Source: a virus
IMG/VR virus record: IMGVR_UViG_3300009514_000005
Coordinates: 1-64,000 of that record
Reading direction: 5' to 3' (one strand)
Length of the DNA stretch: 64,000 nucleotides
Below, piece by piece: positions 1-64,000 of the stretch. Positions within the stretch are counted from its first letter, which is position 1. Each line of letters starts with the position of its first letter. The position numbers and the translations under genes are program-made. The notes under the pieces are model-generated. The model had not been told where the DNA came from, ran no database searches, and saw nothing but the letters and a program-made list of their open reading frames with translations.

Positions 1-315
1 ATCTTTAATAAGTAAATCCATCAACTGTTTATAGTCGTGAGTATGAACACCTGAGCCATACGCTTCGTTGAAAACATACTTGGCTGTACTGGGCCACCAC
101 TGAGCGTAGCCCTTGCCTTTTCGAAACATCCAATGATGTCCCTTCCTTGTGAACCTGATACCATGAGCCAAGCAGAAACTCTGGACGCATTCCTCATTGT
201 CTTCGTTAAAAGACCTTCGCCTATGATGCCTTCTTAACGCAGACTCTTCCGGGATATAAGGAACCAATTTACTTTTTCCAATCGTAACGCTGTCTGGTAT
301 TCTGTTGCCCCCCAT
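1..315 (-). CDS. hypothetical protein, truncated at left window edge
   Basis: Hand-translated open frame from ATG at 315 (MGGNRIPDSVTIGK...) to base 1 with no stop; follows 330..701 in the same orientation. Confidence 0.6.
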   Translation of the reverse strand, partial: MGGNRIPDSVTIGKSKLVPYIPEESALRRHHRRRSFNEDNEECVQSFCLAHGIRFTRKGHHWMFRKGKGYAQWWPSTAKYVFNEAYGSGVHTHDYKQLMDLLIKD

Positions 316-329
316 AATTTCAGCACTCC

Positions 330-1251
330 TTAAGCAGTCTTGTGTTTCTCAATAAACTCCCGATTCCTTTTCATGATAATCTCTTTAGCCTCAGGGGTTT
401 CCCTCCAATAACGATTCTCTGAATCATCCTCAACAAAATTCCTGAATGTAACTCTCACGGGACCACTGAGTGACCAATCCCAGTCCCTTATCCTCTTTGA
501 CTTCTTTTCTTTTTCGTCTCCACTATTACAAGTCCCACCGCTATCAAAACTAAGACCGGCTTTATCCAACAATGAATGAGCCCGACGAACACACTCAACC
601 TGCTCTTCAGTCATATCCGTTAAATCAAAATGAATCCCAACGGCTACCTCTTTTCCATAGTTAGGATGCTTCATAAGTTCTTTTTGTGTTTTACCTTTCA
701 TTCCTCAACTCCTGATTTTAGAATTTAGACCTCCCCATCCAGCAAGCAAGCCTGGTGATCCAGCTTTTACTTTTATCCTGCCACCAGTTCTGTTCGTCAC
801 AGACGTAACAATAGAACTTACCCTCGAGTGGCCCCTTGCAGTAATAACATTTGTCATCAGGCTTGCACCAAAAACTACTCACCTAGAAAGTATCTTGGGC
901 TTCATTTTGAGGAGGAGTGATTGGCCGTGGCATACTTGGCCTCACAGCTTCTTTCACGTCAACAGTAACATCTTTCTCCTCTGCCTTGGCGGTAGGCTGA
1001 GTTCTTCTTCTAATGATAGCCTTTCCTTTGATCTCTGGAGATATGGGCATAAGATCATACATGCTCGTATCCTCAAGGCCAGCAAAGCCTGAGGTAGTTC
1101 GAACAGCAAGGTTCCAATTCTTATGCTGTCGGTCCCAAGTATCTTTTGGGCCATCACCCAATAAATCCTTTAGCCAAAAATCCTCTACAGTTGATTCAGG
1201 CATAATCCTGAGAACCGTCTTGTTTCCTTCTTTTACTGGCAATATTTTCAT
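330..1251 (-). other. two hypothetical CDS (330..701, 883..1251) plus a short Cys-rich ORF between them
   Basis: Co-oriented ORFs with SD-like upstream purine tracts; no family recognised. Confidence 0.65.
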
Positions 1252-1266
1252 CTACTTCTCCTTTGG

Positions 1267-1620
1267 TTAATTAGTGTGTTCTTGAATTAACTGATCCGTA
1301 ATCTCTTCCCAGTTATCTTCAAACCTGATAGCCCGATCATCAATGTAAGCGGTGGCCACAACCTTGCCTTCATCACCCATGTCGATTCGGTCATAGGGAA
1401 TGCCATGCCAATCAAGCCAACTCACCATGGCGTCAACATGATGGCTTGGACTACCGTCTTCATTGCGAAACATTTTAGAAGCTCTACAGCTTGAGATTAC
1501 TATCTCGAAATGCTGACGAAGTTTTTCCAGAGCAGCTTTAACACCAGGCTTTACCTCACCAATCTCCGGGAAAGCGTGGCCGCAAATTGTTCCATCAAAA
1601 TCAATTACTATTGTTTTCAC
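1267..1620 (-). CDS. HAD-superfamily hydrolase (small phage phosphatase-like)
   Basis: N-terminal IVIDFDGT (DxDGT motif I), ISSCR motif II, K..ATAYIDDRA motif III/IV. Confidence 0.85.
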   Translation of the reverse strand: MKTIVIDFDGTICGHAFPEIGEVKPGVKAALEKLRQHFEIVISSCRASKMFRNEDGSPSHHVDAMVSWLDWHGIPYDRIDMGDEGKVVATAYIDDRAIRFEDNWEEITDQLIQEHTN

Positions 1621-2636
1621 TAGGTTCCTTTAGCGGTCCAATTTTATCGGTAAAAAACATTTTAGATTCTCTTCCAAACCATTTCTCTCTTTTTAAATTT
1701 GTCTTTTGAAGATTACCCAAATAACCAACAATGTTCTCAGCCAGAATAAAATCAGGCGTCTCGAGTTCATTGTCAATACTGTAGCGATTTATAAGATGCT
1801 CTAGCTCTTTTCCAAACTCACTCCATCGATCTCTTGGTTCAGGGTTGCTCATCTTTTTTATCCTCCCTTTTCTTTTCGTGCTCTGCCCACTGACGCCTTA
1901 TGTCTTCCTGGAAAATGCAGATAGAAAAATGGGCAATCAATGCTCCGATTAAACTAGCGTTCTTATCATCCAGCTCTGGAATATCACCAGGCAACATCTC
2001 TTGCATCCACTTAGGAAGCTTAGCTCTTTCCCTTGGACTCCGAAGGGAGTTCTTCATTATTTTCTGGAGTTCTTCAACGGTGAACATTTGACGGACGTTA
2101 CTTTACAAATCGTCCTTAGGCAACTAAACATTTTCGATGAAGCTTTAGAAAATCAGACGCGGGGATTCTTCTACCGTAAAAATAAAAAGCCACATTCCCA
2201 TCGGGCTCTAAGTCTGCATCAAACTTTTCACAGTCTATGCCCTGCTCCATGAAAAAATACTTTATATTTTCAATGGTTAATTTCGGTAGGGACTTGGGCT
2301 TTCCGTAGATTACTTTAGGCATATATAGATCTTAACAAAGTGCATTGAAATAAATAACTAAGTGTTTTGTTTTTTCTTGTCTTGCTCCCACTTCCTCCCA
2401 GCGCCAGACAGAAGAGCGGATCGAATAGCTATCACTTTAATTTTAAGCTCCTCGCTTGGCGGCTCATTGTGTTCATCATAATGAGCCTGGAGGAATGCTT
2501 GGGCCATGTCAGTAAGGGCCTGACAGTATCCATGAAAGAACCCTGACTCCATATCTCTCTTGGAAATAATACCGCATTCTTTTTCAGCGTGGCTGATCAG
2601 AACAGCAAGGGTTGGGTGGATATCTTTTTCAGACAT
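1601..2636 (-). other. block of small hypothetical CDS (1601..1852, 1839..2087, 2116..2322, 2358..2636)
   Basis: Head-to-tail packing with short overlaps typical of phage operons. Confidence 0.65.
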
Positions 2637-2637
2637 T

Positions 2638-3186
2638 TCATTTATCGTAATAACTTAAGGGTTTTATGTTTGGATCCGCGTTTTCCGTGACGACCCCAAT
2701 CGATCTAAGCTTGTAATCCTTAACTGTTTTTCCATCTATATTCCCAGACTCGCCAGCAGCAGCCGGGTAACCAGCCAGTAAAGATTCCCTGAATTTTAAT
2801 CCATTACTATTGAGAGCGATGTTAGCGGAAACATATTTATCTCCCCGCTTAATATTCGAGGCCACTCCTATATGATTTTCAAGTTTATCACTGAACCTAA
2901 AAGAAACCGGAACCTCTTTTGGAAGTTCCATGCTATCCAAATCATATATATGCCCATTCTTATTTGGCTCCCCGTTATACCTTAAGATAACGACATCTTT
3001 TAGATTTTTAACAGTATTCAAACAAGGCTCATCATCATCTTCTTCCACATATAAACAACCAAGCTCTTCCAGTAACTCTCGACTCTCCATTTCGTTTGGA
3101 GTCTTAGGTTTCCCTATAACAATTTTATGCATGTTGGCAAAAATCTCTAGCACCCTGTTTACTTTGTATTCTCTATTTTTCATCAA
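2638..3186 (-). CDS. prohead-protease-like protein, apparently lacking catalytic residues
   Basis: EPNKNGHIY resembles the N.NGR.Y motif and LRSIGVVTENADP resembles the C-terminal L.EVS.V..PA motif of caudoviral prohead proteases; expected His and Ser positions read RF and AAG. Confidence 0.4.
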   Translation of the reverse strand: MMKNREYKVNRVLEIFANMHKIVIGKPKTPNEMESRELLEELGCLYVEEDDDEPCLNTVKNLKDVVILRYNGEPNKNGHIYDLDSMELPKEVPVSFRFSDKLENHIGVASNIKRGDKYVSANIALNSNGLKFRESLLAGYPAAAGESGNIDGKTVKDYKLRSIGVVTENADPNIKPLSYYDK

Positions 3187-3351
3187 CGACTCCTCTTGGT
3201 TTCAAGCAACTCACCCTAACTCTTTGATCAATCTTTTGATCTATTAATTCAAGACTATAACCTACCAGCAGTAAACCACCAGTCGCGATACCACAAACAA
3301 CCATAAGTGAAAGTACGGTAGCGATAATAAAATCAAAAATTGAATCAAACA

Positions 3352-3921
3352 CTAAGAAACACTTCTGGCAAAAACCTTAGCCACAGTCCTGGCCTCTTCA
3401 TGGTTTTTAATCTCGTAACCAACTCTTCTCATCTCTTGAGGAAGATCTTCAAAACCACTCATTCCCTCAGTGATCTTATCTCCTGGGGCCCAACCAAAGA
3501 TGGCCCGATGACTCCAGCCATACCATTTATCTTCAGACTCACAAAATCCAATAGAACAAACCGAATGATTTTTGTCAGCAAGCTCGGGCTGAATCCCACG
3601 CTTTTCCATGATCTCCTTGGCCTCGTCAGGGCCGCCAATGTATTCCCCTTTAAAAGTGTAGGCCGATTGTAATTCACAATCCTCAGTGCCAAAGGGCTCG
3701 CCATCTATAAGTTCTGTGCGGATCTCGTAGCCAGCCTTCTTCCTTCGCCTGGCCTTAATCTCTTTAATAGGAAGACTCTCGGTGATGGGACGATGATTCT
3801 TTTGGAATCCGTAACACATGAAGTCGTGAAACCAATTGCTTTCCCAAAGAGTTCTCCACTTGTCCAATTGATTGGAGCCCATGTTGTTGATCGCCTCTTC
3901 AAGTTTTTGCATTTGATTCAT
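3352..3921 (-). CDS. conserved phage hypothetical protein
   Basis: 189-aa ORF with CSIGF...KWYGWSHRAIFG motif that I recall from phage hypotheticals. Confidence 0.6.
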   Translation of the reverse strand: MNQMQKLEEAINNMGSNQLDKWRTLWESNWFHDFMCYGFQKNHRPITESLPIKEIKARRRKKAGYEIRTELIDGEPFGTEDCELQSAYTFKGEYIGGPDEAKEIMEKRGIQPELADKNHSVCSIGFCESEDKWYGWSHRAIFGWAPGDKITEGMSGFEDLPQEMRRVGYEIKNHEEARTVAKVFARSVS

Positions 3922-6330
3922 GATTTCCTCTCTTCCTCTACCCCGGCAATGACCCCATCGTAATAAGCTTCATACAAAAGTTTTGAAATATCCTCTTGAA
4001 TATCAGCAAACAAATCAATAATTGTTAAATCTAAATTATCCAACTCTCCCTCAATCTTATGCTGAAGTGCTTCCTTGTTCGACTGACTTAACTGTTTTTC
4101 TTTGCTTATCATAGACATATTGACTCAGTTGGTTATTAATCTCAACTTCCCAAATTGTAAAGCGCTGAGACTTTCTTTTCACAAAGCAAGCTTTGTTGTC
4201 TCTTATTAGATCAACTATTTCTTTTACATTATGAACAGTTGGAGCTTTTGGCTTTGGCTTCTCGGGTTCCTCAAAAGGATCTTCCACCCAGTCTTTATCT
4301 AAAAATGTCACTATGGTTTTTCTCAGCTTATCATAAACTACCGGGAGTCTTTCTCCCTGGAAGGTGACCCACCATTTCGAGACCCTATTGGATTGCTTAT
4401 CAATCAGGTGGGCGTAGCCCCTCTCGATCTGGCTCACCAGTAAAGCGTGATCCTCTTTCGTCATCGAGAGACCATACCTTTGCCAGAGCCTCTTCTTGGA
4501 GTGGAACTTCTGACTCTGGTCCTTGGTCATTTTTCTTTTGTTTCGCTTCGTCCTTGGCATTGAACCTAGATCTTAACCGATCAAACCTTTTCATGGTATT
4601 GGTAAACCAAACAGGAAAAGCCTCAGTCTCGTCAAACCATTTATTATATTCAACATAAGCTTCATGGGTCTTCTTGATTAATTTATTCCTGGCTCTCCAT
4701 GGATCATCTGAAAACTCTTTAGAGAAAGTAATGATTGCATCACACATTTTGTCTCTTAACTCCCAATCTTTAAACCTTAACCTACGTAGATAATCCTGAT
4801 GGAAATGATTAACACGGAGCATGATAAACAAGAAGGCTGTTGATAATAAGCAGACAACAACAAAAATCATTCAGTAATCCTTGGCCTTTTAGCCCCGTTA
4901 TCTCTATCCCAATCATTTATTTTCATGAAACCCTTGTCCTCGCTTTAATACCTTCGTGATGTTTCAGGTCCTCAGTGACAACTGGTATCTCCCACCAAAA
5001 TATCTCTTTACTCTTAGGGTCTTTTCTCAAAGTAAATATCCTTCCCTCTGAAGTCATTTCGCAATGCTCGACCTTTTGAAAGGTAGCCCCACAATCCCGA
5101 CACCAAATATAACAAACGCTTTGATCCCAATAATGATTCCCCGGATCCCTGGGATTATGATCTTTATTATTAATTTGAAAATGAACCTTGCCGCTCACAA
5201 CTGATCCTCAAAATTTCCCTCAATATAAGAACCACATTCAGCACACCAGAAGAGTCCTTCGTGAGACGACTTGTCGATTCTACTTCTCGAACAACTATCC
5301 CAATGGTCAGGCCGAACCTTCTTTCCATCACTCATTCGGCCATGCTCATATCCAGTGATCTCAAAGAAATCTTCCTTGGTAATCTCATTGTAATTCTCTG
5401 CACTACCAGAATCGGATCCAACCTGACTAAACTCAGCCTTATGGTCTTCAGCTATATAACCCATTCCGTACATATGAGAATGAACCACCCCACAAATATA
5501 AATGGCCTTGTCCGATGTGTGCTTATAATATTTCCCTAATTCGAATTTCATAATTTAATTCCCATGAACTTTACAATTTGGATTCTTATAAAATCCCGCA
5601 CAAGTGCATCGATCATCCTTCATGCTTCTTGCGGCGATTAGTTTCTCTTCAAGATCTTTAATAAATACGTGAGCCTTTCCATTCCGAAAGACCCCTTTGT
5701 CGATAGCCGCTGTCATGAATTCTTTAAGGAGGCCCGGATAATAAGCCATGGGAATATCCTTCACAATATCCACTAACTCTTCATAACTAAAGTCTTTCTT
5801 CTCGGGCTCAAGAAAATCAATCGAAGCTCCTTTGTGATTGCAATCCAAACATTCTGAATCCCCATTAAGTCTTCTCTCTGTGGAAATATTTTCACTCTTA
5901 CATTCCGGACACCTTCTCCTTGTTATTTTTATATTTAAACAATCTTCAATTGAAAGCCCCTCTGGACCGCAGAGACAATCTTTTTCATTATGCCCACACA
6001 CTAAACAACCATTCATACTTCACTCCTTTTCAAAATCTGTTCAACAGTATCAATGGGATCATCCAAATACTTTTCTGTCATAGGAAACCTGCCCTTGGGC
6101 CCCGCAAAATCTCTATAAGCTTTCCAGTCCTTCTCGATAACAAAGTCCACCTCATAAGATCCACCACATAAAAGACTGGCCAACATATCATGAACCTGGT
6201 CTTCGCTTTCAGCCTGGACAGCAAAACACTGCACCGTCTTCTCTCCTGAATACCCAGTAATAAATAAATCAACGGCATCGTTTTCTACACCTTCATCAGT
6301 GCACATTCTGGTCCAATAAGTTTTCATCAT
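3918..6330 (-). other. block of hypothetical CDS (3918..4118, 4400..4870, 4923..5198, 5195..5551, 5555..6016 with CxxC Zn-ribbons, 6013..6330)
   Basis: Co-oriented, ATGA-type overlaps. Confidence 0.6.
4057..4560 (-). CDS. hypothetical protein with internally duplicated domain
   Basis: HLIDKQSNRVSKWWVTFQGERLPVVYDKLRKTIVT aligns with CFVKRKSQRFTIWEVEINNQLSQYVYDKQRKTVKS. Confidence 0.6.
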   Translation of the reverse strand: MPRTKRNKRKMTKDQSQKFHSKKRLWQRYGLSMTKEDHALLVSQIERGYAHLIDKQSNRVSKWWVTFQGERLPVVYDKLRKTIVTFLDKDWVEDPFEEPEKPKPKAPTVHNVKEIVDLIRDNKACFVKRKSQRFTIWEVEINNQLSQYVYDKQRKTVKSVEQGSTSA

Positions 6331-6611
6331 TTAACCCCGTAGTTCTTAAACCCTAATTTATTAATAAAATTATAAATTCCTTTTGGTTTATGCCTAGGAA
6401 CTCTCTATTTACCTAATGCCACATAATAAACCAGGTAATAACAATTAAAAAGATTATCGCTAAAACGCCTTCCATGGTCATTTACACAGCTCCTCAATCT
6501 CGATTTCAGGTGTCAAAACTCTTCTTTCCTCAAACCACTTGTAGCAAACAGTAGCCTTTCGGTTTTCCTCAACTAAGAAATTATTCTCATTCCATTCATG
6601 TTCACAACCGC

Positions 6612-6767
6612 TCATAGCTCACCTATATAAATCCAATGCCTAGGGAATTTCTCATTCAAAGGCATCGCATACATGGTCCATCTTTTAGTAATAATAGCAA
6701 CGCCCGTCCCTTTAAACACATCTGACAGAAGTATCTCATCTTCTATAGCATCGTAGTAAACTTCCAT
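6612..6767 (-). CDS. 51-aa hypothetical protein ending YIGEL
   Basis: Hand-translated MEVYYDAIEDEILL...WIYIGEL*, GGGAG upstream; same C-terminus as 14430..14714. Confidence 0.55.
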   Translation of the reverse strand: MEVYYDAIEDEILLSDVFKGTGVAIITKRWTMYAMPLNEKFPRHWIYIGEL

Positions 6768-6918
6768 AGCTCTCCCAACACCGATAAAATACGGTTAAAA
6801 CACCGATAATGCTATATAGTGCAACATAAACGCCTTTTATAATGCCCTACAGTGCATGATTTTCTTAAACTTTAAGTAGTTCGTTCTAGTCTCCGCATAA
6901 ACTCAAAATATACTAAAA

Positions 6919-6932
6919 GTGGGATATCCCAC
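6919..6932. repeat. perfect 14-bp palindrome GTGGGATATCCCAC just 3' of the tRNA-like gene
   Basis: Sequence equals its reverse complement. Confidence 0.7.
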
Positions 6933-6939
6933 CATTAAG

Positions 6940-7010
6940 CCCAGGGGCCAGGAATCTAACCTGAATCTTCCTATTAACAAAATAGGGCTTTAACATTAAG
7001 CTACCCCCGG
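6940..7010 (-). pseudogene. degenerate tRNA (Asn-like ancestry, or Thr(UGU) by geometry), no encoded CCA
   Basis: Cloverleaf: acceptor CCGGGGG/CCCCTGG, D stem GCTT/AAGC, anticodon stem CCTAT/ATAGG with loop TTTGTTA, T stem TCAGG/CCTGG with non-canonical loop TTAGATT; nt 26 missing, D-loop GG mutated. Confidence 0.7.
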
Positions 7011-7064
7011 TTAATACATGATCAACTTAATCCTTAAGGGTGTTCATAATAAATTATTTACCAT

Positions 7065-7304
7065 CTAACTAAACGTTAACCCGCCATTCAAGCAGCCATG
7101 CCTTTCCCTGCTCTTTGATCTAAACACCTTAAAAATCCTATGCTCTTCATCGGTCAAATGATGGAACCCGGTGATCATCGCTTTTTGATGTACTGTTTTT
7201 ACCGTAGTGTCCATGGCTTCGCTTATTAGCTTTTGCGTAATGCCCTTCTTTAATAAACGTGCAAGCTCCAACTCTCTTTCTCTACTCCAAGATATCTTTC
7301 CCAC
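7065..7304 (-). CDS. small HTH DNA-binding protein
   Basis: WSRERELELARLLKKGITQKLISEAMDTTVKTVHQKA has a Myb/GcrA-like W-S/T start followed by an HTH pattern. Confidence 0.55.
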   Translation of the reverse strand: MGKISWSRERELELARLLKKGITQKLISEAMDTTVKTVHQKAMITGFHHLTDEEHRIFKVFRSKSRERHGCLNGGLTFS

Positions 7305-10155
7305 TACTCTTCCTTATTGGTTTGGTTCAAGCGGTTAACGTGACTAAGCGCTTGATTGAACTCGCTTCTTTGGATGTGCCTTATAATATGCTCGTAGTCT
7401 TCGCAAGTTTTAATTAAATCCTTGGCCTCAGGATGGGCCCTCCAGATACGAGACTGGAGCCCCTTATGCATCCCCTCGGCGTAACCCCACTTCCATTCCT
7501 GGGGCTCATCCTTTCGGCTCTCGAGATGTTTCTTGGTGGCTTGGTTAATCTTTTCTTGGTATCCCATTTATTCCTCAACGCATCACAACCGTTTGGCACT
7601 AATTGGGGTTTATTGCCAAAAGATAGCCTTCACATTATTCCAACTATTTATCAATCTTCTTTTACTATAAAATTTTCATGGTCCGAACTCTTCTAACATA
7701 TCAACAAGTTCCCCCAACTTTGCATGAATTTTTAAATAGCGTTTTACTCAACTTCAACAATTTCCTATCCCTCGATCATAGCTTTCCCATCATAGTATCC
7801 CTATGACTGCTACAGATAAAGATTATGTCCCCAGGTCCATTCCAATAATTTATGGGCCAACCAATTAATAAACCTTGATCTTGGTGGAGTACATACCCAA
7901 TACCTCCCAGACTTCTCCATCTCTTCCATGTAACCATCATGGCCTTCGGCTTTCTCCCTGGCGAACCAAGCACCGCTACCACGGGTATCCTCAGCTTCTC
8001 TCTTGGCCCACAGATAAACTCTTTGGTAAGCATCTCTTTTGGATGCGTGTTCAATTCTTGACGCCATCATTATCTCCCGACTTAATTATTTTTGGAGCAG
8101 TATCTAAAGCCAAAGCCGCTCGATCAAACCAATAACACTTACCCTTCTTAGGCTCCGGAAACACATCACAAATATCCAGAAGAGCTTCTCGATAATGCAA
8201 AACAAGATCCTTAAGATCCCCTGGTTTTAAATATGGATTTCCGGAGGGCCGCTTCCTTCCTCTTCCTAAGTATTTTCCCTTTGGTATCCGATAATAATCT
8301 TCATCATGCCAAGTCCAGTCAGGGTTCCATTCGCCGCACCTAACACATTTTGGATGTTTATATTTGGCGTCACTAAATATCCCACCACCAACTACAAGAG
8401 TGAAGCTATGCTTAAACAGGCGGCATAAAATACTCAAGCTAAACCCTCATGCAAGTTATCCATCATTTCTGCCATGAGGCTTTTAAGATCCGCCTCCTCC
8501 CACTTATCACCATTGTTCTCAGTATAAAAACCCCTTAAGAAAAATTTGTCATTCTCATCTTTAGAGCAGTCCACGATAAGACATCTGGCCTTATTGTTGG
8601 ATTCAACATAGACCGAGTATCTGTACAAGACATAATGCGCAGGGCTGTATTCATCAAAGCGAAACTCAACACCGTCTTCATGGTGCGTCCAATTGAGTGG
8701 ATACACGTCTTCCCTTTTGCCACCAAATTTTTCGATGTATTTATCCAGGAACTCTACGGATCTGCGCATCATATTGTCATTATCGTCAGCCATTCACGCC
8801 CTGTCGGTTGGATCATCAATAATAATTTGATCGATCTTATCACCCCTCAATTTTGTCACCACAGTTTTATCAGGGCCCCCGTGGTCAACTCCCACAGTAA
8901 AACCAGGCAGCTTAGAGGGTAAATGAATTGCTCCATCGTCCGGAACCATTGGACATCTTAATTCTAAATCATCAACAGAAACAGTGGGCCCTTGGGCACT
9001 CCACCCATGTTTAACGCCGCAAAACTTGAAACCCATATCACAATCCGCACATTTCACTGTCAGGTTTAAATCATAGAAGCCAGCCTCAACCTTCTTGTCT
9101 TCCGCAATCCGATTCACAGTGGCATCAACCTTAAAATTTAGATGCTTACAATTATCCATTCTCTTGCCTTTTCATCCAGTCTTCCCACTCTTCTCTTGTG
9201 AAACCCATCACCCCTAAATTGCCAGAACAATTAGCAGCACCTAAACACCAACACTCACGCGACTCACACCAGCGACCCCGCTCACCAGGCCACAAGGTTT
9301 TCATCACCTCATCGATACCAATCTTTTTAATTGTTTTCTGAAGAATCTCATTCTGGTTTTTCAGGATCTTTATTTTTGTTTCATCATCGAACTGATCCAA
9401 CGGATCTACAGGCTCTTCGAACTTCTGCTCAACACCATCAATAAACAACTTCTGTTTCTTCCTAGAATACATGCCGTCTTTTTTCATAACCTACTTGTTT
9501 TTCATCGCAGCAAATTCATCATGAAGCCATCCAGATATATTCTGAGAAGCTGGATCTCCCCACCATTCACTTCTAGGCACATAGTAATCATTACCCTTGG
9601 CGACATGAAAAGCTTTATCTTCCTCATGGGGATCTGCAATCAAAAGAAACTTAGGAAGACTTCCAGACTCTCCATCGATAGCAACTAAAATACTATGGAC
9701 CAAACCGTTCAGTCTTTCCGGAATAGTTTTCTCAGTCATAAACTCTGAACCCCAATCATCCACCAAAAATTTAATATGTTCCAATAACTTTTGCTTCACT
9801 TCGTTTTTTGTATATGCCTTACTCATTGTTTGCCTCCATTAAAAAAAGGTGCCTCGCCAAATTCAGGCTTCCGATTTGCAACAGAAATTCTAAGTTGAGC
9901 TGATGCAATACGTTTACACCATGTTTCCATATCAGGCGGGATCTTTTCAGTTAGCTTTAAAATAGAATCCATAATAGAAACGTCTTTAGAGTTTTCACCT
10001 ATTCTAAGCAATAAACTTCTATACATATCTAAATGAGACTTGTGAATTCGTGAATAAAAAACTAAGCAATTGGTAAAATGCGTTAGATTATCATATTGTT
10101 CTTTAGATATTATCATCATCTCTTCTTGATCTTCCCCAGTTAATGTATTAGTCAC
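7304..10155 (-). other. block of small hypothetical CDS (7304..7567, 7810..8070, 8051..8437, 8434..8793, 8794..9159, 9152..9487, 9491..9826, 9823..10155)
   Basis: Tightly overlapping co-oriented ORFs with SD motifs. Confidence 0.65.
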
Positions 10156-10175
10156 GTTGTTCTCCTTTTAAAAAA

Positions 10176-10296
10176 GGGACGGGCCGGATTGGTTACCGAC
10201 TGTCCAGTTACGGCTAGGGCCTCGGGTTCATGCCTGGCACAGTCACCGAGTATCCCAACACACGCATCTACCTGTCACGTCTCAGGCCGCCGTCCC
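10176..10296 (-). ncRNA. 121-nt tRNA-like structured RNA with expanded central domain
   Basis: Intergenic GC-rich island; 7-bp closing stem GGGACGG/CCGTCCC, D-like stem GCCTG/CAGGT, stem CTCGG/CCGAG, variable-arm-like CTAG/CTGG, T-like stem GTCGG/CCGGC; followed by T6. Confidence 0.65.
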
Positions 10297-10305
10297 ACAA
10301 TTTAA

Positions 10306-12166
10306 CTAAACTTCCCTAACACTAAACCCAGTCTTACTCATGGCCTTCTTAAAATGATCGTCTCGCTTCTCTTTATCGGTAGGCTCTCGAGGCTCTTCCG
10401 CCTTCAAGCCCTTTATGACTTGATCATCTATGCCTTCAGCCATTTGCCTGGCCATATCATCCATTAAAATATCCTCGATATTTTTCTTCTTCAGTATCCA
10501 GCATCTTTTCCATGTCCAGGGCTTCCACCAAATTACTTTCCGAAGATCCAAATAATAATCAGCATAATGACTGTCCCTAAAGTCATTAACTAATTCGTTA
10601 GGAATAAGTATTTCATCAACATTTTTAGTCCAGTCACGCATCTTTAACTCCAGAGAATCCAACATGCTTCTTCATATCAACGTCCACAAAGCATTGTACA
10701 TAGTTCTGCACGTTACCTTCATTGATGGGCTTTAGTTGAACATAAGGATCCTTAAACGCACCACGAACATTCACATGCTCTTTCTTTGGATCGAATTCAA
10801 TCACCACAGTTATGACATCAGGCAAGGCTTTAGACATCTACAATCTCCTGCTTTAATTGAAGCACCATTTTGTCTAGCGACTCCAGGGCTTCTCGCTTTG
10901 CGCTTATGCCAAAGTTTTCTTTTAGGTTTTTTACTGGCCAAACAAATGCTTTAGAGAACATCGCCCAATGATATTCAATCCAATTATCAGTATATTTACT
11001 CATGATCACCCCAGTCTCTTTTTGGTATCGCCCTGGGTTTTATCTGAACCCCTTTGAAATAAGAAAGCATTTCACTTGCTCCCGACTTAGGTGACTTAAC
11101 TTCGACCTGTTCCATATCAATCATGAATGCATTACCTATATCTTTAATTTGTTTATCGAAAGCCACCTGAAACTCTCGGCCCTCAAACCTTTCGGGAAGT
11201 AAAATTATGATTGGTTCTTTACTCACAACTCAAACACCTATTCAATTTCGATTACCAAACGACCCATATCACCATCTTTGTACTCATTCTTGATCCCAAC
11301 TATCTTTTTACCAATTAATAATTTTAGATCTACAATATTTTTTTTGTTCCAATGCTTTGCTTTTTTTATGTATTCAGATTCAAAAACAAATTGAGTTGCA
11401 TCAAAATCCGGATGACAATCAGTGTCTATTATCACCTTCACAACTCAAACACCTGCCCCACATCATTGTTTTCAACAATTATTCCGTAATCACCCTCCAA
11501 GCTTCACCCCTTTGTATTCAACACCAGGAACACCTTCGATACCGTAGATCTTTATGTAGCACTCAGCATGTTCCAATGGTTTCTCGTCACAATAAAGATC
11601 GTGGCACATAGAACAAGCAGCACCGACATCCTTGGTCTTACCCCTGTTACTCTTTATTTCTTTTTCCATCATGTTCATTAAGTTATTTATCTTCAGGCTC
11701 ATCACCTTCCCTTTGTTTGATATCCAATGTCAGACTAACGATGTCACCAGGATTAAAATAAAGATCAGAGCTTTCAATATAATTTGGATTACTTAATAAC
11801 TTATTTAAAACTTTAAACAAGCTCCTTGGGTCATCACCCTCTATCTTCCAGTCTTTAAATATATGGTACTTCATTTGTCCCTCTGTCTTCTCTTTAGCCG
11901 TTGGAATATCTTTGCCATTATTGGTTACTGACATTTTATTTCCTTTTGTTTTTCTTGCTATCGAGTTGCTTGAAAACACTTGGCAGTAATCGGAACCGAA
12001 GAGAACCCAAACTGACTCTTTCAATCTTATCTAGGCGCTGACATATGATTTGGGTTTGCTTTAAAACATCATCCCAATCGTCAGCGAAAACTAAATCAGT
12101 TCTCTCTTCACCATTGTCAGTAAATTTTCCAGTGATTTTAAAAAGACTGGCTTCGATCCATCTCAT
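10306..12166 (-). other. block of small hypothetical CDS (10306..10665, 10634..10837, 10996..11226, 11238..11441, 11490..11705, 11683..12024, 11936..12166)
   Basis: Co-oriented packing; no family recognised. Confidence 0.6.
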
Positions 12167-12219
12167 ACAACTCCCTCAACAAATAACCATTCCCTTATGA
12201 GATACAAAATGTAAAGTGA

Positions 12220-13359
12220 TTATCCTGGCCTTCTTCTTTGGGCCGCAGGTATCGACTGGCCAGCCTTGGGGTTAGGGAGAATCATAGAGGATGGATTAGT
12301 CGTGGGCCGCTGGGCGAGAACTGGGGCATTTTTTTCGCTACCTGGCGGCTCTGGTTCTTGATCTTCTTTTGGAATCACAGGAGGTTGCACTGGCTGCTCC
12401 ACTGGGTCCTCCGCTACCACGTCCTTCATCAGGTTAACCCCTTCAGGAATATCATCCAATGTTGGACCGGGCTCCACTTGATTGGACGGAGACATATTCA
12501 AATCAGGCGGCCTTTTTTTATTGTCTAGATGCGGTGAATAACTCTCGAGAACATTTTCAACTGTCTTCATGATTCTCATCCTAGAGGCAGGATCCTCCAT
12601 CATTTTATTAATTCCTTTCCTTTGGTAAAGCGTATCGAAATCATAGCCATGGTTTATTGGAGCAGAGGTGGCCTGATCTAACTGAGATTGAGTAAGCCCC
12701 TCGGCCTCTTTTATTTCCAGCAAAACTTTTAAATACTCCAAGGCAATCTTGAATTCCTTATTAGTTCCATTCAGTAAAAACTTAAGTTCCTTCTCTCGAT
12801 CCCATCCAATGTTCACTCTTTGCTTTTGGAGAAAGAAAAGATCCACACACTCCTGGAAGATATCTATCGATCGATTCATCTTAGTTTGCTGAGTGACAAG
12901 CCGTTTGATCGGAACCTGTTTGGCCATCAACATGCTTCTTGGGACCGTTGCCTTGAAGTGCTCCACCCAAGCTCGAATCGTTGCGACTTCCTGATCCATA
13001 TATTCATTGAGCTGTTGGATCTGACGAGCAACCTCTATCGATGGCAGCCCCATGAGGATCAACTCGTAAACAGCCGAGAAGTTCTTCAGCTTCTTAATCT
13101 TCTCAACCTTGTGACTCTTCACCCATGAGGGCCACGGAGTAAACATTTGATTAGGAGGAGCGATACACTCTATAGTGGCCCCAAGACTAAGACCAGCCGA
13201 GTAAGCCATAGCCTTAGGACCTTTGTCTTTAATGAACAACCCTAGACCAATCCCCCTTAAACTTGATGTTTTGATCTTGGTATCAACAGGCGACCCCTGG
13301 GCCTTATCAACAGTATTCATGGAACAACCTATGCTTAAAAATGGAACCTTTAGTTCCAA
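12220..13359 (-). CDS. hypothetical protein: HTH-like segment, coiled-coil, Pro-rich tail (start may be 13320 or further in)
   Basis: 379-aa ORF; LILMGLPSIEVARQIQ HTH-like helix pair; disordered Pro/Glu C-terminus. Confidence 0.55.
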   Translation of the reverse strand: MELKVPFLSIGCSMNTVDKAQGSPVDTKIKTSSLRGIGLGLFIKDKGPKAMAYSAGLSLGATIECIAPPNQMFTPWPSWVKSHKVEKIKKLKNFSAVYELILMGLPSIEVARQIQQLNEYMDQEVATIRAWVEHFKATVPRSMLMAKQVPIKRLVTQQTKMNRSIDIFQECVDLFFLQKQRVNIGWDREKELKFLLNGTNKEFKIALEYLKVLLEIKEAEGLTQSQLDQATSAPINHGYDFDTLYQRKGINKMMEDPASRMRIMKTVENVLESYSPHLDNKKRPPDLNMSPSNQVEPGPTLDDIPEGVNLMKDVVAEDPVEQPVQPPVIPKEDQEPEPPGSEKNAPVLAQRPTTNPSSMILPNPKAGQSIPAAQRRRPG

Positions 13360-13463
13360 GTCTGACAGAACTCATATCCTAAGACAATCCTATTCATTCA
13401 GAATGTCCAGCTAATTGCTTTACAAATTTAATATGGCATTGCGTTAGAATAATGAAGTTGGGC

Positions 13464-13582
13464 GAGTGCAGCTGCCTCCGGATTAATCTGGAAGCATACC
13501 TAGTTACTCAAGTTAAGGTTTAAGAAAAGCCCAGAGGCTCTACCGTGGGTTTAGTTATTGGGGGATTGGTAAACTCATCCTC
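13464..13582. other. multi-hairpin intergenic region (terminator and/or structured leader or sRNA)
   Basis: Minus strand: GGAGGAT/ATCCCC hairpin, AAACCCA/TGGGCTT hairpin followed by T-run, TGCTTCCAGA/TCCGGAGGCA hairpin enclosed by GAGT/ACTC. Confidence 0.45.
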
Positions 13583-14011
13583 CGGAACTATGGAAATAAG
13601 GACAGGGCCTTGGTTCTTAATCCGTTTTTAAACACCACCCATCTTCATCATTCCATATGGCCTCAAATTGTTTCTTGCAGTGGTCACATTTGAATTTAAG
13701 AGACCCAGATTCATCCTGAAATATCTCCTCAATGTCATACCAATTATCACAAGTCCAAAACGTTTTACCACAGAGAGGGCAGTCCACTGCTAATTGACCC
13801 ATTGTGCAATTCGGGTGATCACAGTGTGGAACCATGGTTATATCAATCTCAATCATTTCGCCCAAGGTCTTCGATTGGATGTAGCCTTTCTAGGTCAATA
13901 CACCCATCCCCCTTTTTGTGTTCCTCAATGATTTTGTTTATCAGGTTTATTTTTTCTGCCTGAGTCATTTTTTGCACTCCATCCTGGCCCCCAACTTTTA
14001 ATCATGTGGGT

Positions 14012-14221
14012 TTAGTCGCTGGGGGATCGGTAAACCTTTACCTGGAGATTCTCCAGAGCCCCTCTTGGTTTGATCCCTACATTCACATCTAAAGAATCGG
14101 GGCCCTCAACAATGCTATCAACCTTAAAGTCCTCGATCAGCTTAGATTTCTTTAACGCACGTAGACCACTGGTAAACCTTATCCCCTTAACAAGACCCCA
14201 GATTGTTTTATAGATTTCCAT
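14012..14221 (-). CDS. 69-aa protein resembling the C-terminal domain of tail sheath proteins
   Basis: LIEDFKVDSIVEGPDSLDVNVGIKPRGALENLQVKV matches the I.dF.V....D.l.V.v.ikP...e.i.v pattern of sheath C-termini. Confidence 0.35.
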   Translation of the reverse strand: MEIYKTIWGLVKGIRFTSGLRALKKSKLIEDFKVDSIVEGPDSLDVNVGIKPRGALENLQVKVYRSPSD

Positions 14222-14625
14222 AATTACGAAATCATCTCATCCATATTGATCTCAACTTTAATGGAAGGGCCATATTCTCTTATCAGACTATTAAAAAGCT
14301 TGAGTAGATCCTCCTCGGAAACTTCTTGGGTGACAGTGGGGTTTCCTAGGCCGGAGAACTCTATTACTACGCAGTAAGGAAGCCTGGCCCCCTCTACATT
14401 TTTATGGACCTCGATTAGTTTATTCATTATTACAGCTCACCTATGTAAACGATACTCTTGTCAGCCCACAGCTCACAATTGTTTCCGTAGCTGGCCACAA
14501 AAAAATCGTCTATCTGAATGGAAGGCTTGCCCCTTGGGTTCTCGATTAGATAGGTCTGGTTATTTTCGGGGGAATAGTAAATCCCCTCCTTAGTGAGTGG
14601 TCTTTTGTTTTTCTTGATATTCATT

Positions 14626-14904
14626 TCACTCCACAGGCTCATAGGTTTTCTCGAAAATATCTGGCTTACAGGGATAGAATTCCCCACGGACTCCCTTGAT
14701 GATCCAGTCACCAACTAAGGCCAGCATATCTCCCTCGAGGGTTTTGATTGTGATTGCGTCATTATTAAAGCTGTCTTTAGCGATTGCCCTCATACCTTCT
14801 TTAACAAACTCACAGATTTCGAAGAAATTGTTTCCTTCGTTGGTATAACGCATGGCCTCTTTTATTACTGGCTTGGTTCTAAACTTTGGCATCGAATCCC
14901 TCAA
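14626..14904 (-). CDS. widely conserved phage hypothetical protein (KPDIF-type)
   Basis: KFRTKPVIKEA...IKTLEG...GDWIIKG..GEFYPCKPDIFEKTYE signature. Confidence 0.75.
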   Translation of the reverse strand: MRDSMPKFRTKPVIKEAMRYTNEGNNFFEICEFVKEGMRAIAKDSFNNDAITIKTLEGDMLALVGDWIIKGVRGEFYPCKPDIFEKTYEPVE

Positions 14905-15843
14905 ATAGTTTTACCTTATGGTTTGCCTCTTCACAGATCCAATCATCATGCTCGGTCCAATATCTGTAACAGGGATCTCCTCCGATCTGTATCTCAATAG
15001 TATGGATGGTTCCAATCAGGGCCCCCTCTTTTCTGCTGTCCCTGGGAAGATCAGTTCCCTCGTCTCGGTCAAAAACAATCTGGTCCCCTACTTTGAACTT
15101 GATTTTTTCCATTACCTTTTCAAAAGCTTTTCTATTTTCTTCAATCAATTGGCCCCCAAAATTTTGACTTTCCACAAAATCATTTATTGTTCATCTGCCT
15201 CAATGATGACAGCCCCCTCTTGTATGTATGGCTCAAAATGTACTGGCCCCTTCTTATTACAATTATACCCACCGTAGTCCCCGCCATGGAAATCCACCCT
15301 CGCCCAAACAGGGAGGTCACCATGCTTCTCCTTAAGAGAGTTTAAGTGCTCAACTAATTGAGATATTTTCCAAGTATCCATCAACTTCCCACCATGTTCC
15401 CAGCAGGTTCCCGGTGGGTTCCCGCTTCTTTCCACCGCATTCCAACGCTTTCCACCGGACTCCCGCCTCTTATCACTCCAATTGATTGGAGGCAATCTTC
15501 TCTTTACAATTTGTTTATTCATTCAGGCTTATACATATAATTTAACAAAAAGGCCCCAAAACTTGAAAAATATATGTATAAATTAAATACCTTAATGATT
15601 TCAAGTATTAGGGGTTTTTCTCCAATCCATCCTATACATACCTCAAGGCAGAACTAGGAAGTAATTATGAAGATGTTTGAATAAATATACCTGGGGAACC
15701 GTAGATATACATGGCTTTGCAGGGAAAATATTAACCAATTGGCCCCCTAAGAGGGAAAATGTTAACAATATTTGGCGGGCATTGAATGTTTTGTGATCAA
15801 TAAATAACAAAAAGTTTTTGTAGACTATTGATAACAAGAATTC

Positions 15844-15875
15844 CGTCTTGCTAACAAAATTTTGTTAGTATGACG
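15844..15875. repeat. inverted repeat with perfect 18-bp core CTAACAAAATTTTGTTAG (15851..15868)
   Basis: Self-complementary core with outer CGTC/GACG arms, intergenic. Confidence 0.7.
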
Positions 15876-15902
15876 AAGTTATAATAAGTTTACCCTAGTT
15901 TA

Positions 15903-16484
15903 TCAGGCGAGAGATCCGTCCCTTAGGAATCCATGGTAGTCCCCAACCATAATTGATCCGGCCCCGGCAGAGCAAGTGTTCCCATTTTTGGTCACATTCA
16001 CATTCGGTACAGCACCCTCCCGCACCCAGCAGTAGTGTTCCTTGTCGTCCGGTAGCGTACAGTTGCTTGCCCTGGAGTCCACGTTCCACCAACCCCCAGG
16101 AGTTTTCACGTAAAGGGTATGGCCGTCTGGCCCCTCCCGATGATACTTCCAATCGTTGTAATACATGGCCCCGGCTGGTGCATCCTCGAGAGTCAACAGG
16201 GATCCATCATCCCGCCTCTTAAAAACCTTGGAGTGAAAGATCTGCCACTTATCATCATCTTTAAATTCGTAGCCACACTCGCAAGCCTTGGGCCACTTAG
16301 GATCCTCTAAATACTTATGGTATTCAGGATGATTACTCGGATCAGCGCAAAGGGTTTTTCCCCGCACAGTCTCTATAAGATTCTTGGCGTTATGATAATG
16401 ACCACCCTTGCCATCGCTACTCGCATATCGCCTAAGGTATCTGTAATGATCTTCAGTTGTGTCCAGGAAAAAGCATTTTGTCAT
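15903..16484 (-). CDS. Cys/His-rich protein with C-terminal DUF6527-like domain; likely leaderless start at 16484
   Basis: C-terminus HYCWVREG...CSAGAGSIMVGDYHGFLRDG; TATAAT at 16496..16491 lies 6 nt before ATG 16484. Confidence 0.55.
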   Translation of the reverse strand: MTKCFFLDTTEDHYRYLRRYASSDGKGGHYHNAKNLIETVRGKTLCADPSNHPEYHKYLEDPKWPKACECGYEFKDDDKWQIFHSKVFKRRDDGSLLTLEDAPAGAMYYNDWKYHREGPDGHTLYVKTPGGWWNVDSRASNCTLPDDKEHYCWVREGAVPNVNVTKNGNTCSAGAGSIMVGDYHGFLRDGSLA

Positions 16485-16522
16485 CCACAAATTATATAGC
16501 GTCTCACCCATTATTCACAAAT

Positions 16523-16550
16523 AAAAAAGGGCCCCAGGAGGAGGGGCCCC
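16523..16550 (-). terminator. intrinsic terminator
   Basis: GGGGCCCC-TCCTCCT-GGGGCCC followed by T6. Confidence 0.8.
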
Positions 16551-16660
16551 GACACCAGCAAAGGAGGAAGCATTTCATCAATCGGGTTCCTTTAAATGCG
16601 TGGTCTCACTTATATAAGGGGGAAAAAGTGTGATTTGTTGCATTTTTTCGCACGAAAAAG

Positions 16661-16710
16661 TGATTACGCAAAAGTGTGTAACACCAAGATGATTACGCAA
16701 AAGTGTGTAA
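16661..16710. repeat. two identical 21-bp direct repeats TGATTACGCAAAAGTGTGTAA
   Basis: Copies at 16661..16681 and 16690..16710, intergenic. Confidence 0.85.
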
Positions 16711-16744
16711 GATTTTGAATTTATTACTCAAAGCTGAGTAAAAG

Positions 16745-19240
16745 CTAACGCCTCTTCTTTTTTTTGTTTTTCTTTTTTTGCTTCCTGGATTCCTTGCTCG
16801 ATTTCTTTTTAGACTTGGAAGTTCTTTTGGTGAGACCCTTTATGTAGCTGTTTCGTAATTGAGTGAGAGCATCCTGGGTTTCTTCATCCGACCATTTTTC
16901 TGATCTAGCATACTGCGTAATGAGAGCTTCTTCCATCATGTGATGAAATCCAATACTCATCATTTCACTTCTGGCAGCCTCAGCTTTTTTGGACGCTCTT
17001 CTTTGAGCAGAAGCCCCGGAGCACAATGGCTTTTGTTTTACAGGGTTTCCTTGAGGCCCACCAGCAGGGCCTTTCTTTTGGCTGTTACTCATTCAAAAAT
17101 TGTAAACCAGCGTCCAATTAATTGGAAACCTATCGACTACTTTTTCTTACGATGACAATCGTTACATATATCCATATCAATTTCCAACCAACTTAATTTT
17201 CGACCACAAGATGAACAATCTTCCTGGCACATCTCACAAACTCTAGGATGCCCTGGGGAATCAAGCAATTTGCCCCCATTCTCTGGGATAAGGTCTTCCA
17301 TTAATCCACAGCAAACACCACAAAACAAACCTTCCTGAACTCCTTCTGACATATCTCCCATATTCATTTCCCCTTATTGTTTCAGCCTCCCGCTATTATT
17401 AATCGACCATCCATTCGCTGGCGACATCTTCCACTGATTCATATTTCCTTGGGTCGAGAATACATGCCTCTCCCTTCCGGATAAAAACCGTCACATTCCC
17501 CATGAAATCTCTAACCAAATAACCAAACTGAAGAGACTGGCCATCAGGGCCCCTTTTAACGCTTTTAACGCAAGCCTTCTCTGGACACTTGTCATCAAAA
17601 AACTTGGTGAAAAATTCTATATCTATTTTATGTGGAACAAACTTCTTACCCATGATTTAAACCTTAATCCCGTTAAACTCTTTCTCAAATTGTTCATCTC
17701 GCTTACGCATCATGAACCCTATTTTCATTGTAATAGTTTGTTCACCATGCTTTTGCTTGAGATAATCATAGCAAGTCAAACAAAGACTTATGGGTTTCCG
17801 ATAGTTAGAAACAATCCCCAACTTAGAACAAGGTCGAACCTCAACGAATTTTTTAATCTGCGAACATGATAAACAAATACCTTTCATTTGTATTCAACCC
17901 TCGGACAAATCCTGTTCTTCACGGAAATGAAATAGTAAAGCACCAGCTCAACAAAAGATTTCTCATGCTTGTCCTGATCCCCACACTCAATATCAGCTCT
18001 GGCTACAGCGTACCTATGAGTTAAACGATCCTTCACATCACAACCAAAACAATAAAGGAAAGCAGCCGCTATGAAACACCAAGCAAATATCCCTATCCCA
18101 AACAACACGTTAATCTCTAGAAGCCCATACATAATCCAGGCCGCGAAATACATGATTGGTGCAATACCCAAACAGTAAATTAAAAAAGGAACCACTATGA
18201 AAAAAATAAAAGAAAAGAAAAGTAGCTTTCCCCAAAAGGTCCAGAAGTAAGTACAAAGACTCTTGGGCATATCACTATCCCAACCAGGACTCCCAAGTTT
18301 TTCTCCACACCAATACATCAACCTGTAATGCCAACTATTCTTTTTTATTGTTATCATTTGCCCTCCACAAATAACGAGTGATCACCAAACAACCCTTCAG
18401 TTACTCCATGCTTTTTCAAGGTTTCTAAAAACTTCCCCCCATGAAATTTAATCTCCAAATGAGACCGAGACCATATCCCGATAAGATCCAATTTAGTAAT
18501 CTTCGACCCTGGCCGATTAACAGAAGAACTCACTGAAAGATTCTCAGGTAAAAGCTCAATGTTATCTATTATTTCATGCAAGGCTTGTTTCATTTTCTTT
18601 TCAACGCCAGGCTGGAAATATTTGTGCATCATTCACCCCTCTCTGCTTAGCCATCTTTACTTAAACCCTTTGCGTATTTATCATACGACTTCCAACTTAG
18701 TTTAACCGTGGCCCCAGACATTGGACAAAAACTAGGAATCAAATGGTTGTCTGGATAATAATAATACTTCTTAATGTTCATATGATTTTTTTTGCACCGA
18801 GCATCCCTTGTTCCCTGGCCATAAGTAAAAGGCTCAGAGTAAGGACAGTTAGTGCAATCCGTTACCAACATTCTTATTCCTCGTAACCTAAAAAAATTCT
18901 GATTGCTTTTGTGGTTGGGCTCTTCTCATCCCATTCTTCAGCGGCCCACTCTAGATAATGATTTGGAACATCTTCGATGGTCTCCCCAGCATATTTTCCA
19001 AAGGGGACCTTTAACTTACCGGCTTCCTCTTTCGTCATTTTCAACCTCTTCAACGATTACTCTAAACAACCTGGGCTTGGTTTTGGCCCCGATGATCCCT
19101 TCTTCTTTGTCATACTTAATAGTTTTCTTCATCTCATTAATAGACTTATGGAGAGAGGAAGGCTCAACATTATAATGCATCAACGTATGATTAAGAGACT
19201 CATTTCTAATTTGATACCCATAACCGAGAACCTTTCTCAT
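16745..19240 (-). other. block of hypothetical CDS (16745..17092 basic, 17137..17367 Cys-rich, 17399..17653, 17657..17887, 17884..18357 membrane, 18354..18632, 18647..18871, 19016..19240)
   Basis: Co-oriented packing; 17884..18357 has two long hydrophobic segments. Confidence 0.6.
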
Positions 19241-19242
19241 TG

Positions 19243-19452
19243 CTACCCCATTTTTTTAATACTGACATAGGTTGCCCTTCGGCCAGTATCAGTATCATTG
19301 GCCTCGAAATCTACCTCTTGGCCCTCGCTCAAAGATGCAAAACCTTCCATATCGATAACCGTGTGATGCACCATGACATCCATTTTTTTATTGTCTAGGA
19401 TAAACCCGTAACCCTTTTTATTGTTGAACCATTTAACTCTTCCTTGTTCCAT
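19243..19452 (-). CDS. csp: cold-shock domain protein
   Basis: MEQGRVKWFNNKKGYGFI (RNP1), DVMVHHTVI (RNP2 variant), SLSEGQEVDFE. Confidence 0.9.
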   Translation of the reverse strand: MEQGRVKWFNNKKGYGFILDNKKMDVMVHHTVIDMEGFASLSEGQEVDFEANDTDTGRRATYVSIKKMG

Positions 19453-20276
19453 GTGTATCCTCGTGGTTATCCTTAATCTTTTTATCAAAACCAAACATTC
19501 TCCTGGCGTCCATGACTGCTAGGAATTCACTGAAATTATGCCACTCATGGCGCTTGTTTAGCCACCAATTAAAAACATCCTCCTCAGTTGTTTCTCTCTC
19601 AGGATCCTTCATTCCGCATTCATACCCCTTTTCGAAGCCATGATAAGCCGCAGGTTCCATGTAATCTCCATTGGCCCACCGCTTATAAGTTTCCTCGATC
19701 CGAGCCTTAAGATAAACATTTGACTTCCCCGTATTTAAACTCACAGTTCGAATATAGAAATGTAACATGCGTTGGCCCTCCCCAGTATAATTCGGGTTAG
19801 CATGAAGATACTCAGCTTGAACCTCTCTTTTTAATTCGTTAGCCTCATCCCAACTGCCAATGGAAACAGCCATGGGAGCATCGTTCAAGCAAATCACATA
19901 AGCCTTATCCATCGATCACCTCTTGAATTACATTTAAAGCAAAGCCATCTTCCAGATAAACATTGCGACGACCCTTTTTTTCCTCAAGGGACCACATCCC
20001 AAATCGAGATAAAATATCATTAACCATCTCCGGAACCGGAGGCTCCTTACCTTTTTTTGAAATAGAAAGATGATGGCACCAAAGAGAATCTGGATGAAGC
20101 TCCATAGAATAAACAATCTTCATGTTTCCATTTACCATCACATGATTTGGATCTTCACCAACAGGAACAAGATCTTCAGGAATTCCATTTCTAAGATCTA
20201 TAGGATTAGCTAGAGCATGAGTTTTTAATCTCATTATCTCTCGCTTTATTACTGCTGAATCAAAAATGAATTGCAT
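19433..20276 (-). other. two hypothetical CDS (19433..19912, 19905..20276)
   Basis: Overlapping co-oriented ORFs; second has an HHLSIS motif. Confidence 0.6.
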
Positions 20277-20546
20277 TTTTTATCCGCCATTAGATAGGAG
20301 GGGGACGCTTTGCAGCAAGAGGTTTGGTTACTTCTTTCCCTGGCAAAACCACCCTCTTCCACCTACCATCGTAACAGTTATAAACCCACAACCTTCCTTC
20401 ATCATCCATGATAGCTGTTTTGTTATCCATGGTTTCCATCTTCACAATTTTAATTGGCACCTGCATTTAGTCACTCCAATCAACTGGACCCAGGGACACC
20501 ATTCTTTACCGTCACTGTATCTGAATGGCTTCTTGCAAAATAAGAT

Positions 20547-22220
20547 CTAACCCTTGCCCAATAATCTTTTAGCATATTCTTTTATGACTCGATCATCACT
20601 TAATTGTTTTTCTTTCTTCTTAAACGGATCAAAGATTCCATCAGACTGAGATTTCTTTACCCCGCATATATCTACAACGATTGGATCCGACCCTGAATCC
20701 GAAACGAGAAAAATAGCTGTTACTTGCTTCTCCTGGCCCCTTCTTGCTAGTCGCCCTGAAACCTGGTCATGTATAGTCGAAGACCAATCCAACTCTCCAA
20801 AGACCACATAGGAACAATTCTCAACATACTGAAGGCCATCAAGACCTATTCCTGATCTAAGAGATATAAACATCACCCTGCTTTGCCCGGAGATGAAATC
20901 CTTTTTTGATTTAACCTTCTGAGATGGGCTCTCGGATCCAGTGTACATGCATGGATTATAATCAGATAATTCCTTCAACCAAATATCGTAACATGCACGA
21001 TGCCATCCCGCTAACAAGACTTGCTCATCATTCTCTAAGATCATCTTCACGTACTCAGCAACATATTTAGCCTTGGAAATTCCAGTGGCTTTTCTAACCA
21101 TCACTGAAAGCTCTCTTGATGCCTGGCCCTTCTCAACGAAAGACCCCTGAAGGACACTGACAGCGAGAGTCTTGGCTCTTTTTTCCATGTTATCTATAGC
21201 GGCCTGATCGAATCCAACAGTGTGAACAATCTTATTTACTCCCTTGGCCCCAGTTTCAGTTCTTCTTATATACGCAAACTGATCATGAAGGTAAGACCCA
21301 AGGGCTTTTGGATCACTCACCCTGCCCCCATAATTTAACCATTCCCTACCAAACTCAGCTCGAGTTCCAAGAATGCCGGGCTTGATTACTGAATAGATAT
21401 TAAAAGTTTCATCACCGTAATTCACGATCGGGGTTCCAGAAAGAGCCAAACAATTCACAACACCATCAGCAATCTTTTTACAAGACTGGTGCTTACTGGA
21501 CTCGACTCTTCTTACCTCCTGAATCTCATCCAACACAAATGTTTTGAGGTCCATACAAATTAAAGTATCAATCCATTTTGTTATGTTGGTGTATTTGAAT
21601 ATGTAAACATCATGGGGATCTAGTGGATAAGTTTTGCCAGTCTTAACAATATGGACCTTTAGATCACAAAACTCTTGAAACATATCAAACCACTGTCCTT
21701 GAAGGTGAGGCTGAACCACAACAATAGCTGGCAAAAACTCTGGCTTCATCAAGCATCCAATAGCTTCAACAGTTTTTCCTGCGCCTATAATATCTGCAAT
21801 AAGAAGCCTGTTAACTTTCCAGAAAAGCTCAACCGCAACAGCCTGTGGTTTATAAAGCTCCTTGCCCTCCCGAAAACCCACATCGATTCTTGGGACGTAA
21901 TCAGAACTAAGAATCTTATAATTTTCTTCCTGTAGACTCCTGAACCCATCAGCCCCATCAATCAAAGCATCGGCATGAGACTTGGACATCATCATTGGAT
22001 ATCTAGCCAAAAACCATTCCAAGTCACAGCAAATCTCTTTAGTGTTCTTAAAAAAGAAAGGAGTTGTTTCCGTCTTGGCTATGTGAGGGAAAAGATTTTT
22101 TAATTTAATGGCAACGTGTGGGGGAATACCTGAAAGGCACCATCTACTTTCTGATTCAATTAATTGGAGATCCCCATAGGTCTTCATAACATTCCACGAC
22201 TCAAGCTGAAATAATAGCAA
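20547..22220 (-). CDS. SNF2-like SF2 helicase/ATPase
   Basis: LLIADIIGAGKT (motif I), VLDEIQ (II), LSGTPIVN (III), GIGLDGL (V), QVSGRLARRGQ (VI). Confidence 0.9.
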   Translation of the reverse strand: MLLFQLESWNVMKTYGDLQLIESESRWCLSGIPPHVAIKLKNLFPHIAKTETTPFFFKNTKEICCDLEWFLARYPMMMSKSHADALIDGADGFRSLQEENYKILSSDYVPRIDVGFREGKELYKPQAVAVELFWKVNRLLIADIIGAGKTVEAIGCLMKPEFLPAIVVVQPHLQGQWFDMFQEFCDLKVHIVKTGKTYPLDPHDVYIFKYTNITKWIDTLICMDLKTFVLDEIQEVRRVESSKHQSCKKIADGVVNCLALSGTPIVNYGDETFNIYSVIKPGILGTRAEFGREWLNYGGRVSDPKALGSYLHDQFAYIRRTETGAKGVNKIVHTVGFDQAAIDNMEKRAKTLAVSVLQGSFVEKGQASRELSVMVRKATGISKAKYVAEYVKMILENDEQVLLAGWHRACYDIWLKELSDYNPCMYTGSESPSQKVKSKKDFISGQSRVMFISLRSGIGLDGLQYVENCSYVVFGELDWSSTIHDQVSGRLARRGQEKQVTAIFLVSDSGSDPIVVDICGVKKSQSDGIFDPFKKKEKQLSDDRVIKEYAKRLLGKG

Positions 22221-22534
22221 GGTTTACCGTTAATCTCTTCAGGAAACCCCATTGATTTATTGGTGGCCAAAATAAAAGCCTTCACCTTTTCATACTGAAC
22301 GTATCTCTCACACTGTCTAAATGTTTTTTCGGCTCCACCACCTATCTTGACCTCGACAGCTATCTCATCATCAATTAAAAAATCAACAATATCTCTTGGA
22401 GATAACCTATACTCTCTTCTTGCTTTAAAACCTTCTTGTTTGAAAATTTCCCACATCTCCTGCTGAACATTTTTTTCACTAGAGAGTGTAAAAGAATTAC
22501 CTGAAAGAGCGTCAAAGATCTTCTGGATTCTCAT
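22184..22534 (-). CDS. PD-(D/E)XK restriction-like nuclease
   Basis: E..Q...REY....IVDFLI...IAVEVK...Q..RY pattern; overlaps the SNF2 gene. Confidence 0.7.
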   Translation of the reverse strand: MRIQKIFDALSGNSFTLSSEKNVQQEMWEIFKQEGFKARREYRLSPRDIVDFLIDDEIAVEVKIGGGAEKTFRQCERYVQYEKVKAFILATNKSMGFPEEINGKPCYYFSLSRGML

Positions 22535-23985
22535 CCACCACCCCTAACTTATCTTTTATCTGAACAAGGCTATTTTTAATTTCAAAAAGCTCTTCCAGTA
22601 TAAATGCCTGGAAATCCCTCTTCTCTTTGTTCTCAAATTCTTGATCATCTTGTGACTTGGAAATTAATTTTATCTTAATTTTAGAAAGTTTTTTTTCAAT
22701 CTTAAATTTATATTCAAGGAATTCTTTTTTCCACTCAATAAATTCAGCCTTCTGACTACCAACATGCTTCGATTTAACATTTGCAAAACTCAACTCAATC
22801 TCTTTTTTCATGGTGACTAATTCAGATTTCCACTCCCTTAAGTTGGAATCTAAAAACGCCAGCTCCTCAGGAGACGCATCTCCCTCAATCTCCCTAGAGA
22901 CCATACTTTTAGTAACCTCAGTTATCTCCTGATCCATTTATTTTCCTCTCAAATTCTGCACCCACTCTCTCCTCTTCTGGTTACAGATTTGCTTTCGACT
23001 CATCCAGGTTCTATGAATTCTTCCTTGTTTCAACGAAGGCCCCAGCTTGGTGGGATTAAGCGCAGGTGGGATATCCCACATCTCTTTCTGCCGAACCATA
23101 CTCGCGTAAACATGGGCCTCTCTCTCTGTATAGAAATAAAATTCTCGATACCAATATTTCTTTTTAGATCTTGGGAAGCTATTCCTAAGAGCAATAGAGC
23201 TTGGAACAGTAGTGGTATAAGTGACATTGCATGTGTTTCCATCGGTGTAAGCTGTACGAGTGTAATCAGTAGCATTGGAATCAACTATTGCAACCATAAC
23301 TTCCTTGTTCACCCTTATTTGTATGTTCACTAAAAGCTGAACATAGCTTTGGTAATTTATAAATAGTTAAAACCATTAACTAAAAAAACTTATTGCCTCT
23401 TGTTTAATTCGTTCAATATTCACCTTAATTCCGGATCTACCACAGTGAGGACATATATGCGGATCCATCATTTCACCCCATCTCGATCCACACTCCCTAC
23501 ATTCCCATTGATCACCAGGTTCAAAGAAACACCAGGCTTCGTGTAGATTGGTAACGAACTTTGCAAACGGAATCTTAACCACCAAGGCCCTCTCAAACGA
23601 ATTATTACTAGCTGGACTAAAGGCCGCCCTGGCTTGTTCTAAACTAAAAAGAACCACATCATTCCTAAATAAACCTATAATCGGACCTTGATTACTCATG
23701 CTTCGCCACCTCTATCTTGGATTCCCAACTGTCTTCCAAGGATTGATCATCAGAATAATAAAACTGAAATGGTTCATTGTTCTGATTGTTGTTGCTATAT
23801 GGGCCATGGCCAGCAAGATGAATCGCACCACGCTCAACACAAACACCCACCAATTCTTTAGAGGGATGAGGCTTGGAAACAATCATATTATCCTCTCTAG
23901 GCTTCCCACAAATTTCACAAGGCTCAAGCGTAATCACTTTTCTTAGTACAAAATTCTTCAACAATCTATATAGATTACGAACCAA
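22512..23985 (-). other. block of hypothetical CDS (22512..22937 coiled-coil, 22938..23330, 23376..23699 with Zn-ribbon, 23692..23985)
   Basis: Co-oriented packing; CRECG...CPHCG in 23376..23699. Confidence 0.6.
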
Positions 23986-24166
23986 ATTACATTAATTTTT
24001 AAAAAAATTATTCACATCTTACCTTTTCAATCAGCCTCTTAACCTTGAATATAGTTCTTCTTATTCAAGGTTAAATGGTGAGCCCCGGAAGACTTTCACT
24101 TCCTGTTCTTTTGCCCAGCCGAAGCTGTCCTCCCCTGGTTTGTATCCCAGAGGCCAAGGGCCCATA

Positions 24167-24682
24167 TTATTTTGGCTTCAAAACCGAAATCGTTCTTTTG
24201 CTTTTAACATTCTCACCAAGATAATTAGGAGAAAAATCTAAATGCATCTGCCATTCAGCAGTAAATGAATCCGTCTCCATAATTTTTCTAAACTGACCAA
24301 CTGAATGAATATGATCATCAGCCGTACCTAATACCACTCTCTTAGCGCCCTTAAGCAGATGAAGGAATTTATCCCATCCTTTATCATCTAAATGCATTTC
24401 CAATCCAAGGACAACTACTCCATATCCTAAGCGGAATTCGATAATGCCATCTTTAATTGGATCATTCTCTGGGTATTTTCCTTTCACACGATGAACTCTA
24501 TCTTTCCAGTAACCCTCAACCGTTGGACTGATAACCACTATCCTCTTATCCGGACTCATGAATCTATCAATTGAACACTTGTTGTATCCACCCAATTCAA
24601 TTACCTGGTCATAATCTTTTAAGAAATGAGCCGCAATTGCATATCTACTTTGAAAAACTTCAGTCTCCAAATAAGGCCACAT
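24167..24682 (-). CDS. putative divergent class I SAM-dependent methyltransferase
   Basis: RY.IAAHFL.DYDQVIELGG motif-I-like segment; abuts a clear methyltransferase. Confidence 0.4.
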   Translation of the reverse strand: MWPYLETEVFQSRYAIAAHFLKDYDQVIELGGYNKCSIDRFMSPDKRIVVISPTVEGYWKDRVHRVKGKYPENDPIKDGIIEFRLGYGVVVLGLEMHLDDKGWDKFLHLLKGAKRVVLGTADDHIHSVGQFRKIMETDSFTAEWQMHLDFSPNYLGENVKSKRTISVLKPK

Positions 24683-25282
24683 CTAAATACTCCTTGTAAT
24701 AATCGCTACGCCCATTCCAATTCTTAAATTCATTACCTGCCAGGATTTATCCGCCCGAAGTTGTTCAACAAGTAACCAAACTCCAGCCGTTCTTGGGATC
24801 GTATCGTGAAGAGTGATGAACCCATCTTTCCTGAGATTCTTTGAATACATATTAAAATCATGCCTCACCCCCTCGTAAGAATGATCAGCGTCAATATGAA
24901 GATACCCGATGTCGCACACAGCAAAATCCGGCCAAGCATCTTCAGTTTTTTTCCTCACGATCTGAACATCAAAATCCTTTGTGAAGCTCGTTTCTTTGTC
25001 GTGGTAGTTTGGTTCACCCCACCCAGCCTCAGGCATGTTGGCGTCAACTAAATAGGTTGTGGAGTCACAGTGGATCCCTAAATCATACTGGGCAAGCCTC
25101 ATTATCTTGGGAACAAATCCACCACCAGACCCGAGGCAAATAGAACAGGAAGATCGAGACATATAAGCCAGAGCGTAATAAAGCATTCCCCCACCAAGGA
25201 ACCCATCTTTGGCCCCATGACTTGGCAAAAATTTATCATCTTCTGAAAGCTTTTCTACCCAATCTTGATCAATAAACTTCAT
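24683..25282 (-). CDS. class I SAM-dependent methyltransferase (Methyltransf_24-like)
   Basis: CLGSGGG motif I; IGYLHIDADHSYEGVRHD...LRKDGFITLHDT. Confidence 0.85.
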   Translation of the reverse strand: MKFIDQDWVEKLSEDDKFLPSHGAKDGFLGGGMLYYALAYMSRSSCSICLGSGGGFVPKIMRLAQYDLGIHCDSTTYLVDANMPEAGWGEPNYHDKETSFTKDFDVQIVRKKTEDAWPDFAVCDIGYLHIDADHSYEGVRHDFNMYSKNLRKDGFITLHDTIPRTAGVWLLVEQLRADKSWQVMNLRIGMGVAIITRSI

Positions 25283-25284
25283 TC

Positions 25285-25447
25285 AAATATCCAACCAATA
25301 TCCAATTTCTAGCATTAACTTATAGCAAATTTCTTAGATTGATTCATGTGTTTACAATAACTTACAAATCAAAAACCCCATTTTTTCGCATTAACTACTA
25401 GCAATTCTCTGCACTAACTACTAGTAAATATCCAGCCAATATCCAAT
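25285..25447. repeat. 22-bp direct repeat pair plus 14-bp repeat pair in an AT-rich intergenic region
   Basis: AAATATCCA(A/G)CCAATATCCAAT at 25285..25306 and 25426..25447; GCA(T/C)TAACTACTAG at 25388..25401 and 25411..25424. Confidence 0.8.
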
Positions 25448-25647
25448 CAATTGGACTTTTGACACTCCCCACAAGACCGGGATAATCCATTGGTTAAATT
25501 CCTCACGTTGACCCACTTCTGCATCCCACACTCACATACGCAAAGCCAATGAATGTGCTGACTTTTCTTAGCGTATTTTCTTTTCCACTCACCCATCACT
25601 GTCCACTCCCCAAACTTCTTCCCCGTTAGATCCAATCTTTTTGGCAT
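25447..25647 (-). CDS. stand-alone Zn-binding module of the type found N-terminal in phage HNH/AP2 homing endonucleases
   Basis: DLTGKKFGEWTV...WLCVCECG...NLTNG.SRSCG; no nuclease domain follows. Confidence 0.75.
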   Translation of the reverse strand: MPKRLDLTGKKFGEWTVMGEWKRKYAKKSQHIHWLCVCECGMQKWVNVRNLTNGLSRSCGECQKSN

Positions 25648-27030
25648 TTATAATCCCCCTGGCCCCGAGTTTTACAACGCACGAACGAGACTCCTTGGTC
25701 CACTTAAATCTTATGTTAAGATTATCACCATCAACCTCAACACCCTCATGAATAGCCCATTTCTTTTCATCTCGAACAAGATATCCATCCGACTGAAGTT
25801 CAAGTCCCATTAGCGATTTATAAAAAATCTTTACAATATCTTCTCTTAAAGCAGCAACACTGGTATCGAAAACAACCTTCTTAAAAGATTCATCAAAAGC
25901 CTCTTCGATCTTTTCAACAGCTTCCTCTGGAGACATATCTCCAACTACGAAACCTTGATTGTGTCCACCGTTTCCCATGATTCACTCATCTCTTTTATTT
26001 GTTCACAAATCCAATCCCTAGCCTCTTCTTCGGATACAAAATTTATTATTTGTAAATCTCCTTCTGGCGGAACTGGTTGTTTAGCCCACTTCCAAAAATC
26101 CATAATCTTAGCCTGAACACGAAAAACGCCTTTTCTTTTTACAATTTTATACTGACTCGGCTTAAAAGCTTTAAAAAACATTTCTTCCCACATCACTTCT
26201 TAACCCTCATAATTCTTTTCCTAAGAGCGTTAACCATCCTCTTAGCCTCTTGACAAGCTCCAATCACAGTAAAAGGAACCTTGACTGTATCCTGATAAAC
26301 AAGAGCCATATTCTCATCAACAACTTTAATTATTATCTTAAGATTCATGGATACCTTTCAACCGGAGACCCGGAAGGTTTAACAACCTGGGGGATCTCTT
26401 TTTTTAGTTCAGGAATTGGCGGCTGGGGTTTTGGCTGCGGAGTTGGCTGCGGAGTTACAACTGAGACTGGCTTGGGTTTCTCCAACTGATTTTTATATTT
26501 CCTAGCTTCTTCTTGTTCAATCTTAATCATCCACTTGAGCTTTTTGTTTTGCTCTTTAATATTAATAAACTCATTAAATATCTTCGGAAGATCCTTATAG
26601 AAAAGCTCTTGGAAATCATCATTGTTAAGATCAAGCTTTTTAACCGCTTTATATCTTGTTTTAATTTTATCTAAATCTATTTCAACTTCCTTCACTCTTT
26701 TCCCTTTTTAGACAAGTCCAATACCTCCACCTCTTCCCTGTTGGTGAACCTAAGAAGCCTGACCGGGATGCCAGTTGATGATGCCACTCTCTCGGCAATT
26801 GGCCTCATAGACTCAACCCTGGCCCTGTCAGCACCAATCATAGGCATGGCCATTCCATCCTTTGCCTGAAAAGCAGGAATGCCTTCGTTACCATCCCTAG
26901 AGTCTACCGTAACCCAGGCCCACATTTCATTAACCCTGTATTTATTTTTAGGGGCAATAAAAATACACTTCGGACAAGCTGGCCCCTTTTCGGAATTAAC
27001 TAAATCTATTTCACAATTAGGACACTTCAT
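25589..27030 (-). other. block of hypothetical CDS (25589..25978, 25945..26196, 26345..26695 with PQPT tail, 26692..27030 with Zn-ribbon)
   Basis: Co-oriented packing. Confidence 0.6.
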
Positions 27031-27286
27031 TTGTTGTTTTTCCCTTTAGCTTAATTGAAAGAATAGCCCAACCTTTTTGAAGCCCAAACTGACCACCTTT
27101 CATCATGTATGTCACTTCGGCTTTTACTTCTCGCCCAGTATGACCACCGCCTCTTTCAAACTCCTTAAGAGCTAAAATATCACCAAGCTGATAATCACGA
27201 TCATTTTTCCTAACCTCAAAAGTCTTGTTGCCTTTTATGACTTCTTCAAAATAAGGAATCAATATTTTCAAATCATGTTGTCTCAT
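27017..27286 (-). CDS. ASCH/PUA-like (DUF3850-type) protein
   Basis: HDLKI...YFEEVIKGNKTFEVRKNDRDYQLGDILAL.E. Confidence 0.85.
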   Translation of the reverse strand: MRQHDLKILIPYFEEVIKGNKTFEVRKNDRDYQLGDILALKEFERGGGHTGREVKAEVTYMMKGGQFGLQKGWAILSIKLKGKTTNEVS

Positions 27287-27295
27287 TTTAAACCC

Positions 27296-28036
27296 TTAAA
27301 TAAAAGATTGCTGTTCGCTCTTCTTATTTAAAATACTGACCTCAAAATCACAAGATTCTTTGAAATCCTGAAAACTATATTGCCTAATCTTTCGTGTCCA
27401 AGCCTTGATATCATAATCAAAAAAGAATCCCTTAGCCTTAGCCTTATAATTATCATCAAACTTTTGATGGCTTCTAATGTCAATGAGAGGAGTCGATGCA
27501 GCTCTACAGACTTCTTCCATATCATAATCACCTTTCTCTATAACCTGGATCATCATTAAAGCATCCGTAAAGGCTCTGTGGCCAAATGGATTGGCAAGCC
27601 CGTGATCTGCTGCAATATGATTCACCGATCTTCCTTTTATGTTGGGACCATATGGAATCTCATGTAAGAAATCCATCCAATTAACTACCGGAACATTTAC
27701 CGCCCATCGCTTACACTCTCTTTCAAACATTGCTTGATCAAAAGTAAAGTTAGCCGCCATGGTGAAATCACATCTAGACATTTCAGCACAAACCCTCGAT
27801 AAAACCCTATTAGGTTCAATGCCATATTTATCTATCATTTCTTCACAGATTCCGTTTACAGCGGTAATACTAGGATCAATCAGCTCATCTTTGTTTAAAG
27901 ACTTTAAAAGATAACCACCCATTCTCACAATACCAAGAACTAGATCATAAACCACATATCCTACTTCGATTACTTTTGAATTTGGTTCATCGGGGAGACC
28001 TGTTGTCTCTGTATCAAAAAACAATATACTACTCAC
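27296..28036 (-). CDS. DEDDh 3'-5' exonuclease (DnaQ-like)
   Basis: FFDTETTG (ExoI), AANFTFD (ExoII), HRAFTDA (ExoIII). Confidence 0.9.
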   Translation of the reverse strand: MSSILFFDTETTGLPDEPNSKVIEVGYVVYDLVLGIVRMGGYLLKSLNKDELIDPSITAVNGICEEMIDKYGIEPNRVLSRVCAEMSRCDFTMAANFTFDQAMFERECKRWAVNVPVVNWMDFLHEIPYGPNIKGRSVNHIAADHGLANPFGHRAFTDALMMIQVIEKGDYDMEEVCRAASTPLIDIRSHQKFDDNYKAKAKGFFFDYDIKAWTRKIRQYSFQDFKESCDFEVSILNKKSEQQSFI

Positions 28037-28673
28037 GATTCATCCTTTCTAGCAACATCCTTGGCATAGTTCCTGATTTGGCTACATTCATTGAAGCCGC
28101 CGTTAATATTTCTGCTTCGTTTACTATCACATTTTTAACCTGCCCATTTGGGTAATTCTGAACATTGCAAAGTTCTGGATCCGATAAGGCAAAATATTTT
28201 CTACAAGTATTTGGCCGATGCTCATAAACCTTGCAAAGACCAGTATTGCCATCAAGAAAAACACAAGACCAATCCTCTTTATTTTGTTGATGCCATTCCG
28301 TAAAATTAGATTGTCTCTTAAGCTTTAGCTCATCTATTGCGATATTTTCTTTTTTAGCATAAGAAACAAGAAGATCAGCCTCGTCATCGCTTATGATTAC
28401 CTCGAGCTTACAACAATGACAACATCCAGCCCTACAGGTGACTCCAGCATTATCATTTTTAAATGATTGCTGAATTGATTTATCGATCTCAACATGCCAG
28501 CTATAAGCTCGGCTCTTTGGATCAAAAACATGTTTCTTCATTTTTTCATATTGGTTCATATAATGATAAAGCATCTCTGCAACCTGCTTCTGCAACCGTG
28601 GACCGATTTGTTTCAGATATGCTTGAAACCCATAAGACATCCAAGTAAGTTCTTTCTTTTTTGTCAAAGCCAT
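28029..28673 (-). CDS. YkgJ/FliB-like cysteine-cluster protein
   Basis: CRAGCCHCC ... CVFLD...CKVYEHRPNTCRKY. Confidence 0.85.
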   Translation of the reverse strand: MALTKKKELTWMSYGFQAYLKQIGPRLQKQVAEMLYHYMNQYEKMKKHVFDPKSRAYSWHVEIDKSIQQSFKNDNAGVTCRAGCCHCCKLEVIISDDEADLLVSYAKKENIAIDELKLKRQSNFTEWHQQNKEDWSCVFLDGNTGLCKVYEHRPNTCRKYFALSDPELCNVQNYPNGQVKNVIVNEAEILTAASMNVAKSGTMPRMLLERMNRE

Positions 28674-29661
28674 ACTTTAATTCCCGCCCTTTTCGTTTCC
28701 GATTCAATAAATCTTAACTCAATGCCAAATGAATCATTTCTTGGTATAGTCTCTTTTATTATCTTCCAAGAAGCCTGCATTTCATGAAAGCCAAGGTCTA
28801 TCAATAAATCTTTAAGCAAAACAAGATACCTCGCAGCGATATCGGCCTGCTCATTGGTATTGCACCCAACCACAACTTTTTTGGCTTTAACCAAGCAGCG
28901 TTCAATAAACTTTTCTTCATCACACATGATTATCCAATACGATAAAATTTACCTTATGTAAATAAATTTGATCAACTATCGGGACAGTGGCGAAGCCTCT
29001 GAGATAACACTGAAAATTCAAATTTTATTACTTCTATACGACAAAATTCAGCCATGCTACTCATACAATCCAGCTCTGCCTTTTTACATCCAAGCCCCAT
29101 AGTTATTAAGTGACAACGCATAAACACATATCGCTTAACGTAGTCGGACTCCATCGCTCTATATTCCATACATTGCTGGCTTACATCGTCTTTCGCAGCA
29201 ATAATGTCGCATCCTTTATTTGGAATCAAAAAACAAGATACGATTAAAGACTGAAGGATCATCCATTAATTGTAATGGATGCCTTGCTATTAAACATTTA
29301 AAAATCTTTTAAAGAAACTGTCTTACCTTTTAGATCAACAATTCCCAACTGGGCCTTTATAATAATCAGCATGTAAGGAATTAAACATATCAACCCACTT
29401 TCCATCTGTTGTTCTAAAAAAAATAGTTAGATCAAAGGTTTTCATCATTTGAACGAAATCTCTAAACCATTCCTCATTCTCAGGATCCATGGCGATCAAT
29501 TCGTCTTCATGCTCCGCTCGAGTTTTATTCTCTTTTTCAATCAAAAAAGACTCCATAATTTTTTCTGCTTGAGAAAAAGTACCAGCAAATTCTATTTTGT
29601 TTTTTTCTTCATCCACAATTTTAAACATATTCTCTCCTTTATATTTCAAAAGTTTCATCAA
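28664..29661 (-). other. hypothetical CDS (28664..28927, 28972..29262 Cys-rich with signal-like N-terminus, 29335..29661)
   Basis: Co-oriented packing. Confidence 0.55.
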
Positions 29662-30529
29662 CCTTCACTCCAATAAAATCCTCAAGACTGATCGGACCAT
29701 TCTTATCAGCAAACATGGTATGACCAATCTCTTTTTCCTTTTCAACATACTGCTTAAAAACATTGGGATTTTCTTTTGCAGAGACCCTAAGATCACTCTT
29801 CTTTGCCATGATACAAAACATACAACTTAATCGACTCATCCCTTTTGCATAGGCCCAATGTAATCTTTGACCAGCATCCTCGACAACACCGAGAAGATCT
29901 TCCAGCGAATAATTAAAAATAGGATACCAATCATAAACAAATCTTTTTCCATTAGGCTTGCTAAGATTATTAACCCTTTTAACTCTCCCTTTTTTATCCA
30001 GCTTTCCTTCTGGATGATTCATTTTTTCAAACAAAGCAAGACGTTTGCTAAGACCAATAGTGAGGGCTTCGCCAGTTTTCTTGAAGTGATCTTTATCAAC
30101 ACCTTGCTTTCGGCCATCAGATTCACCGGCTCTGATTCCAACACAGTTCACGGCATACTTAGCACCACGCTCTTTCATGATTGCACGAATGAGAACATCG
30201 ATTGGGCCAGTCTTTTGGCCGGAAGTACACTGACGGTACTTGGGCGATGGCCACATCCCACGCTTGGTAACCATCTCCATAAAGGTTTCATTGGCCACGA
30301 CAACCCTAAGATCGTGATCGCCAACAGTTGCCTTAATGTGATCAAAGGTTCCAGACCAGTCTGCCCCTGGAAGATCAGCATGAACCACGACGATCTGACT
30401 CTTGGGAACGATCCTTTCGATCTCGATCATCTGGGCTTGGGAGTCCTTGCCTCCTGAATGACTCACAAAAAATATGGCCCCTAAGTCTATCAATTTTTTT
30501 ACTTCATCCAGATTTACTAAGCCCCTCAT
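29639..30529 (-). CDS. PAPS-reductase-family (PP-loop) protein
   Basis: VSHSGGKDSQA, CTSGQKTGPI, GIRAGESDGR, RLSCMFCI. Confidence 0.85.
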   Translation of the reverse strand: MRGLVNLDEVKKLIDLGAIFFVSHSGGKDSQAQMIEIERIVPKSQIVVVHADLPGADWSGTFDHIKATVGDHDLRVVVANETFMEMVTKRGMWPSPKYRQCTSGQKTGPIDVLIRAIMKERGAKYAVNCVGIRAGESDGRKQGVDKDHFKKTGEALTIGLSKRLALFEKMNHPEGKLDKKGRVKRVNNLSKPNGKRFVYDWYPIFNYSLEDLLGVVEDAGQRLHWAYAKGMSRLSCMFCIMAKKSDLRVSAKENPNVFKQYVEKEKEIGHTMFADKNGPISLEDFIGVKVDETFEI

Positions 30530-30555
30530 ACGTTCCCCTTGTTAATTGTTAATCT

Positions 30556-30592
30556 GATACTAGTATCGCATATTCTTTACATTGTGTAAAGA
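30556..30592 (-). promoter_or_regulatory. sigma70-like promoter overlapped by two palindromes
   Basis: -35 TTTACA (30590..30585), 17 bp, -10 GATACT (30567..30562); GATACTAGTATC palindrome and TCTTTACA-N3-TGTAAAGA inverted repeat. Confidence 0.65.
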
Positions 30593-30693
30593 TAATCGTG
30601 TATTTTTTTCATTGTTTTAATCAATAGATTACAGCGGGTTAGAAGATCCCAAGAATATTTTTTAGTGTTGAAATCATTGATGAATTTTAAATA

Positions 30694-31656
30694 TTAAGAA
30701 AAACTCTTTAGATTTGGGACTTTTAGCTCCCCTTCGGAATAGCCAGACCCAAGGGCCATGATCCCCTTGCGATTCATTACAGATGCCTGATATTTCTTAT
30801 ATGACTTCAGGGATCTCAGCCAAGCCAGTATAAAAAGCTTCTGCTGCCCAAGAGAGGCATTTTCCAAAACACCCTTCCAATGGAGTGCATTTCTCCTGGA
30901 GTCCTTCCAGGCGGCATAAGAGCTATCCCTAGAGGCACACCAGTTAAGTATCTGAGACAAGACATAAGTAAGCCCATCGGTTCTTATCCGCTCAGATACA
31001 ATTTGATAGCTCAATCCTTTCAGGCTTCCGTTTTGAACCACCACGTCAAAGAAGAAACAAAATTCACTAAACAGTATTGGATCATCCCAAGATATTTCTT
31101 CTTCGCCCTGCTTCCATCCAATACCATAACGAAGGGCTCTCTCCCCGATCTCCAAAGATTCTTCTGTCTGGATCTTAATCATTTCTTTTGATCCCCAAAG
31201 GGATTGAAGCTCCTTAATATAAGGGCTTAAAACTTTCGATCCTCTAGACCATGTAGCGATTTCTTTAAAGCTATCGCTAGGTCTTTGATTCACTAAATAA
31301 AGATAATCATCTCCAAGGGTAGGCATATATGCATAAAGCAAGTCACGGCCAAACTCTAAGACAAATTTTTGAACTAATCTCTGATGATCACCCAGGCCCC
31401 ATGTCCATCCAAGTGCCCCAGCGGTTAGGCCCATGTTATCAAAATTTCCAACTATATTTGAAAAAGGATCACCATTACCCTCAAAATCTGAGGATATCTT
31501 TAAAGCACAACACGTTGCCGATTTTAAATTCGTCTCGTCGACAAGATTATTTATAGGCGTCTCGCTAAGCACTGCATCACCATCGGATCCTCCAATTGAT
31601 TGGACCTCTTCTATTGCTATAGGTTTTCTTTTTTTTCTAAACCAACCAAAACACAT
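30694..31656 (-). CDS. lysozyme-fold peptidoglycan hydrolase (probable endolysin)
   Basis: ISSDFEG...IVGNFDNMGLTAGALGW resembles the catalytic Glu/Asp region of GH46/lysozyme-like phage lysins. Confidence 0.7.
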   Translation of the reverse strand: MCFGWFRKKRKPIAIEEVQSIGGSDGDAVLSETPINNLVDETNLKSATCCALKISSDFEGNGDPFSNIVGNFDNMGLTAGALGWTWGLGDHQRLVQKFVLEFGRDLLYAYMPTLGDDYLYLVNQRPSDSFKEIATWSRGSKVLSPYIKELQSLWGSKEMIKIQTEESLEIGERALRYGIGWKQGEEEISWDDPILFSEFCFFFDVVVQNGSLKGLSYQIVSERIRTDGLTYVLSQILNWCASRDSSYAAWKDSRRNALHWKGVLENASLGQQKLFILAWLRSLKSYKKYQASVMNRKGIMALGSGYSEGELKVPNLKSFS

Positions 31657-31709
31657 TTTAAAATCCCTTGATTTTTCAACCTACTAGAAGAACAATCAAT
31701 CGAGCCGAT

Positions 31710-31766
31710 TTAATCCAAGGTAGGATTAACGCTTAAGGACCGGAGCAAGGAAGCTTCCCGGTCCTT
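31710..31766. terminator. tandem hairpins, probable terminator after the parB-like gene
   Basis: TTAATCC/GGATTAA (31710..31729) and AAGGACCGG/CCGGTCCTT (31735..31766). Confidence 0.65.
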
Positions 31767-32548
31767 TATTGTTGAGAAGCCAATAAAGTCTCCATCTTCT
31801 GAGCCAACCCCTGAAGTAACGGCTGCAATTCATTATTCACATCAACACCAACCTTAGCCGAAGCATCGACAATAATCTTTATCGCGTTAAAAGTTTCAGT
31901 ATTAGCATGAATCAAAACATGATCTTTTTTACCATGAGAAAAAATTACAAAATTACTCGACAAAGAATTCCCGTGGTCCTTAAATATCCGGTCCAAAAAG
32001 CTGGCAAACTTATCGGGACTATTTTTTATCGACTCACTGTTCTCTAATTTGTTGATTAAGTTATCCGGAAGACCTGAGTTTTTCAGTTGCTTTGAAACAT
32101 CCTTCACCATCTTCTTCCAAACATTATCCTGAGTAACGGCAAAAATCTGCTGCAAAGAATCGTGTCCAAACTTCTGGGACATTCTCTCATACATTTTAAC
32201 AAATTTATCATTATTAACCTTTCCCTGAATCGCATTAAGACGAAAGGTAACCAAATCAAAAAGATCTCGATCCTGCCATTTTTCATCAGTATGAACAACC
32301 GCTGGGATATATTCCAGCCCAGCAATCTTGGCCGCTCTCCATCTGTGCTCCCCGCCAAGAATTATATAATTACCATCTTCTTTCGGAACGACATTGATTG
32401 GATCTAAAAAACCAACTTCCCTAATCTCTTCAGCAAGCCTTTCTAAAGTCTTTTCATCCATTTGATTGGTGTTATCTTCATTTGCAATTAATGCATCAAC
32501 ATGAATATCAACAGACTTTAGCGATCCTTCTTTAGTCTTCTCCATCAC
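31766..32548 (-). CDS. ParB/Sulfiredoxin N-terminal domain protein
   Basis: N.N.MD...L.RL.EEIREVGFLDPI.V....GNYIILGGEHRWRAAK. Confidence 0.85.
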   Translation of the reverse strand: MMEKTKEGSLKSVDIHVDALIANEDNTNQMDEKTLERLAEEIREVGFLDPINVVPKEDGNYIILGGEHRWRAAKIAGLEYIPAVVHTDEKWQDRDLFDLVTFRLNAIQGKVNNDKFVKMYERMSQKFGHDSLQQIFAVTQDNVWKKMVKDVSKQLKNSGLPDNLINKLENSESIKNSPDKFASFLDRIFKDHGNSLSSNFVIFSHGKKDHVLIHANTETFNAIKIIVDASAKVGVDVNNELQPLLQGLAQKMETLLASQQ

Positions 32549-33401
32549 TATTCTCCCTAGATGTTATCTCGGCCAAATAATCTGATCCGTATAAAATCTC
32601 TCTTTCTTCATCATCAAACACAACAATCCTTAGCCCAAAAATACTTTCATACTTTTTCAAAAAACCAACAGCAAAGTCTTTTCCTTCTTCATCAAAGTTG
32701 TTGCTGCCAATAAAATCCTGAGCAATACAAGCCAGAGCCCCGCCATTTGTAATCCCGTTGCTAGTTTCCTTAACCATGTCAATAGCTTTTCCAACGGTAA
32801 TATGATCCTGGGCAGAAAATGAAAATGAAACATGCTTTGTGGATGCTTCTGCTCCGGTTCCACTAATATTATCTGAAATTTCTTCTGCCCTTTTTCCGGC
32901 CTCCTGAGGATCATCCGGGATAAGACTTTTCAAATATCTTTTTACTTCTTTATTTAAAGTCTCAACATTCATACTTTGAGCCTTATTCACCCACTCATCT
33001 ACGTTTTCATGGTTGGCAACATGAACTAACTCTTTAGCCTTGCTCCATCCGACTGACATCACCTTTTCGAAAACAGATTTATTGCTTTGGCGATAATAAA
33101 GAAGCTCATAAATCTGAATCAGATAAAGAGCCTTTGTGATTTTAAACTCCACCTCAATAGAAACATATTCCTTAAAGCTTCCATAATTCCAATTTCGGAA
33201 CCATTCCTTTTTATTCACACACCAAAGAAGATGACACAGTTCACGGTAATCGTTATCAATGCGATCTCTAAGCTCTTTGACTCGGTCCCTGACATTATTT
33301 GAATCCATCCCATCAACTGTATTCTCAACCGCAATCATTGGCTGAGTGTCTGGAACAAATTCCTGAACACTGGTTTCATCAACAACATCTTCATTAGACA
33401 T
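32532..33401 (-). CDS. hypothetical DNA-binding protein (DUF3102-like helical region)
   Basis: YGSFKEYV..E..FKITKALYLIQIYE...VGWSKAKEL pattern; coupled to the ParB-like gene. Confidence 0.5.
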   Translation of the reverse strand: MSNEDVVDETSVQEFVPDTQPMIAVENTVDGMDSNNVRDRVKELRDRIDNDYRELCHLLWCVNKKEWFRNWNYGSFKEYVSIEVEFKITKALYLIQIYELLYYRQSNKSVFEKVMSVGWSKAKELVHVANHENVDEWVNKAQSMNVETLNKEVKRYLKSLIPDDPQEAGKRAEEISDNISGTGAEASTKHVSFSFSAQDHITVGKAIDMVKETSNGITNGGALACIAQDFIGSNNFDEEGKDFAVGFLKKYESIFGLRIVVFDDEEREILYGSDYLAEITSRENSDGED

Positions 33402-33412
33402 AACTTCTCCCC

Positions 33413-34258
33413 TTATACTTCAGCGAAACAAAGACTCGACACAGAACACTCTTTAGCCTTCTTGCATTTTGAAGTATCACAAGCAGTTCTTGGCGGAAGA
33501 ATTTTAGTGTCTAGTCCGTTCTTTACAGATTGTATCTTTGACCTCACATCTTCAATAAGTATTTTATCAAATCTTTGAACGTACTGCGTAATAAGGCTTT
33601 CATCCTTGTCAAAATAAACAATGATCCCTCTGGGTATTTGAGCAAGCCACATATAAATATTAGTCTGATATTTATGAGACTCTAACGCATTACGCCTTTG
33701 ATTGGTAATATATCGGAACGCCTGGCCATTAGAAGTTTTTAACTCGAGCAGCCATTCGGCTCCATCATAAGGAGACACAATAATTCCATCCGGTTTAGCG
33801 CTTATAGGATAACCTTCTGGCCCATGGAACTTCATCTCTTGGTATCTAAATTCGGATTCAGCCTTGCATCCATCATGACAAGTTTTTGGCCTCAAGCAAT
33901 TATGATAGCTTTTGCCACAAGCCAAACAATGCCAATGCCCCTTAAGCCATCCCCATTTTCCAAACCAATTATCCTGAGCCCATTGATGAAAAGCGTTGCC
34001 AACATCAAAAGTCATCTGAAGATTATGAGAAATTGTCTCTGTCTCTTGAATATTATTAAGGCTTCTCAACACTTCCTTGCGCGGACAAAGCTCATACATC
34101 CTAGATGGCCAAAAATTATCACCAGGCTTGTGAGGCTCGCGGATTCTTTCAGTTGTTAATTTCTTTTTAGTCTCCACCAAAAGATCAAAATCTTGTGTGG
34201 TATATTTTTTAAGCTTGGGGCTCATGCCAGATGATTTCAAAACTGAAGCTAAGCTCAT
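33413..34258 (-). CDS. Cas4-like PD-(D/E)XK exonuclease
   Basis: PSRMYELCPR, G..FH, PDG...LLELKT, YQTNIY, C-terminal C....C...C Fe-S ligands; CLACG...CHDGC insertion. Confidence 0.85.
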   Translation of the reverse strand: MSLASVLKSSGMSPKLKKYTTQDFDLLVETKKKLTTERIREPHKPGDNFWPSRMYELCPRKEVLRSLNNIQETETISHNLQMTFDVGNAFHQWAQDNWFGKWGWLKGHWHCLACGKSYHNCLRPKTCHDGCKAESEFRYQEMKFHGPEGYPISAKPDGIIVSPYDGAEWLLELKTSNGQAFRYITNQRRNALESHKYQTNIYMWLAQIPRGIIVYFDKDESLITQYVQRFDKILIEDVRSKIQSVKNGLDTKILPPRTACDTSKCKKAKECSVSSLCFAEV

Positions 34259-35399
34259 TTCTTAATCTCCATTAACCTTTTTTCTATCAACATTGGTCTC
34301 CATTTTTCTTTGTCTTTTTGAAATGCAGCTATCAAATTTTTATAATATTTAATTCTTTGGCCAAGTCGATCTTCTGGCCTTATTTTATCCCCACCAAGCT
34401 CATGCCATATTTTTGAAAAAACATCTCTAACACCCTTTGGTTGCGACCGAAGTTCATTAAATTCTTTTAAAATTGTGTTATCTATTTCATTGCAATAAGC
34501 AACTACCTTGTCTAAGTCTGGATTCCTAAAATCGCCCAACCTGACCTTGCCAAATGTTTTATAAACCTTCAGAACGCTATCGATCATTTCTTTACCAGCA
34601 AACTGCAAAACGACAATATCTCTGGCGTAAACCACCACTTTATCCTTATCCTCATAACTGGGATCTCCGGTTATAACTATAGGCATATCAGATAACGTGC
34701 TATCGAAAACAATCTGAGCGTCTCTGGCCCTAAACTCAAAATCATCGGCCTCCCAGGGAGTAACCCATTTAGTAAAAACATACTTCCTGCTAACGCTAAT
34801 CTCTTTAGCCCGGAGCCTCCTTGCGCATCCCTCAACGTGATCCCGCTCTAGATCATTTTTGTAATTCAAAATAAATCCTTATTGTCTTCGGAATTATCTT
34901 TAACGTATTGCTTAAGCTCAGATATTTCTTTTCCTATTCTAGCCTCGATATATTCGGTAATCTGATCATGAGTTTTATTTATATTATCCATGATGCTCTT
35001 AGGTATTTCCTTTCCAACAGGGACACTAACTCCGACCGATACCTTGGCAGATTCGTACTTCCCAAGATTTACCGTGTGAGAGTAATCCATCCAGATACGA
35101 GCAGGGTTTCCTTCAAAAAATTTTTCATCAATTAATTCCTTATCATCTTTTAAAACCTTGGCCTTGGAAACTTCATCATTTTTTTTGGGATCATGTTTTC
35201 GGATTTCAGCTTTAGTGCTGATTTTTGTAGATACAGACATCACTTCTTTTCCGTCAGCATTGTCTTCCGTGATTACTTCTTTTGTTTTTTTACTAAAAAA
35301 CTTTGGGTTGATTGTTGATTTTTTCTTTTTTGGCGGCATTAAATCCACTCCCTTTTTATGGTATATCTTCAAAACTTCTTTGATTAACCCAATGTCCAT
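34255..35399 (-). other. two hypothetical CDS (34255..34869, 34866..35399)
   Basis: ATGA overlaps within the recombination operon; VNLGKYESAKV motif in the second. Confidence 0.65.
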
Positions 35400-35402
35400 T
35401 CT

Positions 35403-36152
35403 TTAAGCTTCAGCCTTTGCTTCTTTTTTCTGCCTAGCCTGACCAGCCACGATCCTTAAGTGATCACTCTGGACCAAAGTAACGCCTGCAATCTTAGCGT
35501 TCTTGTCTTCTCGGTTAGCATTTTCTTCTTTAAGTTTTTTCTTGATGGCTGTTTTGTCAATAGATACCGAAACGCAGCCATCAATTAACTCCTTTTCTTC
35601 GGGAGTAATATCATCACCCATCTCACGACCTATTACAAGATTACACCAATCTTTCCATCTTTCTTTATCCGTAAAAGAAAACTTATCCTTTACGGAAACA
35701 TCATAATTTTTATACTCATCTGGGACCTCTTCTTCGTTATCGATACGAAGAGATGGAGTGCTGTTTTGGATTCTGGCAACATAAGCCATTCCGTCAATAC
35801 GCTTTTTCTTATTCATGCTAACGGCTTGATAGGTAAGCTCCTTAGTCAAAGAAATTCTAGAGTTAACGGCCTCAATTTGTTTTTTAAGGGCAATCAAATA
35901 AGAATCAAGACCGCTTAAATACATCGCTACTTTATCAATCTTTCCGCCAACAATGTTTTTAGCTTGCTCATGCAGCTCTAAAAGATCATCACCAACTGAT
36001 CCACCCTGCGATTCTATTTCGGCCTCTATTGCAGCAAAATTCTCAGCCAACTCCATCAACGAATACTTTCTACTAACTAATTCCATAATGTAACCTCCCG
36101 CGTTTTTTTGTTCTTTTATATTCATCAAAGTCTTCGAAAACTTGTTCTCCAA
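35403..36152 (-). CDS. Gp157-like (siphovirus Gp157 family) protein
   Basis: KIDKVAMYL, IQNSTPSLRIDNEEEVPDEY, IDKTAIKKKLK, IAGVTL. Confidence 0.75.
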   Translation of the reverse strand: MENKFSKTLMNIKEQKNAGGYIMELVSRKYSLMELAENFAAIEAEIESQGGSVGDDLLELHEQAKNIVGGKIDKVAMYLSGLDSYLIALKKQIEAVNSRISLTKELTYQAVSMNKKKRIDGMAYVARIQNSTPSLRIDNEEEVPDEYKNYDVSVKDKFSFTDKERWKDWCNLVIGREMGDDITPEEKELIDGCVSVSIDKTAIKKKLKEENANREDKNAKIAGVTLVQSDHLRIVAGQARQKKEAKAEA

Positions 36153-37488
36153 AAACTTCCCATCCTTTTGCTTTGTATTTGTTTCGCCTCGAGTTAGCCA
36201 AGATCATTGCGTCTGGAGACTGAGAATCAACCAAATCTAAAACAATTGGCTGTTTCTTCCCTTCCAACAACCTCAGGATTCTACCTACTGGCTGCTCAAT
36301 CGCTTGAGAAGGAGAAGCGAAAATAAGAGTATCGAGGCGCTCAACGTTAAATCCAACTCCAACCAATTGGGTAGTGGCACAAATAACCTTGGCCTTTACC
36401 CCCTCTTCTCTTTCCTGCTTATTTCTTTTACCCGTTAAAAGACCGACAGTGATTCCGGTCCCATCTAGCCTATTCAAAAGTTCATAATAAATATCCTCTA
36501 TATGACCAACCCTCTCAGATAGAATCAAAATGTTTCTACCAGCTTTAGCCGCCTTAACTGATTGCCTGTAAATGATTTCATTTCTAGTGCTAGACTTAAC
36601 CATGGATTTCAAAATCCAATTCTTTTTCCTATCAAGGCTTGCGGTGCTATTCGATGTCCATGTAAAACCAGTATCCACAAAATAAATCTTTGGCTCTAAT
36701 ATCTTTACTGTGTTCATCCCGGAAACAACCGGACCAACATTATACTTAAAAACATCTTCAGCGTTATCTGCTCTCTTTAAAGTACCTGAGAGCCCCAAAA
36801 TATATCGAGCGCCAAAACGGGGAACTGCTTTGGAAAACTCTGGAGCCCCCAGGAGATGACATTCATCACAAATGATGAGGCCAAATTCTTCAAAAACCCA
36901 AGGTGAATAATATTTTTGTGAAAGACTCTGAACCATTCCTATACAAATGTCGTTACCCTTTATCTCCATCTTGTCAGCAAAGAGTCTTCCGTATTTCCAG
37001 GTTGGAAGGAATTTTTTAATACCATCCTCAATCCATTGATCAAGTAAAACAGAAGTATGAACAATAACTAAAGTTTTAACATTTAATCTTCTAGCTATTT
37101 CTAAAGATAAAAAAGTCTTGCCTCCGCCTGTTTTGACTTCAGCAATAGCGCCACCAAAATGGTTCTCCTTCATTGCTTCAATACATTTAACAATGATCTC
37201 TTCCTGACCTTCTCTTGGACAGCAAACTGCATTGGCAGAAGAAACATCGCTGCTTGAAAAACAAGGTGCGAACTCCCCTTCAACATGATTGCGAAGATAA
37301 GTAACGTAGTAACCACGAGGAACGCCAACCCAATCACCCTCTTCCGCCCAAAGATGAATTGGTTCAATTTTTTCCTGAAACGAAGTAGTCTTCCTCGGGA
37401 TGATAGTGAGATCTTGTTTGATCTTCTCACGCATTCCAAAGCCTACAGCGTTACGCTTAAAGCGCACATATCCTCGTGGTATTGGCAT
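36073..37488 (-). CDS. SF2 DEAH helicase (UvsW/XPB-like)
   Basis: KTGGGKT, IICDECH, LSGT, VGFNVERLD, Q.VGRILR. Confidence 0.9.
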   Translation of the reverse strand: MPIPRGYVRFKRNAVGFGMREKIKQDLTIIPRKTTSFQEKIEPIHLWAEEGDWVGVPRGYYVTYLRNHVEGEFAPCFSSSDVSSANAVCCPREGQEEIIVKCIEAMKENHFGGAIAEVKTGGGKTFLSLEIARRLNVKTLVIVHTSVLLDQWIEDGIKKFLPTWKYGRLFADKMEIKGNDICIGMVQSLSQKYYSPWVFEEFGLIICDECHLLGAPEFSKAVPRFGARYILGLSGTLKRADNAEDVFKYNVGPVVSGMNTVKILEPKIYFVDTGFTWTSNSTASLDRKKNWILKSMVKSSTRNEIIYRQSVKAAKAGRNILILSERVGHIEDIYYELLNRLDGTGITVGLLTGKRNKQEREEGVKAKVICATTQLVGVGFNVERLDTLIFASPSQAIEQPVGRILRLLEGKKQPIVLDLVDSQSPDAMILANSRRNKYKAKGWEVFGEQVFEDFDEYKRTKKRGRLHYGIS

Positions 37489-37523
37489 TAATCAACTCCT
37501 AATCAAATAATTAACGCTATACG

Positions 37524-38258
37524 CTAGAAGGGAATATCGTCTTCAGTAAAACTAGGTGGCTGATTATTCGGATCAGTCACATGGTTACTGGCACCTTTAT
37601 CCACATTTTCAGTTGTTCCGCCAAATGGATCCTGATTAAATTCGTCTCGGCCAGAAGCATACTGATCACCACCATTGGCGGAATACTTCATAATAGAAGA
37701 AATTCTATCAGGACTTAACGGCTCCATAACGGATACAAAATCATATGGCTTTCTTGCAAATTCATTAAGCTTATCTAACGGAATAGAATCAATGTCGGTC
37801 TCGCCAACAACCTCAAAATCATTTCCAGAAGAAGGAGACTTCTTCCCGTCTCTCGTAATCTTAACCTTCTTGCCGACCAAGGATCCTCCGGCACTCTTTC
37901 TTCTTCTGTCAAGAGTATCAATACCATCACCCTTAATACCTATAGCTCTTTTAGAAAAAAACCTCTTGGTTCCCTGCTTGTCTACATAAGGAGTTAAATC
38001 TAAAATAGTGTAATACTCAGCATATGAAGAATATGATCCAGAGAAAATAACTGAGTTTTCTTCTGACTCAGTAAAGTTTTTAAACCTACCACCAACTTTT
38101 GCTAAATATTCTTTAATCCCAAACTGAGCATCATCAAGAAATAAAACTGTTCTCGACTCCCCAGGCTTCAAAAAGAATCTAAACAAATCATGTGAATGCA
38201 TTTTATTTTTACGAAAATCCTCACGATTATTATCACCAGGCTTTGAATACCAACTCAT
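37524..38258 (-). CDS. single-stranded DNA-binding protein
   Basis: FFLKPGESRTVLFLD OB-like start, acidic C-terminal tail ending EDDIPF, position in replication operon. Confidence 0.7.
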   Translation of the reverse strand: MSWYSKPGDNNREDFRKNKMHSHDLFRFFLKPGESRTVLFLDDAQFGIKEYLAKVGGRFKNFTESEENSVIFSGSYSSYAEYYTILDLTPYVDKQGTKRFFSKRAIGIKGDGIDTLDRRRKSAGGSLVGKKVKITRDGKKSPSSGNDFEVVGETDIDSIPLDKLNEFARKPYDFVSVMEPLSPDRISSIMKYSANGGDQYASGRDEFNQDPFGGTTENVDKGASNHVTDPNNQPPSFTEDDIPF

Positions 38259-38340
38259 CTTAATCTCCTTATACTGTCATCAAGTGACGTTTACATTTTG
38301 TCTATCAAGATAATCACACGGGAGATAAGTTGGGAAGAAA

Positions 38341-38637
38341 TTATTTTAAGTCTTCTGTTTTAATATCTGACTTATATTTATTGTCACCGTAAAGACTTCT
38401 CGCCTCTTGAACATCAGGACTAATATCTTTATCCATAATGAATTTACGCAGTACGTCTGTAGTGACCTGAACCATGACATGCCCTTTCATAGCGCGGTTA
38501 ATGATCATTTGGTCTGGCTCTAGTTTTACCATTGACTCATCACGACTTAAGGCAAATAAAGCACCAGCAACCCCAACTGCAATACCAAAAATAAAACCTA
38601 TAACGGAAATCAATATCAAATAACTCTGAGAAATCAT
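38341..38637 (-). CDS. small membrane-anchored protein
   Basis: N-terminal hydrophobic helix. Confidence 0.55.
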   Translation of the reverse strand: MISQSYLILISVIGFIFGIAVGVAGALFALSRDESMVKLEPDQMIINRAMKGHVMVQVTTDVLRKFIMDKDISPDVQEARSLYGDNKYKSDIKTEDLK

Positions 38638-40382
38638 GTCATCACCTCGCTGGCCGCTCTTACCACTTCGTCTGAAGTAATATCAGACAAGCATTGCATT
38701 GTCCCAATTTTGCATCCAACAAAAGTTACCGGAGGCTTTTCTTCGTGAAGGCAAAACCTGCATTCAACCTTCGGAACCAAAGCGATTGTCTTGGCCTGCC
38801 TATGGGAAACCCTATACTCTGGACTGGCAACAGTAAATAAACCAACAACAGGAATACTGGTGGTCATGGCCACATGAAAAAGACCCGAATCCATTCCAAT
38901 AAAAACGTTAGCTCTTTGCATTAATTCTCTAATTTCGTGTATGGAAAGATTGTTTACAAGATTCAATGTATTCTTAAATAGGTCGGCCACAAAATCTCCA
39001 CCCTTTCCAACAACAACAACTTTGTTCCCAGCACTAGCAAGTGACCTAGTTACGGCCATCCAGTTTTGTCTGGACCACGTTCTTGTTGGCCAAGACTGAG
39101 CCATATGAACAATAACTATCTTATCTTTGTTTAAATCAATGCCAGAAATTTTCCCTTTTAAAAGCTGATAATCATTTTCATCAGAGAACAATTCTGGAGC
39201 CGGATCAAAATCTAGACCACCAAATACAGCATTGGCATAAGCTTCTGCGATATGCATCTTTGGGCTTCTCTCGTAAACCTGATCCAAATCATAAATCACA
39301 TTAGATGGAATCTGATCTTTTCTAGAGACAACATTTGCAACATTAGGATTACCTTTAAAAATATTTTTAGACCCGGTAGACACCCAAATGTCTTTGTCTG
39401 GATGCCTTCTTTTTAATTCGCTAATAATTCCAGTAGTAAGCAAAACATCACCAAGGGCTCCGGTTCTTACCACTCCGATTATTTTTTTATCAAAATCATT
39501 TTCCTTAAAAGATTTCTTTCCAGATCCATCAAAAACCATTCTCTCTGATCCCTTTGGTTTAACGCTGACAGAATTAAGCAACTCAAGATTTGCCTCATTA
39601 ACGAAGCCATCAAGTTCTGTCATGTTTAAATTGGCAACTAGATTGCTAAATTTCTTAGCCGTGTTCATCTCCTTTATTAGCCAACTGCGACCTTTAACTA
39701 TTTTTGTCTGGACAGTGTTTCCCCTAGTGCCGCCTTCTTCATGTATAGCCTTAACGTCTGAAGAATAATAAACCCTCCATCCATTCCTCCACGCTCTAAT
39801 GCAATATTCCGTATCTTCACAGGAAAGAAAATAGTCCTCATTCAACATTCCGATATCATCAATCATTGATTTTCTAATCGCAAACAATGCCCCCGTCACC
39901 CCAATTAGATAAGACGGCTTAAGAATTACCGGAGAATATGCTGGAGGCTTATGCCATCCTCTATGAGTAAAGTTTGTGCTGACCCGCTCTATACCACCAT
40001 GCTGAACGCTTCCATCTGGATACAAAAGAAGACCACCTACAATGCCAATCTTTTGATGGACATTAAATGCCTCTTCCAAATACTGCACGACTGGCTGAAT
40101 GAATTTAATATCATTATTAACCAGCACAACGATGTCTCCTTTTGCTTGAGCAATCCCCTTGTTAACCGTCTTAGCAAACCCTGAATTGATAACATTGAAA
40201 TCAAAAACATAGCCTCTGGAATGACAAGCATTTCTAAGCTGACTTCTTATACTCTCGTCACTACCATCATCAACAACAATAACTTCATGATCTACGCCAT
40301 TGTGCTCTTCAAAAGTTCCAAGACAATGAGACATAGTCATATTCAAATGATTAACTGTTGGAACTATAAATGAAAATTTCAT
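38634..40382 (-). CDS. GT2 + GT9 (heptosyltransferase-like) fusion glycosyltransferase
   Basis: N-half: IVVDDGSD, N.GFAKTVNKG, VLVNND, SCEDTEYC; C-half: GALGDVLL, FIGMDSGLFHVA, P...CRFC. Confidence 0.9.
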   Translation of the reverse strand: MKFSFIVPTVNHLNMTMSHCLGTFEEHNGVDHEVIVVDDGSDESIRSQLRNACHSRGYVFDFNVINSGFAKTVNKGIAQAKGDIVVLVNNDIKFIQPVVQYLEEAFNVHQKIGIVGGLLLYPDGSVQHGGIERVSTNFTHRGWHKPPAYSPVILKPSYLIGVTGALFAIRKSMIDDIGMLNEDYFLSCEDTEYCIRAWRNGWRVYYSSDVKAIHEEGGTRGNTVQTKIVKGRSWLIKEMNTAKKFSNLVANLNMTELDGFVNEANLELLNSVSVKPKGSERMVFDGSGKKSFKENDFDKKIIGVVRTGALGDVLLTTGIISELKRRHPDKDIWVSTGSKNIFKGNPNVANVVSRKDQIPSNVIYDLDQVYERSPKMHIAEAYANAVFGGLDFDPAPELFSDENDYQLLKGKISGIDLNKDKIVIVHMAQSWPTRTWSRQNWMAVTRSLASAGNKVVVVGKGGDFVADLFKNTLNLVNNLSIHEIRELMQRANVFIGMDSGLFHVAMTTSIPVVGLFTVASPEYRVSHRQAKTIALVPKVECRFCLHEEKPPVTFVGCKIGTMQCLSDITSDEVVRAASEVMT

Positions 40383-41596
40383 GGGTTAACTCCACATTTA
40401 AAGAAACGATCCCAATCATGGGCAACTTTTAGTATTGAATAATTTTCTTCCAAAAATTTTCTGTTGGAATCTAGCCTTTCCATCTTCTCTTCATCAGGAC
40501 AGTTGATGGCATACCGAAGCTTACTATTCCAATCCCAGTCTAAGTTCTGGGCCTCATACCCCCTATTGATAGCGTCGCTATAAGTAACAGACCTTGAAGC
40601 AACAGGTAAAATGTTGAGAGCATTATATTCAATTACTTTTAAACAACTTTTAGCCCAATTAAACGGAAGATCAACAACCGGAGCAATCCCGATATCTCCC
40701 TCTCGAAATATAGCTTTATAAAGAGAAAAATATTGAGCCATTGGAACTAATGAAAAACAAAACAATCTATCTACGGGAATTATTTCAAAAAATGATCTAT
40801 GGATATATCCAACGAATCCAAAGATTACGTCTTCTTCCTGATTAACAATTCTTTTAATAGCTGGGATCACAATCTCTAAATCTTTTTCATGAGTTGGAGA
40901 CCCACCCCATCCGATAAATTTCTTACCCTTTCTGGCTTCTAAAAATTCAGCAGAAGGAATCCTGTCTGTTTCTGGATTTTGATGTGTATATCTTTTGCCC
41001 CTCTTCATTACCACGAAATCATTAGCAGGAGGAGTCACATCGATAAGCTCAATATCCAAGGCGTTTTTAATAACATGAATATTTTTATTATACTCAAGAT
41101 AACTATCACGAAGAGATGGAGTCGTAACGGTTAAAGCATTTGCCGTTGTTAACATTTCCTTAATAATATCTTTTCTTGGCTTGTAATATTGATATCCGGT
41201 GTTCCATTCTGGCACCTTAATGTATTCGTCATCGCTTTCCATCACGACTGGCTTTTTAACGTCTTCCTTGATCATCTTCATCATCCTAAGATGATCTAAA
41301 CTAGTGGGCCTTTGAAACACAATCACATCGGCCCACTCGATAAGATCCATTACTTTGTTCTGCCATTCGGAAATATTTTCAGAAAATGGTTTTTTGCATC
41401 CTACGCATTTCCATTCTCCTTCTTCAAAAAAAGTTCTCTCCTGAATGCCCTTGTCTCGGCATCCATCACAAAGAGCAACCTGTTCTAAAAGCTCTTCTCT
41501 TACTTCATTACCAAGCTCTACAATATGTGGTGTTGGGATTAATACCCGGATCCAATAACAAGAGTCTCTTTTCTTAACGAGATAACCAATTTTCAT
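40379..41596 (-). CDS. GT-B fold glycosyltransferase with Zn-ribbon insertion
   Basis: YWIRVLIP, VIVFQRP, ESDD, VTTPSL, IGWGGSPTH..DL, DIGIAP...FNWAKSCLKVIEY; CDGC...CVGC insert. Confidence 0.85.
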   Translation of the reverse strand: MKIGYLVKKRDSCYWIRVLIPTPHIVELGNEVREELLEQVALCDGCRDKGIQERTFFEEGEWKCVGCKKPFSENISEWQNKVMDLIEWADVIVFQRPTSLDHLRMMKMIKEDVKKPVVMESDDEYIKVPEWNTGYQYYKPRKDIIKEMLTTANALTVTTPSLRDSYLEYNKNIHVIKNALDIELIDVTPPANDFVVMKRGKRYTHQNPETDRIPSAEFLEARKGKKFIGWGGSPTHEKDLEIVIPAIKRIVNQEEDVIFGFVGYIHRSFFEIIPVDRLFCFSLVPMAQYFSLYKAIFREGDIGIAPVVDLPFNWAKSCLKVIEYNALNILPVASRSVTYSDAINRGYEAQNLDWDWNSKLRYAINCPDEEKMERLDSNRKFLEENYSILKVAHDWDRFFKCGVNP

Positions 41597-41598
41597 CT

Positions 41599-42657
41599 CT
41601 AAACAACCTCCTTCAACTCAATCCATAGTAAATTATTCATGGCGGAATTTAAATCCGATTCACTGTAATCACCAGGATCTTTTCCTTTTAAAGAATCAAT
41701 CACGTCAAAATAGAAATCTTCTTTTTCCCACTTGCCAGGCTTGCTTCCATCTCTCTTCTCAAATAATGTATTTTTTTTAACCCCGGCTATCCCACACTTC
41801 AAGCCTTTGATTAAAAGAAGTTTTCCAAATTCTTCAGCAAATTGCAATCCCTGACCATCATCATCTGCGTCAGGAAAAAATACAACCTCTTTAAACCATT
41901 TCCTAATTTTCATAATTTGCTCATCACCCAGGCTAGTGCCCATTGACCCAAGAGTATTAATGACGCCAAGTTTTTCCAGGTTGAACACATCAAAAAATCC
42001 TTCAACGATATGGACTCGTTTCATATCTCTATCGACAAACTTCTCTCCAAATAAATATTTCTCTTTTTTAAATCCTCTCTCATGCAAATACTTTGGCTTT
42101 TGCTCTCCAGTCACGTCTCGGCCAGATGCGCCAACAAGGGTCCCGGTGAAATCCCTAACTGGTATCATCATTCTTTTTTTGTACTGACTGTATCCTATCT
42201 CCCAACGATTTATTTGCTCCTTTGTCATTCCTTTTTCTATAGCAATATTAGGAACAAGCTTTAACCAAATCTTGAGATCGTCTTCAGAAACAACTTTTCT
42301 TTTCTTGCCCTTCCAGTTAACTAAATTTTTCGTATATGTTCCATGTCCTTCATAGGTAGACAATTTTGTCCATCCACTCTTTGGTCTATCTATCGATGCT
42401 GCAAATTCATAAGGAGCTGCATTCCCGGAATGATCTCTATACAGTCTGGCGAGCTTCATTGCTGAGCCTTGGTTTTGACATGACCAACATTTAAATACCG
42501 CTGGATCTCCGGCCTTGGCTGTCATACTTGGATTTTTATCTACGCCAGACGGATGAGTCCATTGAGCCAAAGGACATTTTACATAGTACTGGCCCCTGGA
42601 TCCCTTGGCCCTTGTGTTCATCATTTGAAATAAAGTTTCCAACTGTGATTCAGTCAT
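41599..42657 (-). CDS. dnaG: DnaG-type DNA primase
   Basis: Zn finger CPLA..H...FKCWSC; TOPRIM IVEGFFD and FFPDADDDG. Confidence 0.9.
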   Translation of the reverse strand: MTESQLETLFQMMNTRAKGSRGQYYVKCPLAQWTHPSGVDKNPSMTAKAGDPAVFKCWSCQNQGSAMKLARLYRDHSGNAAPYEFAASIDRPKSGWTKLSTYEGHGTYTKNLVNWKGKKRKVVSEDDLKIWLKLVPNIAIEKGMTKEQINRWEIGYSQYKKRMMIPVRDFTGTLVGASGRDVTGEQKPKYLHERGFKKEKYLFGEKFVDRDMKRVHIVEGFFDVFNLEKLGVINTLGSMGTSLGDEQIMKIRKWFKEVVFFPDADDDGQGLQFAEEFGKLLLIKGLKCGIAGVKKNTLFEKRDGSKPGKWEKEDFYFDVIDSLKGKDPGDYSESDLNSAMNNLLWIELKEVV

Positions 42658-42659
42658 GC

Positions 42660-43934
42660 TTAAAAATTATCATCATCGTAAAAATTCATATTTCCCCTGG
42701 ATTCTCCATTACCAGGTTTTTCAAAATCTCCTATTTCACTAAAATCCATATTTACCATATCCCAATTAATCTCGAGAGGATCCCCGGATGTTTCCCCCTC
42801 TCTTACCTTCAGTGGATGAATATGCATTCTTCCATCTTGCTTTTGTTCTTTGTTTTGAGAAAGGGCAAAAATATTTGTAGCATTCCAGCCAATAACATCT
42901 GACAAGGCCAAATGCTCAGTTCCCACCTTGCCCTTGGTTTTAGTTGCTTCTCGATTAAGCTGAGTAGTTCCAATGAGAGGCATTTTATGTCTTTGAGCGT
43001 AAGTTTTAAAATCCTCCACTACTTCAGCCATGTTATCAAATCTGTTTTTTCCCCCAGCCTTAACTCGATAACACGAATCAATAATCACAATATCGGCATT
43101 CGATCGATCCATTGCGATATCAATATCAACAGAAGTAAGTCCTTTTTGATGCTCTAAAATATCTATGCCTTTATGATTTCTTAATTCGGTTAATTGTTCA
43201 AAAAATTTCTCTCTATTAAAAGTTCCAAGCTTTCCTTTTCGAATGGCTGCATATTGAATTTGGGTTTTAATTGCATAAAGTCTTTGAGCGATATCTTCCT
43301 TGGTCATCTCAGCAGAAATAAACAACACCTTTCTTCCTGCTACATGGGCTTTTAACGCCACCATGATAGCCCAAAAACTTTTTCCAACGCCAGATCTTGC
43401 AACACAAAAACTAATATCTCCAGGAAACCATCCCATGGTCCACTCATCCATTGATGGCCAAGGAGTTGGAATTCCCCGAATCCCAGATTCAGCATCTAAA
43501 TATTTTTGCTTAATAGAGTCAGTTAAAGCGAATACATCAATCAATTCAAAATCAGTCATACCTTCTTGATCTTGAATCTTTAAAAATTTTCGAAGTAGCT
43601 CAAGGGCATCTCTTGGCTTATCCTCTATGGTCAGCAGAGAAACTTCGGTTCCTAGATCCGACAAATCTCGACTAAGACTTCTATCTAAAATCTTCTCGGA
43701 CCAATGCTCAATAGGGGTTGATTCGTTTGGAATATCAAGATTAAATTCTGCCTTTACGGCAACGCTAGAAGGAACTTTTCCATGCTTTTGATAAAATACT
43801 TGAATAAATTTCCAAATATCTTTAGATATTCCATCAATGTGTTTTTCTTTGATTCCTTTTTTAAGAGCGGTGGCATAGCCATCATCCATGATTATTTTGC
43901 CAATCAATCCCAAATCAATATCTTTATCTTCCAT
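42660..43934 (-). CDS. dnaB: DnaB-like replicative helicase
   Basis: ARSGVGKS Walker A, SAEM, IVIIDS, TTQLNR, KVREG. Confidence 0.9.
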   Translation of the reverse strand: MEDKDIDLGLIGKIIMDDGYATALKKGIKEKHIDGISKDIWKFIQVFYQKHGKVPSSVAVKAEFNLDIPNESTPIEHWSEKILDRSLSRDLSDLGTEVSLLTIEDKPRDALELLRKFLKIQDQEGMTDFELIDVFALTDSIKQKYLDAESGIRGIPTPWPSMDEWTMGWFPGDISFCVARSGVGKSFWAIMVALKAHVAGRKVLFISAEMTKEDIAQRLYAIKTQIQYAAIRKGKLGTFNREKFFEQLTELRNHKGIDILEHQKGLTSVDIDIAMDRSNADIVIIDSCYRVKAGGKNRFDNMAEVVEDFKTYAQRHKMPLIGTTQLNREATKTKGKVGTEHLALSDVIGWNATNIFALSQNKEQKQDGRMHIHPLKVREGETSGDPLEINWDMVNMDFSEIGDFEKPGNGESRGNMNFYDDDNF

Positions 43935-43942
43935 TCAACACC

Positions 43943-44569
43943 TCAATCAAACTTTATACAGATTCCTTTGCGAACAATATAAGACATCATGTTAGACATA
44001 ACTTTTTCTAATTCATCCATGTCCAAATGAGAGGCAAAAATAGTTGGCTTCAGGTTGTCATATCTTTTTCTAAGAATCTGATCCAAATAATGATTACAGA
44101 ATTTTGTATCAGCCCCAACATCATATAATCCTAAACATCTAACCGAACTCAAATGTTCAATCGCTGACCTATCATCTATCTCTGAAGTTGATTCAACCCA
44201 TGTCCTTAAATTCAAAACTGAAATACAAAAAGATGTATAGCGATGACGCTGGAAAAATTTCAACAAAATAGCCATTGCGGTTTCAGCCATAGCCATATCT
44301 TCTTTGTTCACCAATAAAAGACTCTTCTCCATATAGCCATCGGCATTTTTCCATCTATCAACAAATATTTTTAACTTGGGTAAAATATCCTCAGGAATAT
44401 CAGAACGCTGAACATCCCAAAGTCTCTTAGGAAGGTTCATGTCCCGATAAATCGAAGGACCAAGTTTGATCTTTAAAGTTCCTCCATCGGTAACTTCGTA
44501 GACCTTCGATGTGTATCCAGACTCTTCGAGGATTCTTTTTTGGATTTCCTTATCGACTCCAGGGTCCAT
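43943..44569 (-). CDS. DnaC/IstB-like helicase loader with degenerate Walker A
   Basis: LPKRLW, SLLLV, LGLYDVG, ILRKRYDNLKPTIFASHL; between initiator and dnaB; AAGGAGG before ATG 44569. Confidence 0.65.
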   Translation of the reverse strand: MDPGVDKEIQKRILEESGYTSKVYEVTDGGTLKIKLGPSIYRDMNLPKRLWDVQRSDIPEDILPKLKIFVDRWKNADGYMEKSLLLVNKEDMAMAETAMAILLKFFQRHRYTSFCISVLNLRTWVESTSEIDDRSAIEHLSSVRCLGLYDVGADTKFCNHYLDQILRKRYDNLKPTIFASHLDMDELEKVMSNMMSYIVRKGICIKFD

Positions 44570-45858
44570 CGTCCCTCCTTTATTTTTTTGCATGTCGCGT
44601 ACCTCCACTCTACAGTCATCTCATCAAATCGGGGATCCTCTGAAAGAGCCCTCCCAGACGGAACAAACTCATCCCAATGATCACGAAGAAACTCCCAGTT
44701 CTCGACGATATATGTCATAAGCTCTTTGGCCTGTTCAAGCCCAAGATCACCAATCATGCCTTTGGCATCCTTCGTCTGGCTGGATCTGATCTCATTGTGG
44801 CAGCTATACCCAGATTTCCTCATGACCTCGGAAAACGCCTTGTAAAGCTTCTTTGCCTTGTGGGATATGTTCTGGTCTATCCCAGGGCCCTTTCTCTTCT
44901 TAGGCGAAGAGCTAGCCATCTCCTTGTCCCGCTCCTTCTTTCGTTGGTAAGCTCTTTTGTCGGCTTCCCGTTTTTTCTCTTTCTGAGCTTCATACCAATC
45001 GTCAGGCCCCTTTTTGGGTTTGGCGTATTTCTTCTTGTCGAAAGGCAATAGCTCTTCATTGGCGTTACCATCATCATGGACATGTCCACCTAACCCCATG
45101 ATTACTTTATGACTAGCCTTGCTATCATCATCTTGCGTCATTTTTTCGCGGCCCCCGGCGTTATACCTATCGCATTGTGTCGTCTTCTGACCCGTCACAG
45201 CATCATTGTACACCATGTCGTAATCAATGCCCCTTGTCAGGTTACAGTACATTGTGTCGTAATGATTCCTCTTGTCATTATAGTACAGTACGTCATCATA
45301 GTACGTTGCGTCGTAATGATTCCCCTTGTCACATTCTTTTACGACACTTTGTGTTAACCTGTTTTTACACAGGGGGTCACTTAGTCTTGTTAAATGAGTA
45401 TTATTAACCTTAGTCTTATTAGTGTTCATTTTTTGAACTACCTGGTGTTCATTTATTGAACTAGGGGTAGTGCAATTATTGAACTCCATCATGTACCCCC
45501 CCTGCGTTATCAGTTCATTTTTTGAACCTACTCCATTATTTGGAGAGACATCGTCCCAAAGAGGTTTAGGCGTAGCGTTAAGCATCCATGATTCTGGCCC
45601 TAAGCACTCGTAATTATTAGACTTTCCGCAGTCATTTCGCCTTACATCAACTAAGCCCTTAATGGTTAATTCTTTCAAAACTTTAGCTATAGTTGCCCTG
45701 CTTTTAAGTCCACTTAGCTCCATTAGCTTTTTATAACTAGGAAAAGCCGGATTAAAATGAGCCAAAACACAGTAAACCCGAAAAGCAGATGGAGAAATGT
45801 TCTCTCCAGCCCTAATAAGGTCGTTTGGGATCATGGTAAAATTCTTATTTTTCTTCAA
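44473..45858 (-). CDS. replication initiator protein (N-terminal winged helix, lambda-O-like arrangement)
   Basis: FTMIPN..I....SPSAFRVYCVL....AFPSY..L...SG....TI...LKEL..KG wHTH; upstream of loader, helicase and primase; internal repeats. Confidence 0.75.
   Translation of the reverse strand: MKKNKNFTMIPNDLIRAGENISPSAFRVYCVLAHFNPAFPSYKKLMELSGLKSRATIAKVLKELTIKGLVDVRRNDCGKSNNYECLGPESWMLNATPKPLWDDVSPNNGVGSKNELITQGGYMMEFNNCTTPSSINEHQVVQKMNTNKTKVNNTHLTRLSDPLCKNRLTQSVVKECDKGNHYDATYYDDVLYYNDKRNHYDTMYCNLTRGIDYDMVYNDAVTGQKTTQCDRYNAGGREKMTQDDDSKASHKVIMGLGGHVHDDGNANEELLPFDKKKYAKPKKGPDDWYEAQKEKKREADKRAYQRKKERDKEMASSSPKKRKGPGIDQNISHKAKKLYKAFSEVMRKSGYSCHNEIRSSQTKDAKGMIGDLGLEQAKELMTYIVENWEFLRDHWDEFVPSGRALSEDPRFDEMTVEWRYATCKKIKEGRWTLESIRKSKKESSKSLDTHRRSTKLPMEEL
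45173..45331. repeat. iteron-like imperfect direct repeats inside the initiator gene (candidate origin)
   Basis: TGTCGTAATCAATGCCCCTTGTCA 45216, TGTCGTAATGATTCCTCTTGTCA 45255, CGTCGTAATGATTCCCCTTGTCA 45309, degenerate copy 45178; AT-rich stretch near 45390-45460. Confidence 0.6.
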
Positions 45859-45891
45859 AACAACTCCTTTTGTATGTGGGGAATCGGCAAA

Positions 45892-46254
45892 TCAAGAACC
45901 TGAACTCACAAGACAAAGATGGCCTTTGGCAATCAAAGGGACTTCATGCGATGCACCAATGCTAAACTTCCAAGATTCTTGGCCAAGACAAAAATAAGAA
46001 TTTGGGGATTCGAAAGAATCACCTTGCTCTATTTTAATCAAACCCTTGCTAGCCAGTTCTTTTAGAGTCTTAGAAATAGTCGTGTCACTTTTGACGCCAC
46101 TAAGTATCCTGAAATCCTCATAAGCAATAAAGGCATGTTCAGATCTCAAAATGATTGCATAAAAAAGAAAAGCCCGAGGAGAAAGCTCTGCTTCATCAAG
46201 AACCTCTGCTGGAATCATTAACAAACCATCTTTAACCATATCAGCTCCAATCAA
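45892..46254 (-). CDS. stand-alone winged-helix paralog of the initiator N-terminal domain
   Basis: MIP...SP.AF..Y......AF..Y.....SG.KS..TI.K.LKEL..KGL.....S.N.Y.CLG.ESW shared with the 44473..45858 N-terminus. Confidence 0.8.
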   Translation of the reverse strand: MIGADMVKDGLLMIPAEVLDEAELSPRAFLFYAIILRSEHAFIAYEDFRILSGVKSDTTISKTLKELASKGLIKIEQGDSFESPNSYFCLGQESWKFSIGASHEVPLIAKGHLCLVSSGS

Positions 46255-46260
46255 TTGGAC

Positions 46261-46332
46261 AAAAAAGGGACGCCCTCCCTTGTTATGTGGAAATTATGCT
46301 GATCTCCATAAGACCAAGAAGAAAGGCGTCCC
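46261..46332 (-). terminator. long-hairpin intrinsic terminator / attenuator
   Basis: GGGACGCC/GGCGTCCC basal stem, extended upper stem, T6 tract, immediately upstream of the wHTH gene. Confidence 0.7.
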
Positions 46333-46356
46333 AGGTGACTCCCTAAGGAGGCAACT

Positions 46357-46395
46357 CTAAAATATAAAACTTTTCCAGAAATCGAAGATCAGCAT
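46357..46395 (-). CDS. candidate leaderless leader peptide MLIFDFWKSFIF
   Basis: TTGCCA (46430..46425)-N17 with TG-AACCAT (46407..46402), ATG 6 nt later; first 12 nt complementary to the downstream hairpin. Confidence 0.4.
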   Translation of the reverse strand: MLIFDFWKSFIF

Positions 46396-46488
46396 GGAGG
46401 AATGGTTTCACTAGCTGAATTGGCTGGCAAGTGCTTTGTTAAGACACCCAGTACAAGAAGTACATTACTATTTGTAATTTAACGGATA

Positions 46489-47376
46489 TTAATATTTACT
46501 CATTACGCAATGACCATGAGACATCTTATACTCTTTAAGCTCCTCATCAGTCATATAACCATATTTAGCAACCGCTTCATTAAGTTTTTCTGGCAAAAAT
46601 TTACGACCCCAAACTCCAAGGTTTTTATTTCCCTTATCCTCATTGGCTTTTAATTTGTTTTCTTCTATTCGAACCCAATCTTGATAGTCTTCCGGATGAA
46701 ACCTATAGAGCCAAAGTAATTCAATCTCGTTCATAAATGGACAAAGAATACAATTTGATGGAACCGGAACTTGGTTACCAGTTGAAGAAATATATTCCTG
46801 GCATCCTTTTCTGTCTAAACCAAGATCCACCAGTGGATAAATATGATTAATGGATTTTTTTCTCCACTTCATGGAATCCTTAGATGGATCTGCCATTCTT
46901 TTTTCTTCTCCAGAGGCAATACCAATCATCATTTTAATTTTTCCATACCGCTCTGCAAATCGAAGAAAGGCTTTCTTTCTTCCTTTGTCAACTCCATATT
47001 TCTTATGAAGCCAATCCTCTAAAAATTTATAGATAGGTTGAATCTTAAGTTTATCAGTGCAGGTTTTAGGGAAAGCTTTGGATCCAACAGTATTTTTAAG
47101 ATTATAAAAACCTCTCAACGACTGCCAAGAATCATAATGATATCCCATGTCACTGGTAAGGTGAACAAACTCAATTTTGTTTTTACCGCAAAATTTTTTA
47201 ATATTTTCAACATGACTATAAGTGTCCCGATGTTCATCACCAGTATCAGACATAATTACCAAAAAATCATTTGGAGCATATTTAGATCGGAACCCCTGAT
47301 CGTAAACATATTTGTAAAGGAGAGTAGTTGAATCCTGCCCTCCTCCAAATGATAAAATCGTTAACTGATCACTCAT
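46489..47376 (-). CDS. second PAPS-reductase-family (PP-loop) protein
   Basis: ILSFGGGQDST, CTDKLKIQPI, GIASGEEKR, YPLVD, SNCILCP. Confidence 0.8.
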   Translation of the reverse strand: MSDQLTILSFGGGQDSTTLLYKYVYDQGFRSKYAPNDFLVIMSDTGDEHRDTYSHVENIKKFCGKNKIEFVHLTSDMGYHYDSWQSLRGFYNLKNTVGSKAFPKTCTDKLKIQPIYKFLEDWLHKKYGVDKGRKKAFLRFAERYGKIKMMIGIASGEEKRMADPSKDSMKWRKKSINHIYPLVDLGLDRKGCQEYISSTGNQVPVPSNCILCPFMNEIELLWLYRFHPEDYQDWVRIEENKLKANEDKGNKNLGVWGRKFLPEKLNEAVAKYGYMTDEELKEYKMSHGHCVMSKY

Positions 47377-47393
47377 AACTTTTCCCCATGCCC

Positions 47394-48959
47394 TTATTTT
47401 TTAGGGGAGTTAACATAATGAAGTTCGCTCTTGGCTCTCGTGATAGCCACATAAATCAAATTATCCTCTTGGTTTTTCTGCCAATTCTGAACGGCATATT
47501 TCGAAGGAAGAAGCCAGCGATCCAAGAAGAAAACCCTTATACACTCTAAGCCTTTTGACTTATGAACAGTGGAAAGGTTTACCAAGTTTTGGCTTAGGAC
47601 CGCTCCGTTTCTCACCTCTTCTTTTTGGAAAAGATTCTCAATTGATTTGATTAATTCCGAAACAGAGTTTGCTCCACTCATCTCAATAAAAATTTCTACA
47701 ACCTCAACTCTATCTTCAATTCTGGAAACATCAGCTTTAGGACTTTTTTCAAGAAGTCTTTCGATCTCTCTTTCCTTCCAATTATCAAGTTTCTCAGTGA
47801 GCTTAACAAGATTCTTAGCCTTCATTCTTTCAATGAGAGAAACAATTCCCTTGGCCAAATCTCTACCAAGAATGGTGGCTGGTACTCGATCACCAATTAA
47901 TCTATAGGCCAATCGAATAAGAGGAGCCGTATTCCTACAAACAACCAGATCACCCTTGCGAAACATATCAGTTTGATATTCTCCACGATCCTCAACATGA
48001 CCCTCAGGAGCCCCATCAAAAGCTTCGATATGATCAACCACCTCTTGAGCTTCCTCTACAATTTTTTGTGGACATCGATAAGAAGTCGAAAGAGGAAGTC
48101 TCTTACAGTTAAAAGTTTTAACGATATTTTCCATAGAATCAGAATCAGCTCCTCTAAATCCATAGATAGCCTGACAAGGATCCCCAACAGCAACAAGCCT
48201 TCCATTTCTTTTTAAAGTTTTCGCAATAAGAGATCTTTGAATTTTGGAAACATCCTGGGCTTCATCAACGAAAACAAAATCATTGGTGAACATAGGAATA
48301 TTAAAAATAACTGGAAGGTAAAGCTGATCATCAAAATCAATCATTTCATCACGCTTTTCGATTCCAACCTTGAGAAGAATCCTGGCCATCTCAACCATTT
48401 TTTCACGATCTTTTCCTGGATCAAATTCCTCTTCGGTATCAGATTCAAATTTACTTCCACCTTCATTGGGCTGAATATCATAACGATCAATCAGATCATC
48501 CCAAACTGAATCCTCATCCTTAGTGAGAGCGTTTAAATCCATCCCGCTAGGAACGATTCCGATACCTTTTGCAAGCCCAACAAGCTTAACCGCTGCGGAT
48601 CCCAATCTCTCAATGGTTCTTTCGGTATAGTCTGGGGAGATATAATCATTGAAAAGTTTCCAAGTCTTCTGAGTCTCAAGATTAGGCCGACCATCAACAT
48701 ATCTTGCCCAAGCACCGTGACCAAGACCATTCAAAGTCTTTGCGATAACATGACCCGGAACACGATCACTCAATTCATTGGCGATGCTTTTATTAAAAGC
48801 CAAAAAGATCACCCTTTTATTTTGAGGAATTAATTCCAAAGCCTTAATAATAGTTGTTGTCTTTCCGGATCCTGCAACTGCCTCCACGACAGCAGATCCC
48901 TCACCGTTTTTAATAAACTCAAAAACCGCTTCCTGATACTTGCTTGGTTTAAAACTCAT
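47394..48959 (-). CDS. UvrD/Rep-like SF1 helicase
   Basis: AVAGSGKTTT, FVDEAQD, VGDPCQAIYGFRGAD, SYRCP, STVHKSKGLE, YVAITRAK. Confidence 0.92.
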   Translation of the reverse strand: MSFKPSKYQEAVFEFIKNGEGSAVVEAVAGSGKTTTIIKALELIPQNKRVIFLAFNKSIANELSDRVPGHVIAKTLNGLGHGAWARYVDGRPNLETQKTWKLFNDYISPDYTERTIERLGSAAVKLVGLAKGIGIVPSGMDLNALTKDEDSVWDDLIDRYDIQPNEGGSKFESDTEEEFDPGKDREKMVEMARILLKVGIEKRDEMIDFDDQLYLPVIFNIPMFTNDFVFVDEAQDVSKIQRSLIAKTLKRNGRLVAVGDPCQAIYGFRGADSDSMENIVKTFNCKRLPLSTSYRCPQKIVEEAQEVVDHIEAFDGAPEGHVEDRGEYQTDMFRKGDLVVCRNTAPLIRLAYRLIGDRVPATILGRDLAKGIVSLIERMKAKNLVKLTEKLDNWKEREIERLLEKSPKADVSRIEDRVEVVEIFIEMSGANSVSELIKSIENLFQKEEVRNGAVLSQNLVNLSTVHKSKGLECIRVFFLDRWLLPSKYAVQNWQKNQEDNLIYVAITRAKSELHYVNSPKK

Positions 48960-48996
48960 TAAGCCTCCTTCAAATTAATATCCAAAACCTACCCCC

Positions 48997-49047
48997 ATTA
49001 TCAGGTATATTCATCTAAATGTAAAGATAATTTCTTGACAAAACGTA
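48997..49047. promoter_or_regulatory. conserved promoter cassette, copy 1
   Basis: Minus: TTTACA-N17-GATAAT; plus-strand TTGACA at 49035; 41/51 identical to 57762..57812. Confidence 0.75.
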
Positions 49048-49122
49048 TTTTATTTACCCTAGAAATATCAACCACTTAAGACTTGCCAAGTCAAATAGAA
49101 AGGCTAATGGTATGATTTGGAT

Positions 49123-49314
49123 ATGAAGCTCTTTGTAAAAACCATCTCCTGGCGATTTATAGCTATGTCTACAACCGGCTTGATCTCTTACGTTCTCACG
49201 GGTTCAATTGAGATAGCGACTAGTATCATGAGCGTTGAAGTGGTGATAAAAAGTCTTTTATATTATGCTCACGAAAAGATATGGATTAAATACGGAGGAT
49301 CCCATGAAAAATAG
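49123..49314 (+). CDS. DUF2061-like small membrane protein
   Basis: KTISWRFIA ... K..LYYAHEKIW; extended -10 TGGTATGAT ends 6 nt before the ATG. Confidence 0.8.
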   Translation: MKLFVKTISWRFIAMSTTGLISYVLTGSIEIATSIMSVEVVIKSLLYYAHEKIWIKYGGSHEK

Positions 49315-50227
49315 AGCAATCTGGCTTACCGGCCTCCCGTGTGCGGGGAAAACCACTATAGCTCAAGAACTTGTAAAACTCATCCCAAACTCCACCATTC
49401 TCGATGGAGACATAATTCGATCAGGGCCCCTAGGCCAAGGGGTAGGGTTTTCCAAAGAAGACAGAGAAGCCCATATTAAGCGAATGGGGCATATAGCAAA
49501 AATTCTCTTAGACTCTGGGATAACCCCAATCTGTTCCTTCGTTTCTCCGTCAAGAGAAACCAGGGAAGAGATTAAAGAGTTCATAGGTAAAGATCGGTTC
49601 TTTGAGATTTTCATAGATCCTCCCTTGGAGGTATGCATCAAAAGAGACGTTAAGGGAATGTATGCTAAAGCCATGCGTGGCGAGATCCAAAATTTTACTG
49701 GAATCGATGCAACTTACGAAAAGCCAACTAACCCAAGCCTAAGAATTGATACCGATAAAATCTCCCTAAAAGACACGGTTAATTTTATTGTAGGCAAACT
49801 TAAAATTTATCCAGAAAGAGCTGCCTTTTTTATTGGCCGATGGAACGGTGCCTTACATTTGGGGCATGAGGAAATTTTCAATCAAGAATTAAGCAAAGGC
49901 AAAAGGATTGTTCTTCTCATTAGAAACGTTAGGCCAGACGAAAAAAATCCTTGGACCGCTAAAGAAGTCAAGGAAATGCTGGACTATAGATACAAAGATA
50001 ATGACAGTGTAAGCACTATGATTGTTCCAGATCTTGAGAGTGTTAACTACGGTAGAGGCGTTGGATATGAAGTAAAAGAGATAAAGGTTTCAGGAAAGAT
50101 AGCCGGGATCAGTGGAACAAAATGCAGAGAAATGATTCAAGACAATAACCCTGAATGGAAAAAACTAGTATCTCATAATGTTATTGAATTTTTAGAGCTG
50201 AAATATAGCAAAGAAAATAAAAAATAA
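49304..50227 (+). CDS. cysC: adenylyl-sulfate kinase fused to an HxGH nucleotidyltransferase domain
   Basis: WLTGLPCAGKTT, LDGD.IR, GFSKEDR, SFVSP, RDVKGMY, FTGIDATYE.P; C-terminal IGRWNGALHLGH and ISGTK.R; GGAGG before ATG 49304. Confidence 0.9.
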   Translation: MKNRAIWLTGLPCAGKTTIAQELVKLIPNSTILDGDIIRSGPLGQGVGFSKEDREAHIKRMGHIAKILLDSGITPICSFVSPSRETREEIKEFIGKDRFFEIFIDPPLEVCIKRDVKGMYAKAMRGEIQNFTGIDATYEKPTNPSLRIDTDKISLKDTVNFIVGKLKIYPERAAFFIGRWNGALHLGHEEIFNQELSKGKRIVLLIRNVRPDEKNPWTAKEVKEMLDYRYKDNDSVSTMIVPDLESVNYGRGVGYEVKEIKVSGKIAGISGTKCREMIQDNNPEWKKLVSHNVIEFLELKYSKENKK

Positions 50228-50257
50228 CTTAGCCCGAAATGCGGTTAGAATAGAACC

Positions 50258-50905
50258 ATGGAAAAAACAATCATAGTGATAGGGCAAGCCAGAAGTGGAA
50301 CATCCATGGCCGGAGGATTCCTGCAAACACTTGGTGTTCAGATGAGCGGGGCTGATAACAAATCACCTCAAAACCCAAAAGGGAGCTTTGAGGATCCGAA
50401 GTTCATAGGGATCACAACAAAAGTAACATCAGCCAAAAAAGCAAACACCCCTATAGAGGATATAAAAAAAGAATTCGAGCCTCTTTTTATTCAAAATATT
50501 AACGAAAAAAATCAACTCCATGGCTTATGGGGATTCAAAAGCGCCCTTAGCCATGAGTCTTTAGAGTTTATTATTCCTAACATTAGAAACCCTCATTTCG
50601 TTGTGACCTTTAGGAATGTTTACAGAAACGCAATGTCCTGGAAAATCCATGTAAAAGAAAGATACAAAACGGAAGTTACGATTCACCAAGCTCTTTCTAA
50701 GGTGTCCAAGGGAATTTGGGATGTATGCGAAGCTTTAGAAAAGCATCAAAACATTCCTTGTCATTTTACAACCTACGAAGAAATGAGATTTGATCCAGTA
50801 GGGCAGGGAAGAAGAATGGCCCAATTTATTGGGCTACCATACCCCGAGGAAATTGAGGCCAAGATCAAAGATTTCATCGTTATGGGATATTCAACAGTTA
50901 AATAG
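50258..50905 (+). CDS. sulfotransferase
   Basis: IVIGQARSGTSM (5'-PSB loop), NPKGSFED, WGFK, VTFRN....AMS (3'-PB), YEEM..DP. Confidence 0.85.
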   Translation: MEKTIIVIGQARSGTSMAGGFLQTLGVQMSGADNKSPQNPKGSFEDPKFIGITTKVTSAKKANTPIEDIKKEFEPLFIQNINEKNQLHGLWGFKSALSHESLEFIIPNIRNPHFVVTFRNVYRNAMSWKIHVKERYKTEVTIHQALSKVSKGIWDVCEALEKHQNIPCHFTTYEEMRFDPVGQGRRMAQFIGLPYPEEIEAKIKDFIVMGYSTVK

Positions 50906-51428
50906 ACTTCTGAGCACAAAGATAAAATCCATATTTAAACGGAAGGTTTATATCGGATCCATGATCAACCACAACCATACTGTTTCCGTAATAAGCCCTG
51001 AATCTTCTTAAAAATATTTCATGATAATAAGCATGGTAATGCTCAGCGTTCCATAAATTATCATATGCTGAATCATCTGGAAGATAGAGAAAAAGCTTTC
51101 CCCCTGGTTTTATAAAATGAATCCAATCATCCAAGGCTCTAAAGTCATTTGGAACATGCTCAAGACAATGAGACGAGAAGAGACAGTCGTATTGGGCAAC
51201 ATGATCAGGAAGCAATTCGGATAGCCTATAAATATCCTCTATCTGTGGAGGGTTGAAATCTACCCCAGGAAGTTTTCTGCCATCAATCCCAAAAGCTTCA
51301 GGCTTTATTTTGTCAGGACCACAACCAATCTCGATAACTTTCCCGCCACAGTACTGCATAGCGATATGTCTTATCTTTGCCGTCTCGCTTACAAAATCTC
51401 CTTCGCAACATCCCAAACTTTTACCCAT
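50898..51428 (-). CDS. class I SAM-dependent methyltransferase (Methyltransf_11-like)
   Basis: VIEIGCG, YDCLFSSHCLEH, IKPGGKLFLYLP. Confidence 0.85.
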   Translation of the reverse strand: MGKSLGCCEGDFVSETAKIRHIAMQYCGGKVIEIGCGPDKIKPEAFGIDGRKLPGVDFNPPQIEDIYRLSELLPDHVAQYDCLFSSHCLEHVPNDFRALDDWIHFIKPGGKLFLYLPDDSAYDNLWNAEHYHAYYHEIFLRRFRAYYGNSMVVVDHGSDINLPFKYGFYLCAQKSI

Positions 51429-52048
51429 TAGATCACCTCGTCAACGATTCCTAATTTTTTAGCATCAAGAGCTGTCATATAACTTTCTTTGTTTTCCATC
51501 AACTCTTCAAGTTTTGTTTTGGCAACTTTTTTCCCAAGGCGTTTTTTTTCAACATCACCTATCTCAACGGTTTTCTTATGCCGGATCTCTCTATAAAGAA
51601 TATCGATGATCCTTTTCTTTTCAAGTTTGAGGGAAGCCAGGATCCCGGCGGCCTCGGTCTCATTAGTGCCCATAAGAAGACTGGACTCCCTTGGGCCATG
51701 GAACATAAAGATTGAATCCTTGCTACTTTTTCTCCAATCACCACAAGCAGCAATGGTAGTGGCGGCACTCATACAGTCACCTAAAACATAAGTAATCACA
51801 GTGCCTTCAAATAATTTAAGAGAATTAATAATCGAAATCGCCGAAGCGCAGCAGCCACCATAAGAATTTATGAAAACCGTGACTTCATTTATTCTTTCTT
51901 TTTCTGCTACGTTGTTCCAATAGAAAACTTTACCCTGAACATCCTCAGCCATCTCTTCATTGATTTCACCGAAAATTTTTATGGCACCATTATCTAACTC
52001 AGATTCTAGGACAAAATCTGTTTCCTGAGCCATAAGCCCTCCAATCAA
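51428..52048 (-). CDS. clpP: ClpP-like serine protease
   Basis: FINSYGG, CMSAAT (catalytic Ser), FMFHGP (His), YMTALDAKKLGIVDEVI. Confidence 0.85.
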   Translation of the reverse strand: MIGGLMAQETDFVLESELDNGAIKIFGEINEEMAEDVQGKVFYWNNVAEKERINEVTVFINSYGGCCASAISIINSLKLFEGTVITYVLGDCMSAATTIAACGDWRKSSKDSIFMFHGPRESSLLMGTNETEAAGILASLKLEKKRIIDILYREIRHKKTVEIGDVEKKRLGKKVAKTKLEELMENKESYMTALDAKKLGIVDEVI

Positions 52049-52494
52049 TTGGAGAGATTTTTCAAAAGACCTACTGCGTTTTTGAATGCCTTCTTCTTTT
52101 CCTTGTCTATAGGCTCAAAGATCATCACAGTGCGATCAACCAGGGCCTCTCCATCGTCCCGTATTTTTATTCTAGCCTGTTTTACGAGACGGTCATTGGA
52201 TAAAATACCGGCCTTTTCTGCGCAGTCATAGGCCATATTCATCAGGTTATCCATGTCGGCCATGCAAACCCTTGTAAAATCAAAGTAAAGTGTGGCCCGG
52301 ATTCTTCCGGTCAAAGGCTCCTTTAGCCCTGACTCAGCGAGTTGCCCCTTCAGAATTTTTATAGCCCCTTCCTCATATTCTCTTTTGGCCTTAGTTTTTC
52401 CTAAAAAATGCTTGCCAGTCTTTTTGTTTTTAAAGATTGGGCGGCCATTTTTTTTAGTGGTGGGTCGAACTGGAATCTCAAATCTATACTTCAT
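52045..52494 (-). CDS. rusA: RusA-like Holliday junction resolvase
   Basis: ADMDNL...YD.....GILSNDRLV. Confidence 0.85.
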   Translation of the reverse strand: MKYRFEIPVRPTTKKNGRPIFKNKKTGKHFLGKTKAKREYEEGAIKILKGQLAESGLKEPLTGRIRATLYFDFTRVCMADMDNLMNMAYDCAEKAGILSNDRLVKQARIKIRDDGEALVDRTVMIFEPIDKEKKKAFKNAVGLLKNLSN

Positions 52495-53654
52495 TTTCTC
52501 TCGTATTTTTTCCCGTAAATATAAGCAAAGTCACCAGGTACCATAATATGATCTGGAGTTGCTACCTTTTTTTCTGTATCAATATGAACAACTAAAAAAC
52601 TGTTTGTCCACTTATCTCGACCTTCCACATATTCAGCCCTGGTTTCAGCTATACATCCAACAGTTTGCCACCAAATTTTACCCATCGGAATGTTTGAAGT
52701 TGTGATGAGTTCTGGCCTATGGGTATGACCACTTGCTCCAGAAATACCCATGCTTAAATCTTTGAAGTGAGATACGAGAAAGGTATCATAATAAACCTTA
52801 TAGTTCTCTTTTATCTCTTCATTTATATCTCCGTTTTGAAAAGCAGCTAAATCTAATTTGCAAACTAAATTAATTTCAAATTCATCCAACCCAAAAACAT
52901 CTGATAGAGATAGCCCCATAACATCAGAAAGTATAATTCTTATGTTTGGAGTTTTGTCAGCCAAAAGCTTTAAAAGCCTAAAGCAATGATTCCCAGCTAT
53001 GAGATCAATTTGAGAATCAGGGCAAGCTCTTCTAAGTTCTCCGAAAATATTTTTTTTAACAAAATTAAATCTTCCAACAATATCGTAAGAACGTGGATCA
53101 ATGCTGAACCTAGACGCCTCGTACAAATCATATACGTCACCAGCCATGCAAATAACATCAGGCTGAAGCCTCCTTGCTGTATCTACAAAACAAGAAAGAA
53201 CAAAGCGATCTGCATGTTTGTCATGAAAATCTGAGCCAACAAGAATTGTTTTAAATCTCTTTTTATCTCTATTCTTTTTTACAAATTTTTCATGATATGG
53301 AAGAACCTCTACTTCATAAAAATTTCTGTAGACATCAAGAGAAGCATGTTTTGCTATTTTCCTTTCCAGTGAATGTTGATTGCGAGAAAGCTCTAATCCA
53401 GCCTGCCTTCTAAACTCTAAAAAAGTTCCAAAGAATTGAGACCAAGTAGCATCCGAATAATTTCCATGAATTCTATAAAAATTTCTTGTAATGTGTTTTA
53501 ACGGAAAGGCTTCCTGAACTTTTCTTAAATCATCGATGCAGTCTTCTTCGGTAGCCTTAGAGTTGAATTTCTTTTTTCTCTCAGATAAAAGAGCAAGCTC
53601 AGATTGGTTTTGGCGTTTTTTCTTGGGAGCTTTTTTCGCTTTACCCTTTGCCAT
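52491..53654 (-). CDS. calcineurin-like metallophosphoesterase with N-terminal helical repeat
   Basis: GSDFH, GDVYD, GNHC (GNHE variant), SGHTHR; N-terminus resembles the homing-endonuclease-associated repeat (FGTF.EFRRQAGL). Confidence 0.8.
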   Translation of the reverse strand: MAKGKAKKAPKKKRQNQSELALLSERKKKFNSKATEEDCIDDLRKVQEAFPLKHITRNFYRIHGNYSDATWSQFFGTFLEFRRQAGLELSRNQHSLERKIAKHASLDVYRNFYEVEVLPYHEKFVKKNRDKKRFKTILVGSDFHDKHADRFVLSCFVDTARRLQPDVICMAGDVYDLYEASRFSIDPRSYDIVGRFNFVKKNIFGELRRACPDSQIDLIAGNHCFRLLKLLADKTPNIRIILSDVMGLSLSDVFGLDEFEINLVCKLDLAAFQNGDINEEIKENYKVYYDTFLVSHFKDLSMGISGASGHTHRPELITTSNIPMGKIWWQTVGCIAETRAEYVEGRDKWTNSFLVVHIDTEKKVATPDHIMVPGDFAYIYGKKYERK

Positions 53655-53764
53655 CTACCCTCCGCTAGTTTCGATATGTCAACGAGAACTAACTATAGTG
53701 TAGAGGGTAAACGGAATTTTGTGCAAACTTTTAACTACTTATGACGCATGTGTTACTATTGACC

Positions 53765-53935
53765 ATGGATAATAAACCTGAGAAAAAAGAGGATAAATTT
53801 TGTCCAGAATGCAGTTGTTACCTAAGATGCCATCCAGAATGGCCTCACAAGTATTTAAAGTGCGGAGTGTGTGGATTTACAAGAATGAAAAATTCATTTA
53901 AGAAAAAACCCAGTATTTCCCAGCAATCTTCTTAG
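53765..53935 (+). CDS. small Zn-ribbon protein
   Basis: CPEC...CGVCG; extended -10 TGTTACTAT ends 5 nt before ATG 53765. Confidence 0.55.
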   Translation: MDNKPEKKEDKFCPECSCYLRCHPEWPHKYLKCGVCGFTRMKNSFKKKPSISQQSS

Positions 53936-55287
53936 ATTCATCAAAAAGCTCTATATCGAAATAATCAACGTAGTCCTTCCAGTTTACTCCGTATAGCTTA
54001 TAGATCTCTCTCACTTTTAAAACAATGGATTTCTTTGTGATCTTTTCATGTGCTCGTAAAAGCTTCACAATGGCAAAAATAATAACCTTGTCAGTTAACT
54101 TAAAATCAATCCTCATTTTTTACCACCCTCACTTTATCGCTTACAAGAGGAGCCCCATCAGGTCCTTTCTCATGATCCTTCACCCAAGTATATCCCTCAA
54201 CACAATACTGGTCTTCACGATCTTTCCCAAGCCCATTATGCTTTCTCCAGTGACCTCTTACTAGCCATCTATGACTCCAATCAATTGGAAAGGCACGTTT
54301 AGGAGTATAATTAGGTCGATTCTTTTTTGGAGTTACATGAATTATTTTCCTTATTTTAATCATCTCCCTGTCTTTACCTGATCCGATTCTTATTTTTTCA
54401 TTAACTTTCTGCTCACCTTTTGACTCTTGCTTGAATCTGTTTAGGAAATTATCTAATATAAAATCATTAGCGACCCCATCAGCATGAGCATCCACCGGAA
54501 AAGAAAGAATATGCGATGTTTTATCTGTCTGAATAAGATTGTAAAAATGAAATTTACCAGGTTTTTTCTCAACACAAACAATACAAGCAGTATAAACCTT
54601 AAGAGGATCATCATCTTTTGGAACCGATACCCATCCATTTAAATATTCATAAGAGCAAACCTTAAAAGGTGCCCACAGTTTTGCATCAATATTTTGTTCA
54701 GCATCTAAAGGATTTTGAGGATCAGAAAGACTATACACAAATGGCTTAACTTTTTTGATGTATCTAGAAAATTCCCCAACCTCTTCCTTGGTAGCCTCCC
54801 TGAGCTGCTTTGCCTCAGGATTACAATGAATGCACTGGAAAACCATAAAGTTTTTAGGGTTTCTGGCAACCTCAATCATTTTTTTCAACTGAATCAATTT
54901 ATTCTCCTTTTATTCCTGGTTCAACGCTCTCCATAAAACATCCAAAAATTCTCCATTTGTTTTTGTTGGGTCTATTGAATTTATTTCATCCAAAAAATCC
55001 AAGACAACTTTTTTAATTTCTCCGGGAATATTTTCATTCTTTTTGAATTTAAAATGACTATTATTAAATTTAATTTCAAGAATCTTTAAATCCTTAATTT
55101 GTAAAACAATTTCAAAATCATTTTTATATTCAAGATGAAAACTTGGATTTCCAAAAGGTTCTTTATAGACACGAAAAATATATCCATCTTTATTCCCAAC
55201 TTTTGCCATTTCTTGTAAAAGATTTTTTCCGGGAATGCCAAACCCATCAGTTTTTTCAGTCATTACCTCTTTTTTATTCTTATCCAT
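53898..55287 (-). other. hypothetical CDS (53898..54116, 54106..54897 with VRGHWR motif, 54910..55287)
   Basis: Co-oriented packing. Confidence 0.6.
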
Positions 55288-55296
55288 GTCTATCTC

Positions 55297-55479
55297 CTAC
55301 CTTTCATCTTTTGTACAAATTTGGATAAACTGCCTAACTAATTCCGAGAAAGAAGTGAACCCAAGCTTTTCTTTCATATTCTTTAGTTTCTCATATTCAG
55401 ATTTAGTTACTCTGATCTGGACCTGTTTGCTTAGCTTCTCGCTAGGCTTCCATTGAGAATCTTTCCTTACCTTATCCAT
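55297..55479 (-). CDS. ribbon-helix-helix regulator
   Basis: QVQIRVT.SEYEKL......GF.SFSELVRQ. Confidence 0.75.
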   Translation of the reverse strand: MDKVRKDSQWKPSEKLSKQVQIRVTKSEYEKLKNMKEKLGFTSFSELVRQFIQICTKDER

Positions 55480-55634
55480 AGCTCTCTCCTTTTCCCCGGA
55501 GGCATATACTTAAGAACCGACATGGCTTTTTGCTCTAGTTCTTCCTCTGTAGTATTCGGAGAACACCAAACAAAAAGAGTGTATAGCCTTTCTCTAAACA
55601 TCACTGTTACGTTCTTTCCAAACATGAATCCTCC

Positions 55635-56423
55635 TTATTTAATTTCAGTCATGGTTTCTCCCATTTTTATCGAAACGGGACTTTTTTCGAATTCCACCGG
55701 ATCAGCGACAAGTTTTTTATCAACATAATAAAACTTTAATTTTCCAACGAGTTTATTCATATTGATTTCCGCTGTCATATAAACAACTGGCTTATCTTTT
55801 GAAAAGTCCCCGATTAAATACGGGCCATGATTAGCGTTTCCGGTATTACATATCAAAATATGCAGAAGAATCTTGTCGAGAAACACTCTCGCGGAAAACA
55901 ACTTAGATTCTTTAGGGCAAGTTATTAATGATTTGTGAGGAAATACTTTTGTCGCTTTTACAGTCTTCCCGTTTTTTAACTCCTGAACCTCCATGGGATA
56001 TCCAACATGATTATAAAACTTCCACTTACCCTCTTGCTTGTTCTCTAAATAATTTCCTTCAGATGTTTTCTCCATGGTTTTTGGATCCCAAAAAACAGTG
56101 TGCCCATGATGAATGACATTATTCACCACTTTGTTTTGATACATAATCCTCGAAGCTAAGCTAAAATTACCCATGGCCGACATTTTTTCCGCTATTGCCT
56201 TGGCTCTCTTGTCGACAGATGTGGTAGCTTTCACACATCCTGCCATAAAACTATTTATTCTTTTGGCGTAAGCAAAAGTTTTCTTTAGCGGTGGCGGACA
56301 TTTATCTTGAGCCAACCATTCTTTGCCGCCCACCAAAGATCTAAGAGTATTTTCTCCGGCACTGAACTGAGCATCTGAACTCATCGAAGCTAATAAAATT
56401 ATTGCAAACATTAAAATTTTCAT
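55635..56423 (-). CDS. exported protein with MORN/YwqK-like repeat
   Basis: Signal-like N-terminus; EGNYLENKQEGKWKFY...GYPMEVQELKNG. Confidence 0.6.
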   Translation of the reverse strand: MKILMFAIILLASMSSDAQFSAGENTLRSLVGGKEWLAQDKCPPPLKKTFAYAKRINSFMAGCVKATTSVDKRAKAIAEKMSAMGNFSLASRIMYQNKVVNNVIHHGHTVFWDPKTMEKTSEGNYLENKQEGKWKFYNHVGYPMEVQELKNGKTVKATKVFPHKSLITCPKESKLFSARVFLDKILLHILICNTGNANHGPYLIGDFSKDKPVVYMTAEINMNKLVGKLKFYYVDKKLVADPVEFEKSPVSIKMGETMTEIK

Positions 56424-56617
56424 ATTTTCCCCCTAAGGTTATCAGCCATTTCATTAAGCATATTTTTTTCTTCATCTGGTCGAATACAGTCCGAACAAAT
56501 TCCTTGATAAATTTTTTGCGTTTGCCTAGATGAGTGAATCGGATCAACCAATGTTGTCACTTTCTTCCCACACCTTGGGCAATTCATATAAGTTATCCTT
56601 GGTTTACGTCTTTTCAT
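56420..56617 (-). CDS. small Zn-finger protein
   Basis: CPRCG...ICSDC. Confidence 0.6.
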   Translation of the reverse strand: MKRRKPRITYMNCPRCGKKVTTLVDPIHSSRQTQKIYQGICSDCIRPDEEKNMLNEMADNLRGKI

Positions 56618-57066
56618 TCCTCTTCCATCTCCCTTAAAAATTTAACTACAACTCCAAACACCATTTGCTTTTCAAGAAGCTGACCATGCATGATTTCGCT
56701 CATTAGCGTAAATCCAGGGCCGAGTTCTTCTTTCGCCTGATCTACCCAACCTGGCCTCGTAAGATGAGACGAAAGCCATTTTAAAAGATCACTGCTATAA
56801 ATATCGGCATCGATATCACAGTAACAATCCAGCATCTCTTCGAGATTATCCTCGTCACACTCGGAGATGTTAACCAGGGATTCCCAGACAAACTTGTGTC
56901 TGTAATCCTTCGGGGCAAGACTATCTTCCTCGTGAGCCTTATAAGCCATGTCTTTAATCCATTCCGGATGCCCATCTTTCAGACAGAAAAATTCTTCGCC
57001 ATTATCCCTAGTCTTTTTTTCGAACCAAGACTCTGCTTCTTTTGCTAATTTAATTACGCTCATCAC
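56614..57066 (-). CDS. acidic protein, Ocr-like DNA-mimic candidate
   Basis: 34 D/E versus 17 K/R in 150 aa (hand count); DADIYSSDLLKWL recalls the Ocr P.YY.DI helix. Confidence 0.4.
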   Translation of the reverse strand: MMSVIKLAKEAESWFEKKTRDNGEEFFCLKDGHPEWIKDMAYKAHEEDSLAPKDYRHKFVWESLVNISECDEDNLEEMLDCYCDIDADIYSSDLLKWLSSHLTRPGWVDQAKEELGPGFTLMSEIMHGQLLEKQMVFGVVVKFLREMEEE

Positions 57067-57077
57067 CGCCTCCGTTA

Positions 57078-57755
57078 TTAGTCTAATCCTTTAACTAGTT
57101 TGATTGGATCCCCGCCACACTCTTTAACCAACTCCATAGCTCGATAAAATTCTTTTACTTCGATCATGTAAACATCTTCTTTTTTGGCCGAATAACAACC
57201 ATGATAATTAGATCCAAAAAAATCTATCCATCCAGCATGATTCCTGTTCTCACCAGGGATGTGGTATCCAAACTGGCCTTTGAAATATTGTTTTCCAGAT
57301 GTATAAAAATTCCTTTTAAGAATTACGATTTTCATCTAAGCCTCCTCATTAAAAGCTTCTTCCCAGGGCCCATAGTGCCTATACCGTTGCATCCAATAAC
57401 TGGTTTCACCCATGTCGAACTGAACGCTCATCCCAGGAGCGATTCCAAATTTCTGATAAAAGTCTTGAATACTCATATCGATGATCACTTTATTATTAGT
57501 GTCAGCGATTTTGGCTCGGCCATTAATCTCAAGCCAGGCGAGTTGAAAGTGAGTGTTTGAAAAACCATGGGCAAGGCGACAAGTCCTATCGTTCCAATGG
57601 TATTTGTTTTTCATCATGAAGTGGATCTGCCAAGTGAACTGAGGCCGGGCATAGCCTTCAGGAACCGCTTCCCATTTTTTGGCCCAAGGGAAAAGCTTTT
57701 TCCAAGCCCTGACCCCGATTCCTACTTTTGGACATTTCTTCAGTTTCCTTTTCAT
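57078..57755 (-). other. two hypothetical CDS (57078..57335, 57336..57755)
   Basis: First genes behind the 57.8 kb promoter. Confidence 0.6.
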
Positions 57756-57761
57756 ACCTAG

Positions 57762-57812
57762 ATTATCAGGTATTCTGGTTTAAATGTAAAGAGGTTTTAT
57801 TGACATAACGTA
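57762..57812. promoter_or_regulatory. conserved promoter cassette, copy 2
   Basis: Minus: TTTACA (57790..57785)-N17-GATAAT (57767..57762), ATG 6 nt later; plus TTGACA at 57800. Confidence 0.75.
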
Positions 57813-58039
57813 GGACAAAAATAGGTCTAGGATTTCAGTGAGATAAGAGCCAGGACCGCTGGCCCCAAAGACTAATTTGCCGGACTGCGGTCTAGTTGCA
57901 CCACCCCATCTTCGTTCTGAACCCAATTTTTAAGCCCTCCACTATGGCCTTCAATATCGGTAACAACGATTCCATCATCGTAAGTCATATCTGGAGCATG
58001 ATCTTTCACCACATAAATGTCCCTAGGAACTTGCGTCAA

Positions 58040-58402
58040 CTAAGATGCATGAAATTTTGGATTTTCTGGATCAAAAGGGGGTATCTCATCAATTCTGGGG
58101 CCTTCAGAGCCCTCGTCATAGAGCCTATTGAAGTGTTCAACCTGGGCCCAGAAATCAACCTTAAACCGCTCCTGGGTAGTTTTAGCCCCCTTACTGTGGA
58201 CCCAACCCATGTGATGATGAGGACATAGAGGAATTGCGGTCTTGTCGGCCCCAAAAGCACCTCTAGATTTAACATGATGGGCGTGAACAGGATAGGCCCC
58301 GCATTTCGGAATACAGCAGTTGAAAGAATGAAGCCACCAAAGATAGCGAGGATCTAAATCCCTATAACATTTCTTCTTAGATTTTTTTGGTTTCGGAATC
58401 AT
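58040..58402 (-). CDS. DUF968-like / HNH-like Zn-binding protein
   Basis: YL.W.....CCIPKCG...VHAHHV.SRG..G.D..AIPLC..HH...H. Confidence 0.7.
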   Translation of the reverse strand: MIPKPKKSKKKCYRDLDPRYLWWLHSFNCCIPKCGAYPVHAHHVKSRGAFGADKTAIPLCPHHHMGWVHSKGAKTTQERFKVDFWAQVEHFNRLYDEGSEGPRIDEIPPFDPENPKFHAS

Positions 58403-59636
58403 TAATGCTGTAACTCTCTGGGTCAGAAGAAACCTTACGAAGATTATCTTGCTTGCCGCAATTTGGACAAGGGGTTTTACAAATAATTTTACCTATTGAT
58501 CCAACAAACTTTGTATGACTTCTAAAGTACTGATCACACCTACAATGACAACTATCTTCTCTATATTTATCAATCTCAGTCCAATCTATTTTAAGGGTTT
58601 CCACGTTATTATGCCCTCATGAAAATTGGGGGTACAATCCAAATAAGATCACCTGGATTGGCTGGGTCAAAACTAACAACAGGACTACTCGAATCATAAA
58701 ACTTTAAATTATCCATATCTAGAGCGTAAATTTTAAAATCAAGTTTTTTATCCAAAGTATCCAAACAAAGTTTTTTTAGCGTAAATAATTCATCATCTTC
58801 AGATAATGGTATTTGTTCTTCAGAATCCAAATCTATTTCATACTTAGGTAGCAATACAAAAAAATCCCATTCCTCTTCTTCTTCGTCATAAGGTAAAACA
58901 TCAACTCGATAAGCAGAAAAATCACGCGGTATAATCGAACCCCATTCTGGGTCAAGCCTTCTGTCTAGATTTATTCTTGGCCGTTTTACCTCTCTAAATT
59001 CTTCTTTCTCCATAGGTATATTTTACCCCAGGATAAGAAAATCATCATACAGCAATTTGAATTCTGTCTCTTGCTCCATTTAATATTTTGCGAATTACTT
59101 CTGATCTAGAGCTTACATCGAGATCATCTTTTACCTTATCAATCCAGCCAACCATTTCTTGAGACATGCGCAAATAGATCATAACGTCTTTGGTATCTTT
59201 GCCCTTCTCTAATATAATATCTTTTTTAGGACTTTTTTTCTTACTCATTTTTATTCCCTCCGTTCAATACGCTTCGTAATGGGGGTTGCTGATTCCCTGG
59301 CATTTGAAGCCCCATGCGTTCTGCCCTTATTTTTGTAAGTAATGTTTCATAAGATGCTATCTGTTTTTTATCAAAATCATTTTCAGGATCTAAAAACCCA
59401 TGAGTTAAAAAATCATCAAAATTAAACTTACAGCTATTTGATCCAATAAATAAATGATCAGGATATAAATAAAACTGATGATTCCCTGGAGCCATCGGAA
59501 CCTCAATTCCTCTGATAACATTCCTTAGAGTTACCATTGTTTTTCCTTCGTCTTCTTCAACATATTTCCCGAAGACATAGGCCGTAACGCCTGGCGAAGG
59601 ATCCTTTAAAGCACCAACCCATATTTTATCTTTCAT
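58377..59636 (-). other. hypothetical CDS (58377..58604 Cys-rich, 58609..59013, 59241..59636)
   Basis: Co-oriented packing. Confidence 0.6.
59045..59248 (-). CDS. ribbon-helix-helix regulator
   Basis: IYLRMSQEM..WID.......SSRSEVIRKIL. Confidence 0.75.
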   Translation of the reverse strand: MSKKKSPKKDIILEKGKDTKDVMIYLRMSQEMVGWIDKVKDDLDVSSRSEVIRKILNGARDRIQIAV

Positions 59637-60621
59637 TTAATTTCTCCTTATACCAATCAACAGTTTTAATTAGATCATTCATAAAGGTTTTCTCTTCCAT
59701 ATAATTTTGGAGCCCAAAATCATCCGTTGTGTTTCTTCCTAGAGCATAACGAACATCATGACCAGGTCTATCCGCTATGGACTTAATTAGCTCTTGAGGT
59801 TTGCCTAATAAACCAAGGATTAATCGAGCCATAACAATATTTGGAATCTCCTGGGTTCCGGTAATATGAAGGACTTCTCCCGGAGGAAAGAAGGTTGCTA
59901 TGGAAACATCTCTCGTAAATTTACAAACATGATCGATATGGACCCATTCCCTACTTTGATATCCGTCACCATAAATAGGGATGCTCTCATCTTGAAGGGC
60001 CTTCCTGATAACGGTAGGAATAAATTTTTCATCATGCTGATAAGGGCCAAAAATATTTACACATCGAGTCGTAACAACCGGAAGAGAAAAGGTCTTAATA
60101 TAGGCTTGGGCCAAGCATTCCTGGGCTGCTTTTGTTGCCGAATAAACGGACCCACAATTAAAAACGGATCGTTCATAAGCCTTACCCTCGGAAAGACAAG
60201 CGACAACCTCATCAGTGCCGAATAAAAGAATCTGCTCTAATTCCTTGATCTCTCTAGCCACCTCAAAAAGTTCAAGGGTTCCTCTTACGTTATCGTCGAC
60301 GAATTGCCTTGGGCCCATAATAGAGCGATCAACATGAGACTGAGCAGCCAAGTGAATAATTCGATTAAATCCCTGTTCTTTGCAAAATTTTTTCAAATCT
60401 CTTCCGAAAGTTCCAAGACGATACGTAACCGTTTTTTCTCCTTCATTATAAAGAAACGTAAAATCATTTATTTTGCTTGTATCGAAGGTATTGATCTCGT
60501 CAATGCCTGGCCTTAAGTTATCCATATCGAGGCCGATAACTTCAAAACCATCAAATGATCTCAAGAAAGGAATTAGATTTCTTCCAACAAATCCATCAGA
60601 ACCAGTAACTAAAATTTTCAT
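59626..60621 (-). CDS. rfbB: dTDP-glucose 4,6-dehydratase
   Basis: VTGSDGFVG, HLAAQSHVDRSI, TDEV, YSATKAA, NIFGPYQH.EKFIP, DRPGHD.RY. Confidence 0.9.
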   Translation of the reverse strand: MKILVTGSDGFVGRNLIPFLRSFDGFEVIGLDMDNLRPGIDEINTFDTSKINDFTFLYNEGEKTVTYRLGTFGRDLKKFCKEQGFNRIIHLAAQSHVDRSIMGPRQFVDDNVRGTLELFEVAREIKELEQILLFGTDEVVACLSEGKAYERSVFNCGSVYSATKAAQECLAQAYIKTFSLPVVTTRCVNIFGPYQHDEKFIPTVIRKALQDESIPIYGDGYQSREWVHIDHVCKFTRDVSIATFFPPGEVLHITGTQEIPNIVMARLILGLLGKPQELIKSIADRPGHDVRYALGRNTTDDFGLQNYMEEKTFMNDLIKTVDWYKEKLNER

Positions 60622-60656
60622 AAAAAAAGCTCCTAAAGGTATAACCTATAAGGAGC
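60622..60656 (-). terminator. intrinsic terminator whose 3' arm contains the rfbB SD
   Basis: GCTCCT...AGGAGC stem then T7 directly followed by ATG 60621. Confidence 0.7.
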
Positions 60657-60691
60657 CTATACAGAGTGTAATGTTTGTGCAAGACAAAGTG

Positions 60692-61259
60692 TTAAACAGC
60701 GCTTACCGAAAACTTAGCATGACTACCGTCAACTAGGGATTTAATCCTAACGCCTCTTTTCCCTGGATTACGAATAACCCGCTCTGATCCAGCCCTAACG
60801 ATTCCGCCTGCCTCTTCGTTGCCGCTTTGGTTAACCCATTGATAGGCAATATCATTTGCGGCATCTTCGTTTTCTATATGGATAGAGCTGGCCTGAAACC
60901 CAAATGCGAAATCATTGTCGGCAAAATTATTTGTCGATGTTTCTTCGCCACTAAAAAAGAAATAATCTGTAACCGAATTTCCGAATCCCGATGTTTTACC
61001 CGAAAACTCTCCTGTTCCTGACACGCTCATAATCTAACTCCAATTGATTGGACTATCCCTCAGTGAGAATTTTACGCTCCCTGACCTCGTTTATGTTTTG
61101 TTTTGATGCAATGTGTTTTTTTAATGCATTACTAATAACGTCAGTAACCGCTTTATTTTCTTTTTTGGCGATTTCGAAAAGCTGATTATAAGAATCTGGA
61201 TCTATTCCCATCATGTAAATATCACCCATATCTTTTGGTTTTTCATTTTCCATCGTCAA
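60692..61259 (-). other. hypothetical beta-rich protein (60692..61030) and RHH-like protein (61053..61259)
   Basis: Co-oriented; the second has an RHH-like amphipathic pattern. Confidence 0.55.
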
Positions 61260-61283
61260 CTCCTTTTCTCGATCATAGCATAA

Positions 61284-62087
61284 TTAAAAAATACTTTTTA
61301 CAGCACTGAGAAGATTTGGGCTCTTTGGCGGCTGAGTTCCAACCCTATTAACATTGTCCTGTAGGTTATATCTATCTTTCCAGTGTTGTTCAATACTTGT
61401 CCTATCAACATAACCCCAATTACTTCCAATTTGAATGCTTTCAGCAAAAGACAAGCTAACCGTAACAATCCTAGGTTGGCCACCTCTGAAAAAAGATTCA
61501 TAAGTTACGTCACACTGAAGCATTAAACAACTCACGGAATCAAGGAAAGACCCGAAGACCCCGCTTGTAACTCCGCTATTGGGTAAATACAAAATCAATT
61601 GAGGAGGAGGTTTTGCTAATCTATTTTTATAAGTTGGATAAGTTTTTGATCTAAGCCAAGCTACAGCAGCGGCTACGTCTACATTGAACCTATTTCCTGT
61701 TCCGGCCTTTATTGTATTCAAGGTAGATGTTCTGTTATCTCTAAACCTATCAATTGTTGCCGTACGATTTGTGCGATCATTTTGAGCAACAGCGCTGAAT
61801 GTAATATCTTCAGGAGGCTGTTCGTCAGAAGTGAAAGTGGCCGAAAAGCTAATCACTCTCGCATTACCATGAAGCCATTGATAAAGAGGATGAGATCCAC
61901 CAATGGCATTTTTGGTAATATATTCAACGCCTCTTGAGTCGTCGATTGTTTCTGGGTAATACTGAAAAGCCCTGGCGGTATCATAAAGAATATTGCCATC
62001 GCTATCCAGCTCAACAAGAGATGCCAGAGCAACCTTTCGATCTTCCCTTGTGCTTAGCACCTTTGAGACTGAACTTATAATAGACAT
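61284..62087 (-). CDS. contractile-tail tube/tube-initiator-like protein
   Basis: FQYYPETI.DSR.VEY....IGGSHPLYQW.HG..R.ISF and PPP.L.L...C.M..CDVTY..FF..G.PR..TVSLSF.E. Confidence 0.7.
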   Translation of the reverse strand: MSIISSVSKVLSTREDRKVALASLVELDSDGNILYDTARAFQYYPETIDDSRGVEYITKNAIGGSHPLYQWLHGNARVISFSATFTSDEQPPEDITFSAVAQNDRTNRTATIDRFRDNRTSTLNTIKAGTGNRFNVDVAAAVAWLRSKTYPTYKNRLAKPPPQLILYLPNSGVTSGVFGSFLDSVSCLMLQCDVTYESFFRGGQPRIVTVSLSFAESIQIGSNWGYVDRTSIEQHWKDRYNLQDNVNRVGTQPPKSPNLLSAVKSIF

Positions 62088-62118
62088 CTATTCGATTCCT
62101 TACGAAAAATAACTATCT

Positions 62119-62433
62119 CTATCTTACTATTTTTGGCTTAGTTTTTCTCTTCTTCTTTGCAGCTTTTTTCTTTGGCCGTTTCTTGGTGGCCTTTTCCCAA
62201 TTACCATCAATTTCCTGACCGTCAGTCACAGTGGATGCCTGATCTTCCACCCGACCCTTTTCGGTCATTTCCTGCGTTCTTTTATTGACCTGCTTTTTAA
62301 GCCACCGGAACAAAAAGAATGCCCCAATACTAAAAAGACCACCCACGATCCAAGAAATTGGACCACTGTTAAAAAATTTTAAAACTGATTCGATTAATCC
62401 TACTGGCTCCATGACCAACTCCCTTTTTTCCAT
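62119..62433 (-). CDS. small membrane protein with basic tail
   Basis: One TM helix ISWIVGGLFSIGAFFLF, Lys-rich C-terminus. Confidence 0.6.
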   Translation of the reverse strand: MEKRELVMEPVGLIESVLKFFNSGPISWIVGGLFSIGAFFLFRWLKKQVNKRTQEMTEKGRVEDQASTVTDGQEIDGNWEKATKKRPKKKAAKKKRKTKPKIVR

Positions 62434-63320
62434 TCACCTATTACAGATCTTCCCTTCACAGTGAGAAGCCTTAATACATGGGGATCTTTCTTTTTGAATT
62501 TGAACTTCGCCTTGGTTTTAAACTTATGCTTGTCGTCCAAAACAATTACTGAAGTTGACGGATCCCCTTCTACTTCAATCTTACCATTTTTATGACGCAC
62601 TATGGGGATTGGAAGTGGGGCAAATCCAGAATCATACACAGCCACCAAAACATTCAAGTAAACATCAGGGAACTGCCCCTGGGAAATATACCCGTCAAGA
62701 ACACAAATCCTGGGCCCCGTTTTTGCCAAAGCCTCATTGAGTTTAATCTCCGCAATCCCACCTGTTAAAGTGAGGTTTTTTCTATAGGCTATCCCGCATC
62801 CATTCAGCTCCACGCTGACTTGACCGACCCCGCCCACATCAACCCTAAGGTACGAATCCAAGCTCCCTGTGAGCTTTCTAGTGTCTCCCAACCAAGTCTC
62901 ACCATCTGTCATCCTAATAGCCAAATATCCCCTAAAGGAATGAATCTGGATCCCGGAGTTTTCTTCATTGGGAAGCTCCGGAGAAACCGTCATAGAAATC
63001 AAACAATCCCGATCAATTTTTCCAGGAATAATAATTGGAATTTCTTCTGACCCATCGTACCGAAAAGAGTAATCAATTGAGCATCGGCCTGAATAAACCT
63101 TGATCGATCCCTTGTAATAGGAAGCGATTTTAATACCCAAGTTTTGATATTTTTTTCCCTTTTCGAGAGAGCAAACTCCAAGACCATTCCACCTCTTTCC
63201 ACAGGCGATGATTTCTGCTGAAGGATAAATAGACTGAATCGCAGGAAGAGCGGGATCCGGCCTAACTTTACCGGCACAACCAACAAGAACAAAGATAAGA
63301 GAAAAAATTAAATACTTCAT
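62400..63320 (-). CDS. lipoprotein
   Basis: MKYLIFSLIFVLVGC lipobox; AGGAGG SD; several Cys. Confidence 0.75.
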   Translation of the reverse strand: MKYLIFSLIFVLVGCAGKVRPDPALPAIQSIYPSAEIIACGKRWNGLGVCSLEKGKKYQNLGIKIASYYKGSIKVYSGRCSIDYSFRYDGSEEIPIIIPGKIDRDCLISMTVSPELPNEENSGIQIHSFRGYLAIRMTDGETWLGDTRKLTGSLDSYLRVDVGGVGQVSVELNGCGIAYRKNLTLTGGIAEIKLNEALAKTGPRICVLDGYISQGQFPDVYLNVLVAVYDSGFAPLPIPIVRHKNGKIEVEGDPSTSVIVLDDKHKFKTKAKFKFKKKDPHVLRLLTVKGRSVIGEWKKGSWSWSQ

Positions 63321-63331
63321 GATGACCTCCT

Positions 63332-63361
63332 AAAAAAAGAGCCTAGCATAAAACTAGGCCC
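63332..63361 (-). terminator. intrinsic terminator
   Basis: GCCTAG-TTTTATG-CTAGGC followed by TC and T7. Confidence 0.75.
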
Positions 63362-63389
63362 AATACTCATAACAGGAGGATTCAAACGG

Positions 63390-63689
63390 CTATTTTGTTC
63401 TTTGGGGTAAAACTTTATCAATAAGATCCGCAAGCTTTTCGGCAATCGCAGAAACCTTATGCAAAGTTTTTGCAGCCAAATGAATAATAGATAAAGGCTT
63501 TTCTGTTTTAAATAGTCTTAACCCTAGCTCTACAGCTCCAGCGATGACCAAAATGCCTTTTCCTTCTCCGGGAATTAAGGCCAAAATTTTGTCAAAAATG
63601 TCCGGACCTGCGACCTCTTGAGCAAACGCTATCACTGGATAAATAAAAGCCAATATAAATATTGAAATTGTTAAATATAGATTTTTCAT
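63390..63689 (-). CDS. small membrane protein (holin-like or accessory lysis protein)
   Basis: N-terminal hydrophobic helix and a second hydrophobic segment; coupled to the holin. Confidence 0.5.
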   Translation of the reverse strand: MKNLYLTISIFILAFIYPVIAFAQEVAGPDIFDKILALIPGEGKGILVIAGAVELGLRLFKTEKPLSIIHLAAKTLHKVSAIAEKLADLIDKVLPQRTK

Positions 63690-64000
63690 GGTTTCTCCTT
63701 TGTTTCTTCCTCTTTATTATCCTTCATTACCTTCAAAAATTTAACTAAATTTTTCGGTACCGGAATTCCTATTTGACAAGAGTTTTCTAAAATAGACAAG
63801 CCCTCAGTAATTGCCAGGAAAGACTCTATCATGGTAGCTGCCGCTTTTATTGGAAGCACCCTGTCAACCAAATTACCTGTCGCAACAAGGATAAAATAAA
63901 CACAAACCTTTACTGCAACTCTGCAAAATTCTGGAGTATTTAAATCACCTGTTTTGGCAGACTTTATAACTCCTAAAATAGTATCGAAAATGATTAGGCA
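63686..64000 (-). CDS. phage holin (holin_4_1/TcdE-like), 5' end outside window
   Basis: Frame open to window edge: IIFDTILGVIKS...E.LSILEN..IGIPVPK.L.K.L. Confidence 0.8.
   Translation of the reverse strand, partial: CLIIFDTILGVIKSAKTGDLNTPEFCRVAVKVCVYFILVATGNLVDRVLPIKAAATMIESFLAITEGLSILENSCQIGIPVPKNLVKFLKVMKDNKEEETKEKP

Follow-up and report, generated by a model that had tools for sequence, protein, structure and literature searches.

In phage lambda, the terminator tR1 precedes cII-O-P and is subject to N-mediated antitermination. The E. coli trp, pheA, and pheST operons have leader-peptide transcription attenuators, and among plasmids the control of rep genes involves a repY-repZ pseudoknot (IncIalpha/IncB), tap-repA (R1), or attenuation (pT181). 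In mycobacteria, leaderless polycysteine sORF attenuators have been described, which contain runs of Cys codons and act on a duplex that conceals the ribosome-binding site (RBS) of the following gene (Canestrari et al., bioRxiv 10.1101/834739). The spacer considered here, which lies ahead of the replication genes of a phage, resembles each of these in part.

The window analysed is the first 64 kb of an IMG/VR virus record of 134,619 bp (~90% complete, 40% GC), that of a 135-kb phage with almost all of its genes on the minus strand. The spacer is 249 nt long (46488-46240, minus strand) and separates two gene blocks. Upstream it is adjoined by a PAPS-reductase-like gene (46489-47376, minus), which is preceded by a gene for a UvrD-like helicase; 3′ of it comes a replication module encoding a wHTH protein, an O-like initiator, a DnaC-like loader, DnaB, and primase. 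An earlier note on this DNA had placed the wHTH and initiator genes downstream of a hairpin, and this context is borne out, with the helicase and PAPS-reductase-like genes on the upstream side. The wHTH protein (115 aa; gene at 45892-46239, minus) is paralogous to the N-terminal part of the initiator (44% identity over 84 aa, E = 2e-19). The initiator itself (HTH_36, O-like; 44473-45858, minus) has a TTG start behind AAGGAG, and the same short N-terminal extension ahead of “MIP” as the wHTH protein. The wHTH start can be fixed at 46239, since three lines agree on it: the spacing of its Shine-Dalgarno (SD) sequence, a GGAG 5 nt 5′ of the start; the paralogy with the initiator; and the database gene call, also of 115 aa.

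A strong and conserved sigma70-type early promoter, CTTTACA-N16-TGATAAT, is found at 48997-49026 (minus), and drives the uvrD-like and PAPS-reductase-like genes toward the spacer. The cassette to which it belongs recurs at 57791-57762, and a related cassette is found at 30590-30562. From this promoter down to the spacer, the same strand is free of terminators.

Within the spacer is a 66-nt hairpin (46267-46332, minus), composed of a 12-bp GC-rich base, a 4-bp middle section, and a 7-bp apical stem, with a T6 tract (46261-46266, minus) directly on its 3′ side. The closing stem, given as 8 bp by a repeat tool, is GGGACGCC/GGCGTCCC; with this GC clamp of 8 bp inside the 12-bp base stem, followed by T6, the structure has the form of an intrinsic terminator. 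Its calculated energy is -30.2 to -31.4 kcal/mol (z = -6.35; 0/200 shuffles as stable). A genome-wide scan of the coding strand found about six clean intergenic terminators, and this hairpin with its T6 is the most stable one found in the phage genome: the other compact terminators have energies from -11 to -21 kcal/mol, and the lower 16 bp of the 66-nt hairpin alone (-22.8 kcal/mol) exceed every one of them. A small hairpin (46333-46356, minus; core CUCC-UUAG-GGAG) comes first, so that the order given in the earlier note, a small hairpin and then a 66-nt hairpin with T6 before the wHTH gene, is as described. If the large hairpin is opened, a residual 6-bp hairpin, AAGGGA-GGGCG-TCCCTT and then T4 (46265-46281, minus; -7.5 kcal/mol), survives. 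From the end of the T-tract to the wHTH start codon is 21 nt, a gap filled by a palindromic motif with the RBS: TCCAATTGATTGGAG at 46245-46259 (minus), whose GGAG (46248-46245) is the wHTH SD sequence.

At 10177, 60629, and 63339, too, a terminator directly adjoins the RBS of the gene that follows; having terminators within operons seems to be a habit of this phage. The compact terminators at 60629-60656 and 63339-63361 (minus) have T-tracts that run into the next SD sequence or ATG, and the one at 60629 contains AGGAG in its 3′ stem strand. At 10174-10296 (minus), a GC-rich structure of 123 nt, with GGGACGG/CCCGTCCC plus T6 closing it, abuts the SD sequence of the next gene, and has CGTCCCTTTTTT in common with the 66-nt terminator (closing stem GGGACG/CGTCCC-T6). 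Rfam contains no match to it, and it was rejected as an exceptional fold, being no stabler than its shuffles (z = -0.65). In and next to the studied spacer itself, two nested, imperfect inverted repeats link 46218-46246 with 46413-46442 (11 nt at 91% and 11 nt at 82%); in transcripts from upstream, this pairing could join a candidate -35 region (discussed below) to the wHTH start region.

On the 3′ side of the terminator the only promoter-like site is TTGTCC-N16-TGaTATGGT. The -10 of this site (TATGGT) covers the wHTH start codon, which is fixed by SD and paralogy, and the site was therefore rejected as a wHTH promoter. Because there is a strong terminator, no usable promoter found behind it, and a strong promoter upstream, a read-through valve is the simplest reading: an attenuating terminator before the replication module, possibly tuned by a competing helix in cis. 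We hold this reading with moderate confidence. The wHTH, initiator, loader, DnaB, and primase genes would then be transcribed only by polymerases reading through the terminator, having started at the 49.0-kb early promoter, and perhaps also within the spacer, at a weak promoter with an extended -10. The terminator would set or delay replication-gene expression relative to that of the early auxiliary genes, as tR1 does in lambda, and the palindromic motif over the wHTH RBS would be a likely second, protein-mediated control point.

The layout is of the lambda type, with a promoter (49026-48997), two genes, the terminator, and the replication module all on one strand. As with tR1, the terminator lies between an early promoter and the initiator and loader genes, and the genes beyond it are reached (here presumably) by read-through. 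Unlike in lambda, no nut- or put-like element was identified in an Rfam search of the spacer (E ≤ 10); nor was an N- or Q-like protein noticed in passing; and the hairpin here is a strong Rho-independent terminator, with a possible competing helix in cis.

Upstream of the hairpins is a weak promoter-like site, TTGCCA-N17(TG)-AACCAT (46402-46430, minus; 8/12 plus an extended -10), made up of TTGCCA at 46430-46425, TG at 46410-46409, and AACCAT at 46407-46402. An ATG at the predicted +1 (46395) follows the -10 after 6 nt (offset 7); both the site and the ATG had been proposed before, and both are found. The site was omitted by a consensus scan because its -10 matches at only 3/6 positions, and it is unlike the conserved promoter cassette of the phage. 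The whole genome, with both strands counted, has 13 sites with at least 5/6 in the -35 plus the TG. Promoter-like sites of the loose class occur at 9 per kb per strand, and the consensus scan over 2 kb returned 8 where 5.0 were expected. A plus-strand antisense RNA gene, raised as a possibility in the earlier note, was not convincing: the promoter-like site GTGACT-N17-TAAAAT (46335-46363, plus; 9/12) is at chance level, and no plus-strand terminator comes after it.

The arrangement of a -10, 6 nt, and an ATG recurs at three probable gene starts (57755, 17092, and 16484). In these (57762-57755, 17099-17092, and 16491-16484) the -10 sequences are GATAAT, TACAAT, and TATAAT, each with the 7-nt offset and without an SD sequence. 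The start at 57755 is that of the first gene behind the strongest promoter of the phage, a 139-codon ORF lacking an SD sequence. This suggests that the phage has leaderless mRNAs, including that of this first gene; the corresponding test of offsets is weak (2 at offset 7, against 0-2 at control offsets). Also in this part of the genome, a tandem direct repeat of 21-22 nt, TTACACACTTTTGCGTAATCA, is present in two copies in the spacer at 16600-16700 (minus), upstream of a terminator and a leaderless-looking gene.

The ATG at 46395 opens an ORF of 12 codons, MLIFDFWKSFIF, ending in TAG at 46359-46357 (46357-46395, minus), and with four Phe codons as previously claimed. These are at positions 4, 6, 10, and 12, dispersed rather than in tandem; at least four Phe are found in 4 of the 585 ORFs of 10-14 codons in this genome. 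Lacking an SD sequence, and with its ATG 7 nt behind the -10, the ORF could be initiated only in a leaderless mode. The stop codon (46357) is separated from the wHTH start (46239) by 117 nt and the terminator, and nothing connects Phe with the genes downstream (wHTH, initiator, loader, DnaB, and primase). Pairing of the short ORF with the wHTH RBS was considered as a means of control and discarded: the duplex is at the shuffle mean in energy (998/2000 shuffles as good), with a pair probability of 0.03-0.04.

The first 12 nt from this ATG (ATGCTGATCTTC, 46384-46395, minus) are complementary to the 5′ strand of the apical stem and the loop of the terminator hairpin (GGAGATCAGCAT, 46296-46307, minus), a pairing that had been claimed from inspection of the sequence and holds up. 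The helix (46395-46384/46307-46296) has 10 contiguous Watson-Crick pairs followed by one G-U and one G-C, making 12; a repeat tool finds the same as a 10-nt perfect inverted repeat (46395-46386/46305-46296). Its edge falls on the ATG, where the +1 is predicted as well. In dinucleotide shuffles of the upstream 156 nt, a 10-nt Watson-Crick run was obtained in 4/1000 and a 12-nt run with one G-U in 1/1000; by duplex energy, 16/2000 shuffles were as good. Pairs of real genomic windows (66 nt with the 156 nt upstream) are a stricter control than shuffles, and 6/400 of these (1.5%) reach 10 nt. Five other clean terminators have complements of only 4-6 nt. The complementarity is above chance at about the 1% level, which is suggestive and, with about six terminators per genome, not decisive.

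Whether such a helix could oppose termination may depend on when it forms. Folds were calculated with ViennaRNA, which treats nested structures only, so that coexistence of the two helices as a pseudoknot is outside the model. At equilibrium, in a leader of 133-135 nt, the terminator base has a probability of 0.96-0.99 and the alternative 0.01-0.04. Forcing the helix between 5′ end and loop costs 2.7 kcal/mol in nested folds (-38.1 vs. -40.8 kcal/mol), and the resulting alternative retains the small 6-bp hairpin with U4. In these calculations the helix cannot act as an antiterminator at equilibrium. It covers the apical stem and loop and not the terminator strand beside the U-tract, and the lower 16 bp remain free, a topology compatible with a pseudoknot; the helix is not an antiterminator of the trp/pheA kind, which excludes the terminator by taking up its 5′ stem strand.

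Folds of successively longer prefixes give a different picture: between nt 100 and nt 124 the helix forms with a probability of ~1.0, and it gives way to the terminator only when nt 129 has emerged. A nascent RNA has its last dozen or so nucleotides inside the polymerase; allowing for these, the helix would be in place as the polymerase reaches the U-tract. Since it would remove the apical hairpin that normally nucleates folding, an effect on the rate of termination is plausible, with the helix slowing closure of the terminator. In the read-through valve preferred here, pairing of 46395-46384 with the apical part before the hairpin is complete would thus probably lower termination efficiency kinetically. 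The complementarity could be due to chance, its background being 1.5% in real sequence with about six terminators per genome.

The earlier note had inferred that ribosome occupancy of the short ORF toggles termination. On this model, transcription would begin at the A of the ATG at 46395, and a 70S ribosome on the leaderless ORF would stall at Phe codons 4 and 6; stalled when Phe-tRNA is short, it would mask nt 1-12 so that the terminator folds, and a free 5′ end would give read-through. In a related form, the 5′ end (the first 12 nt, with the AUG) would serve as a sensor of ribosome occupancy, a kinetic attenuator coupling replication to host translation. We consider both the Phe-stalling scheme and the sensor quite unlikely. 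Of the attenuator as first proposed, a strong terminator in the leader and a complement above chance remain; the lower stem of the terminator is untouched by the helix. The geometry of -10, 6 nt, and ATG is that of the three probable leaderless starts, but the enrichment of this geometry is statistically weak, and the -10, at 3/6, belongs to a site not conserved with the promoter class of the phage. The complementarity begins exactly at the predicted +1, and the helix dominates the co-transcriptional prefix folds; however, long transcripts from the 49.0-kb promoter hold the same segment with no means to translate it. Four Phe in 12 codons are rare (4/585), but the codons are dispersed and the regulated genes unrelated to Phe. 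The likeness to trp, pheA, and pheST is in having, ahead of a terminator, a short ORF in which one amino acid recurs, and an alternative pairing that is near-isoenergetic in nested folds (-38.1 vs. -40.8 kcal/mol); unlike in these, the antiterminator has no overlap with the base stem, the Phe codons are not in tandem, the ORF has no SD sequence (the geometry being leaderless), and the genes are for replication, not for Phe biosynthesis or charging. Leaderless sORF attenuators are known in mycobacteria (bioRxiv 10.1101/834739), which speaks for such a mechanism: here too a leaderless short ORF would be the first cistron, and ribosome position is proposed to remodel downstream RNA. Unlike in that type, pairing of the short ORF with the RBS is at chance level, and the target would be a terminator. 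With plasmid rep control the locus has in common that a replication initiator is preceded by a short ORF and by RNA pairing over a long range and, with pT181, that the rep leader contains a terminator; leader-peptide control of the IncB/IncI/R1 type is not found, as 117 nt and a terminator preclude translational coupling and no convincing antisense RNA gene is present. No relatives that could give covariation were found, and any control of the 5′/loop helix by ribosomes or phenylalanine is hypothetical.

Chance alone would suffice if the hairpin were a plain, leaky operon-end terminator of the uvrD/PAPS-reductase transcript, the promoter-like site, mini-ORF, and complement all being accidental. 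The background for a 10-nt complement (1.5% per terminator), the commonness of promoter-like sites of such quality (9 per kb per strand; 8 vs. 5 expected), and an equilibrium heavily favoring the terminator are in keeping with this. It would nevertheless need three independent coincidences at one nucleotide, namely the TG-extended site, the complement's edge, and an ATG at +1; the other five terminators have complements of at most 6 nt, and the whole spacer folds better than its shuffles (z = -3.0). We consider it unlikely. The same elements could make up a stand-alone sRNA gene, whose RNA of ~133 nt (46395 to ~46263) would have its 5′ end lodged in the apical loop, in a pseudoknot or as a protected end, perhaps encode a 12-aa peptide, and leave only read-through to the replication genes. 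The architecture is that of a classical sRNA gene (promoter-like site, short structured transcript, strong terminator), and the lower stem and the 5′/loop helix are topologically compatible; but the promoter is weak, there is no match to an Rfam family, and no second copy or conserved target was found, a 13-nt match at 30382 being within chance expectation, so that an sRNA gene seems very doubtful. Finally, polymerases might enter behind the terminator. A phage-specific, non-sigma70 promoter there is possible and would count against the read-through valve; no sigma factor was found when one was looked for in the phage, but the palindromic motif in that position is otherwise unexplained. In the extreme case the terminator would be a full insulator, and the replication module would have its own unrecognised promoter or activator, for example the TCCAATTGATTGGAG palindrome. 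The motif has 7 of its 16 copies within -60 to +30 of start codons (p = 0.002), a variant at 17114 overlaps the -35 of a good promoter, and at 15478 the motif's own TTGATT is a -35. No consistent -10 or spacing is found 3′ of the copies, however; a transcript starting after 46259-46245 would lose the very SD sequence that the motif supplies; and, again, no phage sigma factor was detected. Full insulation therefore strikes us as highly improbable.

Comparison with relatives is limited by their scarcity. No DNA relatives were found among 50,697 phage records, and neither the initiator nor the wHTH protein has a homologue among 5.8 billion proteins besides the two themselves, which therefore appear to be an orphan replication initiator pair. 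Relatives sought via the initiator, DnaB, and wHTH gave no close loci. The PAPS-reductase-like protein has many relatives at ≤70% identity, none of them syntenic with a replication module, and no relatives carrying this leader were found in the searches made. Two distant relatives (G001, described below, and G125; DnaB identity 26-30%) have no such spacer before their initiator genes, which counts against the read-through valve. In G001, the initiator-like gene (~36804-36870, minus) has TGcTATACT, 6 nt, and ATG, once more a leaderless geometry, with no spacer and no terminator. The spacer was blank in Rfam, both in an E-value search of 45000-48000 (E ≤ 10) and at the gathering threshold over the whole window. 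An origin of the spacer as a gene remnant or repeat was rejected: its other matches in the genome are only 13-14 nt, at chance level, including CATGCTGATCTTC at 30382.

The motif overlapping the wHTH RBS is one of 16 copies of a near-palindrome, (C)TCCAATTGATTGGA(G), in the phage genome. The 12-nt palindrome core has 13 exact copies (0.016 expected), to which three variants, each a perfect palindrome, can be added; in the window alone there are 17 matches with at most one mismatch, vs. 0.9 expected. Besides that at 46245-46259, the copies in the window are at 3864, 15478, 17114, 25443, 31592, 52041, 54277, and 61040, and those in the rest of the genome at 85734, 94939, 106488, 119123, 121362, 128647, and 132036. 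They are enriched at gene starts, as given above, and several supply a GGAG, in either orientation. One copy is within 25283-25588, a 306-nt spacer upstream of a methyltransferase-like gene that also has several direct repeats: two of GGATATTGG(C/T)TGGATATTT and three CTAGTAGTTA(G/A)TGC-like units. This may be a regulatory or origin-like region.

Short sequences of this kind have precedents. Cluster K mycobacteriophages have start-associated sequences (SAS), many copies of which lie just 5′ of starts and contain the SD sequence, and in plasmid RK2 the KorB operators (OB) are scattered palindromic sites of a global regulator. As with SAS and KorB sites, one short conserved sequence is present in some 10-20 copies per genome; the motif here differs from them in being a near-palindrome that occurs in both orientations and also inside genes. 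G001, a 102-kb IMG/VR phage (IMGVR_UViG_3300049811_000251), has 22 exact copies, one of them (36542) within the wHTH-coding part of its initiator-like gene. It shares only nine proteins with the present phage, at ~25% identity, a single 58-residue match reaching 45%. The motif does not follow the lineage of the phage's ParB-like protein: closer relatives by that protein have no copy in 20-kb loci, and a ParB/parS pairing was rejected on the grounds that these relatives (44% identity) lack the motif. In two Patescibacteria MAGs it is found as a longer intergenic palindrome beside housekeeping genes. It is not a general feature of Patescibacteria, as most matches at the order level are in-frame coding for PIDW and not intergenic, and a literature search for the 12-mer returned only unrelated primers. 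The palindrome looks like a candidate operator or binding site for a dimeric protein, possibly host-related.

Two large phages with barely any kinship, together with a few Patescibacteria genomes, share an exact palindrome of 12-16 bp that is often joined to an RBS, and a host factor or regulator common to them may lie behind it. As for the spacer, a read-through valve, if that is what it is, would make this one more phage that delays or limits its replication genes by a terminator behind an early operon, which would not be surprising, and would aid the transcription map of an uncultured 135-kb phage. The competing 5′ helix would be of more consequence: if the first bases of the transcript do act as a kinetic antiterminator, perhaps one that is read by ribosomes on a leaderless mini-ORF, attenuation would be extended to the replication module of a phage.

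Follow-up and report, generated by a model that had tools for sequence, protein, structure and literature searches.

A short plus-strand island in the DNA of an uncultured phage raises the question of whether a virus can supply itself with activated sulfate and spend it. We analyzed a stretch of 64,000 nucleotides (here, the window) from virus record IMGVR_UViG_3300009514_000005, a contig of 134,619 bases (CheckV, 90%) that represents an uncultured phage of ~135 kb. The island encodes a DUF2061 protein, an APS kinase (CysC) fused to a small nucleotidyltransferase domain (referred to here as the NT), and a sulfotransferase (Table 1), and the answer depends on what the NT does. On comparative evidence, the NT is probably an ATP sulfurylase of a very small, previously undescribed type, and the three phage genes probably make and use the sulfate donor PAPS.

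Table 1. Coordinates of the plus-strand island, its domains, and the adjoining intergenic region (positions in the window)
Feature	Position	Strand	Description
Divergent intergenic region	48960..49116	.	Minus-strand helicase operon on one side, plus-strand island on the other
DUF2061 gene	49117..49314	+	PF09834, E 4.4e-19; 65 aa from TTG 49117 or 63 aa from ATG 49123
CysC-NT fusion gene	49304..50227	+	307 aa; APS kinase, then small nucleotidyltransferase; candidate compact PAPS synthase
APS kinase (CysC) domain	49307..49795	+	PF01583, E 6e-49; TIGR00455
NT domain	49814..50221	+	NT family profile match, E 6.6e-58; ~135 residues
PAPS-dependent sulfotransferase	50258..50905	+	215 aa; Sulfotransfer_3, E 3e-9; Sulfotransfer_1, E 1e-7

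All three plus-strand open reading frames (ORFs) were found in the ORF listing of the window, which confirmed the multi-gene island amid minus-strand genes described in an earlier note on this DNA. The note had placed the start of the island at 49108; the ATG at that position meets a stop after two codons, and the first ORF begins at one of the two starts given in Table 1. The remaining plus-strand ORFs of at least 100 aa overlap packed minus-strand ORFs and have the appearance of shadows. The flanking minus-strand phage genes encode a helicase, a PAPS-reductase-like protein, a methyltransferase, a ClpP-like protein, RusA, and a metallophosphoesterase. Between 48 and 52 kb, the GC skew rises and the AT skew becomes positive. 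The promoters are probably located in the divergent intergenic region, which contains a minus-strand promoter-like match (TTTACA-17-GATAAT at 49025-48997) and a plus-strand TTGACA (49036-49041), these hexamers being consensus matches only, at a frequency not above that in shuffled sequences. No -10 hexamer was found at the proper spacing from the plus-strand TTGACA.

The reading frame of the fusion gene is open from 49265. Its start is likely the ATG at 49304, which lies behind a GGAGGA Shine-Dalgarno sequence (49294-49299) and overlaps the DUF2061 stop by 11 nt. The N-terminal domain scored 181.5 bits against TIGR00455 (curated equivalog-domain cut-off, 138.7) and covered profile positions 4-152 of 152 in PF01583. 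Its sequence contains the motifs GLPCAGKTT (P-loop), LDGD, RDVKGMY, and FTGI, and the GKT, LDGD, RD, and FTG residues within them do not vary among 29 relatives. By family membership, as judged from sequence, this domain is a bona fide APS kinase. Together with GRWNGALHLGH and ISGTKCR in the last ~135 residues, the TIGR00455 score bears out the earlier reading of the gene, in which a small HxGH domain is fused to an APS kinase. Relatives of ~300 aa fall into 57 clusters, nearly all with the same architecture.

The sulfotransferase exceeded the gathering scores of both PF13469 (37.9 versus 27 bits) and PF00685 (32.1 versus 22), and no other protein of the phage record matched Sulfotransfer_3. 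The top Foldseek matches of its AF2 model (pLDDT, 93.4) were PAP-bound sulfotransferases (i.e., TPST1/2, CurM ST, and SULTs). The two PAPS-binding motifs noticed previously, a 5'-PSB loop (ARSGTS) and a 3'-PB pair (R119...S127), showed no variation among 19 relatives. The DUF2061 product, a small two-helix protein, scored 69.1 bits against PF09834 (gathering score, 23.1) over profile positions 2-51 of 52, so the earlier identification as DUF2061-like holds. K8, K45, H52, E53, and W56 are invariant among 13 viral homologues.

The NT domain contains the motifs GRWNGALHLGH, IRNVRPDEKNPWT, PDLESVNYGRGVGY, and ISGTKCR and has 689 representative relatives; relatives also match PF01467. H18, G20, H21, S103, T105, and R108 are invariant in this family, which, together with a Rossmann-like fold, places it in the HIGH-motif nucleotidyltransferase superfamily (cytidylyltransferase-like fold). 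The HxGH, GR, and ISxTxxR motifs bind NTP, and their catalytic residues show little or no variation in hundreds of relatives. The domain matched models of NadM-type NMN adenylyltransferases (NMNATs) weakly (E 2.5e-8), over its N-terminal ~75 residues, and fell below their cut-offs (NF002243, 33.7 versus 127 bits; TIGR01527, 24.8 versus 181.2). Its best PDB relatives were archaeal NMNATs, by sequence (1f9a; E 3e-16) as well as by fold (4yp7; TMq, 0.69), and its AF2 model (pLDDT, 92.6) had a Foldseek probability of 1.00 to NMNAT and PPAT structures. The earlier note had regarded the domain as a stripped-down Sat and had proposed modeling it against Sat and NadM. This origin did not stand up: the fusion protein gave no match to PF01747 (Sat), the hhalign alignment with Sat was confined to the last 36 columns, around ISGT..R (probability, 66%), and the nearest fold was that of archaeal NMNAT/PPAT, not that of ATP sulfurylase. 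We therefore rejected a cut-down Sat and conclude that, by sequence and fold, the NT descends from the NadM/archaeal NMNAT branch and is an archaeal-type NMN adenylyltransferase that has been trimmed. Two distant members of the NT family reach or approach the Pfam ATP-sulfurylase threshold.

The trimming affects a specific segment. The profile alignment of the NT to 1f9a (MJ0541) splits into residues 4-76 and 109-156, and MJ0541 residues 77-108 (~32 residues), which we take from solved structures to include the NMN-binding loop, are missing from the NT. In their place is a short conserved loop, SVNYGRGVGY (~7 residues in the alignment), whose Arg is nearly invariant in the NT family; R40 is likewise family specific. 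The lost segment and the two arginines fit a very small anionic acceptor.

The gene neighborhoods of the NT were compared among viruses and bacteria. The best 150 of the 689 NT representatives comprised 43 CysC-NT fusions, 16 fusions in the reverse order (NT-CysC, as in P0058), and ~90 NTs alone, many of which were short fragments; an NT-DUF2061 fusion also occurs (P0060). In viral contigs, a CysC-NT fusion is preceded or followed by DUF2061, the NT is followed by a DUF2061-CysC or a CysC-DUF2061 fusion, DUF2061, CysC, and the NT lie in this order as separate genes, or the NT and CysC are fused as NT-CysC. In ~20 Chitinophagaceae-type loci, a DUF2061-CysC fusion is followed by the NT, with a sulfotransferase directly downstream in 19. 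A Nitrospiraceae locus (L091) carries an Rrf2 regulator, a sulfite reductase-TusA, CysH, and the NT on a single strand, and CysC and the NT adjoin methionine synthase in marine Bacteroidetes. The sulfur genes of Dadabacteria-like genomes are not adjacent to the NT.

DUF2061 adjoins or is fused to CysC or the NT in many viral and bacterial loci. Synteny and fusions thus give good support to its being a small protein dedicated to the sulfate-activation module, and the earlier suggestion of a membrane or sulfate-uptake partner is upheld as regards this link only. Sulfotransferases were detected in only 5 of 138 ORFs flanking viral modules; sugar-nucleotide enzymes and glycosyltransferases are frequent beside these modules. 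A jackhmmer search from the window's sulfotransferase found no relative beside other viral modules, and its family was present in two other viral records, both lacking CysC. Co-occurrence of all three genes across phages, a check put forward in the earlier note, therefore holds in part: DUF2061, CysC, and the NT are kept together, but the set that includes the window's sulfotransferase family is not conserved.

Sulfate activation is generally ascribed to enzymes of two types, Sat and CysDN. Sat is a member of the HxxH nucleotidyltransferase superfamily, and CysD is a PP-loop enzyme that requires the GTPase CysN. PF01747 (Sat) had no match in the entire phage record, and a reading of its two PAPS-reductase-like genes as CysD did not hold. 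Five NT-bearing bacterial genomes in a first test, including three titled chromosomes (G001, G002, and G003), all had CysC, and neither Sat nor CysD was found in them. A further 50 genomes, among them additional single-chromosome records, were tested later. APS kinase was present in 54 of these 55 genomes, a Sat domain in only 3, and CysD in 1 (i.e., 4 of the 54 CysC carriers had either), with many of the genomes being metagenome-assembled, so that the absences are weaker than in closed chromosomes. The CysD carrier (G100) also has a second CysC. Each of the three Sat domains is part of a CysC fusion, with GWD, EPN, or GQD in place of GRD and, in one, YRVH in place of HxxH; Sat-CysC proteins with such degenerate motifs are from Nitrospiraceae. 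As a control, we used 81 randomly sampled genomes from the Chitinophagaceae-level family, among which the NT was present in the seed genome only. All 23 NT-lacking genomes with CysC had CysD (17) or Sat (6). The difference between NT-bearing and NT-lacking genomes (Fisher p = 7e-16) is inflated by relatedness, given that the genome sets are phylogenetically clustered and the test overstates their independence. CysH was present in four of the five closed NT genomes tested, indicating that a consumer of activated sulfate is present. A stand-alone NT in genomes with CysC and CysH and without a sulfurylase implies that the missing catalytic step must be filled.

These observations bear on what else the NT might be. 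A conventional NMN/NaMN adenylyltransferase that serves the phage in NAD salvage, fused to APS kinase without a shared function, would agree with archaeal NMNATs being the best matches and with the source annotations of relatives as "NMN adenylyltransferase" or "FAD synthase." We find it very hard to credit, however, given the deletion of the MJ0541 segment and the occurrence of the NT fused to or beside CysC, in either order, among phages as well as bacteria. Moreover, NadD was above the cut-off in five of five closed NT genomes tested, so the NT is not needed there as an NMNAT, and its distribution complements that of Sat/CysD, not that of NadD. It is also improbable that the NT is a sugar- or polyol-phosphate nucleotidyltransferase of the TagD/RfaE-domain-II type that provides an activated sugar for a glycan sulfated by the phage and is fused to CysC for coexpression only. 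The size of the domain is that of TagD-type enzymes (2b7l, 132 aa), phrog_395 ("cytidyltransferase") matched weakly, and the genes near viral modules often have sugar-nucleotide or glycosyltransferase functions. The profile match to glycerol-3-phosphate cytidylyltransferase in the PDB was, however, poor (E 0.057, versus 3e-16 for NMNAT), and the NT is tightly linked to CysC/DUF2061 and, in Nitrospiraceae, to CysH/sulfite reductase rather than to glycan genes. A glycan role would also leave the absence of Sat and CysD unexplained.

A nucleotide-binding role other than that of a sulfurylase, such as APS/PAPS or ATP sensing as a regulatory domain of the kinase, ADP-sulfurylase-type turnover of activated sulfate, or adenylylation of a selenate/molybdate-type anion, appears unlikely. 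This pathway offers precedents for noncatalytic kinase-like or sulfurylase-like domains (i.e., the C-terminal domain of fungal ATP sulfurylase and the Sat-like domain of Thiobacillus denitrificans), and the degenerate Sat-CysC proteins of Nitrospiraceae point the same way. Against it are the (near-)invariant HxGH, GR, and ISxTxxR residues in hundreds of relatives and the stand-alone NT in genomes that have CysC and CysH and lack a sulfurylase.

We consider it likely that the island serves the phage as a cassette for sulfate activation and sulfation in which the NT acts as a miniature ATP sulfurylase. The NT would have arisen from a NadM-type NMN adenylyltransferase that lost the NMN-binding segment and acquired the short arginine-bearing loop YGRGVGY, and it would move AMP from ATP onto sulfate to yield APS. 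The APS kinase domain would phosphorylate APS to PAPS, which would make the fusion a 307-residue PAPS synthase, and the downstream sulfotransferase would spend PAPS on an acceptor. Such a cassette would enable the phage to sulfate its target with or without sulfate activation by the host. The earlier proposal, in which the small HxGH domain is a sulfate adenylyltransferase and the fusion a compact PAPS synthase that feeds the sulfotransferase, is thus supported comparatively, by the CysC fusions in both orders, by the operons with CysC, sulfotransferase, CysH, or sulfite reductase, and by the complementarity with Sat/CysDN against a matched control. Counting against it are the kinship of the NT with NMNATs and PPAT rather than with ATP sulfurylases, the CysD of G100, the distance between the NT and sulfur genes in Dadabacteria-like genomes, the scarcity of sulfotransferases beside viral modules, and the two viral records that carry the window's sulfotransferase family without CysC.

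More broadly, the evidence leans toward the NT being a third evolutionary class of ATP sulfurylase, NMNAT derived and ~130 residues long, that replaces Sat/CysDN and forms a portable three-part unit with CysC and DUF2061. The class would be widespread in phages, which would use the unit to sulfate a target without depending on the host, and in several bacterial lineages (Chitinophagaceae, marine Bacteroidetes, Dadabacteria-like Thermodesulfobacteriota, Nitrospiraceae, and Spirochaetia). Our literature searches on phage APS kinase/sulfotransferase and on novel ATP sulfurylases retrieved no paper describing this enzyme or cassette. If the proposed reading is correct, a third, very small sulfate-activating type would alter the way in which genomes are interpreted with regard to sulfur assimilation, and an ATP sulfurylase may exist in lineages that are now considered to lack one. 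The compact PAPS synthase of ~300 residues could be of use for biotechnological sulfation. A complete sulfo-donor supply in phages would also mean that it is important in infection for some molecule of the phage or the host to be sulfated.

With the proposed role of the NT, the fusion would resemble human PAPSS1/2, the Aquifex aeolicus SAT/APS kinase (2gks), and CysN/CysC, in which a sulfate-adenylylating module and an APS kinase are joined, in either order, in one polypeptide. Unlike in the Sat-CysC fusions, the candidate sulfurylase half has ~135 residues, whereas Sat, including its PUA-like domain, has ~350 to 400; this half gives no match to PF01747 and aligns with Sat over the last ~36 residues only; the whole protein has 307 aa, versus 546 aa (2gks) and more in known fusions. 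The proposed reaction (ATP + sulfate -> APS + PPi) is identical to that of Sat (PF01747) and CysDN, both of which are missing from most NT-bearing genomes. The NT and Sat share the motif order HxxH ... GR(D/G) ... ISGTxxR, but the NT is of a different family, about one-third the size, and without the QxRN motif or a PUA-like domain. Its closest relatives are the archaeal/NadM NMNATs (MJ0541, 1f9a; M. thermoautotrophicum, 1ej2 and 4yp7; NadM-Nudix, 2qjo), with which it has the motifs GR(F/W)QPxHxGH, NP(F/W)T, and (I/Y)SGTxxR in common. In contrast to NadM, it has the conserved YGRGVGY loop instead of MJ0541 77-108 and an extra conserved Arg after strand 2, and its genomic company consists of CysC, DUF2061, CysH, and sulfotransferases in hosts that keep NadD. 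The locus as a whole is reminiscent of the rhizobial nodP/nodQ/nodH loci, in which dedicated PAPS-supply genes adjoin a sulfotransferase; the Mesorhizobium nod locus includes a DUF2061 gene alongside nodH, nodP, and nodQ (bioRxiv 10.1101/2022.04.26.489235). Whereas the rhizobial loci use a classical CysDN-type sulfurylase (NodPQ), the candidate sulfurylase here is the small NT domain, and its carrier is a phage.

The open reading frame (ORF) map placed genes on the minus strand almost throughout the window, which belongs to a virus record of 134,619 bases (CheckV, 90%). The three-gene plus-strand island reported in the earlier note was confirmed, with the DUF2061, fusion, and sulfotransferase ORFs all present, but the ATG at the start noted for it (49108) meets a stop two codons on. 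The island is bordered by a minus-strand helicase operon on one side and a minus-strand methyltransferase, ClpP, and RusA block on the other; the remaining plus-strand ORFs of at least 100 aa in the window overlap packed minus-strand ORFs. The GC skew is below zero everywhere in the window; at 48 to 52 kb, it rises and the AT skew becomes positive. Shine-Dalgarno sites accompany 53% of phage ORFs versus 18% of random positions, and the phage seems to use them. No terminator was found in the window between the sulfotransferase gene and the convergent methyltransferase gene. Two divergent PP-loop proteins of the PAPS reductase family, which are neither CysD nor CysH by NCBIfam models, may consume PAPS from the cassette or modify nucleic acid.

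Coordinates of the island and other features of the window
Feature	Position	Strand	Remarks
DUF2061	49117-49314	+	PF09834, E = 4.4e-19
CysC-NT fusion	49304-50227	+	Likely start, ATG at 49304; GGAGGA site ahead; 11-nt overlap with DUF2061 stop
Sulfotransferase	50258-50905	+	ORF, 215 aa
SAM-methyltransferase	50898-51428	-	Methyltransf_23, E = 2.8e-9; convergent with sulfotransferase gene, 8-nt overlap at its end
PP-loop protein	29639-30529	-	Weak DndC match (E = 6.6e-5)
PP-loop protein	46489-47376	-	phrog_424 match
tRNA-Thr(TGT)	6939-7010	-	Single tRNA gene of the window

The APS kinase (CysC) domain, spanning about residues 2 to 165 of the 307-aa fusion, is of the standard type (PF01583, E = 6e-49; TIGR00455, 181.5 bits against a cutoff of 138.7), and 29 relatives share its P-loop, LDGD, RD, and FTG residues without exception. 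Cultured Xylella, Xanthomonas, and Stenotrophomonas phages (e.g., Xylella phage Salvo [KF626668, 15179-15907] and its relatives, and Stenotrophomonas phage DLP_6) encode a "kinase" of ~240 aa that aligns to fusion residues 6 to 282 with 25 to 28% identity and could be a remote relative of shorter length, built on the same two-domain plan. The sulfotransferase matched both Sulfotransfer_3 and Sulfotransfer_1 above threshold, and its ARSGTS (5'-PSB) and R119...S127 (3'-PB) motifs are invariant in 19 relatives. The closest fold matches of its model (pLDDT, 93.4) are PAP-bound sulfotransferases, led by tyrosylprotein sulfotransferases and CurM ST (TMq, about 0.6); such likeness of a predicted fold does not settle the acceptor.

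NT, the C-terminal HxGH nucleotidyltransferase domain of the fusion, was present on 44 of the 80 viral contigs fetched with the fusion family. DUF2061, CysC, and NT occur there in almost every order and fusion (slashes separate genes, and hyphens join fused domains): DUF2061/CysC-NT, CysC-NT/DUF2061, NT/DUF2061-CysC, NT/CysC-DUF2061, DUF2061/CysC/NT, CysC/NT/DUF2061, and NT-CysC. Among 138 ORFs flanking 37 nonredundant modules, sulfotransferase families were the commonest Pfam match (5 ORFs), followed by sugar-nucleotide enzymes and glycosyltransferases. The phage record has no Sulfotransfer_3 match other than the island's sulfotransferase, whose two viral relatives lie in records without CysC; therefore, the conserved unit consists of DUF2061, CysC, and NT, and the sulfotransferases are exchangeable clients.

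DUF2061 seems to be a hairpin of two helices, and its K, K, H, E, and W residues are invariant; it is fused to CysC or NT at many loci and has also been reported in Mesorhizobium nod loci along with nodH, nodP, and nodQ (bioRxiv 10.1101/2022.04.26.489235). Its tie to sulfate activation is solid; it may serve as a membrane tether or in sulfate handling or oligomerization.

A loop motif search of species-representative genomes yielded 160 bacterial NT genes, of which 80 were kept. At about 20 loci in Chitinophagaceae-type genomes, a DUF2061-CysC fusion is followed by an overlapping NT gene, with a sulfotransferase immediately 3' of NT in 19. Upstream of this operon (loci L083 to L094 and similar), an unannotated 235-aa protein and an Asp/Asn beta-hydroxylase-like cupin (PF05118) are kept in about 18 genomes; the arrangement hints at a hydroxylate-then-sulfate pathway acting on a peptide or small molecule. 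Separate CysC and NT genes adjoin methionine synthase in marine Bacteroidetes, and NT is solitary amid housekeeping genes in Dadabacteria-like genomes. The Nitrospiraceae locus L091 carries, on a single strand, an Rrf2 regulator, sulfite reductase-TusA, CysH, and NT; it is an assimilatory sulfate reduction operon in which NT occupies the place of the sulfurylase.

The two conventional ATP sulfurylases, Sat and CysD, were then compared with NT in their distribution. APS kinase was present in 54 of 55 NT-bearing genomes, CysD in 1, and a Sat domain in 3, all Nitrospiraceae. Each of these three Sat domains (L169, L170, and L171 in genomes G005, G004, and G130, respectively) is a fusion partner of CysC and lacks the arginine of GRD, reading GWD, EPN, or GQD instead; in one, the first histidine of HxxH is gone as well (YRVH). 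To judge by these motifs, the Sat-like domains appear inactive and are reminiscent of the one, also inactive, that has been described for Thiobacillus denitrificans APS kinase; NT, meanwhile, is part of the sir-cysH operon. Of 81 control genomes drawn from the same family as the Chitinophagaceae seed genome, NT occurred in the seed alone; all 23 NT-lacking genomes with CysC had CysD (17) or Sat (6). The association (Fisher P = 7e-16) is indicative only, the genomes being related. The first five genomes tested, including the titled chromosomes G001, G002, and G003, had CysC and neither Sat nor CysD; the later batch of 50 included more single-chromosome records.

The most likely mechanism of the cassette, as read from these sequences, runs from NT through CysC to the sulfotransferase: NT would adenylylate sulfate to APS, the fused CysC, a member of its family by profile match, would convert APS to PAPS, and the sulfotransferase would spend PAPS on an acceptor. 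Source annotations label NT relatives "FAD synthase" or "NMN adenylyltransferase." A plain NMNAT explains less of the data; all five closed NT genomes tested for NadD and CysH (G001, G002, G003, G108, and G114) keep a true NadD, and NT is thus dispensable there for NAD synthesis. CysH is present in four of these five. Thus, genomes that require a sulfurylase lack one, and exactly these carry NT. A sugar-phosphate nucleotidyltransferase, or a regulatory or other small-anion role for NT, likewise accounts for less of these observations than sulfate adenylylation.

NT has no Pfam family, and we found no paper on the enzyme or the cassette. Among 1.84 billion representatives searched exhaustively, 689 relatives emerged (E ≤ 1e-3); the best 150 comprised 43 CysC-NT, 16 NT-CysC, and about 90 NT-alone proteins, the last including many short fragments. 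Further architectures include NT-DUF2061 (relative P0060); in a metagenomic protein of 249 aa (P0115), NT is fused to DUF6717 (E = 7.8e-34), a family without known function. The earlier note's derivation of the small domain from a stripped-down Sat was not borne out: when the NT profile was compared with that of nine Sat catalytic domains, alignment was confined to the C-terminal 36 columns (probability, 66%), and a cut-down Sat is thus ruled out. Two NT family members reached or approached the Pfam ATP-sulfurylase threshold, and Aquifex SAT/APS kinase matched the NT profile only at E = 0.19, across the ISGT..R region.

Archaeal NMNATs topped the PDB search with the NT family profile (1f9a, E = 3e-16), with PPAT next, and Foldseek ranked the relatives of the confident AlphaFold2 model (pLDDT, 92.6) in the same way (NMNAT 4yp7; TMq, 0.69). 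NCBIfam NadM-type NMNAT models gave only weak N-terminal matches (33.7 bits; cutoff, 127). By sequence and fold, NT is an independent, trimmed NadM-branch offshoot inside the HxGH superfamily that also holds Sat. Its alignment with the archaeal NMNAT MJ0541 is interrupted between residues 76 and 109; the MJ0541 segment absent from NT includes, going by NMNAT structures, the NMN-binding loop. NT has in place of this segment a short, highly conserved loop, SVNYGRGVGY, and carries R40, after strand 2, which is specific to the NT family.
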